Assembly (NCBI GenBank): GCA_963827165.1
Contig: CAWGZR010000011.1
Coordinates: forward strand, 32,001 to 96,000
Direction: 5' to 3'
Length of the DNA stretch: 64,000 nt
Origin: Candidatus Bathyarchaeota archaeon
GTDB lineage: Archaea > Thermoproteota > Bathyarchaeia > Bathyarchaeales > Bathycorpusculaceae
Part shown: piece by piece, positions 1 to 64,000 of the stretch
How positions within the stretch are numbered: position 1 is the stretch's first letter
How the letters are laid out: each line of letters starts with the position of its first letter
The notes under the pieces: generated by a model
The model's database searches: none
The model's input: the letters and a program-made list of their open reading frames with translations, nothing else
Told to the model about the DNA's origin: nothing
Translations under genes and position numbers: made by a program

Positions 1-2
1 AG

Positions 3-374
3 AGACTCAGAGACCTTTTCCAGCACAAAAAGAGAATAACCATCAAACAAGTTAATCTGCTCAAAGTGGGTCGACATTTTCGGTTTGGGAAAAACAAGAT
101 CATTGTAGGCAGAACTGAGGCCGAAAACGGATTGTTGCTTAGAACTAAGCAAAAAACTGATTATTGCTTTGAGGTGCCCGATTGTGGAAGCCCAATTACT
201 ATTCTGCAAGGACCGAAAACAAAAGAGTCGATAGAGAAAGCGGCAGCTTTAACGGTCTTTCACTCGGACAAAAAGAGGGGAGTAATTCAAGTAAATTTCG
301 GAAAAGATAAGCTCAACAGGAAAATAATTATTTCAGCATCGCTTCAGACAGAAGTTGATATGCTTAGAATTTAG
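3..374 (+). CDS. C-terminal part of a ThiI/MnmA-like tRNA thiouridylase family protein (5' end outside window)
   Basis: Frame open from base 3: RLRDLFQHKKRITIKQVNLLKVGRHFR...KIIVGR; LLKVGRHFR is typical of this family. Confidence 0.6.
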   Translation, partial: RLRDLFQHKKRITIKQVNLLKVGRHFRFGKNKIIVGRTEAENGLLLRTKQKTDYCFEVPDCGSPITILQGPKTKESIEKAAALTVFHSDKKRGVIQVNFGKDKLNRKIIISASLQTEVDMLRI

Positions 375-465
375 TTGCTGCAGCTCTTTTCTCGTATTTA
401 GGCGAAACGGCTAATCTTTTTGTGTTCCAAAAAATGATGCTCCAAAAAGAACATTCAAAAAACGG

Positions 466-822
466 TTAAATGTAGTATTCAGGTTTGGAAGATTCAGAGA
501 TTGGTTTTTCTTTTTTACAGAAAGTGACGCAGAGAGTACAAAAACCAGGCGTAATATCCCCTGCTGTAATCTCTTTATTGATCAGTTTTCTGGCGGTTTC
601 ATGTGCCATTGCTTGGATTCTTGGCATAAACGCCTCAACATGGTCGATACCTTTGTAGGCGCGTTTAGAGCTAAGGTATTGGCTAACTGCGGCTTGGGAG
701 GTCCCGAGTTTTTTGGCCGCTTCAGTTTGGGAAAGATGATAATTTTGCACGAGTTCTTTGGCCAACAATGACCTGAAGATAGGCAGAACGTATTTGCCTA
801 TTATTTCACATTGCGGATCCAT
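466..822 (-). CDS. Archaeal HTH transcriptional regulator (COG2522-like)
   Basis: PQCE...LPIFRSLLAKEL...LSQTEAAKKLGTSQAAVSQYLSSKR HTH plus C-terminal CxxC; ATG at 822. Confidence 0.8.
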   Translation of the reverse strand: MDPQCEIIGKYVLPIFRSLLAKELVQNYHLSQTEAAKKLGTSQAAVSQYLSSKRAYKGIDHVEAFMPRIQAMAHETARKLINKEITAGDITPGFCTLCVTFCKKEKPISESSKPEYYI

Positions 823-836
823 GAATACCGTACCAG

Positions 837-851
837 TATAACACACTTATA
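837..851. promoter_or_regulatory. Degenerate TATAAC-N3-GTTATA box (TATAACACACTTATA)
   Basis: One mismatch to four perfect copies; just upstream of the ATG at 822. Confidence 0.55.
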
Positions 852-869
852 CTTATAAGTCATTTCAAA

Positions 870-2039
870 TCAACCAGCATTTTTCAGAGATTGTAATGCT
901 TGCTCTAAATCCGCCTGCAAATCCTCGTAATCTTCGATTCCAACAGATAACCTGAGCAAATTATCGGAAACACCCAATCGTTCGCGCTCATCCTTGGCCA
1001 AGCTCGCATGCGTCATAACTGCTGGTTGATTGATTAGCGATTCGACGCCGCCCAAGCTTTCGGCAAGCGCAATTACCCCGAGCTGACTAAGGAAATCAGC
1101 CGTTTTCTGCTTGCCACCCTTCAACGCAAAAGTCACCATCCCGCCGAACCCTGACATCTGCTGCCTTGCCAAAGCATGTTGCGGGTGGGTTTGCAGCCCA
1201 GGATAGATTACTGCTTCAATGTTCGGGTTTGCACTAAGGTATTATGCGATTCTCTGAGCGTTTTGGCAGTGGCGCTCCATTCTCACGGCTAAAGTTTTTG
1301 TTCCCCGAAGAACTAAGAAACAATCAAACGGTGAAGGAACGCCTCCCAAGGCGTTTTGGTTGAATTTAAGCCTACCATATATACCGTCGTTGGAAACCAT
1401 AATTGCTCCGCCCACTACATCGCTGTGTCCTCCAATGTATTTGGTTGTGCTGTGCAAAACTATGTCGGCTCCTAAATCCAGTGGGTTCTGCAGAAAGGGG
1501 CTTGCGAAAGTGTTGTCAACAATAGTCAGGATGTCGTGTTCCCGCGCGAGTTTTGAAATCGCTTTAATATCGCATAACCTCAGCAATGGGTTGGTTGGCG
1601 TTTCAAGCCAAATCAGCCTTGTATTACGTTTAATTGCCTCTTCAACTTTTTCAACCCTTGAAGCATTCACATAACTAAAATCCAAACCAAAATTAGCCAA
1701 TGTCTTATCAAATAACCTGCGGGTTCCCCCGTAGAGGTCCTCAAACGCCACCACGTGATCACCTTCCTTAAGCAACGAAAGTGCCAGAGTGGTTTCCGCA
1801 GCTAAACCCGACGCGAAAGCCAATCCATACCTCGCATTTTCCAAAACCGCCAACCTTTTTTCTAATGCATGCCTTGTGGGATTGTCTGTTCGAGCGTATT
1901 CATACCCGCTGGTCGGTTTGTCTATTTCTTTTCTTGCGAATGTTGCCGCTAGATGAATTGGACTTACTACGTCGCCACATCCTCCTTCCTTAAGATTCGG
2001 CTCTTCCCCAGCGTGGATCGCTTTGGTTGAAAACTTCAA
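870..2039 (-). pseudogene. metB: Cystathionine gamma-lyase/synthase (Cys/Met PLP family) with in-frame TAA at 1242-1244
   Basis: YAR, FASG, ETPTNP, DNTF, HSTTKYIGGHSD; continues in frame past the stop (QRIA*YLSANPNIEAVIYPGL...AESLGGVESL...LLRLSVGIE). Confidence 0.85.
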
Positions 2040-2045
2040 ACAATG

Positions 2046-3474
2046 TCACCTGCTGAGAAGATAGTTTATGACGTCTATTGTGGTTATTATGTCGATAATT
2101 TTATTGTCTTCCAAGACGGCTAACGCATTCTGATTCTTCAATAGGTTAAGAGGCGCAACTATTCTTTCCTCAATATTAACGGCGGGAAGTGGCGGTTCAA
2201 GAAAATCCTTTACTGTTTGTTTGCTTGATGAAGCCCTATCGGACAGCTTTTTCATAACGGTAATTTCTCTTATGCTGCCCACTTGAACGTCGTCTTTGAT
2301 TACCGGCAGTTGCGAGACGCCGTGCACTTTCATTAAATCTATTGCCTTGCTGATACCGTTTTCTGGATCAACATAGAGTAAACCCAACTTGTTTGATTTC
2401 GTCCTCAAAATATCCCTAATTGCTATTTTTTCCTCGCCGCCCGACAGGAAACCGTTCTCAATCATCCCAGTCATCGGAGTAAAACTTGTTAAGATAATTT
2501 CTTCCAGTGTCTGGTAAAATAACCACCATAGTCTTGCCTTCTCCCATCTTCTTTGCCACTTGTAACGCTGCGAACACGGCGGCACCTGCCGAGCCACCAG
2601 TAAACAACCCTTCTTTTTGAGCTAGTTCTCTTGCGGTTAGGAAAGAGTTTTTGTCGTTTACGGTTATGATTTCGTCAACTATCTTTAAGTTTAGTGTTGA
2701 CGGAAGGAAGTCTTCGCCGATGCCTTCCACTTTGTAGGAGTGTACGTCTGCCTTGTCTTTTGTTCCATAGAATTCATGGTGATATAGTGATCCTTCAGGA
2801 TCAACGCCGACAATGCGGATGTTTGGGTTTTTTTCTTTGAGGTATTTGGCGATACCGCTGATTGTTCCGCCTGTTCCCATTGTGGCAACTAAAACGTCAA
2901 TCTTGCCTTTGGTTTGTTTCCAGATTTCTGGACCCGTTGTTTTGTAGTGTGTTTCTGGGTTTGCTTTGTTGAAGTATTGGTTTGGCATGAAGGAGTTGGG
3001 TGTTTCTTTGGCTATTCTCTCAGCAACTTTGACGTAGTTTGCTGGATGGTCCGGGGCTACATTTGTCGGGGTGATGATGACTTTTGCGCCAAACGCTCGT
3101 AGAAGGTCGATTTTTTCTCTGCTCATTTTATCCGGCAAAGTGAATATCATTTTGTAGCCTTTAGCGATGGCGGCTATTGCCAATCCAAGACCTGTGTTGC
3201 CTGAGGTTGGCTCAACGATGGTGTATCCCGGTTGTATGATTCCTTGTGCTTCTGCGGCTTCAATCATGGAGATGCCTATGCGGTCTTTTATGCTGCCGCC
3301 TATGTTGAGAAACTCGAGTTTTGCAAGAACATCACATTCTACGCCTTGTGTGAGTTTGGTTAATTTTAACATTGGTGTATTACCTATTAATTGAAGGATG
3401 TTTTCTGAGATTCCGTCCCTTGTAGGGATAGATTTCTTGAGTTTTGTGGTTTGTCTGGTTTTTTCGGTTATCAA
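2046..3474 (-). pseudogene. cbs: Cystathionine beta-synthase with C-terminal CBS pair; +1 frameshift near 2466-2468
   Basis: [20 protein letters not shown]; TGGGATGATTGA has one extra G, and removing it gives YSDDWMIENGFL joined to the CBS domains; TTG start at 3474. Confidence 0.85.
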
Positions 3475-3490
3475 TTTTGACCCTCTGTTG

Positions 3491-3505
3491 TATAACAATG
3501 TTATA
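3491..3505. promoter_or_regulatory. Operator-like palindrome TATAACAATGTTATA
   Basis: Perfect TATAAC-N3-GTTATA upstream of cbs. Confidence 0.75.
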
Positions 3506-3517
3506 AACAACCATTTC

Positions 3518-3532
3518 TATAACGGCGTTATA
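3518..3532. promoter_or_regulatory. Operator-like palindrome TATAACGGCGTTATA
   Basis: Second perfect copy, abutting the probable TATA box of cbs. Confidence 0.75.
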
Positions 3533-3615
3533 TTTAAAACTGCTTCAACAGTAAAAAAACCGAAACGAAGAATGACTGTCGAATCGAAAAAATGGGTGGT
3601 TTATTCCAAAAAGAA

Positions 3616-3630
3616 TATAACATCGTTATA
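3616..3630. promoter_or_regulatory. Operator-like palindrome TATAACATCGTTATA
   Basis: Third perfect copy, 18 nt upstream of the HTH-CBS ATG. Confidence 0.75.
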
Positions 3631-3648
3631 ACTCAATTATTGAATAAC

Positions 3649-4203
3649 ATGGTTCCTAAATTAGACGAAATTGCCAAACGCCGCAGACAACTTGGTCTTA
3701 AACAATCAGAGCTGGCAAAGGCAGCAGGCGTAAGCCAATCACTAATTGCCAAACTGGAGGCAGGAACGATAGACTCGTCCTACACCAAAGTGAAAACAAT
3801 CTTCGATGTCCTCGAACGCTTAGAATTCAAAACCAAAGTCCAAGCAGAAAAAATCATCCAATCCGAAGTTGTCAGCATCCAAAAAAACGAACCAGTTTCT
3901 GAAGTTGTAACGATCATGAAGGAGCACGGTTACTCGCAGATACCTGTGTTTGATGGGAAACAATCTGTGGGAAGTATTTCGGAAAAGGCGATTCTTAGGC
4001 AGATTTTGGCTGGAAAAGATTTGGAGGACATATCTAAGCTGCCGACTGAGAAAATTATGGAGGAAGCTTTCCCCCAGATAAGCGAGGATGCCCCGTTGTC
4101 ATTGATTACAAGTCTCTTGCAGACCTACTCAGCGGTTTTAGTATCGAAAAAAGGCGTGGTGGTGGGCATTATTACGAAGGCGGATTTGCTGCGGATGCTT
4201 TAA
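3649..4203 (+). CDS. HTH (Xre)-CBS domain transcriptional regulator (COG3620-like)
   Basis: RRRQLGLKQSELAKAAGVSQSLIAKLEAG HTH followed by a CBS pair (GYSQIPV, GIITKADLL). Confidence 0.9.
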   Translation: MVPKLDEIAKRRRQLGLKQSELAKAAGVSQSLIAKLEAGTIDSSYTKVKTIFDVLERLEFKTKVQAEKIIQSEVVSIQKNEPVSEVVTIMKEHGYSQIPVFDGKQSVGSISEKAILRQILAGKDLEDISKLPTEKIMEEAFPQISEDAPLSLITSLLQTYSAVLVSKKGVVVGIITKADLLRML

Positions 4204-4275
4204 GGTGGGGATTATTTTTTTAAGTATGGGGATTCTTTTAATTGGTTAGAAAAAATTGTTTTTATATGGTGGTGA

Positions 4276-4284
4276 GGGGTGCCG
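4276..4284 (+). repeat. Left target-site duplication GGGGTGCCG
   Basis: Identical to 9174-9182. Confidence 0.9.
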
Positions 4285-4308
4285 GATACTGTTAAGTTAA
4301 GTTACCCA
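4285..4308 (+). repeat. Left terminal inverted repeat GATACTGTTAAGTTAAGTTACCCA
   Basis: Exact reverse complement of 9150-9173; resembles IS6-type GGCACTGT ends. Confidence 0.95.
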
Positions 4309-4385
4309 TGAATTTTTTGGTACTGAAACTAAATGTTTTATATTCTCAAAACTTAAATATCAATAACAACGTAAAACAAAGCTAA

Positions 4386-5372
4386 GTGGTAAATATGTCA
4401 AAAGCCAATTTGCTTTCTCTTGAACAAATTATCGATGTTTCTGAAGAAAATAATTCCCAGATGAAAGAAAGCTTAGAAAAAATTTCTCAAAAAGAAAAAG
4501 CAGTAGTTTTAGCATTTATTGCGCCCTATATAGGAAGACAAATTTCGCCCACAAAAGTAATTAGTGCTGAACTTGGAATTTCAGAAGAGTTTGCAATTGA
4601 AACTGCCATTGAAAAGATTAAGGAACAAACTCAATGCGAAAAACTTATTTTACTTATAAATAGTCCAGGCGGGTTTGTTAGTTCATCATACAAAGTAGCA
4701 AAAGCTTTGAGATGTAACTATAAGGAAATCAAAGTTTTTGTTCCTCACATTGCTGCTAGTGGAGGTACTTTGATTGCCTTAACTGGGAATCAAATAGTTA
4801 TGGGGATGATGAGTCAACTAAGTCCAATAGACCCTCAAGGAATGAGTTCTGGACACAGTATAGCGGCAAAAAGTGTTGTAGATGGATTTGAAACTATAAC
4901 TGAGTTTTTCAAAAATACATCTGAAGAAGATGCTCCATATACTTACAAAGTACTTGCCGAAAAATATACTGCTGAGAAAATAGATGAAGCAATTGCGTCA
5001 ATTACATTAATGCAAGATTATGCGAACGAAATCTTACTTGCAAGTGGTTATGCGCATGAAGATGCGACAGCAATAGCTGGAAGATTAACTTTAGGTTTTA
5101 GGAATCATGGCGAAGTCATTAATTATGATAAAGCTAAGTTGGCAGGTTTGAATGTGATTTCAAATAGTTGTTGCGCCGAAGATTGGAGAACTATGCGCAA
5201 ATGGTTAGGTGAGTATTTGCTTCAAAGCGCTGATAAGCACATTATTAGGTTCGTAATATCAAAGGACATTATTGACTCAAAACAGGAAACCAATGTTGAA
5301 AGCCATGAATTAGAGACAAAAGAGTTAAAGGTAGCAAATGAGGAAACAAATAAAAAACCGATAGAAAACTAA
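4386..5372 (+). CDS. SDH-family Clp-fold serine protease (ClpP/SppA-like)
   Basis: LLINSPGG, VFVPHIAASGGTLIAL, SQLSPIDPQ, HGEVI motifs. Confidence 0.85.
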   Translation: MVNMSKANLLSLEQIIDVSEENNSQMKESLEKISQKEKAVVLAFIAPYIGRQISPTKVISAELGISEEFAIETAIEKIKEQTQCEKLILLINSPGGFVSSSYKVAKALRCNYKEIKVFVPHIAASGGTLIALTGNQIVMGMMSQLSPIDPQGMSSGHSIAAKSVVDGFETITEFFKNTSEEDAPYTYKVLAEKYTAEKIDEAIASITLMQDYANEILLASGYAHEDATAIAGRLTLGFRNHGEVINYDKAKLAGLNVISNSCCAEDWRTMRKWLGEYLLQSADKHIIRFVISKDIIDSKQETNVESHELETKELKVANEETNKKPIEN

Positions 5373-5419
5373 AAAACTATAAATTGAATAAAGATAACAT
5401 ATATGGTAGGGTTTTTGCT

Positions 5420-5584
5420 ATGGAAACTGAACAAGTCAAGAAAAACACTCAACTACTGATTGACCAATTTTCTAAACAAAAGGCTGAAGACCCATTGGTA
5501 AAGTATTGGATAGAACGAAAACGAGGAATCGTAACTTCACTTACTCCCAAAAAAACAGCGAAACATACAAAAAAATCCGCGTAG
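5420..5584 (+). CDS. Small basic hypothetical protein
   Basis: Short ORF after the protease on the same strand; no motif; TTG at 5384 is an alternative start. Confidence 0.4.
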   Translation: METEQVKKNTQLLIDQFSKQKAEDPLVKYWIERKRGIVTSLTPKKTAKHTKKSA

Positions 5585-5585
5585 T

Positions 5586-5738
5586 TTAGCTTATCTTCAC
5601 TTTCTGTTTTAATCGTTTCTCGTATTCTTCTTCTGTTATCATGCCTTTTTCGATAAGTAAGTCAACTAGGGCTGAGTGCATACTGTCTAAGAGGTCTATT
5701 TCTTCAAGCGGATTTCTTTCAACTTTTGCTTTCTTCAT
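5586..5738 (-). CDS. 50-aa protein with SHOCT-like motif (absent from ORF track)
   Basis: MKKAKVERNPLEEIDLLDSMHSALVDLLIEKGMITEEEYEKRLKQKVKIS; overlaps the upstream ORF and follows AGGTGG. Confidence 0.65.
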   Translation of the reverse strand: MKKAKVERNPLEEIDLLDSMHSALVDLLIEKGMITEEEYEKRLKQKVKIS

Positions 5739-5892
5739 GTTTTCCACCTTTAGCTAAGTATCCTTGTTCGCTTAACCAATTCATAATGATTTGCCTTAGA
5801 GTATCGCTATATCCTTCGCCTAACTTACCGACTACCTCTTTGTCTAAGATTTCAACGACTCCATTGGGTAAAGATACTAAGATTTTCTTCAT
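5719..5892 (-). CDS. 57-aa ribbon-helix-helix (CopG-like) protein (absent from ORF track)
   Basis: MKKILVSLPNGVVEILDKEVVGKLGEGYSDTLRQIIMNWLSEQGYL...; ATGA overlap with the transposase stop. Confidence 0.75.
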   Translation of the reverse strand: MKKILVSLPNGVVEILDKEVVGKLGEGYSDTLRQIIMNWLSEQGYLAKGGKHEESKS

Positions 5893-6797
5893 TTACTTAT
5901 CACCTTTAATTCCTCTTTTTCTTCTTTTGAGTTACTGAGAGCATGAACTAAAGTTGCCGCTTCGCGTTTTGTGGCTTGGTCTATCAAGCCTTTCCAATTG
6001 TTAGGAACGTTCATCCGTGCCGCTTGAGCTGGTGTTTTGCCGCCGAGACTTTGATGGGGGCGAACACAGTTATAGTGAACTGACCATCCTTCGAGCAACA
6101 GTTTTGTTGATTCATAGCTGTGTAGTCCTCTCATGCAACGAGTTCTGTCCTTTAGGGTGCAATGGAGTCTTTCAACGATGTTGTTTGTTTCTCTTGCCTT
6201 TATGCCAACGCGCTGTACTAATTCAACTCTTGTGTCCTTTCGCATGGTATAGAAAACTTTGTTGAAAGCACTCTTATAAACGTGGCTACCGTCAACAAAA
6301 ACTGCTCGTGGTCTAACCTTGCTTTGGTCAACACCCTTTTTGAAAATACTTACAGTATCCTCAAAGGTTCTTGTATTTGAAAGGTGAGAAGCAACCATAA
6401 ACCGTGTGTCTTCATCTATCATTTCCCAGAACCAAATACTCCGACCCTCACAACTCAGCATAGTTTCGTCCTCATGCCATAAACCTGAAAGTTGTGGAAC
6501 TTCTGAAATCATATATTCCTTGACTAGTTGCGAGTATTTCTTTATCCAGTTGAGGATTGTAACCTGAGAAATCTTTTCTCCAAAAACTTGCTCCAAGTTT
6601 CTTTGAGTTTTTCTTAGAGACAGCCCGTCATAGTAGAAGTTTAGGGCTGCAACAACTATGTTTTTCTCGTTTCTCATTCTTGAGAACTTGCCGTTAGGTA
6701 CGAAAATATGACCGCAATCTTTACACTTGTAAGTTTGCTTGTTGTGGCGTATCCCTTTTTTTGTAATGTTTTCGCCGTTGCAATATTTGCAGTTCAT
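5889..6797 (-). CDS. IS6-family DDE transposase
   Basis: N-terminal CxxC...CxxC zinc ribbon, HTH, WHEDET / VDG..Y / NNIVERLH..LKDR triad, YNCVRPHQSLGGKTPA. Confidence 0.9.
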   Translation of the reverse strand: MNCKYCNGENITKKGIRHNKQTYKCKDCGHIFVPNGKFSRMRNEKNIVVAALNFYYDGLSLRKTQRNLEQVFGEKISQVTILNWIKKYSQLVKEYMISEVPQLSGLWHEDETMLSCEGRSIWFWEMIDEDTRFMVASHLSNTRTFEDTVSIFKKGVDQSKVRPRAVFVDGSHVYKSAFNKVFYTMRKDTRVELVQRVGIKARETNNIVERLHCTLKDRTRCMRGLHSYESTKLLLEGWSVHYNCVRPHQSLGGKTPAQAARMNVPNNWKGLIDQATKREAATLVHALSNSKEEKEELKVISK

Positions 6798-6814
6798 TTA
6801 TGTCACGCTCTTGC

Positions 6815-6834
6815 AGGTATCTTATAAGATACCT
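6815..6834. promoter_or_regulatory. Perfect 20-bp palindrome AGGTATCTTATAAGATACCT at the transposase promoter
   Basis: Self-complementary, centred on TTATAA, 17 nt upstream of the transposase ATG. Confidence 0.6.
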
Positions 6835-6920
6835 TACTATTTATGGCTTGTGGTATGCCTGTGGGATACCCAAGACATAAATAGCGCTTAAGTATTAAAT
6901 AGAACCCATGAAGATGTTAT

Positions 6921-6943
6921 ACATGTATGTTATACATACATGT
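6921..6943. promoter_or_regulatory. Inverted repeat ACATGTATGT-TAT-ACATACATGT upstream of the cargo operon
   Basis: 10-bp arms between an AT-rich TATA-like tract (~6888-6900) and AAGGAG at 6955-6960. Confidence 0.6.
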
Positions 6944-6970
6944 TGGGCATCTCCAAGGAGTCGCAGTATC

Positions 6971-7483
6971 CTGACTAAAATAAACGTACCAACAACAATA
7001 CTATCGAGTGAAGAAGTACAAGCACTCAAGCCTAACGAGCGAGAAGGCTATGTGAGAAATCTGATTAAAAGTATACTACGATTAAACGAAAACGGCATTA
7101 TGGTTTCAGAAATAGTAGAAGCAACGGCTCTTAACAGAATAACCGTAACCAAACACTTAGAGCATTTGGTGGCTATAAGAGAATCTTACAAAAAGGACAG
7201 GGGAATTGGCGCTGTTTATTATCTGAATGGCAAAATGGTTCATCCTACAGACCGCGCAAGCATAAACTTGGGAAATAAGATATATGAATTTGTTAAGCTC
7301 GAAAATCCGGACGGAGAATATATCTTCGTTCAAGAAAAAGAACAGGACAACCTAAAAGTTACCACTGTAAGAGGTGGAATTATGCTTCGTTCTTGTGATT
7401 TACCCCTATTCATAGAAGGGTTAAACAAATTCATGGTTATTGCAGAACTAAACAAAGGAGACGAAAATAGACATGAGCACTAG
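6971..7483 (+). CDS. Winged-HTH protein with C-terminal PUR/DUF3276-like nucleic-acid-binding domain
   Basis: GIMVSEIVEATALNRITVTKHLEHL wHTH; KIYEFVKLENPDGEYIFVQEK...GIMLRSCDLPLFIEGL resembles PUR repeats; probable CTG start after AAGGAG (track start 6908). Confidence 0.6.
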   Translation: MTKINVPTTILSSEEVQALKPNEREGYVRNLIKSILRLNENGIMVSEIVEATALNRITVTKHLEHLVAIRESYKKDRGIGAVYYLNGKMVHPTDRASINLGNKIYEFVKLENPDGEYIFVQEKEQDNLKVTTVRGGIMLRSCDLPLFIEGLNKFMVIAELNKGDENRHEH

Positions 7484-8825
7484 ATTACATGTAAAACATT
7501 ATTCAAATAGACGATGTCGTTTTTCAGAATCAGTTGATTTCCAAGTAAATGGTAAATCCATTCCAACACCAACATTTGCGCCGAGACTGAAAAATGATAA
7601 TGAACTAAATGTTTACCTAGACATGAAATCTAACAATGACACTAAACAGCTTTCCGCATTCATCATAAGATTAATTGATGTAAAAAGGACAATACAGTAC
7701 CGATTGAAAAAAACAGAACAAACAAATCTCTTTGGTCAACCACTGGATGTCCCTTTTGCAGATAGCCTAAAACGAGATATTATTCTAATCGACCCCGCAT
7801 TAGAATATCTTTATTATCACACAATGCTTGACCGATTAAAAACATCTCCCAACATGCCAAGTCTCGTTTGTAAACACGCAGCAAAAATTGCTGAAGGCAT
7901 TGACGAGATTCGAAAGGAGAGAGAAAGGCTAAAGGGTACTTCCGAAAAGCCAGCGCAAACTATAGAAGAATACAGAGATAGTCAACATACTAACTTCTGG
8001 ACTTGCATTTACAAGGATGCAAACAAACGCATCAAATTGATTAGGGATACATATACGGCAGAAATGATGTGTAGAGCAGACATCCTTATTCCGCCAGTTC
8101 CCCTTATTACTTGCCCAAATTTGTTGACCGTTGCAATTGATATGAACGAAAAGTTTAGAGCACTTGTTGGTGATAAAGGAGAATGCGCTGATTACTTTGT
8201 TCTAAAGCGACAGATGTTAAAGAACGAAAGTGTTATGGATAAAATTAAAAACTATGTTTCAAATAGCGAGAGTCACCTCACCATCTTTAAGATAAAGGAT
8301 TCTGATTTAACGAACGCTGATTATGCCTTAGAGCGGAGTTCTTTTGGAAAACTACTAGAGGAACTATTCCTTGTCTCCCAACACATCGAAAACAAATCTT
8401 TTGCATTGTTTGAAGCGGGGTATCAAGCATTTCCAGCAGCTCTATGTTCGTTTGCAATAGTATCGACCGCATTTAACTTAGACAGGGATGACTGGCGTGC
8501 AGTTAAAGGGCAAACAATTAGCGAATATGCTAATTGGTATGACCCAAGCTCGATGACTATGCGCAATAGAGATGTACTAATTACTGAGACAGAAAATAAT
8601 AGCGGTATAGTACCTTGTTATTGTCCTGAGTGCACCTCTGGAAAATCACTAGTAAAAGAGAACCCGATAGAATACAATAGACGAGTAAAGAAACACTTCT
8701 TGTTTACAAGGGAAAATGAGATGCATGAAATAGTCGATGCAATCAGTAGACAAAACGTTTCGATGGCTTTTGAAAAACTTGAAAGGTCAGACCTGCGAAT
8801 ACTTTCTAAATTAGTGCCGAGATAG
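7473..8825 (+). CDS. Divergent tRNA-guanine transglycosylase (TGT)-fold protein
   Basis: N-terminal IPTPTFAP (cf. TGT ETPxFMP); C-terminal PCYCPEC-x20-H...EMHEIVDAI matches the archaeosine-TGT Zn site; DSGG and DxFD motifs not recognisable. Confidence 0.6.
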   Translation: MSTRLHVKHYSNRRCRFSESVDFQVNGKSIPTPTFAPRLKNDNELNVYLDMKSNNDTKQLSAFIIRLIDVKRTIQYRLKKTEQTNLFGQPLDVPFADSLKRDIILIDPALEYLYYHTMLDRLKTSPNMPSLVCKHAAKIAEGIDEIRKERERLKGTSEKPAQTIEEYRDSQHTNFWTCIYKDANKRIKLIRDTYTAEMMCRADILIPPVPLITCPNLLTVAIDMNEKFRALVGDKGECADYFVLKRQMLKNESVMDKIKNYVSNSESHLTIFKIKDSDLTNADYALERSSFGKLLEELFLVSQHIENKSFALFEAGYQAFPAALCSFAIVSTAFNLDRDDWRAVKGQTISEYANWYDPSSMTMRNRDVLITETENNSGIVPCYCPECTSGKSLVKENPIEYNRRVKKHFLFTRENEMHEIVDAISRQNVSMAFEKLERSDLRILSKLVPR

Positions 8826-8843
8826 TCAGACATCAAAAGATGT

Positions 8844-8922
8844 GCATGGATAGCTTAGTTCGGACAGTAGCACCCGCCCACTAAGCGGACAGTCGTGGGT
8901 TCAAATCCCACCCCATGCACCA
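8844..8922 (+). tRNA. Non-canonical tRNA-like gene (Arg-like body, anticodon ACT, encoded CCA)
   Basis: GCATGGA TA GCTT AGTTCGGACA GTAGC A CCCGC CCACTAA GCGGA CAGTC GTGGG TTCAAAT CCCAC CCCATGC A CCA; perfect T-arm; A7.C66, C27.A43 and C33 deviations. Confidence 0.75.
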
Positions 8923-8940
8923 CCCTATCTCTAATAGGGT
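8922..8940 (+). terminator. Hairpin ACCCTAT-CTCTA-ATAGGGT directly after the tRNA-like gene
   Basis: 7-bp perfect stem followed by a pyrimidine-rich tract. Confidence 0.4.
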
Positions 8941-8969
8941 CATTTCTCTTAAAAGGTTTGTGAAGCAAC

Positions 8970-9089
8970 TTAAGGTAGCTTGCCTAAAATCCTGTCGAGC
9001 TTCTCATCCATCTCTCTTAGTTTTCGCTCCATTTTGGTTATTTTACTTTCTATATCCTTTACTTTGTTTAAAGTAGCATATTCAGTCAT
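8970..9089 (-). CDS. 39-aa coiled-coil peptide (absent from ORF track)
   Basis: MTEYATLNKVKDIESKITKMERKLREMDEKLDRILGKLP, heptad pattern. Confidence 0.5.
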   Translation of the reverse strand: MTEYATLNKVKDIESKITKMERKLREMDEKLDRILGKLP

Positions 9090-9149
9090 TTTTCTTCCCA
9101 AGCGTTAGTTTATCTGAAAAAATAACAAAAGGTTTGCGGAAGAATTAGT

Positions 9150-9173
9150 TGGGTAACTTAACTTAACAGTATC
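9150..9173 (-). repeat. Right terminal inverted repeat
   Basis: TGGGTAACTTAACTTAACAGTATC. Confidence 0.95.
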
Positions 9174-9182
9174 GGGGTGCCG
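9174..9182 (+). repeat. Right target-site duplication GGGGTGCCG
   Basis: Identical to 4276-4284. Confidence 0.9.
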
Positions 9183-9209
9183 TAAAGGCTTTAAGCAACC
9201 TCTTAAACT

Positions 9210-9224
9210 TATAACAGTGTTATA
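9210..9224. promoter_or_regulatory. Operator-like palindrome TATAACAGTGTTATA upstream of cysK
   Basis: Fourth perfect copy, 14 nt before the cysK ATG. Confidence 0.75.
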
Positions 9225-9238
9225 AGGCAGTGTGTGAC

Positions 9239-10190
9239 ATGAAGATAAACAATAACGTTTTAGAAACGATAGGAAAAACACCACTCGTACGCCTAAATCG
9301 AATGGCCGAAGGCATAGATGCAACCGTCGTCGGCAAACTCGAATCAAGAAACCCGGGCGGAAGCGTTAAAGACCGCATATGCCAAAGCATGATTGCCGAA
9401 GCAGAAAAACAAAGTTTAATCAAACCAGGTACAACAATCGTTGAGCCAACCTCAGGTAACACAGGCATCGGCTTAGCGATGGTCGCAGCCGTAAAAGGCT
9501 ACAAACTAATACTCACTATGCCAGAGACCATGAGCACAGAGCGACGCAACCTGCTCAAAGCATATGGTGCACAGCTTGTTCTCACGCCAGGGCCCGAAGG
9601 TATGGGTGGAGCAATTAAGAAAGCCGATGAAATAGCTGCATTAACACCTAACAGTTTTGTTCCGCAGCAATTCAAAAATTTAGCTAACCCAAAAATTCAC
9701 CGTGAAACTACAGGCCCAGAAATCTGGGAAGATACTGATGGAAAAGTGGACATTCTTAGTGTCGGGTGTTGGCACCGGTGGAACAATAACGGGCGTGGCG
9801 CAGTACATTAAGCCCCTAAAACCAGCCTTCAAAGCCGTGGCTGTCGAACCAGCCGCTTCGCCAGTGCTGAGCGGAGGACAGAAAGGACCGCACAAAATTC
9901 AGGGGATAGGCGCCGGCTTTAAACCCGACGTGTTAAAACTCGATCTGGTGGACGAAATATTCAAAGTAACGGATGACGAGGCTATCAAGACGGCGAGGCA
10001 ACTGGCGCAAAAAGAAGGCTTACTTGTAGGCATATCTTCGGGTGCAGCAGCGTATGCCGCGCTTGAAATCGCGAAGCGACCAGAAAACAAGGGCAAACTC
10101 ATCGTTGCCATTTTGCCAGACACAGGCGAACGCTACCTTAGCACTGTATTGTTCCAAGAGCCAGCAACAAGCGCAACCCCAAACATTTAG
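9239..10190 (+). pseudogene. cysK: Cysteine synthase A with +1 frameshift near 9756
   Basis: [17 protein letters not shown] in frame 1; [27 protein letters not shown] in frame 2; removing one T restores [11 protein letters not shown]. Confidence 0.9.
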
Positions 10191-10249
10191 TTCCCATAGC
10201 AAGTTTTTTTTATATCGCCCTTTTTTAATTATGCAAGTTGGAAAGAAAT

Positions 10250-11308
10250 ATGGCGGCAAAAACTGAAAAATCCCTCCTTAAAAGAACCAGCAAAGCAGAT
10301 CAAAACGCAGAAGCTGATTCGTGGACTCCTGAGCGAATGCTTGATGCACTCATGAGCAAGCAAGCTGAAGTTGAGCAGGATTGGGTGGAGAGGGGGTTGC
10401 CGAAACTTGTGGATGAAATGGTGGTTAACTACGAAAAGTTCGGCGGTATGGACCACCTCACTGGGCGAGATCTTCCTTCTAAAGAAGTGGTTGTCGAAGT
10501 GCTTGAAGATCTGTTCACGATCCTTTTCCCCGGCTATTTGGGCAAAGAAGAAATCACCAAAGCCAACATACGCTACTATCTTGGCACCAAGCTAAACTCG
10601 GTTTATGGCAAACTCACAGGTGAAGTTGAGAAAAGCCTGAAATATATTTGCCGAAAAGCCGGGACGTGCCCTCAGGACGTTTGCCAATCTCGCGCTCACG
10701 TTGTCGTTAAAGAGCTTCTTGAGCAACTTCCTGAAATAAGGTCCATGCTTAGCGGTGATATTCAAGCGGCTTATGCAGGTGACCCAGCGGCTGTGAGTAC
10801 CGATGAAGTTATCTTGAGCTACCCGTGTGTGCTTGCCATTACAACTTATCGCATAGCGCATGTGCTCTACCTTGACGGAGTGCCTTTGATTCCACGAATA
10901 ATGAGCGAGCACATTCACTCATTGACGGGCATCGACATTCATCCAGGTGCAACGATCGGCGAAAACTTCTTCATCGATCATGGCACAGGCGTCGTCATCG
11001 GCGAAACTACCGAAATAGGTGACAACGTAAAACTTTACCAAGGTATAACGTTGGGTGCTCTAAGTTTTCCGAAAGATGAGAAAGGCAACATCATAAAGGG
11101 CAGAAAAAGGCATCCAACGATTGGAAACAACGTCGTCATCTATTCAGGAGCGACAATTCTTGGACCCAACGCCGTAATCGGCAATGACGTAGTGATCGGC
11201 GGCAACGTTTGGATAACGTCGCCCGTTGCTTCAGGAACAACCATAACTATCACAGCTCCAGAACAGAATTACAAAAAAGAAAATCACGACAAAAACACTA
11301 AGACTTGA
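10250..11308 (+). CDS. cysE: Serine O-acetyltransferase (long EpsC-like type)
   Basis: [36 protein letters not shown] hexapeptide region. Confidence 0.92.
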
Positions 11309-11480
11309 GCTCCGGGCTTGGTTCAACCGCCGCTTCCGTGATGATTATTCACGAGTCATCTTGTTTCATATTCTGCTTTCCTATTTTCTATTCAGCAATC
11401 ATTGATCTTCATTGTCTGAAGCGTCTTTTCAAAGGCTTTTTAAGGTATATTTGGTTTAGATTAAATAGAGGTTTTTTCAA

Positions 11481-11746
11481 ATGTCCGAAGATTTTGATCT
11501 TGACGATTTCAACATGATCGATATGAGAGCAAAAAAAAGTTCTTTGAAGCTTTATCGAAATTTGATAAGGGTGAATTAGTGAAAGGGGAATTGATCCATA
11601 AAAGAACGGGGTTAATTCCCGCTGAGGTAAATGATGCAGTTAGGGATTTGGCAAAATCTTTGCACGTGAATATATCGGATGCCTTGAAGAATTTGGCACC
11701 TTATGATTTTTATGCAGTGGAAATCAAAGATTTTGGAGGCAAGTGA
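11481..11746 (+). pseudogene. Small wHTH-like ORF broken at an A8 run (~11531-11538)
   Basis: MSEDFDLDDFNMIDMRAKK, then in the -1 frame KFFEALSK...RTGLIPAEVNDAVRDL...APYDFYAVEI. Confidence 0.35.
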
Positions 11747-11878
11747 TGGAACAATTCGGGTAAACGGTAGACATAGGTAGTTACCCCTTGAAAAAAAGGG
11801 TTTCTTGCTTGATATGCTCATGATTTCGGCTTAAGTAAGCTTATATAAAAGGCTGAGAAAGATTTGAGCGCAGGTTTC

Positions 11879-11954
11879 GCCTAGGTGGCCGAGTCGCATA
11901 AGCAATCGCCTGCAGAGCGATTTTACAAGGGTTCAATTCCCTTCCTAGGCTCCA
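11879..11954 (+). tRNA. tRNA-Cys(GCA) with encoded CCA and atypical D-arm
   Basis: GCCTAGG/CCTAGGC acceptor, ATCGC-CTGCAGA-GCGAT, AAGGG-TTCAATT-CCCTT, U73; TTATATAAAA at 11841-11850. Confidence 0.88.
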
Positions 11955-12076
11955 TCTCATTTTCCTCATGCCTTCTTGGATGGTTACTTCTCTAATTTCC
12001 GTCCCGCAACGTGAAAGGCGAGGTTTTTTTGGTATAGTGTTTATATTACTTTACCTTGATTTATTGAAAACGAAGA

Positions 12077-14575
12077 GTGAAACCGATGCAATCTTGGCCT
12101 AAAGAATACAACTTTCTCGAAATTGAGCGTAAATGGCAGCAGAAATGGGATGAAACGGGCATTTTCCGCTACGACTGGAACGATTCCAAGCGGGTTCCAT
12201 TCAGCATAGATACACCTCCGCCTTATCCGTCGGGCGAGTTGCATATGGGTAACGTCCTGAACTGGACATACTTTGACATGGTTGCCCGTTACAAGCGGAT
12301 GCAGGGGTTTAACGTGCTGTTTCCGCAGGGCTGGGACTGCCACGGTTTAGGCATAGAAATCCAAGTTGAAAAACAAAATAACATTCGCAAAAGGGATTTG
12401 CCTTCTGACAAATTCCGTGACATGTGTATTGCTTTGGTTGAAAAGTACATTGCCCTGATGAAGGAAGGCATCCTCCGGCTGGGTTGCAGCATCGACTGGA
12501 CCACTGAGTATCGAACCATGGACCCCGACTATTGGCGCCGCACCCAACTCAGTTTCATTCTCCTCCACAAGAAAGGTTTCATGTATCAGGGAACGCATCC
12601 CGTGAACTGGTGCCCACACGACGAAACCGCCATAGCCGACGCAGAAGTTGACTACATCAAAAAAGAAGGTACTCTGCATTACATCCGTTTTCAAGTTGCG
12701 GAAACAAAGGATTATCTGATGATTGCGACTTCAAGACCCGAGTTCATACCCGCCTGCGTCGCGATTGAAGTGAACCCAAATGATGAGCGGTACCGCAAGT
12801 ACATCGGCAAAACGGTTATCGTTCCCATAGTAAACCGTTCTGTCACAGTTATTTCTGATGAATGCGTTGACCCTGCTTTCGGTACAGGTGTCGTTATGAT
12901 TTGCACCTACGGCGACAAAGAAGATGTCAAAACCGTACTGAAAAACAAACTTCCCGTTATCACTCTACTCACTGAGAACGGACGCATCACCGAAAACGGC
13001 GGTAAATATGCGGGCTTATACATTAATCAGGCAAGGGTCGCAATCGTCAAAGATCTGACGGATGCTGGTTCGATGGAGAAAACCGAAAAAATTAGCCAGG
13101 AAGTCGGCGTCTGCGACCGATGCAAAGCCCAAGTGGAAATTCTTGAGCGCAAGCAATGGTTTATGGAAACGCGCAAACTTACAGACGCAATTGAAAAAAC
13201 GGCTAACGAAATTATGTGGTACCCTGACTTTATGAAGAACAGGCTTATCGACTGGGCGAAGTCGCTGGATTGGGATTGGGTCATCAGCCGCCAACGAATT
13301 TTTGCAACTCCGATTCCAGTTTGGTTCTGCAAAAACTGCGGGGGACTAATCCTAGCCGACGAGCAGTGGGTGCCCATCGACCCCAAACTTGAGGGTCCAC
13401 GCATCAGCAGCTGCCCAAAATGCGGCGGAAAAGAATTCGTTCCCGAAACCGACGTTTTCGACACATGGATGGATTCTTCGATAACCTGCGCCGTACATGC
13501 TGGTTGGCCCGACCGAGCCGATTGGCGCAGGCTTTTCCCAGCTAGCATTCATCCATCGGGCACAGACATTATTCGAACATGGGCTTACTACCTTATGGTT
13601 AGGCATCTTGCGCTGTTTAACGAAACGCCGTTTAAGAGCGTTCTTATCAACGGGATGGTGCTGGGTCAAGATGGCAGAAAAATGAGCAAATCCCTCAAAA
13701 ACTACATGGCGGCTCCCGAAGCACTCAACAAGTACGGTGCAGACGCTATTCGCCAGTGGGCAGCAGGGGGTGGAGCAACTGGTTCAGACATTCCTTACCG
13801 CGTACAAGACGTTGAATATGGAAGACGATTTTTGGTTAAGCTGTGGAATGCATCAGGGTTCGCAATCAAACTCCTTGCAGATTACCAACCTGACAGCGAG
13901 GCGCCAATGGATCTTCAGCTCTTGGACCGCTGGATGATCAGCCAAACTGAAAACGTAATTAAAAGAGTGACTGAAGCCTACGAAAAATGCCAATTCAACA
14001 TTGCAATGGAAGAAATCCGCAACTTCACTTGGCACATGCTCTGCGACTCCTACTTGGAAGCCGTCAAAGACAGACTCTACAGACCTCAGTCTTCAGGGCA
14101 AGCCCAAAAAGTCGCCGCTCAACACGTACTTTACAATGTATTATACCGTGTACTGCAGCTACTATCACCTGTAGTTCCACACTTAACCGAAGAAATATAC
14201 CAGTGCATTTACGCTGGCGCAATGGGCTTCAGCAGCCTACACGTTTCCCCTTGGCCCCACTGCGACCAGTCAATGATAGACGAGGTAGCAGAAAAGCAAG
14301 GCAACATCATAATGGGATTAATCAGCGAGGTCAGACGGGAAAAAGCAGAAAAACGCATGCCGCTTAACACGCCAATCAAAGTCTTAACAGTTTACGCTGG
14401 CGAAGAATCGGTGACTGAAGCCATCAAAAGCGAGTTAGTGGATATTTGCGGCGCATGCAAGGTGGAAAACCTCAAAGTTTTGCCTTCTGAAGGAGAAGGT
14501 AGAGCGTTGGCGCAGTTCCCCACCGTGCACTTCGCAGCCGAATATGCGCCGCCAGTCGCCAGCCAGAAAACCTAA
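12077..14575 (+). CDS. valS: Valine--tRNA ligase
   Basis: IDTPPPY, HMGN, GTGVVM, DWVISRQ, KMSKS. Confidence 0.95.
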   Translation: MKPMQSWPKEYNFLEIERKWQQKWDETGIFRYDWNDSKRVPFSIDTPPPYPSGELHMGNVLNWTYFDMVARYKRMQGFNVLFPQGWDCHGLGIEIQVEKQNNIRKRDLPSDKFRDMCIALVEKYIALMKEGILRLGCSIDWTTEYRTMDPDYWRRTQLSFILLHKKGFMYQGTHPVNWCPHDETAIADAEVDYIKKEGTLHYIRFQVAETKDYLMIATSRPEFIPACVAIEVNPNDERYRKYIGKTVIVPIVNRSVTVISDECVDPAFGTGVVMICTYGDKEDVKTVLKNKLPVITLLTENGRITENGGKYAGLYINQARVAIVKDLTDAGSMEKTEKISQEVGVCDRCKAQVEILERKQWFMETRKLTDAIEKTANEIMWYPDFMKNRLIDWAKSLDWDWVISRQRIFATPIPVWFCKNCGGLILADEQWVPIDPKLEGPRISSCPKCGGKEFVPETDVFDTWMDSSITCAVHAGWPDRADWRRLFPASIHPSGTDIIRTWAYYLMVRHLALFNETPFKSVLINGMVLGQDGRKMSKSLKNYMAAPEALNKYGADAIRQWAAGGGATGSDIPYRVQDVEYGRRFLVKLWNASGFAIKLLADYQPDSEAPMDLQLLDRWMISQTENVIKRVTEAYEKCQFNIAMEEIRNFTWHMLCDSYLEAVKDRLYRPQSSGQAQKVAAQHVLYNVLYRVLQLLSPVVPHLTEEIYQCIYAGAMGFSSLHVSPWPHCDQSMIDEVAEKQGNIIMGLISEVRREKAEKRMPLNTPIKVLTVYAGEESVTEAIKSELVDICGACKVENLKVLPSEGEGRALAQFPTVHFAAEYAPPVASQKT

Positions 14576-14584
14576 GCTTCTCTC

Positions 14585-15403
14585 TTATTTTTTCATTGTT
14601 CTTGCGGCTTCTTTAAGTTCAAAGGCGGCTGCTTCCAATTCCTTAAGCATGGTGGAAGTGTCTTCTTGGTTTTTTCGGATTATATCGATGAATGCACTTC
14701 CCACTATGACGCCGTTGGCTCCCGCCTCGACGATTCGTTTTACGTGGCGCGGTTTTGAGATTCCGAAACCCACTGCCAGATTGATCTTTCCCGCTGTGAC
14801 AGGGAGAACCCGTTTTACAAGTTGGATTGTTGAATCTTCCACAGATGTTTTGGCACCCGTCACGCCGAAGTGAGAAACAAGGTAGACAAACCCCGAAGAG
14901 CACTGAACTATTTTTTTGAGCCGCTCAGGCGTAGTAGATGGAGCTGCCAGAAAAATCGTGTCCAACCCATAGTCTGAAGCAGCTTTCCGAAAATCGCCTG
15001 CTTCTTCAACTGGTAAATCGGGAACAATGACGCCATCGACCAAGTATTCTTTGGCTAAACCGCAGAACCTATTCAACCCTAACCTGAAAACTGGATTGTA
15101 ATAAGTCATTATCACGATTGGCGTGTCGTGGTTTTCACGTATTTCTTTTGCGATTTGCAACACTTTTTGAGGCGTCGTGCCCGAAGCTAACGCTCTGACG
15201 CTTGCAGCCTGAATTGTCGGTCCATCCACTATCGGGTCAGAAAACGGCAACCCCAACTCCAAAACATCTACGCCTCCTTTAATCAGGGCGCCTGCAATTT
15301 TCGGTGTAAATCCCGGATTTGGGTCACCAGCCATAACGTACCCGACAAGTGCACCGCAGCCGCGTGATCTGGCTTTTTCGAAAGCACCCTTTATGGCGCT
15401 CAT
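14585..15403 (-). CDS. trpA: Tryptophan synthase alpha chain
   Basis: [22 protein letters not shown]. Confidence 0.97.
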
Positions 15404-16596
15404 ATCTTCTCCCCCAAGTAATCAGCGATTGTTTCGACATCTTTATCTCCACGTCCAGAAAGCGTCACAACAATTGACTGGGTTTTTTTCAGTTTAGCCG
15501 CAAGCTTAATGGCGAAAGCTACGGCGTGCGCTGATTCTAAAGCAGGCAGGATTCCTTCCTCTCTCGATAGGGTCAAGAAAGCCTCCACCGCCTCCTTGTC
15601 AGTTGCCGAGGCGTACTGCGCTCGCTTGATGGTTTTGAGGAAGGAGTGTTCAGGTCCAACACCGGGATAATCTAAACCTGCTGAAACGCTGCTTGTGTTC
15701 TGGATTTGCCCGTTCTGATCCTGCAAAACATAAGTAAGCATACCATGGAATACCCCTTCGGTTCCCGCGCCAAGAGATGCCGCATGTTTGCCGGTTTCTA
15801 AACCTTCACCCGCAGCTTCAACGCCGTAAAGCGCGACGGATTCGTCGTTTTCGAAAGGGTAGAAGGTGCCCATCGCGTTGCTTCCGCCACCGACGCAAGC
15901 GACGAGGGCGTCCGGGAGGCGTTGTTCTTTTTGTTGGAATTGCAGTTTGATTTCCATGCCGATTACGCTTTGGAAATCGCGTACAATCATCGGGTATGGG
16001 TGAGGTCCAACAACGCTGCCGATCAAATAGTATGTGGTTTCGAGGTTGGTTACCCAGTCGCGAAAAGCCTCGTTGATCGAGTCCTTAAGTGTTTTTGACC
16101 CGGCTTTGACGGGATGTACTTCGGCGCCGAGGAGTTTCATGCGGAAAACGTTCAGCCGTTGCCGCTCGCAATCCTCTGTTCCCATGTAAACCTCAGCTTT
16201 CAACCCTAAAGCGGCGCATGCAATCGCCGTTGCCACGCCGTGCTGTCCTGCTCCCGTCTCAGCTATTACACGGCATTTGCCCATCCGCTTGGCGAGTAGC
16301 GCCTGCCCAATTGTATTGTTTATTTTGTGGGCTCCACCATGGGCGAGGTCTTCGCGTTTAAGGTAGATTTTGGCGCCTCCTGATTTGTGAGTCAAGTTTT
16401 CAGCAAGGTAGAGGGGGGTTGGTCTGCCTACGAATTCGAATAGGTAATCATCCAGCTGCTTTTGAAATGCCGAGTCTTTTCTTGCTTCTGTGTAAGCTTC
16501 TTCTAGCTCCTTGATTGCCGCCATTAGAACTTCGGGGACAAAGCGTCCGCCGTATTTGCCATATTTCCCATCGACAGGATAATCGGTTAACTTCAT
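15400..16596 (-). CDS. trpB: Tryptophan synthase beta chain
   Basis: [35 protein letters not shown]. Confidence 0.97.
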
Positions 16597-17372
16597 TTTG
16601 CTTTCACAAACTCCGTCACTTTTTCTTCAATATTGCCGCTTGACATGATCGATGAGCCGATAAGAAAAGCCCTGGCGCCACTTGCACGCAGGAAATTTAT
16701 GTCAGCAGGCATTTTTATTCCGCTTTCACTTACCACCAGTTTTCCGTTTGAACTGTTTTTCTCCAAAATCTCTTTAGTGACGTTCAAATCCACCTTAAGA
16801 GTTGCTAAGTCACGGTTGTTTATCCCAACCAAATCCGCATCCGTCTTAGTGGCAGACCTGAACTCCTCTTCAGTGTGGGTTTCAAGAAGCACCTCAAGGC
16901 CAAGGGTATGCGCGCCAGCAATCATTTCGGCAAGGGTCTTCTCAGAGTAGCCGCGATCAAAAAGCGTCTTAATAAGCAGGATCGCGTTTGCTCCCATCTT
17001 TGCTGCAGCGTACACCTGTACAGGGCTAAGAATAATGTCTTTCATCAAAAGGGGAATTTGTACGGCTTCTCTCGCAGCGGCGAAAGCATCCAGGCTTCCG
17101 TCGAAATGTTTCGGCTCGGTCAAAATCGACAAAGCAACGGCTCCGCCCCTTTGCATTGCCCCTGCAATTTCAGCCGAGTCAACGTTCTGCCTGATTTTCC
17201 CCGCTGATGGGGAAGCGGTTTTGATTTCCGCAAGGACCGGTACCGCTCGGCATTGTATAATCGCTTCCCGGAGGTTCAGGCCCCTGCTTTCCGCCTGCTT
17301 CGCGCAATCGTAGTATCCATCTTCGATGGTTACTTGCGCGACCCCGGCCAATACATCAAGATAGTCATTCAT
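16593..17372 (-). CDS. trpC: Indole-3-glycerol-phosphate synthase
   Basis: [31 protein letters not shown]. Confidence 0.95.
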
Positions 17373-18426
17373 ACATTGCTTCATACTCCTCAAGCTTGGT
17401 TAAGTTCCCGCCTGAAGCTCTTATTAACGCTATAAGTTTTTCGTAGGCTGCCCCGCTGAAGATTGATTTGCGGGCTAGCTCCATGCCGCATAAGAAGTTA
17501 TCTGCTTTGCCGCCTAAAACGATTCCCGCTGCGCTGTTGACTAGTACAAACTCCATTTTCGGGTCATTTGCCGCTATGTTGCCGCTCAAAATTTTGAAGA
17601 GTATTTCCGTGTACTCCTCCGTAGAGGTTGCTTTCAAATCGGTGACACTCGCCTGCTTAACTCCAAAGTCGGTTGGAGACGCTTCGAGCTCGGTGACTTT
17701 GCCATCCTTCAACCATGCAACAGCGGTCTTTCCAACCGTAGAAATTTCATCCAACCCAATCAGTCCGTGGACGACCATTGCTTCATCGCAGCCCAGTCGA
17801 TTCAACGCGTAAGCCATAGTCGAGACCAGTTTAGGGTCGTAAACGCCTAGCAATTGGGCGTTGGCGCCTGCGGGGTTAGTTAATGGCCCGAGAAGGTTAA
17901 AGGCGGTGCGGATGCCGATTTCCCGTCTGGCTTCTGCCGCGTACTTCATAGCTGGATGAAAAGCTGGAGCAAACATGAATCCCACCCCGATCTGCTCTAT
18001 TGTGGCTTTGACCCGCTGAGGCTCTAGATGCAGGTTTAACCCTAGTTTTTCAAGAACGTCGGCGCTTCCGCTTTTGCTGGTCACCGCTCTGTTTCCATGC
18101 TTTGCAACTGGGACGCCTGCGCCCGCGATTACGAAGGCTGCGGCGGTGCTAACGTTGAATGTTTTTATTTTGTCTCCGCCAGTTCCACAGGTGTCCACGA
18201 GTCGACCCTCAATGTGGGGGTGAATTTGGCAGCTTTCCTCACGCATGACAGAAGCAAAAGCGATGAGCTCTTCAACCGCTTCGCCCTTCATCCGCAATGC
18301 GGTTAGGAACGCGGCAGTCTGAGAGTTTGTTGCTTTTCCCGACATGACTTCCCGCATAATTTCGTCTGACTCGAGGCTGGTTAAGCTGTTGCCTTCAATG
18401 AGTTTCTGTATGCCTTCCTGAATCAT
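17365..18426 (-). CDS. trpD: Anthranilate phosphoribosyltransferase
   Basis: DTCGTGGD, KHGNR, SGSAD. Confidence 0.95.
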   Translation of the reverse strand: MIQEGIQKLIEGNSLTSLESDEIMREVMSGKATNSQTAAFLTALRMKGEAVEELIAFASVMREESCQIHPHIEGRLVDTCGTGGDKIKTFNVSTAAAFVIAGAGVPVAKHGNRAVTSKSGSADVLEKLGLNLHLEPQRVKATIEQIGVGFMFAPAFHPAMKYAAEARREIGIRTAFNLLGPLTNPAGANAQLLGVYDPKLVSTMAYALNRLGCDEAMVVHGLIGLDEISTVGKTAVAWLKDGKVTELEASPTDFGVKQASVTDLKATSTEEYTEILFKILSGNIAANDPKMEFVLVNSAAGIVLGGKADNFLCGMELARKSIFSGAAYEKLIALIRASGGNLTKLEEYEAMYE

Positions 18427-19010
18427 CGCCGTGCGCCCTCCAAAAAATTCTTGATGATTAGTTTGCCGTCGTCGCATATGATGGATTCAGGATGGAACTG
18501 TACGCCTTCAATCGGGTACTTGACATGGCGGACCCCCATGATTTCTCCATCTTCGATGCATTCTGCTGAAATTTCGAGGCAATGAGGCAAAGAGTTGCGT
18601 TCTCCAGCCAGGGAATGATACCTGATCCCTGTGAATGGGTTGCGGACTCCTATGAAGATGCCTTTTTGGTCGTGCTTTATGGTGCAGGTTTTCCCGTGCA
18701 TAAGCCGCTTTGCATGAATAACTTTTCCGCCGTAAGCATGAATTATTCCTTGGTGACCAAGACAGACTCCCAAAGTGGGAGTTGTTTGACTCATAGTCTG
18801 AAGGATTCTTGTGCAAACCCCGAAGTACCGTTCGTCCTCGGGTGTACCGGGCCCTGGCGAAATCACTATCCTGTCGGGTTTAAGCTCAATTAACTGTCTC
18901 ATTGTGACTATGTCGTTACGATAAACTATAGGGTCCCCGCCAAGTTCGCCAACGTACTGGACAAGGTTGTAAACGAACGAATCGTAATTGTCAATTACTA
19001 GCACCTTCAC
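18423..19010 (-). CDS. trpG: Anthranilate synthase component II
   Basis: IDNYDSF, GVCLGHQ, QFHPES. Confidence 0.95.
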   Translation of the reverse strand: MKVLVIDNYDSFVYNLVQYVGELGGDPIVYRNDIVTMRQLIELKPDRIVISPGPGTPEDERYFGVCTRILQTMSQTTPTLGVCLGHQGIIHAYGGKVIHAKRLMHGKTCTIKHDQKGIFIGVRNPFTGIRYHSLAGERNSLPHCLEISAECIEDGEIMGVRHVKYPIEGVQFHPESIICDDGKLIIKNFLEGARR

Positions 19011-20420
19011 TGTGCTGCGCCTCCTGCCAGCTCGAGTGCTCGCATCAGCGCCGCCGCTTTATGCTCCGTTTCAAACCACTCCTGCTCGGGCACAGAATCC
19101 GCCACGATTCCTCCTCCAGCCTGAATGTACGCTTGGTTTTTCTGTGCGAAGAGGGTTCTAATGGTTATGGCGAAATCTGCGTTTCCGTTGTAAGAGAAGT
19201 AGCCCACGGCACCAGCGTATGGCCCACGCCTCACTGGTTCCAACTCATCGATAATTTCCATAGCTCGCACCTTAGGCGCACCCGAAACGGTTCCCGCTGG
19301 AAAAACAGCTCGCAATGCGTCAAAGCTTTGTAAGTCCTCCTTAAGCTGCCCCACCACGCGGGAAACAATGTGCTGAACATGGCTGTATTGCTGTACCTTC
19401 ATAAACTCGGGCACATGAACGCTTCCAAACTTGCTGATTCGACCTATATCGTTGCGTGCCAAATCCACAAGCATCACATGCTCTGCCCGTTCCTTTGGAT
19501 CGGCAAGCAACTCAGTTACTAATCTGTTGTTTTCCACCGGCTTCTCGGCGACGGGCCGGGTGCCAGCAATCGGGAACGTTTCCACAGTTCTGTTTTCGAC
19601 ACGCACAAGCATTTCTGGGCTTGCACCGACGATTTGGCGGTTGCCGCAAGTGTAGTAGTGCATGTATGGAGAAGGGTTGATAGTTCTCAGCGCCCCATAG
19701 AACGGAATTAGGTTGCCTTTTACCTGGAACTGGAAGCGTTTTGATGGGACAACCTGGAAAATGTCGCCAGCGGTTATATACTCTTTCGCTTTTTCCACCG
19801 CAGCTTCATAGGCTTCTTTTTTGATGTTAACTTTTGGCTGTGTGTACGATAACTCCACTGGGTCAAGTGGCTGCCTTAGGAGCTTTTCAACTTCGGGCAG
19901 TCGGTTTTCTCCTCGGCAGTAGTAGAATGCTTGCTGCTTTAGGTGGTCGAAGACAAAGCCGTCATCGAAAATTCCCATTTCCAAGTCTGGAAAACCAAGG
20001 TCGTCCACGCTCTTTTGGGGCAGTTTTTCCCAGTAGCGGACGCTGTCATAGGAGATGTAGCCGACCGCTCCGCCGACGAATCGGAATTCACTGTTTGAAA
20101 CTGTTTGGTCTTTGAGGAGGCGCTGTAACGTTTGGAGGGGGTCGCTTGTTCGTTCAGAAGTGGTTTCGCCTGTTTCTTCGTTTCTTATTTGGGCTTTGCC
20201 ATTTTTGGTTTGGATGGTTATTTTTGGGCCGAACCCGATGAAAGAGTATTGTGCGAGTTTTTTTGGTCCTTCGCTTGATTCTAAAAGATAGGCTGTTTTG
20301 TGCTCTTTTTTTAGCTTTGAGAATATTTCGAGGGGTTGCTGTTTGAGGGTGATCTTTTTGATTTCTAGGGCGTTAGCTGGTTTGGTTTGTGTGACTGTTG
20401 CGCCAAAGGCGATTCCCCAT
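19007..20420 (-). CDS. trpE: Anthranilate synthase component I; 5' end reachable only by +1 frameshift, non-canonical start or indel correction
   Basis: Frame open from 20425 through YLLESSEGP...YSFIG and [10 protein letters not shown] to [12 protein letters not shown]; no in-frame ATG/GTG/TTG above 20008; ATG at 20420 is out of frame. Confidence 0.9.
20373..20420 (-). other. Overlapping trp leader [18 protein letters not shown] with CTT-TGG-C site
   Basis: GGAG 11 nt before the ATG; single Trp codon directly after CTT. Confidence 0.5.
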
Positions 20421-20495
20421 GTCTTTCAATTCTCCGTATGGTTCATAAATATACCTTAATGTATTATTTAAGGCTTATCTGCACAAAAATGTGCA

Positions 20496-20822
20496 TTAGA
20501 GCTTGGGCTTAAGCGCAACGCTCATCCAATCCAAATAAGCCTTCGAGCCCTCAACAATCGGAAGAGCCAAAACCTCAGGAACCTCATAACTATGCAAACG
20601 TTTAACATGCTCCGCAACTTCCGCAAACAAGTCCAAACGCGACTTCATTAAAATCAAAGATTCCTCACCCTTCTCGATATTGCCAACCCAACGGAAAAAC
20701 GAGGTAATCGGGCTAACAATATTGGCGCAGGCGATCAAACGTTCCCTGATAAGCAATTGCGAAATCTTTTCTGCTTCATCTTTGGTTTTAGTCGTAACAA
20801 AAATGACGATGTAATCGTTCAT
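20496..20822 (-). CDS. cutA: Divalent-cation tolerance protein CutA
   Basis: LIACANI, HSYEVPEVLALP. Confidence 0.92.
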   Translation of the reverse strand: MNDYIVIFVTTKTKDEAEKISQLLIRERLIACANIVSPITSFFRWVGNIEKGEESLILMKSRLDLFAEVAEHVKRLHSYEVPEVLALPIVEGSKAYLDWMSVALKPKL

Positions 20823-20915
20823 GCTTTTCACTAAGGTAACGTTTACTCTCGTCAATAAAAACTGCATGCATCAAATTGGCTGTCGGTTTTAGGTTTGAAA
20901 AAGTGGGAAGACAGG

Positions 20916-21050
20916 CTAGTTGACAGTTGGGTATAAAGTCGGTAGATGAGATACCGAAATCTTTAAGCCGTCTTCTTTGGTTGGTTTTGTTTTTCTTCTT
21001 TGGGTTCTTGTTTCAATATCTTCATGAATTTGGGGCGGTAAATTGCACAT
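20916..21050 (-). CDS. 44-aa hypothetical peptide (absent from ORF track)
   Basis: Strong AAGGAGG 7 nt before ATG; MCNLPPQIHEDIETRTQRRKTKP... Confidence 0.4.
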   Translation of the reverse strand: MCNLPPQIHEDIETRTQRRKTKPTKEDGLKISVSHLPTLYPTVN

Positions 21051-21230
21051 GGTTTTGCCTCCTTGTTTTTATTTTTTTAATAAGGTGCAGAAGTTTTTAG
21101 GGATACCCAGCATAATCTATATAGTGCTTTATTTTTTATTGTCAATCGGGTAAAATGGCAGTCTCTGTGTTTCGGATGGTTAAGAGATTTAAATTTGGGT
21201 TATGCAATAGTTCCCTGTGAGGGAACGGTT

Positions 21231-21731
21231 TTGAAAGACGAGCAGTTTAAAGTTTTAAAAGCGCTGAGTGAAACCACCAGCCGCATGGATCTAAGCATGT
21301 TCGCTCAAAAAGTAAACTTGACACCCGAGCAAACGATGCATCAATTCCAAGAATTGGCAAAAGAAGGCTTCTTGCAAAAGGTCGGCGGCGGCTATGGCAT
21401 CACTCACAAGGGAAAAGTAGCCCTCAAAGCTTTTGCAATAGTCCCCGAAGGGATGGCTTTTCACTTTTACTTCGGCATTGATCAGCCCTCGGAGTTTACA
21501 GCCCAGTCGTTGGAGCAGTTCTACCGGTTTAGCAAACAAATCAGTGTGGCATCTGTTGAATTCCACCTTTACCGCGGCGACTTTGGAAAATGGCTAACTG
21601 ATGTCTGCAAAGAACCTGAGCTTGCAAGCGAATTTGACCGAGTAAAATCGGCTGATTTGAAGGGTGAAGAGCTTAGAGCGGAACTCTTGAAAGTGCTCGA
21701 TGCAAAATTCGGCTTCGAACAGCTGCTTTAG
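21231..21731 (+). CDS. wHTH plus DUF5752-like domain protein
   Basis: N-terminal wHTH (LAKEGFL...YGITHKG); FHFY...SLEQF...SVEFHLYRGDFGKWL. Confidence 0.7.
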   Translation: MKDEQFKVLKALSETTSRMDLSMFAQKVNLTPEQTMHQFQELAKEGFLQKVGGGYGITHKGKVALKAFAIVPEGMAFHFYFGIDQPSEFTAQSLEQFYRFSKQISVASVEFHLYRGDFGKWLTDVCKEPELASEFDRVKSADLKGEELRAELLKVLDAKFGFEQLL

Positions 21732-21735
21732 ATGA

Positions 21736-22185
21736 TCACTGATTTAGTTTGATCCACCAGTCGGGTACGCGGTGGTTTTCAGCGTTGTCCCACGAATCGA
21801 AAGGTTTGATGTCCAAGACTGGGGTTCCGTCGTAGGCGTCTAAGCCGCGGACCGTCAAAACGTTGCCTTCAATCTTCACTAACTCGACGAGCGTTAAGCC
21901 GATGGGGTTTGGTCGCTGATTGGTTCTTAGCGCGAAGACGCCGAGAAGGGGCATATCCGTTCTGCCTCTTGGATGAAACTTTAGCGCTCGATGCTTACCG
22001 GTTATTTCGCTGAGCCAAAAGAGCACGAACACGTGCGAAAAACCTTCGATGCCGTCCAAAGCTTCAACTAGTTCGGGATTGAGCACGATTTTTGAAATTC
22101 TTGATTTATCTTTAACTTCGTTGCCGACCGCTTCGGTATTAACGTAGCCGATCGGGGTCAAAACAATTTGCTGCTGAGAAATCAT
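21736..22185 (-). CDS. tsaA: tRNA m6t6A37 methyltransferase TrmO/TsaA
   Basis: GVFALR..RPNPIGLT, GLDAYDGTPVLDIKP. Confidence 0.9.
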   Translation of the reverse strand: MISQQQIVLTPIGYVNTEAVGNEVKDKSRISKIVLNPELVEALDGIEGFSHVFVLFWLSEITGKHRALKFHPRGRTDMPLLGVFALRTNQRPNPIGLTLVELVKIEGNVLTVRGLDAYDGTPVLDIKPFDSWDNAENHRVPDWWIKLNQ

Positions 22186-22257
22186 GGCTTATACGCTCAA
22201 TATTTCTTTGATTCAGAAGGTATATAAGGATTTGATGATGCAAGCTCAAGTGGTGGT

Positions 22258-22479
22258 GTGGGGTTGCCCTTCATTGAGGATCTTTCGAAGCTTTCGATTA
22301 GTGCAATTTTCTTGTTTATGATAGCTTTCTTCCTCTCGTTTGGCATTATCTCAAACTTCATTGATGATGGAGGCATTATGTATAATCTCTCGCAGGGAGC
22401 ATTTATTTCCGTAATTACTGGTGCCGTATTGTACTTCGCAAGATACATCAGCAGACGGAGAATTGATGACAAAGCCTAA
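22258..22479 (+). CDS. Small two-TM membrane protein
   Basis: Two hydrophobic segments with basic tail; GGTGGT upstream. Confidence 0.5.
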   Translation: MGLPFIEDLSKLSISAIFLFMIAFFLSFGIISNFIDDGGIMYNLSQGAFISVITGAVLYFARYISRRRIDDKA

Positions 22480-22566
22480 TTTGCTACGAATAAGCATAGA
22501 TCACGCCTCGATGTAAGGCACAGACTTTTCAAAACATTTTTTTCCCCCTTTGAGGTGAAGTCTGTT

Positions 22567-23241
22567 ATGTTGCGTATCGGTCATCGGGGTGCTCGGGCAT
22601 ATGCACCCGAAAACACCATTGCAAGTTTTAGAAAGGCTATTGAAATCGGCGTGGACGCTGTTGAACTGGACGTCCGGAAAACCAAGGACGACAAGCTTGT
22701 AGTTATCCATGATGAGGATGTTAAGCGTACTACTGACGGCGAAGGCTTGGTCTGCGAACTCACACTCAAGCAAATCAAAGGTTTCTCCACTGAAGACGGC
22801 CAAAAAATTCCTACTTTTGAGGAAACGCTGGACTTTCTGGATAAGAAAGTCAAAATTTTTGTGGAGTTGAAAGAGGAAGGAATAGAGAAACAAGTGCTTT
22901 CGGCTGTCCATGAAAGGGGTTTGGAGAAAAATGTCGTAATCGTTTCGTTTTTAGAGGATGCCTTAAGGAAAGTCCGCGAGTTAGACGCCACAATCGAGAC
23001 GGGATTGATCTATGCGAAGCATAAGAACCCGTTGAAGGCTGCACTGGAGCTGAAAGCCAACTATCTCGTTGCTCTCTTCAGGTTCATGCATTCAGCTAAC
23101 GTTGAGAAGGCTCATCAAAACGGGTTAAAAGTGGTGGTTTGGACCATAAACGACCCCGCGGAAGTTGAGGGGTACGTAAAGAAAGGCGTGGACGGCATAA
23201 CAAGCGACAAACCAGATATACTAAAGATAGCCCGGACCTAA
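22567..23241 (+). CDS. Glycerophosphodiester phosphodiesterase
   Basis: GHRGA, PENT, ELDV, IHD, WTIN, GITSD. Confidence 0.92.
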   Translation: MLRIGHRGARAYAPENTIASFRKAIEIGVDAVELDVRKTKDDKLVVIHDEDVKRTTDGEGLVCELTLKQIKGFSTEDGQKIPTFEETLDFLDKKVKIFVELKEEGIEKQVLSAVHERGLEKNVVIVSFLEDALRKVRELDATIETGLIYAKHKNPLKAALELKANYLVALFRFMHSANVEKAHQNGLKVVVWTINDPAEVEGYVKKGVDGITSDKPDILKIART

Positions 23242-24164
23242 TGCGTAAGACTCGGAGCTTTGAGAATTTGGTCAATTTTTTCGGTTTCCACACGGCTTTC
23301 TGCATTCAGAGGCGTCAACTGGATTTCTGAAGCTGACTTAACTCCGAAACCCAACTCTGCAGCGCTTTTAAGTTGGTCCTGGTCAAAAATGTTTGCTTCG
23401 CCAACCTTGCCTTTTGCACCGTACATCTTTAGGATCGCTACGCCGACTGCGTCGATGGCTACTCGGTCGCGGCTTGCAAGCAAAAGCTTGGGTTCAACCA
23501 ACGTTCCTTTGTCAGGGCCGCCGGTCACGAAAGCTTTTATCCCATCCATCAGAACAAAATCCACGCTGTAGAAACTGTTGATTTCAGCAATCATTTTGCG
23601 CTGGTTTGGTGAGCCATGCAACTCCCACATGTAATCATACATTCCGCCTGGAACCCGTTTCGCCACTAAGCCAACGGAGTTTTTCATCGAAAGGGTGAAG
23701 TGGCCTCCGAATCTGTGCGTTTTTAGGCAGCACGTCTGCACTACCTTATCGGCGTCATGGACGACTTTAGCCATGTAGAAACCCTTAATCCAATGTGTTC
23801 CGTCTTTCTCGATTTTTACCCAATCCTCTTTGCCGATATCGTTTAAAACGATTGTTTTGAACCCCATTTCCTCCGCAAGGGCTAAAACACCCATTTCACT
23901 CAAAACTTGCTTAGTGTCACCCATGCCGCTGCGTTCAGCCAAGGTTATCCCGTTTGCCCCAACACCCTTTAAGCCCTGCACTATGGCCCTCAAAGTGTCA
24001 AGGTGGGTTGACGCTGGAAACGGGTCAGCGCTATTATAGTTAGCCTTCAGAGCCACCTCTTTCTCAGAATAGCTGCCTAAATCAAACTTCTCCAGCAGCG
24101 CAGGAACACCCTTTGTCCTATCAGTTGTTTTTAGAACAAAAACTTCGCCCGAAGAATTCGCCAT
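23238..24164 (-). CDS. DUF362 domain protein
   Basis: LKANYNSAD, LKTH...TLSMKN, DRVAID. Confidence 0.85.
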   Translation of the reverse strand: MANSSGEVFVLKTTDRTKGVPALLEKFDLGSYSEKEVALKANYNSADPFPASTHLDTLRAIVQGLKGVGANGITLAERSGMGDTKQVLSEMGVLALAEEMGFKTIVLNDIGKEDWVKIEKDGTHWIKGFYMAKVVHDADKVVQTCCLKTHRFGGHFTLSMKNSVGLVAKRVPGGMYDYMWELHGSPNQRKMIAEINSFYSVDFVLMDGIKAFVTGGPDKGTLVEPKLLLASRDRVAIDAVGVAILKMYGAKGKVGEANIFDQDQLKSAAELGFGVKSASEIQLTPLNAESRVETEKIDQILKAPSLTH

Positions 24165-24292
24165 AAAAGTCACTATACGAAAACATAAAGGGCTGCATTG
24201 TTTATTAGTTTTTGATTGCATCAGATTGCAGTCACAGCGGCACCGCAAGCTCTATATTAGCCAATGAAACTTTTTTCAAAAGCAAGTCACGC

Positions 24293-24370
24293 GGGCCCGT
24301 GGCTCAGTCAGGCCAGAGCGGCGGACTCTTAATCCGTAGGTCGCGGGTTCAATTCCCGTCGGGCCCGCCA
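24293..24370 (+). tRNA. tRNA-Lys(CTT) with encoded CCA
   Basis: GGGCCCG acceptor, GCGGA-CTCTTAA-TCCGT, GCGGG-TTCAATT-CCCGT. Confidence 0.96.
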
Positions 24371-24412
24371 AAAATCAATTTGGGCAAAAAACACGCCATT
24401 CTTAGTATGTCT

Positions 24413-25219
24413 TCAGGCACGAGTACTGTTATCAGTTCGTTGCTTTTCGTTTGTTTTCTCTCGCAGAGCCCGAAGCACAAAATTGGTGACGTCAGTCATA
24501 CCAGACAATTCGAGGTCGAGCGCTTCGCCTGTTAAGCCCTTTTCCTGTACTGAAGCGCTAAAGGGTATTACTGCGATAATCTTTTCTTCGCCTACCTTGG
24601 CCCTGATTTTGCCCGCAAGTGTGTCGTCCACTTTGTTGAGGATGAAGCGTACGGGTTTTTTGCTTTCTTTTACCATGTTTGATATTATCTCAGACAGTTT
24701 AATCGACTCATAAGAGGGGTCGATGATAGCAAAAACTATGTCAACGCTGCTGACTACTCCTCTGCCTAAATGTTCTACGCCAGCTTCAGTATCAATGACA
24801 GCGAGATCTTTTGGCCCCAATGTTAGATGGCTTAGAAAGTCTTTGGAGAGCACCCCCATAGGACAGGCGCAGCCTTCTCCGAAATGCTTCACTTTTCCAA
24901 CCTGCAACAGATATAAGCCGTCTTCTTTCGAAAGACATTCGCTTGGTATGTCGTCGATGCTCCATGACTCGGTGAAGACAGGCGCTTTTTCGCCATTAGG
25001 TCTAATGACGCTCATTTTGCTCTTCACAGCCTTCTTTCCGCCGATTTGATCCATGAGTTCTTTGGGCTCTTTTAACCCAAGTTGGGCACTTAAGCCATAA
25101 TTTGATTCGTCAGCATCTACAACCAGAACGCGGTAGCCTTCGTTCTGCAGATCCTTTGCCAAGATCGACGCGATGGTGCTTTTTCCGCTGCCGCCTTTTC
25201 CACATATAAGAATTTTCAC
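24413..25219 (-). CDS. cooC: CooC/AcsF-like nickel-insertion ATPase
   Basis: GKGGSGKS, DAD, GCAC, DTEAGVEHLGRG. Confidence 0.85.
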   Translation of the reverse strand: MKILICGKGGSGKSTIASILAKDLQNEGYRVLVVDADESNYGLSAQLGLKEPKELMDQIGGKKAVKSKMSVIRPNGEKAPVFTESWSIDDIPSECLSKEDGLYLLQVGKVKHFGEGCACPMGVLSKDFLSHLTLGPKDLAVIDTEAGVEHLGRGVVSSVDIVFAIIDPSYESIKLSEIISNMVKESKKPVRFILNKVDDTLAGKIRAKVGEEKIIAVIPFSASVQEKGLTGEALDLELSGMTDVTNFVLRALREKTNEKQRTDNSTRA

Positions 25220-26037
25220 GTTTGTTCCTCGAGGTTACTGTTTAGTTTCGGTTTAAAAGTTATGAATTCGACTGCTGATTTAAGAGCTGGTGTACCACCC
25301 CCCTCTGAAACCACCTGCATCATCCTGTCTACATCCAAGATTTTGACGCCGCCTACCAACGTAACTCCACGGTCAAACAGGACTTCTGGCACAATGCCGG
25401 CAGATGCCCCGATAATAGCTACTTGTTCCGCTTTTGCTGAGAGGCGAAGAAGATGGTCGATTGTTCCGTTTGCAATTGCTGTTCCGGTGATCAGGATTAC
25501 GTCGGCTTTGGGTAAAATTTCGTCGGAAGCCGTGTCGGGAAGAACGCCTTCTTCACGCCGCGTTGGGGTTCTTTCAATAACGTAAAGTTTTTTCGCCCTT
25601 GCCTCGATCGGCGGAACTAGAGGCTGCATGTAACCTACCATGGCGACGGTGTCTTTCTTGGTTATTTTTATATAGTTTATTACATCGCCGTTTTGGATAA
25701 TGTAGTTGTCAGGGTTTTTTTCGATGAGTATTTGGGATAGCGCATTAAGCGTGGCGACGCCGATCACGCTTTCGCTGATGTCCCATGACTTAGCTTTCTC
25801 AGCAAGGGTAACTGCAGATGTACCTGCCATTGTTCCAGCCAAATCTGATATTTGGCAGTGTCCCGCTGCTTGCGCGATTTCATCTTGGAAGGTGTAGCAG
25901 AGACCCGCGTGACCGTCACTAAGCCTTACACCTGTGTATCCGAGCCCAAGAACGACTTGTTTTACTGATATTTCGTCGATATTGGGTATGAAGGTTTTGA
26001 CTTTTTTTAAGGCTTCCTCAATGATTTGTCCCGTCAT
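25216..26037 (-). CDS. DUF364 (Rossmann-like, putative metal-chelation) protein
   Basis: IGVATLNAL, VAMVG..P, ITGTAIANGTIDHLL. Confidence 0.8.
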   Translation of the reverse strand: MTGQIIEEALKKVKTFIPNIDEISVKQVVLGLGYTGVRLSDGHAGLCYTFQDEIAQAAGHCQISDLAGTMAGTSAVTLAEKAKSWDISESVIGVATLNALSQILIEKNPDNYIIQNGDVINYIKITKKDTVAMVGYMQPLVPPIEARAKKLYVIERTPTRREEGVLPDTASDEILPKADVILITGTAIANGTIDHLLRLSAKAEQVAIIGASAGIVPEVLFDRGVTLVGGVKILDVDRMMQVVSEGGGTPALKSAVEFITFKPKLNSNLEEQT

Positions 26038-26079
26038 TTGGCAACCCTTTTTACTTTAAATTTACGCTGCCTGCTCTGC

Positions 26080-26631
26080 TTAGCCTAACACTTCATAGTA
26101 TTTGCCGTTTGCGCAGGCTCGGCATAGCAAATTTCCCTTTACCGTAACTTCACGGCCATCCATTATCCTTTCGCCGCAAACCGAACATTGCTCCCTCTTC
26201 TTCGGAAAACCAGGCAAATCAAAGTCAGAAATCGGAACCTTCACTTTCTGGATGCTTACTACTTCGCTTTCGGGTAGCTTGGCCATTTTTTGTACAACGT
26301 CCTCCGGGGACCCTTTGATTTCACAGCTTTCACGTATGGTGACTCGTATTGCTTCAGATGTTGTGAGGTTAACGAAGGTAGCGGCGAATTTGCCGTAATC
26401 TACGTATTTTAGCGTTCGATGACCCAGCGTACAACCAGTAATTACTTGAATGGCATCGGTCATGCATCGATCAATTTCCGCGTAGACTATTAGGTTCTTG
26501 TTTTTTACGTTTGGGTCTAATCCTAGATAATTCATTGCGGCTAATGTCATTTTTGTTCCCATGGCGATGCCGAAGCATACATGACCATGATAATCTCCAA
26601 CTGTTTTGACATAGGTTTCAAACTCGTTCAT
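26080..26631 (-). CDS. FmdE family protein with C-terminal zinc finger
   Basis: HGHVC.G, RCMTDAIQ..TGCTLG, CSVCGE...CRAC. Confidence 0.9.
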   Translation of the reverse strand: MNEFETYVKTVGDYHGHVCFGIAMGTKMTLAAMNYLGLDPNVKNKNLIVYAEIDRCMTDAIQVITGCTLGHRTLKYVDYGKFAATFVNLTTSEAIRVTIRESCEIKGSPEDVVQKMAKLPESEVVSIQKVKVPISDFDLPGFPKKREQCSVCGERIMDGREVTVKGNLLCRACANGKYYEVLG

Positions 26632-26650
26632 TCATTTCATCCTCCAAATT

Positions 26651-27433
26651 TCATTCTCCAACTGGCACACATATCGTGCGATTAACGCCCACGTTGACGT
26701 TCATCACTTTAACTCTGATTTTATAAACTTCTTCCAGATTCTGTTCAGTAATAATTTCCTCAGGCGTTCCAACAGCAATTAATTCCCCACTCTTCATAAG
26801 AGCGACTTTATGGGATACTAAGAAGGCATGGTCAGGAAAATGTGATGTCATGATTATAGGCATCCCGCCAGCAGCCAATTTCTGCATTGTCGTTAACAGC
26901 CGTATTTGGTTTCCAAAGTCCAGATGTGAGGTGGGCTCATCCAACAATAGAAGCGAAGGCTTCTGCGCCAAAATCCTCGCCAAGAGAACCAGCTGTTTTT
27001 CGCCGCCGCTAATCTGAGTGTAAGGTGTGTTGATTAAGTATGATATGCCCAAAGTTTCTATGGCCTGTCTCGCAATCAGAATATCCTCTTTTTTTGGTGA
27101 GTCCAGCAACCCAATGTGAGGTGATCTGCCGACTAGCACCGCGTCTAATACTGAAAATGCAAAACTCGCTTCATGGAATTGCGGCACGAAACCAATTGCT
27201 TTTGCTATTTCAACTCTCGATAAAAGACACATGTCCTTGTCATTTATCAAAATGCTGCCCTGATCCAGCTTCAAAAGCCCGTCAATACATTTTAACAAGG
27301 TAGTTTTTCCGCATGCATTTGGTCCCAGTATCGTCATTATGCCAGCGTTTTCCAAAGTGAAATTGATGTCTTTAAAGCCGTGAGCTTTCTCTGAGTCATA
27401 GTGGTATTCCGCATGACTTACGCATAATTTCAT
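26651..27433 (-). CDS. Fe-siderophore/cobalamin-type ABC ATPase
   Basis: GPNACGKT, ISGGEKQ, LLLDEPTSHLD. Confidence 0.92.
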   Translation of the reverse strand: MKLCVSHAEYHYDSEKAHGFKDINFTLENAGIMTILGPNACGKTTLLKCIDGLLKLDQGSILINDKDMCLLSRVEIAKAIGFVPQFHEASFAFSVLDAVLVGRSPHIGLLDSPKKEDILIARQAIETLGISYLINTPYTQISGGEKQLVLLARILAQKPSLLLLDEPTSHLDFGNQIRLLTTMQKLAAGGMPIIMTSHFPDHAFLVSHKVALMKSGELIAVGTPEEIITEQNLEEVYKIRVKVMNVNVGVNRTICVPVGE

Positions 27434-28428
27434 GACCAGCCTTTTCCTCCTCTGCTAAGCATGTAAATGAAGAATGGCGCACCAATCATCGCTGTCAGAA
27501 TGCCGAGCGGAATCTCCAAGCTTGATGCAGTTCGAGCAATATCATCGATTAACAAAAGATAAAATGCCCCCAGCAAGAGGCTTACTGGCAGAAGTCGCCT
27601 ATGATCTGGCCCAACCAGCAAACGGCTAATGTGAGGAATAACCAGCCCTACCCAACCGACGATTCCGCTGATACAGACCGCCGCGGCGCTCATCAAGGTG
27701 CAGCAGATTATTATTATGACTCGGACGCGTCCTACGTTAACCCCCATTGCTTTAGCTTCCTCTTCGCCCATTGCCAGCACATTGAAACGCCAGCGCATAA
27801 GCAGGAGGATAACTATGCCGATTATCATGGGAATAGCTGCAATATACACGTCGCTTATGGTGTCCGAAGCTAAACTGCCCATCAACCAGTAGATGATCGT
27901 AGGCAACTGGTTTATGGGGTTAGCGATATATTCCATCAATGAAATTGACGCGCTGAAAAGAGAGGATATTGCTAGTCCAGCTAATATCAAACTAAGGGTG
28001 CGATTGGCTTTAACTATGCTACTGATAACATAAGCCAAGCTTACAGCTACTAGTGCGAAACAGAAGGCAGAAGCTTCTATGGTAACTTGGCTCGCATTAA
28101 GCAAGATGGCTAATGCTGCACCGAACCCGGCGCCCGCTGAGACTCCAAGAATGTCCGGAGAAACCAAAGGATTGCGAAAGAGTCCTTGAAAGGAGCCCCC
28201 TGCCAAAGATAAAGCAGCACCAACCAGAATTGCGGCAAGTATTCTGGGCAGCCTAATTTGAATTACAACCGTGTCAGGAACACTTGGTTTTGCATCACCT
28301 AAGACATGAGACATCAAAATTCGAACCACACTATAGGCGGGAACAGGGTATCTGCCTAGACCTAAAGACAAAATGAATAGTGTTACCAAGCAAATCGACA
28401 AAATTATGCTTGCTGGAAGACCCCGCAA
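27430..28428 (-). CDS. FecCD/BtuC-type ABC permease
   Basis: IRLPR, RNPLVSPDILGVS, GWVGLVIPH. Confidence 0.92.
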   Translation of the reverse strand: MRGLPASIILSICLVTLFILSLGLGRYPVPAYSVVRILMSHVLGDAKPSVPDTVVIQIRLPRILAAILVGAALSLAGGSFQGLFRNPLVSPDILGVSAGAGFGAALAILLNASQVTIEASAFCFALVAVSLAYVISSIVKANRTLSLILAGLAISSLFSASISLMEYIANPINQLPTIIYWLMGSLASDTISDVYIAAIPMIIGIVILLLMRWRFNVLAMGEEEAKAMGVNVGRVRVIIIICCTLMSAAAVCISGIVGWVGLVIPHISRLLVGPDHRRLLPVSLLLGAFYLLLIDDIARTASSLEIPLGILTAMIGAPFFIYMLSRGGKGWS

Positions 28429-28587
28429 CGCTTTGAAGTCATTAAATAGCTTTGAAGTATGGTTTTTTTGTGTTGCTTGTTTTTCTATTTTCTTTTGAAT
28501 TTTCTCAACTCACTTGATTCTGCCTGGCCTATTTTTGATATAATTTGATTTATCTTAAGTTACAAAGAAAAAAGAGAGGGAAATAAA

Positions 28588-29836
28588 TTACAAGTTTCCT
28601 CCGCTTAGCAGTGTCTGCACTTGGTCGCTTGTTAAGTCGTAGTGGTAGAATTGTGAGTAGAATTGCGTGACTTGCTGCGCTAAGGTTCAAGTCTGTAGTC
28701 AAGCTTGGGTAGAGTGTGTGCACCATCCAGTACATGCCCAGAATCTGACCTGGACCTGGTGGTCCGTCATCCCATGACCAAGGATTATCAGGCCTGATGT
28801 AGACTTGACCGTTCTGAACTGCACTGAGTTGCTGCCATTGTGTGCTGTTCACTATCGTGCTATAAAGCGTTGATTGACTGCCGCGCCCTATGATAATCAC
28901 TTGTGGGTTCCATTGGTAGATAGCATCCAACGAAGTTGTCGCCATGCCGTAACCAGGTAGCAATGTAACGTTAGCTACATTGATGCCACCGCAGAAAGAT
29001 ACGAGCATTGTGTGCATTGAACCAGCAGGGTCAGTGTTGAGTCCAGCTGAGCCTTCAGCATAGTAGACGGTTACTCTGTTGTTCATTTGGATGTTGTAGA
29101 CTTTTTGAGTCACATAGTTCATAGCGGTTTGATAGAAGTTTATGAGACTCTGGGCTTGCGTCTGTACGCCTAGTAGATTGCCTATAAACTGGATTTCAGG
29201 CGTGTATTGGGTCAAGTAATCGCCGGCATTGCATCCCACTACTGGAACGGTTCCGAACTGCTGCTGCATCGCGTCAAGTGTAGCGTTTGTGCTGTCTGTG
29301 CCGTCTAAAATTATTTGTGGGTTCTCTTCGAGGAATTGCTCAATGTTCCCTGTGTTTGTGCCGTACCATCCGCCGATAACTGGTGTGTTGGCGTATTGAG
29401 ATGGTACAAACGCTGGGTTGCCATTGTAAGAGAATGGTATGCCGACTAAGTCCTGTGGGGCGAGCATATAGACTATCTCAGCTTCGATTGGGCTTGTGCA
29501 CTCTACCCGTGTAATTGTGTAGGGGACAGTTACAGTTCTATTGTACATGTCAACAACAGTCTGAGAGGTGGGAGTAGGTGTCGGGGTTGGAGCTGGTGTG
29601 GGGGCTGCTGTTGGAGTTGGCGATGGAGAACTTTTAGGTTTCGGAGACGGAGATGGAGAAGCTGTTGCTGTTGGGGTAGGCGAAGGTGAACTTGTTGCAG
29701 CTGGAGTAGGCGTCGATGCTGGCGAATTTGCTTTTAAGTAGTTAGGAACTGCCAGAGCTCCTACTAGTATAACAACGACGAGCAAAATCGCGACGGCTAC
29801 AATTATAATTCTATTTTTTTTAGCTTTGAATCCCAT
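28588..29836 (-). CDS. ABC substrate-binding protein (Peripla_BP_2 type) with P/T/S linker; +1 frameshift near 28676
   Basis: N-terminal TM, PT linker, WNPQVII, WDDGPPGP; natural-looking end QVTQFYSQFYHYDLTSDQVQTLL lies in the shifted frame with TAA at 28588. Confidence 0.85.
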
Positions 29837-29893
29837 TTATTATCCCTTTCATATAGCTTTGGAGAAAAAAGCCAAGTTGTCCTATAAGCCTTG

Positions 29894-29911
29894 GTAAACC
29901 GATTCGCTTAC
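29894..29911. promoter_or_regulatory. GTAARC-N6-GYTTAC box upstream of the ABC operon
   Basis: GTAAAC-CGATTC-GCTTAC, 5 nt upstream of CTTATA on the minus strand. Confidence 0.6.
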
Positions 29912-30022
29912 ACTTTGGCTGGGGCATTTAGGAACTATTGACTTAAACCTGAAAATTGAAGCAATTCTCGAATTGAACCTGTTTTTGAAAGACCTAAAAA
30001 TGCTTTGGTTTAAAAAGGGAAA

Positions 30023-30682
30023 TTAAATGCTTTGATAGTATGCGCCTTTCAGGCAAGACCTACACAAAAGCTTGTCGCTTTGTACAACACCCATTCCTCC
30101 CATGATTTCTTCGCTACATATTGAGCAGCGGGTTGAGGGTTCCATCCTTGAGGAAATAAGTGGGCTATCCCACGTTACCTTGACCGCTTGGAAGTCAAAC
30201 AACTCTTCCATCGTCATCTTCATGAAAGCGTTCATTAGTATCTGCCTTTCAAGCCTAGACATTGGTTCCACTTTTTCACCAGCTTTTATTAGGTTATCCT
30301 TAACAGCAAGGTCTAAGGCGAGAGCGTTTAGATCTTTCTTTGACACTACCCTATACCCCTTCCCTGTTCTGGCATCAACAAAAGAGGCGGCTGACTTGCC
30401 ATAATACAACATTTTAAGCTTTCGGCTTCCAGCACTACACCCTGTGGCAACCTGTATGCCATCTGCAGGACACTTATCGTTCTCTACGAACACCACAAGG
30501 TACTCTCTTTTCTCTTCCTCAGTCATGTTAAGAAGTTTAAGACCCATTTGTGCCATCTTTATTCCTAATGGTAAACCTAAACAACGGTGACCTCTTAGGT
30601 CAGTTGCTTTTTGGAGTAGGCCCTCGAAATCCTCAATATTTATTGCCGGTTCCATGTGGTGATCTTTTTCTTGGGAATGCAA
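30023..30682 (-). CDS. Second FmdE family protein
   Basis: RGHRCLG, KCPADGIQVATGCS.G, CSIC...CRSC. Confidence 0.88.
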   Translation of the reverse strand: MHSQEKDHHMEPAINIEDFEGLLQKATDLRGHRCLGLPLGIKMAQMGLKLLNMTEEEKREYLVVFVENDKCPADGIQVATGCSAGSRKLKMLYYGKSAASFVDARTGKGYRVVSKKDLNALALDLAVKDNLIKAGEKVEPMSRLERQILMNAFMKMTMEELFDFQAVKVTWDSPLISSRMEPSTRCSICSEEIMGGMGVVQSDKLLCRSCLKGAYYQSI

Positions 30683-30737
30683 ATTGTGAACTTCCTTTTT
30701 TGATTCACGCCTACCCTTAATGCGTTTATAAGTTTTC

Positions 30738-30755
30738 GTAAGCTAAGCTGTTTAC
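30738..30755. promoter_or_regulatory. GTAARC-N6-GYTTAC box upstream of the second fmdE
   Basis: GTAAGC-TAAGCT-GTTTAC, 5 nt upstream of CTTATA on the minus strand. Confidence 0.6.
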
Positions 30756-30807
30756 TAATATTTCACAAAACAAAATGCTTTCAAGCGACAAAACGCCGTG
30801 AGAGAGT

Positions 30808-31209
30808 TTAATGTACCGATATTCTTCCATCCGACTTAATCTCGACAGCTATTGGAGAAATCAAGTAATGGTTTCTTATCTTTCCCTTGGACGTAACTAG
30901 GGAAAATATGCCGTGGGCATCATTTTTCAGTTTTACGCCCAGAAAATCTGCCCTTAAACATATCAAATGGGGAATATCATAAATCGAAGTACGCGTCGGG
31001 ATCATGATTAAGCCATCTTCGTTAAGCAACTCGAACGTCTCGATTGTCGATTGTGCTATCTCGATGGCGTGGTATGCATTCCGCTCAATGATACTTACGT
31101 TTTCTCTGCTGGTTCCAATCAGCTTAGCCACTTTTTCCTGTGTAAATCCACGTTTTCTCAATTGCAAAACCTTAATCTGACGAGTGGTTAGGCAGGTTCG
31201 TCTCCTCAT
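30808..31209 (-). CDS. tfx: Tfx family DNA-binding protein
   Basis: LTTRQIKVLQLRKRGFTQEKVAKLIGTSRENVSIIERNA...IP..I...AD..GVK. Confidence 0.85.
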   Translation of the reverse strand: MRRRTCLTTRQIKVLQLRKRGFTQEKVAKLIGTSRENVSIIERNAYHAIEIAQSTIETFELLNEDGLIMIPTRTSIYDIPHLICLRADFLGVKLKNDAHGIFSLVTSKGKIRNHYLISPIAVEIKSDGRISVH

Positions 31210-31214
31210 TTAGT

Positions 31215-31775
31215 TCACGCGCTTTTCCAGAGCTTAGCGGAAAGGGATGCTTCAGGGTGCCAATTGTATTTGCCGTGTCTCGACAGCGTATTTAGCTGCA
31301 AAGAAGTTGGCGATGAATTGCACTCTTTGGACGCCTTCGGGATTTGCTCGGCTTCTAAGTATTTTCGGATTATTTTTTTAGTGGTGTAAGATAAGCTCAC
31401 GTTGGCGTCTTTTATGTAAGCAACATGTTTGATTTCATTTTTCGGCTCGGGAACACCTGAAACTCTCATCAGATATACTTTATGGGCGTCTCTGAAGAAA
31501 CCACCTTTTATGTCCCTTTGAATACGACCGTTACAATCAAAAAGGTATGAACATTCATCGGCTTTCAGTCCAGTTTCCTCCTCCAACTCTCTAAGAGCAG
31601 CGACTTTCCAGCTTTCGCCGTCTTTTGCGGCGCCTCCGGGCAAACAATATGTTTTGCCTCCTTCACTTACAACCAATATTCCCTTCGTTGTTTCCACTAT
31701 GGCAGTTCCTCTTCGTCGCTTTCGAATTAAGCGCAGATATCGAATCCATCTTGGTTTCTTTTGTGTTTTTTTCAA
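31215..31775 (-). CDS. NUDIX hydrolase
   Basis: Nudix box GGAAKDGESWKVAALRELEEETG. Confidence 0.88.
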   Translation of the reverse strand: MKKTQKKPRWIRYLRLIRKRRRGTAIVETTKGILVVSEGGKTYCLPGGAAKDGESWKVAALRELEEETGLKADECSYLFDCNGRIQRDIKGGFFRDAHKVYLMRVSGVPEPKNEIKHVAYIKDANVSLSYTTKKIIRKYLEAEQIPKASKECNSSPTSLQLNTLSRHGKYNWHPEASLSAKLWKSA

Positions 31776-32077
31776 CAGCCCACCTATCTCTCCCGCTCGA
31801 TATTATCAGCCAGTAACATCGGCAAATAAGTTTTGCGGTTAACTTGGGAAAAATCCTATGTAAAAGCATCCAATCGGTCCTCAGGCCTTCTACAATTCCC
31901 GTCGGGCTCGCTAATCTCTTCACGATTTTTTTCAGGATTTACGTTAAATACTCTAAAGTATTCACGATAATTTCTGTGTAGGTAAAAAGGGCTGATGAAA
32001 ATAAAAGAAAAATAGTTGGCTCCATTTCGGGGGGAGCTGATTTTTGAACGATTGTGTCTGGGCACTCAGCGCTGCGG

Positions 32078-33760
32078 TTATGGGTTTCTATTTGCCCATT
32101 GTTTTCTCATTTCTGCAAGGGCTTTTTGATCGAGATAGTATTTGCCGTTGACTTCTTGGAAAACTTTTGTTTGCCCTGCACGTCTCTCCATGAAATCTTC
32201 AAATCTCGGCGGTAGACCTAGTTGCTCTGCGGTCATGGCTTTTTCTGGGTTAGTTGCTCCTTTCTGCTGGAATGTGCTGACAAGTCGACGGAAGCGTTCT
32301 GCGCGTTCTTGCTGGGTAAGGGGTTGTTGTTGAGTGGTTTGAGTTTGAGGCGGTGGCATCTGGGTATTTGATCCTGAAATAACGTTTGACGCGCTGGAGG
32401 CACCTTTGTTTTCATTTTCTGAGCTACTTGCATCGTCATCTTTTTTTGGCGTCGTTGAAATGCTCGCGCTGGAATAGCTGGCTGAGCCTCCTGCAGATCC
32501 TGTTGATCCAGTTTTTCCTCGAGTAAACTTGAAACCAACTATGCCGACCACAACTATGACTGCCACCACTCCAATAATGATGAATAGAAAGCTGTTTGTC
32601 CCTGATGAAGGTGCAGGTGACGAGGTTGATGCTGTTGTTGGAGTTGCGGAAGTAGCTGGGGTTGAGGAAGTAGAGGCGCTTGGGCTGGGGGAAGTTGCGC
32701 TAAATGAATCGGATAGATATGAAACTGCATTAGAGCCGCTGTCAACTACGAATATCTCGCCTTTGACAGAATCATAAGCTAAGCCTATTGGGAGAGGACC
32801 AAAACTTTCTCCACCTATAGGTAACTGCGCCAAGGGCGCCGTTGCGATTACATCATTATTGCTATCTGATATAACAAAGACGGATGCACCTGCACTGCTA
32901 GTTTCGAATATGTCACCCGTGGCAGAATCATAAACAACGTCTGTGGGGTCTCCTGTATAACCAGATCCAAAGGCTATAGTTTTCACCACATCATTGGTTT
33001 TGTCTGAGAGAACCGTGACTGAGGCGGAATCATAGTTGGCGATGAATATCTCGCCTTTGGTAGAATCATATACTAAGCCTTCAGGAGCGCTTCCCCCATT
33101 TACGGTTGCAACCACTTTATTGTCAGTGTCCGATATGACCGATACGTCGTTGCCGCTTGATAATTCATTGGATACGAATATCTCACTTTTAGAGGAGTCA
33201 TAAACCAGACCAAGTGGTCCGGCACCCACATTTATCGTTGCAACAACGGTGTTGCTGCTGTCTGATATGACTGAGACGGTGTCTATGGTTGAAGCCACTG
33301 AACCGTCATAATTGGAGTTAGCCACGAATATTTCGCCTTTGCCAGCATCATAAGCTATACCTTCGGGACCGATTCCCACAGTGATAGTTTGGATCACGGT
33401 GTTAGAGCTGTCCGATATGACGGCTACTGAACCGTTGTTTGTGCCGTCGCCTTCATTAGTTACGAATAGCTCGCCCTTGCTTGCATCGTAAGCGATGCCG
33501 GTGGGGTATTGTCCGACTCCGCTAATTGTTTGAATTACCGAATTAGAGCTGTCGGATATAACTGAGACTGAGCCGTCGCCTTGGTTGGTAACGAATATTT
33601 CGCCCTTGACGGAATCATAAGCTGCATATTCCGGACTGCTTCCCACAGTTATTGTGGGCGGTATCGAAAGCTGTGTAATGGCGTGAACCATACTTGCTGA
33701 TGACAAAACAAAAATCGTAATGAATACGATACTTAAAGCCTTCCAAATTTTGTTTTTCAT
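32078..33760 (-). CDS. YncE/YVTN beta-propeller membrane protein with cytoplasmic C-terminal domain
   Basis: Signal peptide, about 7 repeats YDxxKGEIFVxN...VSVISD, S/T/P linker, TM helix, Q-rich linker, globular C-terminus. Confidence 0.85.
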   Translation of the reverse strand: MKNKIWKALSIVFITIFVLSSASMVHAITQLSIPPTITVGSSPEYAAYDSVKGEIFVTNQGDGSVSVISDSSNSVIQTISGVGQYPTGIAYDASKGELFVTNEGDGTNNGSVAVISDSSNTVIQTITVGIGPEGIAYDAGKGEIFVANSNYDGSVASTIDTVSVISDSSNTVVATINVGAGPLGLVYDSSKSEIFVSNELSSGNDVSVISDTDNKVVATVNGGSAPEGLVYDSTKGEIFIANYDSASVTVLSDKTNDVVKTIAFGSGYTGDPTDVVYDSATGDIFETSSAGASVFVISDSNNDVIATAPLAQLPIGGESFGPLPIGLAYDSVKGEIFVVDSGSNAVSYLSDSFSATSPSPSASTSSTPATSATPTTASTSSPAPSSGTNSFLFIIIGVVAVIVVVGIVGFKFTRGKTGSTGSAGGSASYSSASISTTPKKDDDASSSENENKGASSASNVISGSNTQMPPPQTQTTQQQPLTQQERAERFRRLVSTFQQKGATNPEKAMTAEQLGLPPRFEDFMERRAGQTKVFQEVNGKYYLDQKALAEMRKQWANRNP

Positions 33761-33926
33761 AAATTCTCCTTCCTCCAAACTTCTTAAAGCACCAAGTCTC
33801 ATATTAAATTTAAAACTTCCGATTGCTCGCTTGACTTACAGTCGACCAATAGGGCGACTTCTTTGAATGCTTAAAATCTTTATTGGACGCTGAGTAACTA
33901 CAAAAGAGCTAATCTTGTTTTGCTTT

Positions 33927-34856
33927 TTACAGTTTACGTGGCTTTGGCGGTTGATTTTTCGACTTGTCCGGGTTTGTTTTGGTTTCCGTGTTTAGAAGTT
34001 GCTTTAAACGCCAAACTAGCACATCTCGATCGTTAGGTTGCTGTTGCATCCACATTTCACGGTATTCCCTAAATTGTTGCCCAGTGATTTTTCCTTTCGA
34101 TTGCAAGTCACCTAGCAACTTCACGAATCCTCTAAGTTCTATCTGCTCGTTAGTTTCCACATTTGCAGTTTTTCTTGTGTTTGTTTCGGTTGCGGCTGGT
34201 TCTCTGTCTGGTGGCGGATAGGTCTGGTATAGGAAACGGGCGAAATACGAGATTTCCCACGACTTCGTGGTGGGCAAGCTGTCTTTAGCTTTTAGTAACT
34301 CAGCGGTAAAGTGTGCGTATTCTGCTCCAACAGAGTAAAATTTGGTTACGCTGCTTTTGGTTTCAACTACGCGGTTAACGAAATGCCTTAAATGCGGCGT
34401 ACTAAAGATTGGGACTACCGCCGCGCTTTCATAGTTGAAGCAAAATATGATTTTTTTGGCTAATTGTTTATCGTTTCCTAAGCCGTTTATTTGCTCCCAA
34501 GGAGCATCCACTTTTTGAGCTAAAGATTTGTTCTTATCAACTGAGGTACGGAGCAGATTCTTGAAATCGCCCAGTTGCAGTCTGATATTTCGGTAAACGT
34601 TGGAGCTCTGGATTGTTAGGTGCCCGATTGGATCGAGGGAATATACTAAGTAACGGAAGAATTCGCCAGTTTCATTTGAATCAGGCTTGAAGATTTGGTC
34701 AGGGTCTAGCCAATCTATTGATCTAATGTTTTCCGTGAAAGGAAATCTACTTCTGAATTCCTTAAGGGTCCCAACCGCGTTATTTACTTCCCGTTTCACT
34801 AACCCGTTTTTGTCGTAAGCATTTGCCTGTTCAAGCATTGAATTACTTCGAGACAT
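33927..34856 (-). CDS. Hypothetical protein
   Basis: 309-aa ORF; no family recognised. Confidence 0.7.
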   Translation of the reverse strand: MSRSNSMLEQANAYDKNGLVKREVNNAVGTLKEFRSRFPFTENIRSIDWLDPDQIFKPDSNETGEFFRYLVYSLDPIGHLTIQSSNVYRNIRLQLGDFKNLLRTSVDKNKSLAQKVDAPWEQINGLGNDKQLAKKIIFCFNYESAAVVPIFSTPHLRHFVNRVVETKSSVTKFYSVGAEYAHFTAELLKAKDSLPTTKSWEISYFARFLYQTYPPPDREPAATETNTRKTANVETNEQIELRGFVKLLGDLQSKGKITGQQFREYREMWMQQQPNDRDVLVWRLKQLLNTETKTNPDKSKNQPPKPRKL

Positions 34857-35030
34857 TTTCAGCCGTAAATGTATTGCAAATTGGCTAATAAGAACATTGC
34901 AGCCTTTGCAGAAACAATTACTCTTACAAGAGGATTAAATTCGCGGTAGCATTCGAAAAGACAGAAAATCTATTATCTGATCGTTTTTTGTTAGGCAATC
35001 ACATGCAAATTTGAGCTCGATTTAAGAGTT

Positions 35031-35621
35031 TTAGCAGTATTTTTCAATTAAACGCCTGATAGGATTTAAGAATGGTGGAATTATCCAGAGTATGAACCGC
35101 AAGGGATAGCCGTTTCCAATTGGTACCAACAAAGTCCAAAAGATAGGTAAGGCTGAAATTAAAAAGATCACAGTGCCTACGATTTCCATATTTCTAAGCA
35201 GTTTGAAATGGCGGACCATTAACTTTGAAGTTTCTTTATTTGCCACGACGGAGTGGGAGAGGAACGCAAGGGCTAAAAATAGTCCGCCTAGATCAAAAGC
35301 GTATATTACTGAGCCATTCTGAACCAGTGACGTGCCTGAGTGCAGCATCTCGTTGAATAGAAAAGGCTCGATGGAAACCAAAAAGAGCAAAACAATGTTC
35401 AGGTTCACTGCTACTTGTTTTTCAACGTGCATATAATTCATTGTCTGGGTGTATGAATACCAAACTCTGATCAATATGAAGAAACTAAAACCATAATAAA
35501 CTATGTCGTAGAGCAACTGGTCAAAACTGCTTGGCATCTGCCCGATCAATGTAAGAGCGCCTATGGAGAGGGCCAACCCAAAAATCAAGTCGGAGAGACT
35601 TTCTAAACGTGATTTCGGCAT
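35031..35621 (-). CDS. TMEM175 family potassium channel
   Basis: RLESLSDLIFGLALSI matches the RxxxFSD signature; about 6 TM. Confidence 0.8.
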   Translation of the reverse strand: MPKSRLESLSDLIFGLALSIGALTLIGQMPSSFDQLLYDIVYYGFSFFILIRVWYSYTQTMNYMHVEKQVAVNLNIVLLFLVSIEPFLFNEMLHSGTSLVQNGSVIYAFDLGGLFLALAFLSHSVVANKETSKLMVRHFKLLRNMEIVGTVIFLISALPIFWTLLVPIGNGYPLRFILWIIPPFLNPIRRLIEKYC

Positions 35622-35730
35622 CAACCTTTCTTTTTCTTCCGCCACGCAATTAACCCCGAGCTTGCTCATGTTGTTTTAGGAAGAATACGGATTTAAGCAT
35701 TCAAACGGGGATGAAAGCCAAAACAGACGC

Positions 35731-37341
35731 TTATTTTTTTGCTTGCTTGAATTCTTCTCTTGTCTTCATTTGCCGCCGCTTCAGGTTGTAACTTAGCGAA
35801 AAGTCGTGCGCAGCGTCACGGATTTTTCTTAACAGCAGCATCATACGGCTGTTCTTGTCAAAGACTTTTGGCGTTGATTCGTCAGGTAAATAGATCTCTT
35901 CATGCTCCTTCGCCAACCCAATCACTGGAACTTTCAAGCCAAGGGTTTGCAGAGCTGCCTTTGCTGCGCTAACTTGGCCCGGTCCGCCGTCGATTAGCAC
36001 CAAGTCGGGCAGCGGCGTTTTTTCTTCAACCAAACGTTTGTATCTGCGAGCCACAACCTCGTTGACGGCGGCGAAGTCGTCTTGCCCAACGAAAGTTTTG
36101 ATTTTGAATCGTCGATAATTTTTCTTGTCAGGTTTAGCATCTTTGAAACTGACCATGCCCGAAACAACATGTTCCTGTCCCAAGTTGGAGACATCGAAAC
36201 ATTCGATTACCCGTGGCAAGGTTGGGAGACTCAGCTCGGTTTGCAAATCAAACAGGGCGCTGTCAACTTCCAATGTGGACTCAAGATTTTTCTCTGCCAA
36301 CTGAACGAGCGCGAGCTTGTCGGCTTTTCTAGGCAAAACCAATGAGACTGGCCCACCCCTTTTTTCTGTCAGGAATTCTTCAAGAACCTTTTTTTCTTCG
36401 GGCTCTTGCCAGCACGGCTTGTTCAAGAGGATTTCTCGGGGGATTCTATTGCTTGCGTAGTATGCCTTGAGGAATTCTTCTTCAACTTGGGGCTGAAGGT
36501 CGACAGTGAACTGTTTTTTCCCTAGCAAAACTCCTCTTCTGACTCCCATTTGAACAGCGCGCATTTTGTCGCCAACTCGCTTGAAAGCCAAAATGTCTTG
36601 GTCGAACCTTCGTTCATTGTCAACGATTTGGCGTTCAGTTACGAGCCTGATGGAATCGATTTGGTTGCGCAGGTCAATGGCGGTTTCATATTTCTGTTTT
36701 ATAGAGGCTTGCTGCATTTGAGCGGTAAGCTCCTTGATTGTTTGCAGATAGTTCCCGTTCAAGAATGACCTTGCACCGGCGATTTGCTCTGCGTATTCCT
36801 CAACCGTGACTTTTCCCACACATGGCGCGGTACAGAGGTGGATATGGTAGTTAAGACAAGCGCGTTTATGTATTGTTTTGCATGTCCGTAGCTTGAATAC
36901 TCGTTGAACCAAGCGTTGCAAATCCTGCCGAATGAAGCCTTCAGTGTAGGGTCCGAATGATTCGAGTTTTCGTCCGACTTTTCGGCTGGTAAGTATCCTC
37001 GGGTAAGGATCCCGCGTAAGAGAAATGTACGCGAATGTTTTGTCGTCCTTAAGGTCAATGTTGTACTTGGGCGAATGCTGCTTAACCAGCTTATTTTCCA
37101 AGAGTAGCGCTTCAACTTCGTTATTCACAATTATCCAGTCGATGCCGCGGATTCGGAGAACCAACTGCCTTGTTTTCGCAGGTTGGTCCTTGTGTAGAAA
37201 GTAGCTTTTGACTCGGGAACGCAGGTTTTTGGCTTTGCCTATGTAGAGGATTTCGCCTGCTTCATCTTTGTAAAGATAAACGCCTGGATTAGTGGGAATG
37301 TCGCTACTTTTGAATTCTGACGGATTAGCTAATTGAATCAT
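35731..37341 (-). CDS. uvrC: Excinuclease ABC subunit C (no C-terminal HhH)
   Basis: GIY-YIG PGVYLY...YIGKAKNLRSRVKSYF; ECFDVS, LIDGG.GQ. Confidence 0.95.
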   Translation of the reverse strand: MIQLANPSEFKSSDIPTNPGVYLYKDEAGEILYIGKAKNLRSRVKSYFLHKDQPAKTRQLVLRIRGIDWIIVNNEVEALLLENKLVKQHSPKYNIDLKDDKTFAYISLTRDPYPRILTSRKVGRKLESFGPYTEGFIRQDLQRLVQRVFKLRTCKTIHKRACLNYHIHLCTAPCVGKVTVEEYAEQIAGARSFLNGNYLQTIKELTAQMQQASIKQKYETAIDLRNQIDSIRLVTERQIVDNERRFDQDILAFKRVGDKMRAVQMGVRRGVLLGKKQFTVDLQPQVEEEFLKAYYASNRIPREILLNKPCWQEPEEKKVLEEFLTEKRGGPVSLVLPRKADKLALVQLAEKNLESTLEVDSALFDLQTELSLPTLPRVIECFDVSNLGQEHVVSGMVSFKDAKPDKKNYRRFKIKTFVGQDDFAAVNEVVARRYKRLVEEKTPLPDLVLIDGGPGQVSAAKAALQTLGLKVPVIGLAKEHEEIYLPDESTPKVFDKNSRMMLLLRKIRDAAHDFSLSYNLKRRQMKTREEFKQAKK

Positions 37342-40241
37342 GCAGGCTGCTTCACTGCCAGCTCTATTCCTTGTTGCGGGCGGTTAAGAATTTTCTGCAA
37401 AAACTTACCTGTGTATGAACCTTCGTTCTGAGCGACCTCTTCAGGAGTTCCCTGAGCTAGAAGTTCGCCTCCCGCTGCTCCGCCTTCAGGACCTAAATCC
37501 ACGAGGTAATCGCAGCTTTTTATGACGTCGAGATTGTGTTCGATGATGTAGACAGTGTTTCCGTTGTCTACAAGTCGATTAAGAACTCGGATGAGGCGTT
37601 TGGTATCGTCAAAATGTAGGCCCGTAGTGGGTTCGTCAAGCATGTAGACGACGTGTCCCGACTTGTTTTTGCTGAGTTCACGGGTGATTTTTATACGTTG
37701 GCTTTCCCCGCCTGACAGGGTGGTTGAGCTTTGACCCAGCTTAATGTAACCTAAGCCCACATCAAGGAGAGTGCCAAGTTTTCGGCTGATTCTCGGTGTG
37801 TTCTCAAAGAATTTGGCTGCTTCCTCCACAGTCATATCTAGCACTTCAGCGATGTTCTTGCCTTTGAAGAGTATGCTTAGGGTTTCTTTGTTGTAGCGTT
37901 TGCCTTTACATTCGCTGCATTGAACGTAAACGTCTGGTAGAAAATTCATTTCGATGCGTAGGACTCCGTCGCCCTGGCAAGTTTCGCATCTGCCACCTTT
38001 CACGTTGAAGCTGAAACGTCCTTCCTTGTAACCTCGCGCCTTAGCCTCTTTTGTTGATGCAAAGATGCGTCTGATTTCGTCAAAGAGTTTGGTATAGGTT
38101 GCTGGGTTGCTTCTGGGGGTTCTTCCTATTGGGTCTTGATCAATGACGATTACGTTGTGGACCATAGGTGGGATGTCGATTGATTCGTGTTTGCCGATCT
38201 TGTCAATTTTCTCGCCGAATATCTGGCGAAGCCTGGGGATAACGGTCAAATTCATAAGTGTGCTTTTGCCCGAACCTGAAACGCCTGTGACGCCGCACAG
38301 CACGCCAAGCGGTAACTGGAGGCTGAGGTGCTTGAGGTTATTCTCCTCTAGTCCTTTGACTGTTATGTAGCCTGCTGGTTTGCGTCGCGTCTCGGGCACC
38401 TCGATTTTGAGTTCGCCAGAGAGGTATTTGCCTGTGAGGCTGCGTTTGTTAGTCATTATTTCTTCGGGTGGACCTTCAGCTACTATGTGTCCCCCGTGGA
38501 CTCCTGCACCTGGTCCCATGTCAACGATGTAGTCGGCTTTCCTTATGGTTTCCTCATCATGCTCAACCACGATCAAAGTGTTGCCCAAGTCACGGAGGCG
38601 ATGCAGGGTGCTGATGAGTTTAGCGTTATCCCGTTGATGCAAGCCGATGCTCGGTTCATCCAAAATGTAGAGAACACCCATCAGGTTGCTACCGATCTGC
38701 GTGGCTAAACGGATTCGCTGGGCTTCGCCGCCACTGAGTGTTCTTGCTGCACGGGAAAGTGAAAGATAACCTAGCCCGACGTTCTTCAAAAACCCGAGCC
38801 GCTCATTTACTTCTTTGAGCACCTGCTTTGCGATGGCCATTTCTTTCTCGTTAAGTTGAGCAGGCAGATTTTGGAAGAAGTCGACTGCCTCTTCGATTGA
38901 AAGGTCAGTGGCGTCAATTATGCTCTTGTCCAAGATTTTAACCGCAAGTACTACGGGCTGCAGTTTCTTGCCTTGACACGCATTGCATGGTCGCGAAGTC
39001 ATGAATTTCTCAATGTCTTCTTTTCGCCATTCACTCTCTGTTTGGCGATAAAGCCTCATGGTTTGCGGGATTACTCCTTCCCAGCCGTCACGCATCCACA
39101 TACTTGCGCCATTAGACCATTGACCATTCAACGGTTCCCTGTCACCATACAGGAGCACGTGGAGTTGTTGATCTGTGAAATCTTTAATCGGGGTGAAAAC
39201 GTCGAACCCGTGTTTTTTACCTACCATCTGAAGCTGCTGTGCACGCCAGCTGAGATCCATGCTTCCGTAAACGGAGAGTGCCCCATCCATTATGGAGAGG
39301 TTTTTGTTCGGGATGACTTTGTCTTCTGAGATTTCGGTGATTTCGCCTAAGCCGTGGCAGGTTGTGCAGGCGCCGAACGGCGAGTTGAATGAGAACATGC
39401 GTGGCTCGAGGCTTTCGAATACGATTTCTGGGTGGTTGGGGCAGGCTCCGAAGGTGCTGTACATAGTTTCATCTTGGAAGCGTTCAAGTTCCTTTTTCTT
39501 TTCCGTCTCAGCTTCTTTTTGTGCATCGATAATTATCATTGTTCCTTTGCCGACTTGAAGCGCCTGCTCCACCGCTTCACTGATGCGGCTTCGTTCTTCA
39601 TCCCCGATTTTGACTGTGTCTATGACGGCTTCTATCCAGTGTTTTTCGTACCGTACAAGCTTGACTTCTTCTTTGATGCCGTCTGAATCGTAGATTTTTT
39701 GGTCTGCCCTTATTTTGGTGTAGCCCTGTTTTTTGAGGTCGTCGAAGACCTGTTCATGAGTCCCTTTTATGCCGCGGATTACTGGAGCTAGGAAGACAAA
39801 TGTTTTTTCTTTTTCAGCCATAACGAGACTTGTTATATTTTCGGCGCTTTGTGGGTGGATTGAACTACCGCATTTTGGGCAATGATGAGTGCCTATGCGG
39901 GCGAAAAGAAGCCGAAGATAATCGTAGATTTCAGTAACAGTACCGACAGTTGAACGTGGGTTTTTGCTGGTGCTTTTCTGTTCAATCGAGATTGCAGGCG
40001 ATAACCCTTCTATTGAGTCTACGTCGGGTTTATCCATCAAGCCGAGGAACTGCCTAGCGTAAGCAGAGAGGCTCTCAACGTATCGTCTCTGTCCCTCAGC
40101 GTATATGGTGTCAAACGCAAGGGTGGATTTTCCTGAGCCTGAAAGCCCAGTGACAACTATGAATTTGTTTCTGGGAAGTTCCACATCGATGTTTTTGAGG
40201 TTATGCTCTCTTGCACCCTTAATTGAGATGCTGTCTCTCAT
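37338..40241 (-). CDS. uvrA: Excinuclease ABC subunit A
   Basis: GAREHNLKN, two Walker A motifs, [12 protein letters not shown]. Confidence 0.97.
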
Positions 40242-40335
40242 GACTAAACCCTTTTCCTTCTCGTTTATTGTGAACTTAACCATTTTATTCAGGATAGATT
40301 AGAACCTTTTTGCCACAAACCCCTCATTTTCTGGG

Positions 40336-42279
40336 CTAGCTACTGCTTTCTATCTTTCTGGCCAAAGCCAAATTCAACTCGGAAATCGCATCCCGCAACT
40401 CAATCGCCCGCTCGAAATCAAGTTTCTCAGCAGCTTCCCTCATCTTTGCATCTAGCTCGATTATCTGTCTTTGAATATCCGACTTAGGCAAGTGCTTGAC
40501 CCCTTTGATGGTGCCTTCTTTGTGAGAGACGCTTTTGATTATTGTTGTTGGAGTAATGTTATGGCTTTGGTTGTAGCGTTTTTGGAAAGCGCGACGGTAA
40601 TTGGTTATTTCTATGGCTCGCTTAATCGAGGATGTTTCAACATCGGCGTAAAGGATGACCCTGCCGTTTACGTTTCTTGCTGCTCGTCCAATGGTTTGAA
40701 TGAGACTGCGTTCGTCCCGCAGAAAACCCTCTTTGTCAGCGTCTAAAATAAAGATGGTTGAAACCTCTGGGATGTCTAATCCTTCCCGGAGCAGGTTGAT
40801 GCCGACCAAAATGTCGAAGTCTCCGACCCGCAGTTGCCGAACAAGCTCAATACGGTCTAAGCTGTCAATGTCAGAGTGCATGTAGCGGACGCGGAAGCCT
40901 TCTTTAACGAGGTAATCCGCCAAATCTTCAGCCATCCTTTTTGTGAGAGTTGTGATTAGGATTCGGTCGCCGCGCTCGATCGTTTTCCTGGCTTCACCCA
41001 TTAGATGTAGCATCTGTCCAGTTATGGGGTGAACTTCAACTTCAGGATCCAAAAGACCTGTTGGTCGAGTGATTAACTCAACGGGTGGACCGCTTTTTTC
41101 CAGTTCGTACTCAGCTGGGGTTGCTGAGACAAAGAGGACTTTGCCCATTTTTTTCTCGAACTCCTCAAACTTCAGCGGCCTGTTGTCTAAAGCACTGGGC
41201 AATCTGAACCCGAAGTCCACCAGATTCTTTTTTCTCGCGTAATCCCCATTGTACATGGCTCGGGACTGTGGAATCGTTTGGTGGCTTTCGTCGATGATGA
41301 GCAAGAAATCTTTGGGGAAATAATCCATTAATGTGAATGGCGGTTCGCCTGGTCTACGTCCGTCGAAGTGTCGGCTGTAGTTTTCCATGCCTGCACAGAA
41401 CCCGATTTCTCGAATCATCTCCAAATCATAATTTGTCCGCTGCTTAAGCCTCTGAGCTTCTAGCGGCGGCAGGTCAGGTAGCCTCTTTTCTAGCTCCTGT
41501 TTTATGTTCTCAAGTGCAAGTGCATGTTTCTCTTCGGGAACAACGTATTGGCGTGCGGGGTAGAGCGTCAACCTGTCAACGGAAACTTTGACGTCGCCTG
41601 TTATTTGGTGAACTTCTTTGAGTTTAGCTATTTTGTCGCCGTCCAATTCAACCCGCAAAATATCGTTCTCGTAGGAGGGTACAACATCAATTGTGTTGCC
41701 TCTAACGCGGAACCTTCCTGGCTCGAGCACCATGTCGTTGCGCTCATATTGCATGTCAACCAAGGCGCGGATGAGATCTTGCCTTCCAATCTGCTTTCCC
41801 ACTGCGAGGTCGAGCGCCATGGTTCGGAAGTCCTCTGGGTTTCCAAGGCTGTAAATGCAGCTGATGCTTGCCACGATTATCGTGTCGTTTCGACTTACCA
41901 GGCTGGACACAGCGTGCATACGCATCTTCTCGATTTCCTCGTTCACGTCCGAGTCCTTTTCAATGTACATATCCTGTGCCGGCAGGTAGGATTCAGGCTG
42001 ATAAAAATCATAAAACGAAATGAAGAATTCAACACGGTTGTGGGGGAAAAGCTCTCGTAGTTCGCCGTAGAGTTGGGCAGCCAAAATCTTGTTGTGCGCT
42101 ATGATTAGGGTTGGCTTTTGCAGGCGGTCGATGACGTTTGCCATGATGAAGGTTTTGCCGCTGCCGGTTATGCCGAGGAGGGTTTGTTTGTCTTTTCTGG
42201 AAAAGTTGGTGGCTAATTTTTCAACAGCATCAGCCTGTCCAGGCGACATTTTGTATGGCGCAATAAGTTCAAACTGCAA
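40336..42279 (-). CDS. uvrB: Excinuclease ABC subunit B
   Basis: GITGSGKT, YDFYQPESY, DESH, QTIGRAARN, UVR domain. Confidence 0.97.
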   Translation of the reverse strand: MQFELIAPYKMSPGQADAVEKLATNFSRKDKQTLLGITGSGKTFIMANVIDRLQKPTLIIAHNKILAAQLYGELRELFPHNRVEFFISFYDFYQPESYLPAQDMYIEKDSDVNEEIEKMRMHAVSSLVSRNDTIIVASISCIYSLGNPEDFRTMALDLAVGKQIGRQDLIRALVDMQYERNDMVLEPGRFRVRGNTIDVVPSYENDILRVELDGDKIAKLKEVHQITGDVKVSVDRLTLYPARQYVVPEEKHALALENIKQELEKRLPDLPPLEAQRLKQRTNYDLEMIREIGFCAGMENYSRHFDGRRPGEPPFTLMDYFPKDFLLIIDESHQTIPQSRAMYNGDYARKKNLVDFGFRLPSALDNRPLKFEEFEKKMGKVLFVSATPAEYELEKSGPPVELITRPTGLLDPEVEVHPITGQMLHLMGEARKTIERGDRILITTLTKRMAEDLADYLVKEGFRVRYMHSDIDSLDRIELVRQLRVGDFDILVGINLLREGLDIPEVSTIFILDADKEGFLRDERSLIQTIGRAARNVNGRVILYADVETSSIKRAIEITNYRRAFQKRYNQSHNITPTTIIKSVSHKEGTIKGVKHLPKSDIQRQIIELDAKMREAAEKLDFERAIELRDAISELNLALARKIESSS

Positions 42280-42362
42280 TTTAGCTTCTCCCGACGACCC
42301 TTCTAAGAAATGACCCGACCGTTTGACTAATAAGGTTTTTTCTGAGAGAGTTCAATGTTGTC

Positions 42363-42378
42363 CATGACACGTGTCATG
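42363..42378. promoter_or_regulatory. Perfect palindrome CATGACACGTGTCATG upstream of uvrB
   Basis: 16-bp self-complementary site in the ssb-uvrB intergenic region. Confidence 0.4.
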
Positions 42379-42491
42379 CCAACTAAAGAGGCTTACTGGA
42401 CATTTCCGGGTAATTACCTTACACAAAAGCACGTTCTTCTAAACTGAATTAAAAAAACTATCAAAAAAGCAGATAGTTAATTCTAAAGTCA

Positions 42492-42788
42492 TTATGAGAC
42501 TTTTACTAGCGTACCGAATTTGCCGACGTTTAGTTGGTTTTCGCCCTTGAAGCTGGTTATGTAGCCGTTGTCTATTTTTATGTTATCGCCGACGTTAACC
42601 GTATCAATCTGCTCGTTCCATAACGTCAGTTTGATGCTTCCTGATTCGTCAGCAACCACTGCATCAACGATGCGGTATGTTTCGTCTTTGAAGCGGGATT
42701 TGACTTCTCTTGGGTCGCCTTTTTCAACGACTTTCGCTTCAACGCTGACCCGTTTCATCCCATTTTGCAAATCTTTAATCGCCGTCAA
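42492..42788 (-). CDS. ssb: Single-OB-fold ssDNA-binding protein (crenarchaeal SSB type)
   Basis: IKDL, ADESGSIKLTLW, NGY...FKGE.QLNVG. Confidence 0.88.
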   Translation of the reverse strand: MTAIKDLQNGMKRVSVEAKVVEKGDPREVKSRFKDETYRIVDAVVADESGSIKLTLWNEQIDTVNVGDNIKIDNGYITSFKGENQLNVGKFGTLVKVS

Positions 42789-42939
42789 CCAAATTCACCT
42801 TGAACTATGTTCCTCGCTAAAGAGTTTTCAATTGGAAAGGTGAATTTCAATGATATAAATCTTGCTTAAGAATAACCTGACCGTTAAACATCCGCGAAAG
42901 GATGCAAAAGGCCTGAAAAAATGAGGTTAAGGGGTGGTT

Positions 42940-44193
42940 TTAGATCAGACCTACGAGTAGAAGTGATGCTAAGATGGTGACGACTACGGCGACCGCGGCG
43001 ATTGCGATTCTTTTTGGCATTGAGAATTCTGGTTTGAGGGTTCCAACTATTGTCGTGGATAACGCGCCAATCCAGATGTAGGAAATGATGAACATGAGTA
43101 AAACGACGGTTGTGAAGCCTGCTGTGGCAGAGTTGATGTTGTTGAGTATTGTTTGGGACTGTGCTGTTAGGTTGCTTGCTGTTCCCGCGTAGGTTGTTGC
43201 TCCGAAAAAGTTGAAGCGAACTCCAAGAGCTATGTCGTAAGGATAGTAGAGCGTGGGCAAGGTGGCTGCGGCTACTAGGTTAACTACTGCTCTGATGTCC
43301 AGCACGATCAGGGCGCATCCCGTGGCGATGAAGAGGGGTTTCCAAACATGAGCGGTTTTTAACCCGTAAAAGAACAGGTAGATTATCCCAGTTAAGATGA
43401 ACCAGACTAGAATGTATTCGAAACCATACGAAGATAGGAACTGCTCAAGAAGGCCGAGGCTGTTGGCCTGTTCGGGCGACTGGAATTGTCCTCTGAAGTA
43501 TAATGCGCCGATTCGTAGGGTAACGTTTGAGCTGGTTGGATACGTTAGGCTTAGCTGTAAAGCCGTAATGTTGCCCCATGAAGGTGTACCCGTAGGGGTC
43601 CAGCCTGAGGCTTTTGTTCCAAGAGGGATGGTCAGATTGTTCCAAACTCCGACTGTGCCCGTGCTAAGAGATGAGGTTAAGTCGTAAGTGTAGTAACTTG
43701 TGTCATTAAGTGAATATAGAGTTAAGTCAACGTTTTTAGGCATCGAAGATGGAACGACCTGTTTTATTGTCATAGACAGGTTTTGGTAGCCAGAAGGGCT
43801 GCAGTCGACGTTGAAAACGTTTCCTAACGCAGCGGTAATATTATTTGTGTTTAGAGCGTTCATTTCCAAACTACTGTTTCCAAACAGGCTGTAGTCGGAG
43901 TCGAGGGCTGCAACATAAATGGTGTAGTTGAAGGGGTCAGCAAAATTGTTGCTTAAAGCGACATTTGACGAGCTACTCCACGACGTCGCGTTGATGAAAT
44001 TCTGTTGGTCGCCAACTTGAGGAACAGTGTTCTCTGTGTAAATCCTGGAGAACTGCACAAACTCGAAACCTATCATTAACCCAACGAAAAGAAACAGAAC
44101 CAGAAGTGCAGCCAAGTATTTTGGGTTTTCAATAATTTTTTTGAAGGCTTTCGAAGGTGCATAAACTACTTGTGCAAGGTCACTGAGAAACAA
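42940..44193 (-). CDS. YIP1-like membrane protein with extracellular insert
   Basis: VVYAPSKAFKKI start, TM, N/S/T-rich domain, four C-terminal TMs. Confidence 0.65.
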   Translation of the reverse strand: MFLSDLAQVVYAPSKAFKKIIENPKYLAALLVLFLFVGLMIGFEFVQFSRIYTENTVPQVGDQQNFINATSWSSSSNVALSNNFADPFNYTIYVAALDSDYSLFGNSSLEMNALNTNNITAALGNVFNVDCSPSGYQNLSMTIKQVVPSSMPKNVDLTLYSLNDTSYYTYDLTSSLSTGTVGVWNNLTIPLGTKASGWTPTGTPSWGNITALQLSLTYPTSSNVTLRIGALYFRGQFQSPEQANSLGLLEQFLSSYGFEYILVWFILTGIIYLFFYGLKTAHVWKPLFIATGCALIVLDIRAVVNLVAAATLPTLYYPYDIALGVRFNFFGATTYAGTASNLTAQSQTILNNINSATAGFTTVVLLMFIISYIWIGALSTTIVGTLKPEFSMPKRIAIAAVAVVVTILASLLLVGLI

Positions 44194-44551
44194 TCTCTTG
44201 GCTCCTCGCTATGTGTGTTTCACAGTTACTAATTAAAGTATTTGTCATTTCCACAAGTCACATATTGAGTTTTAGCCCAAGAGCCAAGTAAAGCTTCAAG
44301 TTTTCAAAGGGTGACTCTCCTTGAGCAAATTGATAGACGACATAGACCATACTTCTTAATTTCGTCAGTGGTCAGAACCCCTTAACAATTGAAGAATAGT
44401 AAAGAAACAGAAACACTATACACTTGCCGTCTAAAAAATTTACTGTGATAAAGTCGGCAATACTCCAGACGAATTAATTGTTGCTACATATTGTAACATC
44501 ATAATCTATATACCGTTTCATACCGTACTTTGCGGTAAAGAGTTAATCCAA

Positions 44552-44677
44552 TTGGTTGAATGCCCTAAATGTCATAAAGAGGTTTCAAAACCTCAAGCAT
44601 CATTACAGAATAGCTATTTTCAAATCGAAGCATATACCTGTAGTGAATGCAAGGACAAGTTTAAGGTAATAAAATAG
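44552..44677 (+). CDS. 41-aa zinc-ribbon protein, Cren7-like (absent from ORF track)
   Basis: MVECPKCHKEVSKPQASLQNSYFQIEAYTCSECKDKFKVIK. Confidence 0.55.
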   Translation: MVECPKCHKEVSKPQASLQNSYFQIEAYTCSECKDKFKVIK

Positions 44678-44778
44678 GGGCTTTTTGCTTCTTAACAAAT
44701 TAAAAAACGCTGTTGATTCTATACATCGCAGAGTTTTGCGAAGTTGTTCGGAGTATACACTAAAGGAATTGGTTTTAA

Positions 44779-45930
44779 GGGGTAGCCGAATAACGGTTTA
44801 ATTTTTATTTTTTTGGTTAGCCCTCACTTTTTCTTCTCTTCCAAAACAGAAATTCTTATAACAAGAAGCACAGTTTCCAGAACATTCATTAATTTTAGTG
44901 TCTTCCTGACTCAATCTCTTTCCCCAAGCATAATATTACCTTCTCAGTCGCTAATATGTCCGTATAGAGGTTACTTCTATATTGATTCCTCAAACTGCTT
45001 TAGAACCCTCCTACCACTTTGCAATATGGTTGCAAAAATTTTAAAGCCCTAACTTTTCTATGTTTCTTTGTTTAACTACTAAATGAATGCCTCAATTTTG
45101 ACTTAAGGTCCTAATTTCCGTGTATTAAATCAACTGATTAAACATAGCTCTTGGTGATTTCTCTTAGCGGGCCAATTTTACCTCAGACTCAAAAGGCTAA
45201 AACTTTTAATAAAGTTAGGCAAATTAGGTTGAAAATTTCGCCTTATGTACGCTATGGGCTAAAATTGGCTTATTTTGGGCTTATTTGGTTTGAATTTGAC
45301 CATTACCCATTTCGCCTTGATTCGTTAAAATAAACAAGTAAACGACCCACAAAATAATCTTCTTTTATCAAAATAACCCCTCTGCCGCTCTGGTGTACCA
45401 GGTTCGAACGATCCCTCTAGAGCTGACCGCCGACAAAAACTAAAGTTGCTTCATGAAGATTTTAACCACTTTTTAGCTAACTGATTTGCTTCTTTTTGGT
45501 TTTTGCCATATGTGGACGGGTCTGCTTTTCGTTCGTCATGGTTTAACCACGCATGTGCAACCTCATGTGCAATAGTGAATTCAGAATTGTTAGCTCGCAA
45601 AATAATAAAGAAGGGTTTTTCAATAATTTGTTCTTTACAAATTGTGCTGGCACGACCTTCGATAAATTGAACATTTTTATCAACGAATTCCTGAACTTCA
45701 TCAGGTAGTTTGGATAGTGTTTCTGCAATTTTAGAAACCAAGACTATTGGTAACTGTGCATCAAGAACAAAGTACTTCTCGTCCAGTTTCTTATCTTTCA
45801 TTCTTAGTCCTTCTTAGCTTCGGGTCTCAAAGTTTTATTTAAAGCTTTAATGGATAATTCGCTGACAAATATAACCAAAAATCGGTTGAAAAATAGAGTT
45901 TAACGCAAATAAAATTAGTTCGGCTATCCC
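44779..45930. mobile_element. Putative non-autonomous or decayed TIR element
   Basis: GGGGTAGCCGAA (44779-44790) vs TTCGGCTATCCC (45919-45930), 11/12 inverted match; AT-rich; no transposase or TSD seen. Confidence 0.4.
45451..45801 (-). CDS. Small HExxH metallopeptidase (ImmA/IrrE-like)
   Basis: FTIAHEVAHAWLNH...EANQLAKKW. Confidence 0.7.
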   Translation of the reverse strand: MKDKKLDEKYFVLDAQLPIVLVSKIAETLSKLPDEVQEFVDKNVQFIEGRASTICKEQIIEKPFFIILRANNSEFTIAHEVAHAWLNHDERKADPSTYGKNQKEANQLAKKWLKSS

Positions 45931-46049
45931 ACTAGGACATTAATTGACACTTAACCATTAACTAAGTTATTTTATCTTAATCTACCCCGAAGGTTTGATT
46001 TTAGTCACACCTTGAGTAAAATATGGCTACAGGTCTTGTGCTTTATTAG

Positions 46050-47558
46050 TTACATCCCGAGTTTAAAACGCCGATAAGTCTGGTAATCCACATATTCTAT
46101 GAATGGGTTTTCAGCTTGGAATTTCACATTGACTTTCTGGTGCTTCCGCTTGTCGACAAGCTGATTTGTGGTTCTAAGCAGGTACGCGTCGCTTCCAGCG
46201 CCTGAACCGTAACTTCCGACCAAAATAAGTTCTTCAGGTTTGGCGATATCAAGGACAGCAGCTAAACTCAGGGGTACGCAGCCCGAGTAGGTGTTGCCGA
46301 ACTTGTTAATCATAAGCCCCGGGAAATACTGCTCCTCTCTAAAACCAAGCTCCTTGGCTATTCTAACTGGAAACTGAGGGTTGGGCTGATGAGCGACGAA
46401 GTATCCGATGTCGCTTGCCTTGAGATTGCAACGTTCCATAAGTTTACAGGTTGATTTGCGGACATGCTTAAAGTAAGCTGGGTCACCTGTGAATCTTCCG
46501 CCATGCATAGGGAAAGGTTCGCCATCTCTACGCCAGAAATCAGGCGTGTCAGAAGTGCAAGAGTACCATCCTTCCATTTGGGCAATGACGTCATTTTTTC
46601 CGAAGATAAAAGCGGCGCCCCCGTAGCCCACAAAAGCATCGAGTTCGCCGCCTGGGCAGCCTCTTGGCGCTGCTTGAGAGTTATCGGCGCCGATAGCCAT
46701 CGCATATTTTACGCCTGAACGAGGGTAACTGACGAGGGCGCAAGCGTCTTTAAACATGCTTGTAGCTGCTTTGCAGGCAAACTCGGTGTCAACTGCGTCG
46801 ACGCCTTGGACATCGCCGTCTTCTTCTCCGAGCTTTAGCACCTGAGCTACCTTCGACGCGATCGGTTTAACTGCGTAAGGATTGGATTCTGAGCCGACGT
46901 AGACCTTGCCTACTAGGCTGCTGTCGATACCAGAATGGATCAGCGCGAGTTTTCCCGCTTCCACAGCCGCCGTCACTGAGTCTTCATCGACGAATGGTAC
47001 AGCGCGTTCTAATCCCGGTTCTTTTATTCGGAACCTTGAAGTGTAAACGCCGTAACCGACCACTCCAGGCAACTCGTACTCCTTGTTAGGGGCGGTTACC
47101 TTGTACTCTTGGTGTGGATAGTACTCGTCAGCTAAAGTGAAAGCCAACGAGATCGTTGGGACAACTTCGCTTTTTCCAACTGAGTAGCGCCTGCGAAAAC
47201 GGGGAACTACTTCTCTTCCCTCAAGACTCGCCAAATCCACATCCTTACCGTTCGCTATGAGTTGGTCAGTCAATCTTGCGGGTACACGGATTTTGCCGTT
47301 GTGAAAAGAAACAATTCCGTAGACGAAGCTGGAGAGCTTCATGAATTTGTTTGTGGGTTCATTGATAAATGTGCATAATTCAAGTTTTCCCTTGTCGTAA
47401 AACAAGTCGATGTTATCCATTTTTCCGTAGCTTTTTCTGCCGCAGTTACTGCAGTAGTCTCTGACTTCAAAATATTCTTTGCTGCAGCTCTGGCATCGGC
47501 TAGCCCGTAACCTGTCACCTAAATAGGAAACCCGTCGCTCAATCGGTTCACTGCTCAA
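46050..47558 (-). CDS. DUF35 (zinc ribbon + OB)-hydroxymethylglutaryl-CoA synthase fusion
   Basis: N-terminal CQSC...CSNCG and OB (PRFRR); HMGS motifs GSES.PYAVKP, FACKA, HGGRFTG.PAYF, HQPN, GNTYSG, SYGSGAGSD. Confidence 0.9.
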   Translation of the reverse strand: MSSEPIERRVSYLGDRLRASRCQSCSKEYFEVRDYCSNCGRKSYGKMDNIDLFYDKGKLELCTFINEPTNKFMKLSSFVYGIVSFHNGKIRVPARLTDQLIANGKDVDLASLEGREVVPRFRRRYSVGKSEVVPTISLAFTLADEYYPHQEYKVTAPNKEYELPGVVGYGVYTSRFRIKEPGLERAVPFVDEDSVTAAVEAGKLALIHSGIDSSLVGKVYVGSESNPYAVKPIASKVAQVLKLGEEDGDVQGVDAVDTEFACKAATSMFKDACALVSYPRSGVKYAMAIGADNSQAAPRGCPGGELDAFVGYGGAAFIFGKNDVIAQMEGWYSCTSDTPDFWRRDGEPFPMHGGRFTGDPAYFKHVRKSTCKLMERCNLKASDIGYFVAHQPNPQFPVRIAKELGFREEQYFPGLMINKFGNTYSGCVPLSLAAVLDIAKPEELILVGSYGSGAGSDAYLLRTTNQLVDKRKHQKVNVKFQAENPFIEYVDYQTYRRFKLGM

Positions 47559-48760
47559 TCTTTTTTCTCCCCTAAAATAGTCACGTAAGCCTTCGTTCCG
47601 AAGCCTTCAAACTCTGAAATGCACCCCTTCTTCGGTGACCCATCGACAAAGCTGACTTGTCGCGGCCCAGCCTCGCCTCTCAATTGCCGGAAAACCTCAA
47701 AAATCTGTGCTCCGCCAGTGGCTCCGAACGGGTTTCCATCCGCTTTTAAGCCGCCGTCGGTGTTGACGAAAAGTTGTTTTCCGTTTACTTCATAATAATT
47801 CTTGTTGTTTTGGTAGCTTTCGTAAATGTTTTTCCAAGCTGAACCGGGCTCGATGAAGCCTAAATCTTCAAGGCAAGCAAGCTCCATCATGGTAGACTGA
47901 TCGCTTATTTCGATAACTTGCATTTCGGTCAACTCGGTCTTAGCCGTTTGAAGAGCATTTTTCATGGCGATTTCAGCGGCTACAAAACGAGATAGATCAT
48001 CTCTTGCCGAGTAGTTCAGGTAGTCTGTGGCTGAAATGCATGCTAAAATAGAAATTGGTTTGTCGCACCGTTTTTTGGCGGTGGCTTCGCTTGTCAGGAT
48101 CAACGCGGAGGCGCCGTCTGAAATTGGGGAAAAATCATACATGCCTAAGGGTTTATGCGCTGTTTTTCTCGCGTGCAAAACCTGTTCGACTGTTATTGCT
48201 TTTTGATACTGGGCATTTTTGTTTTTGGTTGCATTTGCATGGTTCTTAACCGAAACGTACGCTAAGGCGGCATTTAGTTTGTCAAGGTTTTCGCCTGTTA
48301 TATGATGCTTCTTCATGTAGGCCCTAAGCAGCAGCTCATGGTTAGCTTCTGGGGTGCCGCCTGCGAAGTAGCTCCACGGGTCTTCGAGCAGCATTAAGTC
48401 GTCCCGTATTTTGTCCCATCGGTCCGTCATTTTTTCTATGCCGCCGACGAGGACGGTGTTGTAGACTCCTGCCTGAATCGCGTGGCAAGCAGTTAATAAC
48501 GCGGCGCTAAAAGAACGGGTGACCTCCATGGGCACATGTAGTTCGGTGAGTTCTGATAGGAAGCCTTCTTCCAAGCCCAGCTTGTTTGTTATCGGGAGAA
48601 AACAATCTGACATGTAGCAGGCTTCAAGGTCTTTTCTTTCTAAGCTGCATTCGTTTGAAGCGGCAAGCCATGCTTCTTCAATAAGTTTCTCGGGTTCTTT
48701 TCCATAATGCTCCCCGAACTTTGTTCTGCCAACAGCAACGATCGCTGGTCGATTTTGCAA
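47555..48760 (-). CDS. Thiolase-fold protein with substituted catalytic residues
   Basis: GRTKFG, GGIEKM, SPISDGASA, NTDGGLK; ENACASG region reads EVTRSFS and GHP reads GNP. Confidence 0.85.
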   Translation of the reverse strand: MQNRPAIVAVGRTKFGEHYGKEPEKLIEEAWLAASNECSLERKDLEACYMSDCFLPITNKLGLEEGFLSELTELHVPMEVTRSFSAALLTACHAIQAGVYNTVLVGGIEKMTDRWDKIRDDLMLLEDPWSYFAGGTPEANHELLLRAYMKKHHITGENLDKLNAALAYVSVKNHANATKNKNAQYQKAITVEQVLHARKTAHKPLGMYDFSPISDGASALILTSEATAKKRCDKPISILACISATDYLNYSARDDLSRFVAAEIAMKNALQTAKTELTEMQVIEISDQSTMMELACLEDLGFIEPGSAWKNIYESYQNNKNYYEVNGKQLFVNTDGGLKADGNPFGATGGAQIFEVFRQLRGEAGPRQVSFVDGSPKKGCISEFEGFGTKAYVTILGEKKD

Positions 48761-49077
48761 ATGAAGTCTTCCCTTTTCTGTAGCTCTTAACTTTTCTGAA
48801 ACGGCTATTAAGGGTTTGCCATATTTCTCATTAAAAACGCCCGAAAAGCCGATTACCTAATATAGAAATCACCCGACTTTTCTGGCAGGCGATTGCTTGG
48901 TAAAAGCCAAATCTCTGTTTACTGGGCTTCAGCAGAGAATCGACCACGTCTTTTGCAGGTGCGATTACATAAAGAAATTGGACAAAGTCACGCCTTAATG
49001 TTGGCACGTCGGAAACAGCTACTGCGGCGAATACAAAAAAGAACCAACCAAAAACAAAAGAAAAAGCAAACAGCCAC

Positions 49078-50475
49078 CTAATAAGAAACACGGCTTATCT
49101 CATTAGCTGTCAACTGACGTTTGAGGGTTTTAACAAGGTTCAGCAGGTCCCTACTTAACTCAACGGGGTAAATCAAAGCATCTGTCAGAGCTTTGTGCTC
49201 TTCTGGCAAATCCGCCAAGTTCTTGGCAGCATAGTCTCGAATTTTCTCAAGTGTGGGAAGAGCATAGGTTAATTTGCCTTTTTCCATCATCTTAATCAGC
49301 AATGGCTCGGCCTCAACTTCTTCATTCGATAAAGCAATCACGTCTTTCTCAAACTTCCCATTAGCATCTCTATGACGGTAAACCTGCTTTCTGCCTGGAA
49401 GAGTGATTTTGTCTTTGCTTAGCTTCATTATGGGTGAAAAGACACCGTCAGCCCTCATGGTTTCGCAGAGCTTGTAAATAACGTCTATGTAGGGTCTGTC
49501 CGCTGAAGTTCCCATTTTTGTTCCCACCCCAAAAGAATCAATCCGCGCGCACTTGCTGAGCAACTCTTGTATTTTGAATTCGTCTAAGTCGCCGCTGGCA
49601 AAGATTTTTATGTAATTTAAACCCTCTGCATCGAGGAACTTTCGAATTTTCTTGCTATCCTTTATCAGGTCGCCGCTGTCCAATCGCACGCCACCTAATT
49701 TGAAGCCTTTTGCCTCAAGTTCTTTGGCGATGACAGCGGCTTTTTCTGCACCTGATATGTCATCGTAGGTGTCTATTAGAAGTGTTGATTTGTCTGGGAA
49801 AGTTTTTGTAAAGGCTCGGAATGCATCGATTTCTTTGGGGTACGACATAATGAATGAATGCGCCATTGTTCCGAAGACTGGGATACCGTAAACTTGCCCT
49901 GCCAAAACATTGCTTGTTCCCTCGCAACCTGCAATGTAGCTGCTTCGCGCCACCTTCATTCCAGCGTCAACGCCCTGCTCTCTTCTGAGCCCGAACTCGA
50001 TAACTGGCTTGCCTTTGGCCGCGTGAACCACCCGGGACGCTTTTGTAGCTATCATGGTTTGCAGGTTAACTGTGTTAAGCAGGAAAGTCTCAACAAGTTG
50101 CGCCTCAATTATCGGTGCAGTAACACGGATCAAAGGTTCATTAGGAAAAACCACTGCGCCTTCCGGAACTGCCCAAACCTCACCTGTAAATTTGAAGCTG
50201 CCCAGGTAATCCAGAAAATCCTCTTTGAAACCCTGTTCTTTTAGGTAGCTTAAGTGCTCCTTGGTGAATTTGACTTTTTGTAGGTACATTAGGCTCTGCT
50301 CAAGTCCTGAGAAGAGGAAATAAGAGCGGTTTTCGGACAGTCTCCTGATGAACAAGTCGAAGGTGGCAGGCTCAAAGTTTTTGTTGTCAAAGTAGCTTGC
50401 ACACATGGTTAACTCATAAAAATCCGTGAATAAACTCATGTTTTCTTCTTTGAGAAAGTTAAGAAAAGAGTTCAT
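49078..50475 (-). CDS. pncB: Nicotinate phosphoribosyltransferase
   Basis: TDFYELTM, EFGLRR, GTMAHS, LIDTYD, VRLDSGD. Confidence 0.95.
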   Translation of the reverse strand: MNSFLNFLKEENMSLFTDFYELTMCASYFDNKNFEPATFDLFIRRLSENRSYFLFSGLEQSLMYLQKVKFTKEHLSYLKEQGFKEDFLDYLGSFKFTGEVWAVPEGAVVFPNEPLIRVTAPIIEAQLVETFLLNTVNLQTMIATKASRVVHAAKGKPVIEFGLRREQGVDAGMKVARSSYIAGCEGTSNVLAGQVYGIPVFGTMAHSFIMSYPKEIDAFRAFTKTFPDKSTLLIDTYDDISGAEKAAVIAKELEAKGFKLGGVRLDSGDLIKDSKKIRKFLDAEGLNYIKIFASGDLDEFKIQELLSKCARIDSFGVGTKMGTSADRPYIDVIYKLCETMRADGVFSPIMKLSKDKITLPGRKQVYRHRDANGKFEKDVIALSNEEVEAEPLLIKMMEKGKLTYALPTLEKIRDYAAKNLADLPEEHKALTDALIYPVELSRDLLNLVKTLKRQLTANEISRVSY

Positions 50476-50624
50476 GCGTTATTAGAGAATTGGCTATCGA
50501 TTTAATTCTTTCTAGATAGCATTTCTTTTAGGGCTTGATTGCTTGGCTATTTTGCGCTTGTACTGTTGGTGTTCTAACAAGTAGATTTAATAGCCCTGTC
50601 CAACAAAAGAGCAAATGATTTCTA

Positions 50625-53498
50625 ATGCCGAATGCTTACCCAGTTAAAAGAGTCCTTCGCAACTGGAAACTTTTTACCGCGCTCTTAATCGGCATAGCGC
50701 TTGCATCCACGTTTTTTGCATGCATTGACGTAAAAGCTAACTCCTCTGCAACGACATCGCTGAACCAGCAACTCAAGAGCATTACTGTAGATATGCAGTT
50801 TAACACAAATCTCAACTTAACTGAAGTCACCCAAACGCAGGGTAACATTTCAAGCATCAACGGGGTCAGCAGCGTCGACGTCGTTTACAGGTTCAATTAT
50901 CCAGTGAAAGACCTTGAAACCAACTTTACAGATTATCCAGAGATAGCTTGCCTGCCTGAGTCATCCTCGATTAACCGCGAATGGACTAACGGGCCCGTTT
51001 ACATCGGGGCAAACCAAACATACGTTCTTGCAGGCACTTTGCTTGCGTCCAAAGTCCATATTGGTGATAACATAACCACCGAACTTATGTTCCCAACTCC
51101 TAATCAGGGTAACTGGACTACTATTTACCTCAACTTCACGGTTGCTGGTTTTGCAGATTTCACTGAAAAAGGCTATCAGCTTCTTTCAGGCAACACCTAT
51201 GAAATCTCGCCATATCAACCCCCAAGTTCAGTGCAAACCTACGAGTACCCTCAAGATTTAATGCTGATAGGCTGGAATAGCACTCTTCTGCGTTTCTGGT
51301 CCGGGATGGCCAACAGAACGGTTGACACAACTTTTCTGATAAATACTAATAATGACAAAATTATTAGCCCATGGAATGTTCAAACCTCAATCAATAATGT
51401 GAACGTCATAGCTAATGACATACAAAATAAACTTCTCTCAAATTATCAACAAGAAAGCTTTGTCCAAAACAACCTTGACAACGCATTGGAAAACTTCAAC
51501 TTTAACTTCCAAAGTACCCTTACCCAGTTTATCTTGTTCTCCATTCCTGTTTTCTTTATTTCATGGTACCTTGGTTCCACAGTCTCCGATGTTTCCTTCA
51601 CCATGCGAAGACGTGAAATCGGGTTACTATCAACCAAAGGCCTCTCAAGCGGACAAATCCAACGAATGTTCCTTGGAGAAGCAATAACTATCGGCGTTAT
51701 TGGCGGCGCTGTCGGAGTAATCGGCGGTTTAGTTTTAAACCAAGTTTTCAACGGCGGATTCAACGTGAATACTTTGTTTAGCCCGCAAGCAATCAGCCCC
51801 GTTACCATGGTTTTCACAGTTATTTTCGGCATGATTCTTGCTTTGTTATCAGTCTTTCTATCAGCACGTAAGGCTTCAAGGTTACCAACTGTTGAAGCTC
51901 TAAGAGAATACTCGCCCAGCTGGGCTTTCCGAGGCTCCCTTAAGATACCCGCTTGGATAGCGCTGGGTCTTGGAACTTATCAACTAATCATTGTCTTTTT
52001 CGGGATCAACGTGGTATCATTAGTGAACAATGCAAACTCTGGAGAGTTCTTCACAAACATTCTCTTGGCACCCGTAACAATACTTAACGGGATACTGACT
52101 TACATCGGACCCTTGCTGTTCTTCTGGGGGCTGACAAAAATACTAATTCAAAACTCGAGTGTTTTTCAACGGGCTCTCACAAGGATTTCAAGAGTCCTTG
52201 GCGACTTTGGCGCCCTGGCAGCGAAAAACGTTAGAAGAAGCCCAGCGCGTATCGCCGCGATAGCTTTCATAATTGCATTAATCATCGGTTACGGTGTTCA
52301 AGTAAATGGGCAAATCGCAAGTCAACAAGATTACTTAGTGAGGCAGGTTAAATACCAAGTCGGCGGCGACATTTCTATCGGTGTGGTAAACGCTACTAAA
52401 GCGACTCAGGTTCTTTCCGAAATATTGGGCAATGTCTCAGGTATTCAAAGTTCAACTATGCAGTGCCAGCTCAGCCAAAATTACGCTGGCACAACGATTA
52501 GAACAATTGATCCGACGAGCTGGCTTAAAACCGCTTATTACGAGAACGGTTGGTTCTCCGGCGCCAGCATGCAGCAAGCATTCACTGAGATGGAAAACAA
52601 CAACCAGACAATCATTCTGGAGCAGCGCGTTGCTCAAGAACTTAACCTCAAGGTAGGCGACACCCTGGCAATAGATTTTGCTTCAGGTGCAAGAACACTT
52701 ACGATAGTTGGGTTATTTGGTCCGAAATTACCCAGCAACGAGCTTCCAAGCGGGACAGGAGGCAGTACAACTGTTATAGGATCTGGTGGTCCGACGGACC
52801 TTCAATTTTATTCACCATATCTTATCACATGGTCGTATGTTCCTCGGAACCTCTTCAACATGAGCAGTTCCTTTAGCGACGCCTTCAAAGATGAGAACTT
52901 TGACACGACAATACTGCTGAAGTTAGATTCTGGAGTTAACGGAACTGCTGTAGCTGACAAAATCAGAAGCCTCAATCTCGAAATTGAAGGCGTAACATCG
53001 TTCGCTGAAGAATGGCAGCAAACTCAGCAAGGAAGCCAGACTGTGAGCACGGAAAATGGTCTAAACCCAGTTTATACTATGCAGGTTCTTGACTTTCAGA
53101 GCTTAGGAATTGCCTTTGCTATACTTTCTGCCTCTGTTGGAATGGTCCTAATAGCCGTCGTTAGCTTAAGCGAACGAAGCCGTGAAGCCACTATAATGAG
53201 CGTCAGAGGATTATCCTATAGACAGCTAGTGTGGATGTTTCTCGCTGAAAACTTGGCGGTTATAACTTTCGCAGTTATTCTTGGGTTAGCCGTCGGGTTA
53301 ATGATCGATTACGGCACCATAAACTCAGGTAACGCAGGATTGATCCAGCTTGTCCTTCCACACTTTGTTTACCCAGCCAGCGCCTTAGAAACAGTAGCTT
53401 GGTACATAGGTTTGATCTACGCTTCCACGATTGGAGCAATATTGGTCATGACAAGAAGGTACGTAACTAATCTCGAAAGGATGGTTAGAATGAAATGA
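50625..53498 (+). CDS. FtsX/MacB-type ABC permease (double domain)
   Basis: RRREIGLLSTKG and ERSREATIMSVRG FtsX motifs. Confidence 0.88.
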   Translation: MPNAYPVKRVLRNWKLFTALLIGIALASTFFACIDVKANSSATTSLNQQLKSITVDMQFNTNLNLTEVTQTQGNISSINGVSSVDVVYRFNYPVKDLETNFTDYPEIACLPESSSINREWTNGPVYIGANQTYVLAGTLLASKVHIGDNITTELMFPTPNQGNWTTIYLNFTVAGFADFTEKGYQLLSGNTYEISPYQPPSSVQTYEYPQDLMLIGWNSTLLRFWSGMANRTVDTTFLINTNNDKIISPWNVQTSINNVNVIANDIQNKLLSNYQQESFVQNNLDNALENFNFNFQSTLTQFILFSIPVFFISWYLGSTVSDVSFTMRRREIGLLSTKGLSSGQIQRMFLGEAITIGVIGGAVGVIGGLVLNQVFNGGFNVNTLFSPQAISPVTMVFTVIFGMILALLSVFLSARKASRLPTVEALREYSPSWAFRGSLKIPAWIALGLGTYQLIIVFFGINVVSLVNNANSGEFFTNILLAPVTILNGILTYIGPLLFFWGLTKILIQNSSVFQRALTRISRVLGDFGALAAKNVRRSPARIAAIAFIIALIIGYGVQVNGQIASQQDYLVRQVKYQVGGDISIGVVNATKATQVLSEILGNVSGIQSSTMQCQLSQNYAGTTIRTIDPTSWLKTAYYENGWFSGASMQQAFTEMENNNQTIILEQRVAQELNLKVGDTLAIDFASGARTLTIVGLFGPKLPSNELPSGTGGSTTVIGSGGPTDLQFYSPYLITWSYVPRNLFNMSSSFSDAFKDENFDTTILLKLDSGVNGTAVADKIRSLNLEIEGVTSFAEEWQQTQQGSQTVSTENGLNPVYTMQVLDFQSLGIAFAILSASVGMVLIAVVSLSERSREATIMSVRGLSYRQLVWMFLAENLAVITFAVILGLAVGLMIDYGTINSGNAGLIQLVLPHFVYPASALETVAWYIGLIYASTIGAILVMTRRYVTNLERMVRMK

Positions 53499-54391
53499 GC
53501 GGGCTAGACATCAAAATAAGAAACCTCGTAAAAGTCCATCAAACGGGCAAAATAGAAGTCCAAGCATTACGTGGACTAAACTTGGATATAACTTCAGGCG
53601 AACTAGTTTCCATAATAGGTCCAAGCGGAAGCGGAAAAACAACGTTGCTAAACATCATCGGGGGCTTAGACAAGGCAACCGCAGGAACAGTTCAAGTCGG
53701 CGACAAAACCGTGACAGCTTTCTCCGTCAGTCAACTTGTCGATTATCGAAGAAAAACCGTGGGACACATTTTCCAGAACCTCAACTTAATCCCAACCCTA
53801 ACGGCGAAGGAAAATGTTGAATTCTCAATGATTGCCTCGGGTTCTCCAAGAGCAAAGAGGAACGAGCGCGTGCATTATTTGCTTGGAACAGTGGGGATGC
53901 TTGACAGAGCAGACCATAAGCCTGAAGAGTTAAGCGGCGGAGAGCAACAGAGAATCGCGATAGCCGCTGCTTTAGCAAATAATGCGCCTGTGCTTTTGGC
54001 GGATGAGCCTACGGGGGAATTAGATACGCAGAACGCAAGAATCGTTGTTGAGTATCTTGTTAAAGTGAACCGTGAACTAGGCAAAACAATTTTGATGGTT
54101 ACACACGACCCAAGTGTTGCGAGAGCGTCAAGTAGAATCCTTCGAATTGAAGACGGCTTAATAAGAACAGCTCTAGCACCTTCCGAGGTTATTGTAAACG
54201 CGAAGGCTGTCTCCTACATAGACCAACTAAAGGCGAGAATCGGCGAAATAACTATGGAGCTAGATAAACTGGACGGCGACTTCAAAACTGACAAGATAAG
54301 CGGCGACGACTACGTTCAAAAAAGACTAAACCTCAAGAACGTCAAAGATAGCCTCAAAGAAGAACTTTCAAGAATGGGCGTAATCCCCTAA
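53495..54391 (+). CDS. LolD/MacB-type ABC ATPase with C-terminal coiled-coil extension
   Basis: GPSGSGKT, LSGGEQQR, ADEPTGELD, VTHD. Confidence 0.92.
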   Translation: MSGLDIKIRNLVKVHQTGKIEVQALRGLNLDITSGELVSIIGPSGSGKTTLLNIIGGLDKATAGTVQVGDKTVTAFSVSQLVDYRRKTVGHIFQNLNLIPTLTAKENVEFSMIASGSPRAKRNERVHYLLGTVGMLDRADHKPEELSGGEQQRIAIAAALANNAPVLLADEPTGELDTQNARIVVEYLVKVNRELGKTILMVTHDPSVARASSRILRIEDGLIRTALAPSEVIVNAKAVSYIDQLKARIGEITMELDKLDGDFKTDKISGDDYVQKRLNLKNVKDSLKEELSRMGVIP

Positions 54392-54432
54392 TCGTGCATA
54401 GCCTTTCTTTGGCAAGGACACCTTTTCTTCTT

Positions 54433-55281
54433 TTATAAGCGGAGAACTAAGTACAACAGACCACTTGCAATTGCTATGATGCCGAGGGCAGCGGTAAGGT
54501 AAGTTATCCTTTGTTTTCCAGCCACTTTGATAAGAAAATCTATGAGAAATAAGCTGATTACTGTTGAGGTGACGATTGCTATGGCTAAACCTGGTACCCC
54601 TATTGCAGATATTGAAGCGGCAACATTCTGTCTGCTCGCAACTAAAGTCAATCCAAAGGCTCCTGCCGCGGCGAAAATTCCTGCAGTGAAGGATAATCTG
54701 AAGGTTTCATCGGGTTCGATGCCAAGCAACAGCATGGCGCTTGTAGTAATTCCTGATCTGCTAACGCCTGGTAGAGCTGATATTCCCTGTGCAATGCCTA
54801 TTAATATGTAATCTTTAATGGTGAGGTTTTCCAGTTTTCTGAAAGCTTTTCCTTGTTGCTGCCTCTTTTTGGAATATCTTATTAGCGCTGCATCTCCTAT
54901 AAGGATGAGGCCTATGATTAGCATGGGTATGCCTAAGGCTAATGACGGTATTGAATCTGCGATTAAATATAGTGGAGCCGCAATTACACCCGTGATCACA
55001 GTGACGACAAGAACATAAAAGAAAAGTTTGCGTTTAATTTGATCTTTTGAACCTGCTAAAACTTGCACTAGTTTAACCAAATCTTTCCTGAAATAAATTA
55101 CAGCCGCGGCCAATGTGCCTATCTCCATAAACAAGCCAAAAGTGTATGCTTGCTGGTACGTGAGCTTCAGCAAGATAGAAGAGGAAACAATTATCTGCGT
55201 TTTGCTGCTGATGGGTAGCCACTCTGAAACGCCCTGAATGATCCCAATTATTATGGAGTATAGTAGCTGGATAAGAGTCAT
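54433..55281 (-). CDS. uppP: Undecaprenyl-diphosphate phosphatase (BacA family)
   Basis: QGVSEWLPISS, ALPGVSRSGIT. Confidence 0.92.
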   Translation of the reverse strand: MTLIQLLYSIIIGIIQGVSEWLPISSKTQIIVSSSILLKLTYQQAYTFGLFMEIGTLAAAVIYFRKDLVKLVQVLAGSKDQIKRKLFFYVLVVTVITGVIAAPLYLIADSIPSLALGIPMLIIGLILIGDAALIRYSKKRQQQGKAFRKLENLTIKDYILIGIAQGISALPGVSRSGITTSAMLLLGIEPDETFRLSFTAGIFAAAGAFGLTLVASRQNVAASISAIGVPGLAIAIVTSTVISLFLIDFLIKVAGKQRITYLTAALGIIAIASGLLYLVLRL

Positions 55282-55362
55282 ACAGTTCAGCTTAGAAATT
55301 GAGAAAGGGCGGCTGTGCAATAAAAGTTTTAGGGTTAAATCTTGAATCTTGACGCAAAACTT

Positions 55363-56582
55363 TCAAAGCATAGGTAGAAGTCCAAGTAATCCAATTATTC
55401 CGCCTACGACCACTATTAACGAGGCTATCCAGAAAGCGAGTTTCTCATATTTCTTGTATTGGTTTCCATTCATGACTTCCTTTTTGGTCACTAGTCTGCC
55501 TAAAAAGTACAGAGAGGGTATCAGTACCAGCGGGAATATGAACATCATGTTTAGCATCAGCTGGATATAGCCGCTTACAACAACTACGATGACGATTGCG
55601 GGTACGGCTTCCAACGCGTATATTTCTAGGAAGTTGGTTCTTGATTTTGGTCCAGATGCGCGTCCAGTTGCTTCCAGTACTCCCCATGCTGAGCCGAGCG
55701 ACACTACAACGAGGGCCAAGAAACCTGCGAAGATAAATCCTAACCCCATTATAGGTTCAGCATAGCGGCCAAAGACGGGCAGAGCCTTGGTTAACTCGCT
55801 GATATTGATTAGTTTGTCTCCGCTAAAAACATTCAAACCAACCACGACGAGGATAATCATAAGGATCTCAGAAACCACTGCGCCAATCAAAGTTTCCAAC
55901 CGCTCGTTTTTCAGGTCCTTGACCTCCTTGTGTCTGCGGGAATCTGCTCCTGAATGGAAATACAGCATCCACGGCATTATGACTGCGCCGACACTGGCCG
56001 CCAGCAGATATGCGAAGGATGGATTACCGTAAGGTTGCAGGGGCGAAAGACCCAGTGAAACAAACGATCCGAAGTTGACGTGGAATACGAAGGTTGAGCT
56101 GACAATTGCGATCATTAGAAGGAAGCTGACTGGTATGAGTACTTTTTCGGCTTGGTGGTACTGACGCCCGAAAACTATTAGCGTGTGAATCCCGAAAACG
56201 ATTATGAGCCCTAAGATCACTGGGAAACCAATTAATGCGAAGCCGATGGCGATGCCCGCGTACTGAGCAATGTACTCCAAAAAATCACTTAGACCCATCG
56301 GGACCGCTGCCATGAGCGCGGCTTTTTTCCCAAAATTATCTCTTATTTGTTCGCCGAGCCCTTTTCCTGAAGCAATTCCAAGTCGGCCCGCGGCGTCTTG
56401 AATGATGAAAAGCGGAAAAATCAGAACTATTAATATGAAAATCATCCTGTAGCCCCAGGTTGCGCCTGCTTGGAGTCCGGTTATAATGGAGGCGACATCT
56501 ACGTCGGCTATCATTACGATCCATGCTGGTCCGAAGTTTCTGAGCCAGTCGCTGACTTTTTGGTTCGTCTCTCTCGCCTCAC
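55363..56582 (-). CDS. NRAMP family divalent metal transporter; 5' start uncertain
   Basis: FGPAWIVMIADVD, GAVIMPWMLY; TM1 lies upstream of the track ATG (56514), and the nearest upstream GTG (56582) is out of frame. Confidence 0.85.
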
Positions 56583-56632
56583 TTAGGTGTGCCTAAGTGT
56601 CTACTAGCATATTAACATTTAGGTATACCTAA
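56580..56632. promoter_or_regulatory. Two DtxR/MntR-type boxes TTAGG-N4-CCTAA
   Basis: CACTTAGGTGTGCCTAAGTG (56580-56599) and TTAGGTATACCTAA (56619-56632) between divergent NRAMP and DtxR-family genes. Confidence 0.8.
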
Positions 56633-56708
56633 GTTAATTTCCTTCGACACACGAAAAAGAACCTCCGCCAAGTCAAAACTTATATGACGATCAAGAATAA
56701 TCTATTGA

Positions 56709-57131
56709 ATGAAGCTAATGTGCGTCTCCGAAAGCGTTGAAGAATACTTAGAGACACTCTGGATCTCAGAGGAAAAAGGGGAAAAACTCGCGCATCTCAC
56801 TTGGGTAGCTGACCATCTTGGAATCGCTGCTCCAAGCGCATTAGAAATGCTGAAAAAACTGGAAAAAGAAGGTCTCGTAGTCTACAAGGTAAGACAGGGC
56901 ATCGAGCTCACGGAAAAGGGTCGAGTGATTGCCAGAAGAATAATTCGGGCTCACAGGTTAACCGAGGTGCTAATGAAAGAAACGCTCAAAACGGACATCC
57001 GAGAAGAAACCGTCTGCGGCATGGAGCACCATATGGATGAAGAATTCATGGATGCACTCTGCACACTTCTGAAGCATCCAACAAAATGCCCGCATGGACA
57101 CCCAATCCCAGCGGGAAAATGCTGTCCATAA
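56709..57131 (+). CDS. DtxR/MntR family metal-dependent regulator
   Basis: EEYLE, LTEKG, HRLTE, MEHH, CPHGHPIP. Confidence 0.92.
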   Translation: MKLMCVSESVEEYLETLWISEEKGEKLAHLTWVADHLGIAAPSALEMLKKLEKEGLVVYKVRQGIELTEKGRVIARRIIRAHRLTEVLMKETLKTDIREETVCGMEHHMDEEFMDALCTLLKHPTKCPHGHPIPAGKCCP

Positions 57132-57241
57132 AAAGTTATTCCTCCCATATTTTTCGCTCTAACTTTTTTGAATCATCGAACCTCTTTTTTGTTGCGAATC
57201 CTTTTTGTCTTCGCAAACTGCATAGGTTCTTTTAGGGAAGA

Positions 57242-58111
57242 TTGGTGCCATTAATCACGAAGTTTGACCCGTGGCAAAGCGGACTCTGCACTTGCCCGCC
57301 AAAGCTTACTTTTAACCCTTACACCGGATGCGACCACCAATGCATTTACTGCTACGCCTCAAGCTACATCCCAAACTTCAAAGATTGCAGACCCAAAAAA
57401 GAGCTGCTTGCCATTTTGAAGAGGGAGGCCGCGAAGCTCAGCGGCGAAACAATCTCGTTATCCAATTCTTCAGACCCGTATCCACGTGCTGAAGTTTCTG
57501 AAGGTTTGACTAGACGATGCCTCGAAATCCTGGCTGATAGCAATTGCAAAATTCAGATAATTACCAAAAGCAACTTGGTAACGCGGGACGATGACTTGCT
57601 AAGCAAGGTGCCGTCAACTGTTGCCCTGACAATAACAACTGAAGACGACGACTTAGCTAAACTTATAGAACCATTTGCTCCTTCCCCGTCTCAGCGTTTG
57701 AGGGCAGCTCAGGATTTAATAAGAGCGGGTATTTCAGTCGTTGTTCGACTAGACCCACTCATACCACTTGTTAACGATCAACCAGAAACATTAATCGCGA
57801 ATTTAGCCAGCATCGGCGTCAAACATCTGACATGTTCAACTTACAAGGCTAAGCCAGACAATTGGATGCGGCTTACCCAAGCCCTGCCCAAAGTTGCCGA
57901 AAAGCTAAAACCGCTATATTTCCAGCAAGGTGAAAAAATCGGAGGCAGCACTCTTCTGCCCAAAGAGGTAAGGTTCAAGCTTCTAAAAAACATTCATGAC
58001 TTGGCGATTTCTCAGGGAATGAAGTTTGCAGTTTGCAGGGAAGGATTGGCCGGGTTAAACACCGCAACTTGTGATGGTTCCTGGCTTATGCCAAAAGTAA
58101 GGGGGGTTTAG
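57242..58111 (+). CDS. Radical SAM protein, spore-photoproduct-lyase-like (COG1533)
   Basis: NPYTGCDHQCIYCYA, SDPYP.AE, TKS, EP.APSP..RL. Confidence 0.85.
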   Translation: MVPLITKFDPWQSGLCTCPPKLTFNPYTGCDHQCIYCYASSYIPNFKDCRPKKELLAILKREAAKLSGETISLSNSSDPYPRAEVSEGLTRRCLEILADSNCKIQIITKSNLVTRDDDLLSKVPSTVALTITTEDDDLAKLIEPFAPSPSQRLRAAQDLIRAGISVVVRLDPLIPLVNDQPETLIANLASIGVKHLTCSTYKAKPDNWMRLTQALPKVAEKLKPLYFQQGEKIGGSTLLPKEVRFKLLKNIHDLAISQGMKFAVCREGLAGLNTATCDGSWLMPKVRGV

Positions 58112-58115
58112 AGGC

Positions 58116-59219
58116 ATGCAGAACCGCGTGGTTATGCTTGTAGATTTTGACTATTTCTATGCTCAATGCGAGGAGCTTCGTAACCCCGCCATAAGGGACA
58201 AACCCGTTGTGGTCGGGGTTTACTCGGGTCGCACAGAGGAAAGCGGAGCCGTCAGCACAAGCAACTACATAGCTAGAAAATACGGGGTTAAATCAGGATT
58301 GCCTTTGTTCATGGCTAAGCGCAAGCTTGAGGGCACCGAGGCAGTTTTCCTGCCCGTTGATCACGAATACTATGAGCAAATAAGCGACCGTATAATGCAA
58401 CTGCTCAAGGGATACGCAACCAGCCTTGAGCAAGTAAGCGTTGATGAGGCTTACCTTGATGTTACGGAGCAGGTACAAGACAGTTTTGAGAAGGCAAAAG
58501 AGTATGCCCAAAAAATAAAAACCGAAGTTAAAATTCAAGCGGGACTCTCCTTTTCGGTCGGTGTTGGTCCGAACAAACTTGTTGCTAAGATTGCCTGCGA
58601 CAGCCAGAAACCCGACGGCTTGACAATAGTGAAGCCTGAGGAAGCGAAGAGTTTTCTTGCGCCTTTAGCTGTAGATCGGCTCTTGGGCGTGGGAAAGAAG
58701 ACTTCTGCAGTTATGGAATCTTTAGGGATCAAAACAGTCGGGGACCTGGCGGTCTTTGATGTTCAAAAGCTCGTAGCTATATGGGGAAAAATACTGGGTG
58801 TCTATTTCCACAATGCAGCCAATGCCGTTGATAATGATCCTGTCCAAGAGCAGGGCGAAGCCGAATCCATAAGCCGAATCGGCACTCTCAAGCAGGATTC
58901 CCGTGACTTGGAATTTATTCTACAAAAAACCGAAGATTTAACCGAAGACGTGGCAAAAGATGTGGCGGTTAGAAACTTGAGTTTTAGGCAAGTGGCAATA
59001 TACGTTGTGCTTACTGATTTAAGCTGCAAAAGCAGGTCTGTGACACTTGAGCAGCCGGCTAAAGATAGGCAAACAATTAGGAGAAACGTCAAGGATCTAT
59101 TTGAAAAATTCTTGAGTGAAACCCCGTTTGATGTCCGAAGGGTCGGTGTCAAAGTTTCAGGGTTCAGCAAAGAAGAACGCCATCAAAGACAGTTGACAAA
59201 TTTTTTCCAAACTAGCTGA
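58116..59219 (+). CDS. dinB: DNA polymerase IV (Y family, Dpo4/Dbh)
   Basis: DFDYFYAQ, NYIARKYGVKSG, SVDEAYLD, NKLVAKIA, KPDG. Confidence 0.95.
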   Translation: MQNRVVMLVDFDYFYAQCEELRNPAIRDKPVVVGVYSGRTEESGAVSTSNYIARKYGVKSGLPLFMAKRKLEGTEAVFLPVDHEYYEQISDRIMQLLKGYATSLEQVSVDEAYLDVTEQVQDSFEKAKEYAQKIKTEVKIQAGLSFSVGVGPNKLVAKIACDSQKPDGLTIVKPEEAKSFLAPLAVDRLLGVGKKTSAVMESLGIKTVGDLAVFDVQKLVAIWGKILGVYFHNAANAVDNDPVQEQGEAESISRIGTLKQDSRDLEFILQKTEDLTEDVAKDVAVRNLSFRQVAIYVVLTDLSCKSRSVTLEQPAKDRQTIRRNVKDLFEKFLSETPFDVRRVGVKVSGFSKEERHQRQLTNFFQTS

Positions 59220-59270
59220 CTTCGCAAACTTTTATTCTATGAATCCCATTAAGTTTTACAGGTAAAATCT

Positions 59271-59867
59271 TTGAGTTGTGCGGAGTCAAACAAGAAGAAA
59301 CTGCCTCCTAATCAAGAAGCGACAGCTCGTCTTTTGCGTTGGGGAATTGACCATCCTGGCATTACCTCCACTAACCCTCAGCTTAAGCTCGAAACTTATA
59401 CATTAAGCGTCGATGGAGAGGTAGAAAATCCGGTTACCCTCAGCTGGAATGACTTCATGAAGCTTCCCAAAACCGTTTCAATAAGTGATTTCCACTGTGT
59501 CGAAGGCTGGAGCGTTATAGACTGCAAATGGGAAGGCATAACCATCCGCGAAATCGAAAAACTCGTAAAACCCAAAGACGTAGCGAAAGCTGTGACTTTT
59601 GAATCAGCGGACTCCTATACGACTTCGCTTTTCCGTGAAGAACTCCAAAGCAATGATGTACTTTTAGCCTACAAACTAAACGATGTCGTGCTTGAAGAAG
59701 GCTACGGTTTTCCAGTACGCCTCGTGGTTCCAAGCAAATACGCTTACAAAAGCGCTTTGTGGGTGGTGCATCTGCAATTTACCCGCGGCAAAGCTTTAGG
59801 TTTCTGGGAAAGACGAGGGTACAGCGACAGTGCCGATGTCTGGAAAAATGACCGTTTTAGACGGTGA
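59271..59867 (+). CDS. Molybdopterin-dependent oxidoreductase (sulfite oxidase/YedY-like)
   Basis: DFHCVEGWS, GFPVRLVVP..YAYKS..W, GFWE.RGY. Confidence 0.9.
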   Translation: MSCAESNKKKLPPNQEATARLLRWGIDHPGITSTNPQLKLETYTLSVDGEVENPVTLSWNDFMKLPKTVSISDFHCVEGWSVIDCKWEGITIREIEKLVKPKDVAKAVTFESADSYTTSLFREELQSNDVLLAYKLNDVVLEEGYGFPVRLVVPSKYAYKSALWVVHLQFTRGKALGFWERRGYSDSADVWKNDRFRR

Positions 59868-60010
59868 AATGCGGCATTGGAATAACAACGCTTCATACGC
59901 CGATTATTTTCGTGCGATACTTTTCATGATTATAAATAACTATTTTGAATCATGATAACGTTTATAAGCTTGCTTTAATACCGTTGGGGAACATTAAGAG
60001 GTTAAAACTT

Positions 60011-60175
60011 ATGTCTCAAGATAACGCAGAGGCACAAACCCAAAAATGCAAACTGCTACCCGAAAGCATCCCTGACGGATGCGCGGTTATAACAGCAGAC
60101 GGCAGCAAACTGGAAGTGCCTTTACAAAAAAGAAAAGAAGACGCCAAAAAGACACTTTATCTGAACAGGGTCTAA
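60011..60175 (+). CDS. Small hypothetical protein
   Basis: GAGG before the ATG at 60011; no motif. Confidence 0.4.
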   Translation: MSQDNAEAQTQKCKLLPESIPDGCAVITADGSKLEVPLQKRKEDAKKTLYLNRV

Positions 60176-60276
60176 GACTGAGCACTGCGTGTCTTGGGGT
60201 AAAATCGCTTTTTATGCGCTTTAAGTCTTTTATACTCGTTAGGTTATCCGCTTAAAGCGGATGAGGCCACGAAAAA

Positions 60277-60723
60277 TTGGATTACACAGAAGCTAAAACT
60301 GGGCGAGTATTCATTCTGAGACTTCACCAAGGCGAGCGTATTAATGAGGTGGCGGAAAAATTTGCTGCCGAAAAACAAGTTCAAAGCGCAGTATGCTTCT
60401 TTTTAGGAGGGGCAGAAGATAAAAGCAAAGTTGTCGTCGGACCGAAATATGGCAAAATCTTTCCCCCTGAACCCATGGTAACTTTGCTCAAGGGTGTTCA
60501 CGAAGGCTGCGGCGTAGGAACCATTTTCACTGACGAGCAAGGCAAACCGAAGTTGCATATGCATGCGAGTTTTGGACGAAATGACAACACTGTTACTGGC
60601 TGCGTTCGTTTAGGAGTGGATGTTTGGCAAATCGGTGAAGTTGTTATACTGGAGCTTACAGGTGCATCTGCTAGGCGAGCTAAAGATAAGGATACAGGTT
60701 TTGAACTTTTAGACGTTGGTTAA
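60277..60723 (+). CDS. PPC domain (DUF296) protein
   Basis: RLHQGE, GTI, KLHMHASFG, GEVVI. Confidence 0.85.
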   Translation: MDYTEAKTGRVFILRLHQGERINEVAEKFAAEKQVQSAVCFFLGGAEDKSKVVVGPKYGKIFPPEPMVTLLKGVHEGCGVGTIFTDEQGKPKLHMHASFGRNDNTVTGCVRLGVDVWQIGEVVILELTGASARRAKDKDTGFELLDVG

Positions 60724-60726
60724 GTG

Positions 60727-62388
60727 TTAAGTTTGGGTCTGGTTGAAGCGTACTAGGAAGAGCCTATTGGGCATTTGACCAAAGAACGGCTGGTCCGTTG
60801 GGACTCCGAACCTTCCCGTGCTGTAGATGACCTGTAGAATCTGCGCGTAAGTTAACGAAGTGTTGTAAAACGGCGTGTTCGACCCGTAATCGTAAAGAAT
60901 CAAGTATTTGACGTTGCGTTGTTCACATAAGTTTAGGAATTGGGTTATGTTGAAGTCGGGTGTGAAAGTGTCCACGGCAAGTTCTGGGTACTGCCAAATC
61001 TGGTTCTGAGACATGCTTGCCGGCATATAAAACCAAAACATGTCTTGATAAAGCATGTTGGAAGCGCAGACAATCACCGCTGATTGGTTTTGATCTAAAT
61101 GACCTGCAAGATAGTTTGTTGTGGCTTGAATGGGAATGCCAATCTCATCCCTAGCAGTCATTTCATAAGAGTTATAACTAGTGTAAGCTATTGTGGAGGC
61201 AGCGAGGAAAATAAAGATGACCGCCGCAAGCTTCTTGGTTCGAACACCGCTCACATCCAAAGGTTTTGGTTTCCATGAGTGCACTTTCCCATACAGAAAG
61301 GCGACGAAGCTGGCTGCTGAGATGGCTAAAATCGGAAAAAGCACGTCCACGTAACGCCATTGCTTATCCGGGATTGCAGTGAAGAAAGCATAAACCACTA
61401 TGAACCAAGTGAGCAGAAAGACGTCTTGCTTTTTTCGTCGATAGGCAAACAACCCTAAACCGCAAAGACCCAAAGCCATGACTGGTATCGATACGGGATT
61501 GACTGGGACTCCGCTAAAAGGTGCGGCCATCTCAATCAAGTAGAAAACTGGGAGGAAGAAACGGTTGCTGTAGGACGGTCTGTTCTGTCCGCCAACGTTC
61601 ACGACGTAAAGAATGGTTTGGAATTTCGATGAACCGGCAAACTGGTAAATCATAACAAACCAAGGCACCACCACAACAATAGCTATCAGGATTATGACTG
61701 TCAGCTTTAGAAGACTTATTTTCAATCTTTTTCTGCTCAAAAATAGTATGCTCACAAGCATTGCTAATGCCGCAACCAAAATTTGGTATTTTGCCAAGAT
61801 GCCGATGCCCAAGGCTAAGCCGCTTAAAACAAGCGCCTTGTTGCTGTTGTTGCTTATCCAAGTGTAAAAAAGGAACATAACAAGGGTGAAAAAGAATATG
61901 AGTACAGTTTCAAGCAATGTTACTCTTGAAACCCAAAAGAACCCAGGCATAGTTGCAAGCAAAACACTTGCGATTAAGGCATTTCTAGCTCCGTAGATGC
62001 GTTGGGAAAACTCAAACACAACCCAAAGCGCAAGCAAAGCAAAAGTTACTGAAACCAGCCGTCCTGCGACGGCGCTTATGCCAAAAACTTTCAAGTAACC
62101 CGCTGTTATCAAGTCAAAAAACGGCGGATAATACCCGTTTACCGAAAGATACGTCCATGTCTGCCCTCGAGTTAGAAGCAAGCCACCGTAAAGATGAGGC
62201 ATCTCGTCCCATTGAGGCGACATGAATCCTAGGCTTAACGTAAGTAGGTAAGCGTAGAGCACTGCAAAAGCGAGGAAAGCCAACCGCCACTTGTTGGCTT
62301 TGACAGCAAGTTTAAGCTTATTTGCCGCAGAGATGCTGCCTGCCTGTTGGGTTGCACCCTGAGCTGTCTTTGGTTGGTTAATGGTCAG
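60727..62388 (-). CDS. GT-C (ArnT/PMT_2, GT39-like) membrane glycosyltransferase
   Basis: WDE, YPP, GRL, LAKY, RY; in-frame CTG at 62388 after GGAG (track start 62283). Confidence 0.85.
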   Translation of the reverse strand: MTINQPKTAQGATQQAGSISAANKLKLAVKANKWRLAFLAFAVLYAYLLTLSLGFMSPQWDEMPHLYGGLLLTRGQTWTYLSVNGYYPPFFDLITAGYLKVFGISAVAGRLVSVTFALLALWVVFEFSQRIYGARNALIASVLLATMPGFFWVSRVTLLETVLIFFFTLVMFLFYTWISNNSNKALVLSGLALGIGILAKYQILVAALAMLVSILFLSRKRLKISLLKLTVIILIAIVVVVPWFVMIYQFAGSSKFQTILYVVNVGGQNRPSYSNRFFLPVFYLIEMAAPFSGVPVNPVSIPVMALGLCGLGLFAYRRKKQDVFLLTWFIVVYAFFTAIPDKQWRYVDVLFPILAISAASFVAFLYGKVHSWKPKPLDVSGVRTKKLAAVIFIFLAASTIAYTSYNSYEMTARDEIGIPIQATTNYLAGHLDQNQSAVIVCASNMLYQDMFWFYMPASMSQNQIWQYPELAVDTFTPDFNITQFLNLCEQRNVKYLILYDYGSNTPFYNTSLTYAQILQVIYSTGRFGVPTDQPFFGQMPNRLFLVRFNQTQT

Positions 62389-62871
62389 CCTCTCTCCCTT
62401 TGGAAAAGCATTATTTCAAACCATATAAAAAAGCGTTTGTTAAATCCGCTTTATGCCTCTAACTTTTCTCAAGGACCTGCTCACTCGCTTACAGTTGTCC
62501 GCCTCCCTGTGGCTGTTGAAAACGATTTTAAGGCGGTGGTGCGAGCTCTCAACCTCTGGTTACTTCTGCGAAGGTAATTCTAGGGTTTTTTAATGCAAAC
62601 GTAACATCATTTTATTTCAAAGTCAACGATAAACTATGGTGGACTCGTTCACTCTTTTAAAAGCTTAGGGCATAGATTGGCAATATTTTGCAAATTTAGT
62701 CCCGATTCAAGCTCCATCAAGATCGAATAACGTGAGATTTTGAACTTGCAGGTTCAATTTACTTGCATCAAACCACTTGCGGATCTACTCTTTTACCCAA
62801 AAGAGTCTTATGGCAGCAGCTGAAAATGTATTGAAACCAAGCGTGCTCTAAGAGTTGACAAGTGCCTGAAC

Positions 62872-63582
62872 ATGAAATTGTCGATCGTCATTCCTGCGTT
62901 TAACGAAGAAAAAAGGATCAAGCACACTTTGGAATGCTTGGTCGAACGATTCAACGGTTCATGCGAGATTTTGGTTGTGTCTGAAAGCACTGATAAAACG
63001 AATGAAATTGTAACTGAATTCTCCAAGAGCTCGCCTTATGTGGGGCTTGTGACCTCGTCGAAAAGACTCGGGAAAGGGGGCGCTTTCAAGAAGGGTTTTG
63101 CGAATTCTCATGGGGAAGTCGTCATGCTCCTCGACTCGGACCTTCCTGTTTCAATCTCAGACGTCGAAAAATTGATTTTTGCTATGGGCGAAGTCGATGT
63201 TGCCATTGCTTCAAGAGAGGTCGATGGAACAATAATTTTGGTTGAGCGTCCCTTCACAAGGGAGTTTGCGAGCAAGGCTTTCTCCTTGTTTTTTAATGTG
63301 CTGTTTGATCTAGGCGTGAAGGATACTCAATGTGGCTGCAAAGCCTTCAAAAGGGAAGTGCTGCAAGATGTTCTTTGCAAAGTTGAGAGTAACGGCTTCG
63401 AGTTTGACGCGGAATTGCTCTTTAAGTGCAAGAGAAAAGGGTACACTGTAAAAGAGATTCCTGTAACTTGGAGTTATAAGGCTGACTCGAAGCTGGATCT
63501 ATCTACGGACATGTTGAAGATGGCGATGGGTGTTCTCAAGTTCTGGGCAAAAAACATGCGCCGAACATCAGACTTGAGTTGA
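62872..63582 (+). CDS. GT2 dolichyl-phosphate glycosyltransferase
   Basis: SIVIPAFNEE, GKG.A, DSD, DTQCGCKAF, FDAELL. Confidence 0.92.
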   Translation: MKLSIVIPAFNEEKRIKHTLECLVERFNGSCEILVVSESTDKTNEIVTEFSKSSPYVGLVTSSKRLGKGGAFKKGFANSHGEVVMLLDSDLPVSISDVEKLIFAMGEVDVAIASREVDGTIILVERPFTREFASKAFSLFFNVLFDLGVKDTQCGCKAFKREVLQDVLCKVESNGFEFDAELLFKCKRKGYTVKEIPVTWSYKADSKLDLSTDMLKMAMGVLKFWAKNMRRTSDLS

Positions 63583-63724
63583 AGACACGTTCCTGAACTG
63601 AAAAACAGCTGCGAAGTTTTCGTCGATTTATTTAAATATTTCCGTTTCTTTTCTCTTTCACGCTTTTACAGTGAGGTTCTGGTTGTGCTGGATATGTCTG
63701 AGAAAAGAACAAAGGAGGTTCAAT

Positions 63725-64000
63725 TTGTCGCAGAAAGATAATAGACGTTTATCGTTGGAAAAAGTTATGAAAGAACACAATTACCAAGAAAGCGCTCTTT
63801 TAGAAATCCTTCATCGCGCCCAAGAGATCTACGGCTATTTGGATAAGGATTTACTTATTGACATTTCTCAATCGCTCAATCTCCCACCGAGCCACGTTTA
63901 TGGTGTCGCAACCTTCTATAGCTTCTTCAAATTTAAACAGCAAGGCCAACACATTGTCACGGGTTGCTTGGGGACTGCCTGCTACGTGAAAGATGTTGAG
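63725..64000 (+). CDS. NuoE/HoxE-like [2Fe-2S] subunit, runs off the window
   Basis: AAGGAGG plus TTG; LLEILHRAQEIYGYL...VYGVATFYSFF...CLGTACYVK. Confidence 0.88.
   Translation, partial: MSQKDNRRLSLEKVMKEHNYQESALLEILHRAQEIYGYLDKDLLIDISQSLNLPPSHVYGVATFYSFFKFKQQGQHIVTGCLGTACYVKDVE

What the first reader, a model, noticed from the sequence alone, without database searches (positions are those of the whole stretch)
20373..20446. Candidate tryptophan-sensing programmed +1 frameshift at the start of trpE
Seen: the trpE frame is open to 20425 and includes the conserved LLES motif, but has no ATG/GTG/TTG above 20008. The SD-preceded ATG at 20420 reads ATG GGG AAT CGC CTT TGG CGC...TAA (15 aa, one Trp). 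A +1 slip at CTT-TGG-C (20408-20402) re-pairs on TTT and enters trpE (GGC GCA ACA). Known: prfB shifts +1 at CUU-UGA-C and Ty1 at CUU-AGG-C when the A site is slowly decoded. Inference: Trp-tRNA shortage stalls the ribosome at UGG and switches on TrpE, and possibly the translationally coupled trpGDCBA. The logic suits a biosynthetic operon. Caveat: deleting one G from GGGG also restores the frame (MGIAFGA), and this window has other single-base indels.
Basis: partly seen in the sequence, partly recalled or inferred. Interest (0 to 1): 0.82.

Follow-up and report, generated by a model that had tools for sequence, protein, structure and literature searches.

The report
Tryptophan-codon frameshift switch starting trpE
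The first tryptophan-pathway gene of this soil archaeon, and of hundreds of relatives including ammonia oxidisers, can be read only if the ribosome slips forward one base at a tryptophan codon six codons into the message, which looks like a built-in gauge of tryptophan supply.

Summary
On the minus strand an ATG (20420) opens a 15-codon frame, MGNRLW...stop. trpE lies in the +1 frame and has no ATG/GTG/TTG for its first 139 codons.

The same layout (start, four codons, NTT, TGG, with trpE in +1) occurs in 208 of 218 orthologous loci across the class Bathyarchaeia. It also occurs in 11 of 15 loci examined from other classes of the phylum, including 6 of 6 amoA-positive ammonia oxidisers.

Several results place the shift at NTT|T|GGN:
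- Eleven loci have a trpE-frame stop directly before TTT.
- One locus has CTT-TAG-C instead of CTT-TGG.
- Three in-frame orthologues keep the frame-0 N-terminus fused to TrpE.

Independent DNA contigs, and an RNA contig from a relative, show no indel at the site.

TGG is invariant (207/208). The rarer Cys codons never replace it, and TTC, the commoner Phe codon, never replaces TTT. The trp enzymes are Trp-poor.

Best reading: an ancient programmed +1 ribosomal frameshift of the prfB/Ty1 type that senses charged tRNA-Trp. The frameshift itself is strongly supported. The sensing is inferred.

One pattern stays unexplained: in Bathyarchaeia the nucleotides between the start and TTT vary as if the +1 frame were coding.

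The parts
20464..20471 (-). TATA-box-like TTAAATAA, the presumed trp operon promoter
   Evidence: Read directly. The same element sits about 45 nt upstream of the start in Bathyarchaeia relatives. In ammonia oxidisers it ends 22 nt before the ATG. Promoter function is inferred.
20432..20435 (-). Shine-Dalgarno GGAG, 11 nt upstream of the start codon
   Evidence: GGAG or GAGG lies within 20 nt upstream of the start in 145 of 208 loci, mostly 8-10 nt away. The 16S 3' end of this genome is ...GGATCACCTCCT.
20418..20420 (-). Authentic start codon ATG (frame 0), one base out of frame with trpE
   Evidence: At the same position relatives have ATG 191, GTG 11, TTG 5 of 208. This start-codon turnover marks it as a real start.
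20373..20420 (-). Frame-0 short [18 protein letters not shown] plus stop: what a ribosome makes if it does not shift
   Evidence: In relatives frame 0 ends 0-46 codons after TGG (median 11) and has no conserved sequence.
20411..20418 (-). Internal Shine-Dalgarno-like tract (G GGG A ATC) complementary to the 16S 3' end, next to the E-site codon; a possible stimulator
   Evidence: RNAduplex of positions 1-12 with the 16S tail gives a median of -7.8 kcal/mol over 208 loci, against -3.1 for the first 12 nt of 1608 long ORFs of this genome. This locus gives -6.7. Position 4 is always a purine and G5 is invariant. The stimulator role is inferred.
20402..20408 (-). Shift site CTT-TGG-C: Leu codon in the P site, Trp codon in the A site; after a +1 slip the P-site tRNA sits on TTT and GGC is read
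   Evidence: TTT and GG are invariant: 208/208 have TTT, and 207 have TGG against 1 TAG. The P-site codon is CTT 102, GTT 68, ATT 26, TTT 12. The site is bracketed by +1-frame stops before TTT in 11 loci and by a frame-0 TAG in L153.
19007..20404 (-). trpE coding part read after the shift (465 codons plus stop). The predicted product is the 5 frame-0 residues plus 465, i.e. 470 aa
14585..19010 (-). trpG, trpD, trpC, trpB and trpA downstream. The E/G, C/B and B/A junctions overlap as GTGA or ATGA
   Evidence: Pfam; ORF coordinates; junction sequences.

Best explanation
trpE of this Bathyarchaeia genome is expressed through a programmed +1 ribosomal frameshift that works as a tryptophan gauge.

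1. Ribosomes start at the ATG at 20420 and translate Met-Gly-Asn-Arg-Leu.
2. With peptidyl-tRNA-Leu (anticodon GAG) on CUU in the P site, the A site holds UGG.
3. If charged tRNA-Trp is plentiful, Trp is inserted. The ribosome stays in frame 0, stops nine codons later and makes no TrpE.
4. If charged tRNA-Trp is scarce, the A site stays empty. The Leu-tRNA re-pairs one base forward on UUU, GGC is read by Gly-tRNA, and the ribosome continues through trpE. Through overlapping stop/start junctions it probably continues into trpG, trpB and trpA.
5. A G-rich tract right after the start codon, complementary to the 16S 3' end and next to the E-site codon, may promote the slip as in bacterial prfB.

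Shown by comparison: the layout, the position of the shift, and its age (at least the class, and several other classes of Thermoproteota). Inferred: that the shift is ribosomal, that Trp-tRNA supply sets its rate, and the role of the Shine-Dalgarno-like tract.
For: **Layout is real.**
- The out-of-frame layout is in the sequence.
- A DNA contig of a second study covers 20331-20621 with 0 differences. The contig of the likely source covers 20200-20700 with no indel.

**Conservation.**
- 208 of 218 distinct loci of the class, in 17 families, have start + 4 codons + NTT + TGG with trpE in +1.
- 21 further new loci from named Bathyarchaeia records also have it.
- 11 of 15 loci from other classes have it, including 6 of 6 loci from a family whose two tested genomes carry amoA.

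**Position of the shift.**
- The trpE frame has TAG/TAA directly before TTT in 9 loci of the class and 2 outside it.
- L153 has CTT-TAG-C.
- 81 loci have TGA in the trpE frame at positions 2-4.
- In-frame L155 reads MSDLP-STLR, against the predicted product of its paralogue L153, MGDPL|STLR.
- In-frame L010 reads MRNHL-DNQ and lacks the skipped T.
- In-frame L277 reads MRTSN..SDKPYLVKLNFK, against L272, MRDCF|GLLASDKPRFVKLDFK.

**Real start.** ATG/GTG/TTG turnover occurs at one fixed position. There is an upstream Shine-Dalgarno in 145/208 loci. The spacing in ammonia oxidisers is that of a leaderless mRNA.

**Selection on the Trp codon, not on the protein.**
- TTT is 208/208, although TTC (23.6 per thousand) is commoner than TTT (18.8) in this genome.
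- TGG is 207/208, although the other U-starting rare codons TGT (3.2) and TGC (7.8) are rarer than TGG (11.7).
- The Gly that follows is replaced by Asp or Ser in loci that lack TGG.

**Logic.** The six trp enzymes hold 4 Trp in 1966 residues. Junctions overlap as GTGA/ATGA.

**RNA level.** A 422-nt contig from a peat metatranscriptome (a relative, 22 substitutions, 0 gaps) spans the site and is identical over 20398-20427.

**Specificity.** trpE is the only site of this kind in the genome whose +1 ORF lacks a nearby start.
Against: - No protein, reporter or ribosome-profiling evidence. Neither frameshifting nor its response to tryptophan is shown.
- In most Bathyarchaeia the ten bases between the start and TTT vary as if the +1 frame were coding. 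There are 23 distinct +1 pentapeptides (GIAFG 82, GIVFG 55) against 77 distinct frame-0 hexapeptides. GGN appears with all four third bases, and Ile appears as ATC/ATT/ATA. This is unexplained if only frame 0 is read there.
- 28 of 208 loci have an in-frame ATG or GTG directly before TTT, which could allow ordinary initiation in those species.
- UGG is not a rare codon (11.7 per thousand), so basal shifting might be low. It is open how enough TrpE is made in organisms that must always synthesise Trp.
- The core of the Shine-Dalgarno-like tract is 6 nt from the P-site codon, not 3 nt as in prfB.
- The RNA evidence is a contig of a relative. Contigs hide rare variants, and DNA can contaminate RNA libraries.
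Confidence: 0.7

Rival explanations
1. A real programmed +1 frameshift at NTT-TGG that is constitutive. An old one-base insertion is compensated by an efficient fixed-rate slip, TGG serves only as a moderately slow codon, and tryptophan supply plays no regulatory part.
For: All the evidence for the shift itself applies. UGG is read by a single tRNA species. One locus uses a stop codon instead (L153), so a Trp codon is not strictly needed for expression.
Against: Across 208 loci the A-site codon is TGG in 207. The rarer Cys codons TGT/TGC, equally compatible with the slip, are never used. A Trp codon gating the Trp pathway, together with Trp-poor enzymes, fits a sensor better than chance.
Confidence: 0.15
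2. In most Bathyarchaeia the ribosome changes frame right after the start codon (ATG-R-GGN), at a rare AGG or GGG codon. The product would be Met-Gly-Ile-Ala-Phe-Gly..., and NTT-TGG would be used only in lineages where the +1 frame is closed.
For: The +1 frame looks conserved as protein: GGN with four third bases, ATH, then A/V/M/T/I (23 against 77 distinct peptides). Variable positions 4, 7, 10, 13 and 19 are its third positions. AGG (6.0) and GGG (9.5 per thousand) are rare codons.
Against: - It cannot work in the 11 loci with a +1 stop before TTT, and it does not fit the ammonia oxidisers, where synonymous GGC/GGA/GGG changes lie in frame 0.
- It does not explain the invariance of TTT and TGG.
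- GGC, the commonest Gly codon (28.6 per thousand), appears in only 5 of 208 loci.
- In-frame TrpE proteins of other lineages have no GIAFG-like N-terminus, and the Pfam domain starts at residue 30, so protein-level selection there is unlikely.
- Purine-only at position 4 fits pairing with the U of the anti-Shine-Dalgarno better than either coding frame.
Confidence: 0.07
3. The short ORF is a separate leader peptide. TrpE would start independently at a non-canonical codon in its own frame, with the Trp codon acting through ribosome stalling (occlusion or mRNA stability) and not through a frame change.
For: It is a short ORF with a Trp codon ahead of a trp operon, as in bacterial leaders. 28 of 208 loci have an in-frame ATG/GTG just before TTT.
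Against: - 143 of 208 loci have no ATG/GTG/TTG in the open trpE frame upstream of TTT. In this genome the next one is 133 codons after the site.
- In 11 loci the trpE frame opens only at TTT.
- In-frame orthologues fuse the leader's five residues to TrpE.
- No downstream structure: mean z -0.39.
Confidence: 0.05
4. Assembly or sequencing error (an extra G in GGGG) or a recent pseudogene private to this genome.
For: A homopolymer run sits at the site. The assembly has few contigs (14), and at least one other gene in the window is split between frames.
Against: The same out-of-frame layout is found in 208 of 218 loci from independent assemblies. Eighty of them have A at position 4 and so no G run. 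Contigs of two studies agree with the window.
Confidence: 0.01

Closest known systems
prfB (bacterial release factor 2) programmed +1 frameshift
   Same: A short 5' frame followed by the main ORF in +1. The slippery run is CTT-T, with Leu-tRNA slipping in the P site while the A-site codon waits for its decoder. An internal Shine-Dalgarno-like tract lies upstream. It is a feedback sensor of the factor that decodes the A-site codon. In-frame orthologues coexist with it. (Passages of PMC12421855 read.) One locus here (L153) even has CTT-TAG-C.
   Different: Here the A-site codon is a sense codon (UGG), so the presumed sensed molecule is charged tRNA-Trp, not a release factor. The gene is an enzyme of the pathway that makes the sensed amino acid. 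The site is at codons 5-6, not 25-26. The base after the A-site codon is not conserved (C 147, A 31, G 19, T 11). The Shine-Dalgarno core is 6 nt, not 3 nt, from the slippery codon. The organisms are archaea.
Ty1 / ABP140 CUU-AGG-C +1 frameshift and 'hungry codon' frameshifting
   Same: A P-site CUU slip caused by a slow sense codon whose aminoacyl-tRNA is limiting (passage of the review PMC5009743 read).
   Different: In Ty1 the tRNA is constitutively scarce, not tied to amino-acid supply. Starvation-induced hungry-codon shifting is known as an error of laboratory E. coli, and the review says its natural use is unclear.
Antizyme (OAZ1) polyamine-stimulated +1 frameshift
   Same: A recoding event used as a metabolic feedback controller (search listing and abstract start of PMC3113565).
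   Different: The sensed molecule is a polyamine. The product is an inhibitor of the pathway, so the sign of the logic is opposite. The A-site codon is a stop. It is eukaryotic.
Bacterial trp leader peptide (trpL) attenuation
   Same: Ribosome behaviour at Trp codons in a tiny ORF ahead of trpE reads out charged tRNA-Trp and sets trp enzyme synthesis (established knowledge, recalled).
   Different: There the output is a transcription terminator/antiterminator choice and the leader is a separate ORF. Here there is no downstream structure, no Rfam match, a single Trp codon, and the output is the reading frame of trpE itself.
Saccharolobus solfataricus fucA1 -1 frameshift
   Same: It is the only programmed frameshift of an archaeal cellular gene reported, according to the 2021 review (abstract and passages of PMC8211752).
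   Different: It is a -1 shift on A-AAA-AAT within one species, and no metabolic sensing is known.

Membership tests
Programmed +1 ribosomal frameshift, prfB/Ty1 type | The main ORF lies in the +1 frame of a short ORF that carries the authentic start | tested here: met
   The start codon shows ATG/GTG/TTG turnover at one fixed position. An upstream Shine-Dalgarno is present in 145/208 loci.
Programmed +1 ribosomal frameshift, prfB/Ty1 type | A conserved slippery P-site codon whose tRNA can re-pair one base forward | tested here: met
   NTT-T in 208/208 loci, CTT in 102. tRNA-Leu with anticodon GAG is present. TTT is never TTC, although TTC is the commoner Phe codon.
Programmed +1 ribosomal frameshift, prfB/Ty1 type | A slow-to-decode A-site codon (a stop or a codon with a scarce decoder) | tested here: inconclusive
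   TGG 207 and TAG 1 of 208. TGG is 11.7 per thousand, which is not rare. It would be slow only when Trp-tRNA is limiting, and that is inferred.
Programmed +1 ribosomal frameshift, prfB/Ty1 type | An upstream Shine-Dalgarno-like tract pairing with the 16S 3' end close to the shift site | tested here: inconclusive
   Complementarity is well above background: median -7.8 against -3.1 kcal/mol, and only 4% of background ORFs reach the median. One genus has an 8-bp match, GGGTGATC. The core spacing is 6 nt against 3 nt in prfB. Function was not tested.
Programmed +1 ribosomal frameshift, prfB/Ty1 type | The site is conserved across species, and in-frame orthologues lack it | tested here: met
   208/218 loci in the class and 11/15 outside it. 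In-frame L010, L155 and L277 lack TTTGG and keep the frame-0 N-terminus.
Programmed +1 ribosomal frameshift, prfB/Ty1 type | The trans-frame protein has been demonstrated | not testable with these tools
   No proteome or reporter data are available here.
Leader-peptide transcription attenuation (trpL type) | A short ORF with codons of the regulated amino acid ahead of the operon | tested here: met
   One Trp codon at position 6 of a 15-codon ORF, conserved in 207/208 loci.
Leader-peptide transcription attenuation (trpL type) | Alternative terminator/antiterminator structures downstream of the regulatory codons | tested here: not met
   The 50 nt after TGG in 206 distinct sequences have mean MFE -3.7 kcal/mol, mean z -0.39 and 70% A+C. 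No Rfam family matches.
Assembly error or private pseudogene | The frame break is private to this assembly and contradicted by reads | tested here: not met

The most novel reading that the evidence does not exclude
Across Thermoproteota (Bathyarchaeia, ammonia-oxidising Nitrososphaeria and other classes), tryptophan synthesis is gated by an ancient amino-acid-sensing recoding switch: a +1 slip at a 'hungry' UGG six codons into the trpE message. It would be the first natural use of hungry-codon frameshifting as a metabolic sensor. It would also be the first widely conserved +1 frameshift in archaeal cellular genes, and the archaeal functional counterpart of bacterial trp attenuation. It could be tested at once in cultured ammonia oxidisers.
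Probability: 0.65. Interest if true: 0.93.

Novelty: new variant of a known kind. Interest (0 to 1): 0.88.

Why it matters
- **Regulation.** How archaea tune amino-acid biosynthesis to supply is poorly known, and they lack the bacterial attenuation machinery. A frameshift that reads charged tRNA-Trp directly would be a new, very compact solution of about 20 nucleotides with no protein factor.
- **Natural use of hungry codons.** It would show that hungry-codon frameshifting, known as a laboratory error, has been used as a regulator for a very long time.
- **Annotation.** Gene callers cannot find the true start of trpE in these genomes. In this genome the longest ORF with a start is 333 of about 470 codons, so the gene will look truncated or broken and pathway-completeness calls can be wrong.
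- **Testability.** The motif also occurs in amoA-positive genomes assembled in one contig, so existing cultures and proteomes could test it directly.

Tried and rejected
1. **Shift at codon 2.** After the first 30 loci I thought the shift was at ATG-R-GGN, because the +1 frame looked conserved. It stays as a minor rival.
2. **First regex.** My first pattern found 144/160 loci. It missed genus g56 and two loci only because of its own constraints. The frame-aware count is 158/160.
3. **Downstream stimulatory structure.** None found.
4. **Known RNA families.** None around the site.
5. **Other sites of this kind in the genome.** 108 raw hits reduced to trpE alone. One further start-less +1 ORF looks non-coding.
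6. **Transcript 5' end.** The RNA contig of run X18 ends at 20427, 7 nt before the ATG. A contig end is not a transcript end, so I draw nothing from it. Run X16 covers only 20200-20242.
7. **Earlier notes of this scan.** None by words, place or sequence concerns this feature.
8. **Literature.** Eight searches and passages of three papers gave no description of a trpE frameshift. Subscription journals are not covered.
9. **Argument errors.** Three calls (40, 41, 48) failed because the word '+1' is not accepted. I resent them without it.
Full report
**Observation**

On the minus strand the window reads ATG GGG AAT CGC CTT TGG CGC ... TAA from 20420 to 20373, giving [15 protein letters not shown]. 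The trpE frame is +1 relative to that ATG. It opens at 20425 behind a TGA and runs 472 codons to its stop. It contains the AYLLESSEG motif, and its first ATG/GTG/TTG is the GTG at 20008.

Pfam identifies TrpE, followed by trpG, D, C, B and A, with cutA upstream. A GGAG lies 11 nt before the ATG.

**Not an error**

The window is G000:C11 of a 3.13-Mb, 14-contig genome.

*Relatives.* A search of relatives found trpE in 28 of 41 genomes. The first 30 loci already showed the same out-of-frame start.

*Order.* Across the order, 159 of 301 genomes have trpE. I fetched the 5' regions of 130 listed matches that I did not yet hold. Left out were 5'-truncated fragments (G234, G207, G117, G103) and 23 rows the tool did not list.

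*Class.* Across the class, 113 of 251 genomes have trpE. I fetched 60 loci. Six rows (G318, G440 twice, G447, G466, G470) were left out for lack of fetch calls.

*Counts.* After dropping two duplicate loci (L029, L030), 208 of 218 loci carry a start codon, four codons, NTT, then TGG or TAG, with trpE in +1. That is 156 of 158 at order level and 52 of 60 at class level, spread over 17 families. The ten exceptions are:
- two in-frame genes (L010, L155);
- eight genes with unrelated, ordinary N-termini: four of family f24, one of f31, two of f17, and a second copy, L218.

*Named records.* Public record titles name the group as Candidatus Bathyarchaeia. Of 38 loci from those records, 35 show the motif in phase (14 duplicates, 21 new). 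L254 shows it out of phase, L253 is 5'-truncated, and L257 (a Firmicutes record) starts normally.

*Position 4.* Eighty of the 208 loci have A and not G at position 4, so no G run exists there.

*Reads.* Contigs of two sequencing studies agree with the window. X1, possibly the source, spans 20200-20700 with one substitution and no indel. X2 spans 20331-20621 with no difference.

**Where the frame changes**

- In 9 loci of genus g56 the trpE frame has TAG or TAA directly before TTT. Frame 0 there reads a conserved M-G-D-L-V-W with synonymous changes (GAC/GAT, TTA/CTA).
- Two loci outside the class do the same (L273, L275).
- In L153 the Trp codon is replaced by a stop, CTT-TAG-C. If the mechanism is shared, these two boundaries leave only NTT|T|GGN.
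- Three in-frame genes agree. L155, the second copy in the same genome as L153, starts MSDLPSTLR, against the predicted L153 product MGDPL|STLRS. L010 reads ATG AGG AAC CAC CTT GAC and lacks the skipped T. L277 starts MRTSNPSTSDKPYLVKLNFK, against the L272 product MRDCF|GLLASDKPRFVKLDFK.
- In 81 loci the trpE frame also has TGA at positions 2-4.

**Distribution beyond the class**

A phylum sample found trpE in 56 of 101 genomes. Of 15 loci from seven other families, 11 carry the site:
- f44: 1 of 1;
- f49: 1 of 2;
- f59: 1 of 1;
- f50: 2 of 2, in a shorter form, ATG TGC CTT TGG;
- f39: 6 of 6, as ATG GGT GGN NNN (A/C)TT TGG.

f42 (0 of 2) and f52 (0 of 1) start normally. Families whose matches began far inside the protein (f46, f47, f51, f55) were not examined.

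Two f39 genomes tested carry archaeal amoA, so these are ammonia oxidisers. There the third base of codon 3 varies synonymously in frame 0 (GGC/GGA/GGG). The TATA-like box ends 22 nt before the ATG, which is the spacing of a leaderless mRNA. Both points support the out-of-frame ATG as the true start.

**Signals**

- **Start codon.** ATG 191, GTG 11, TTG 5. One locus has ATA and uses an ATG two codons further upstream.
- **Upstream Shine-Dalgarno.** GGAG or GAGG lies within 20 nt upstream in 145 of 208 loci, mostly 8-10 nt from the start.
- **P-site codon.** CTT 102, GTT 68, ATT 26, TTT 12.
- **A-site codon and next base.** TGG 207, TAG 1. The next base is free: C 147, A 31, G 19, T 11.
- **tRNAs.** The genome has tRNA-Leu with anticodon GAG and tRNA-Trp with anticodon CCA.
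- **Downstream region.** The 50 nt after TGG are A+C-rich (70%) and unstructured, with mean z -0.39. No Rfam family matches.
- **Internal Shine-Dalgarno-like tract.** The 16S rRNA ends ...GGATCACCTCCT. Positions 1-12 of the short ORF pair with this tail at a median of -7.8 kcal/mol over 208 loci. The first 12 nt of 1608 long ORFs of this genome give -3.1, and only 4% of that background reach -7.8. This locus gives -6.7.
- **Pairing details.** Genus g56 has an 8-bp match, GGGTGATC, ending 2 nt before the P-site codon. Position 4 is a purine in all 208 loci, as expected if it pairs with the U of CCUCC. The tract lies next to the E-site codon.
- **Comparison with prfB.** In prfB an internal Shine-Dalgarno-like AGGGGG lies three nucleotides before CTTT. 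Its pairing with the anti-Shine-Dalgarno displaces the E-site tRNA. Here a stimulator role is an inference, and the core spacing differs.

**Why a tryptophan sensor**

For the slip onto TTT the A-site codon must begin with T.
- Among such codons TGT (3.2 per thousand) and TGC (7.8) are rarer than TGG (11.7) in this genome, yet they never occur at the site.
- TTT is never TTC, although TTC (23.6) is commoner than TTT (18.8).
- The Gly that follows is not needed by the enzyme. Loci without TGG have Asp or Ser there.

Selection therefore acts on T-TGG itself.

The six trp enzymes hold 4 Trp in 1966 residues, against 11.7 per thousand codons genome-wide. The E/G, C/B and B/A junctions overlap as GTGA or ATGA. 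In this genome trpE is the only site of this type whose +1 ORF lacks a nearby start.

A peat metatranscriptome contig of a relative (422 nt, 22 substitutions, no gap) spans the site unchanged. This argues against a correction at the RNA level, within the limits of contigs.

**What does not fit**

In most Bathyarchaeia, positions 5-13 look like +1-frame coding: GGN with A 73, G 63, T 67, C 5; then ATH; then mostly GCN/GTN/ATN/ACN. There are 23 distinct +1 pentapeptides against 77 distinct frame-0 hexapeptides.

Part of this can be put down to pairing with the 16S tail (G5, G6, A8, U9). GGC is oddly rare for a Gly codon. In-frame TrpE proteins elsewhere have no such N-terminus. Even so, the purine-pyrimidine preference at positions 11-12 and the tolerance of A at position 10 remain unexplained.

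Other open points:
- 28 loci have an in-frame ATG or GTG directly before TTT.
- No experiment shows the shift or its response to tryptophan.

**Comparison and novelty**

The mechanism is that of prfB and Ty1: a CUU slip with a slow A site. The logic is that of bacterial trp attenuation and of antizyme feedback.
- The 2016 frameshifting review has no trpE case and states that the natural role of hungry-codon shifting is unclear (passages).
- The 2021 review of archaeal recoding reports only one programmed frameshift, a -1 event in one species (abstract and passages).
- The 2013 genome-wide survey of frame transitions mentions neither trpE nor anthranilate synthase in its main text (supplements not read).
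- Eight full-text searches found nothing. Subscription journals are not covered.

I class it as a new variant of a known kind: a sense-codon, amino-acid-sensing, archaeal programmed +1 frameshift.

**Verdict**

| Question | Result |
|---|---|
| Observation | confirmed |
| A programmed +1 shift at NTT-TGG exists | about 0.9 |
| It senses tryptophan supply | about 0.7 |

Noticed in passing
window 9230-10190 (+): A PLP-dependent enzyme gene is split between two overlapping frames: Pfam PALP profile positions 2-164 in one ORF and 159-295 in the next.
   Followed up: partly
window 2046-3510 (-): A complete PALP domain ORF (2458-3510) overlaps by 140 nt a CBS-domain ORF (2046-2597) in another frame. 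This may be a cystathionine-beta-synthase-like fusion interrupted by a frameshift.
   Followed up: no
window 20480-20485 (-); loci L145-L157 upstream regions: A TGTGCA hexamer (TGTACA in genus g56 and other relatives) sits just upstream of the TATA-like box of the trpE promoter. It resembles the TRP box bound by the archaeal repressor TrpY, a resemblance recalled from memory and not tested. It would add a transcriptional layer of control.
   Followed up: no
G000 genome, e.g. C5:597146-598705 (+): Twenty-two other ORFs of 200 codons or more have 70 or more start-less codons at their 5' end. One is a purF-like gene whose conserved N-terminal Cys region has no ATG/GTG/TTG upstream. These may be indels, unusual starts or further recoding.
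   Followed up: no
window 14585-20404 (-): The six trp enzymes contain only 4 Trp in 1966 residues, and TrpG, TrpC and TrpA have none. The genome average is 11.7 Trp codons per thousand.
   Followed up: yes
loci L153 and L155 (genome G095): One genome carries two trpE copies. One has CTT-TAG-C (a stop in the A site) and one is an ordinary in-frame gene. This natural pair could be compared experimentally.
   Followed up: partly
locus L254: A contig titled as a delta-proteobacterium MAG carries a trpE with a best segment 94% identical to this Bathyarchaeia gene, with the same motif. The contig is probably mis-binned, and the gene has a further frame break downstream of the site.
   Followed up: no
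loci L279, L281-L285 (amoA-positive genomes): In ammonia oxidisers the TATA-like box ends 22 nt before the trpE ATG, so the message is probably leaderless. The frameshift would then occur only 12 nt from the mRNA 5' end.
   Followed up: partly
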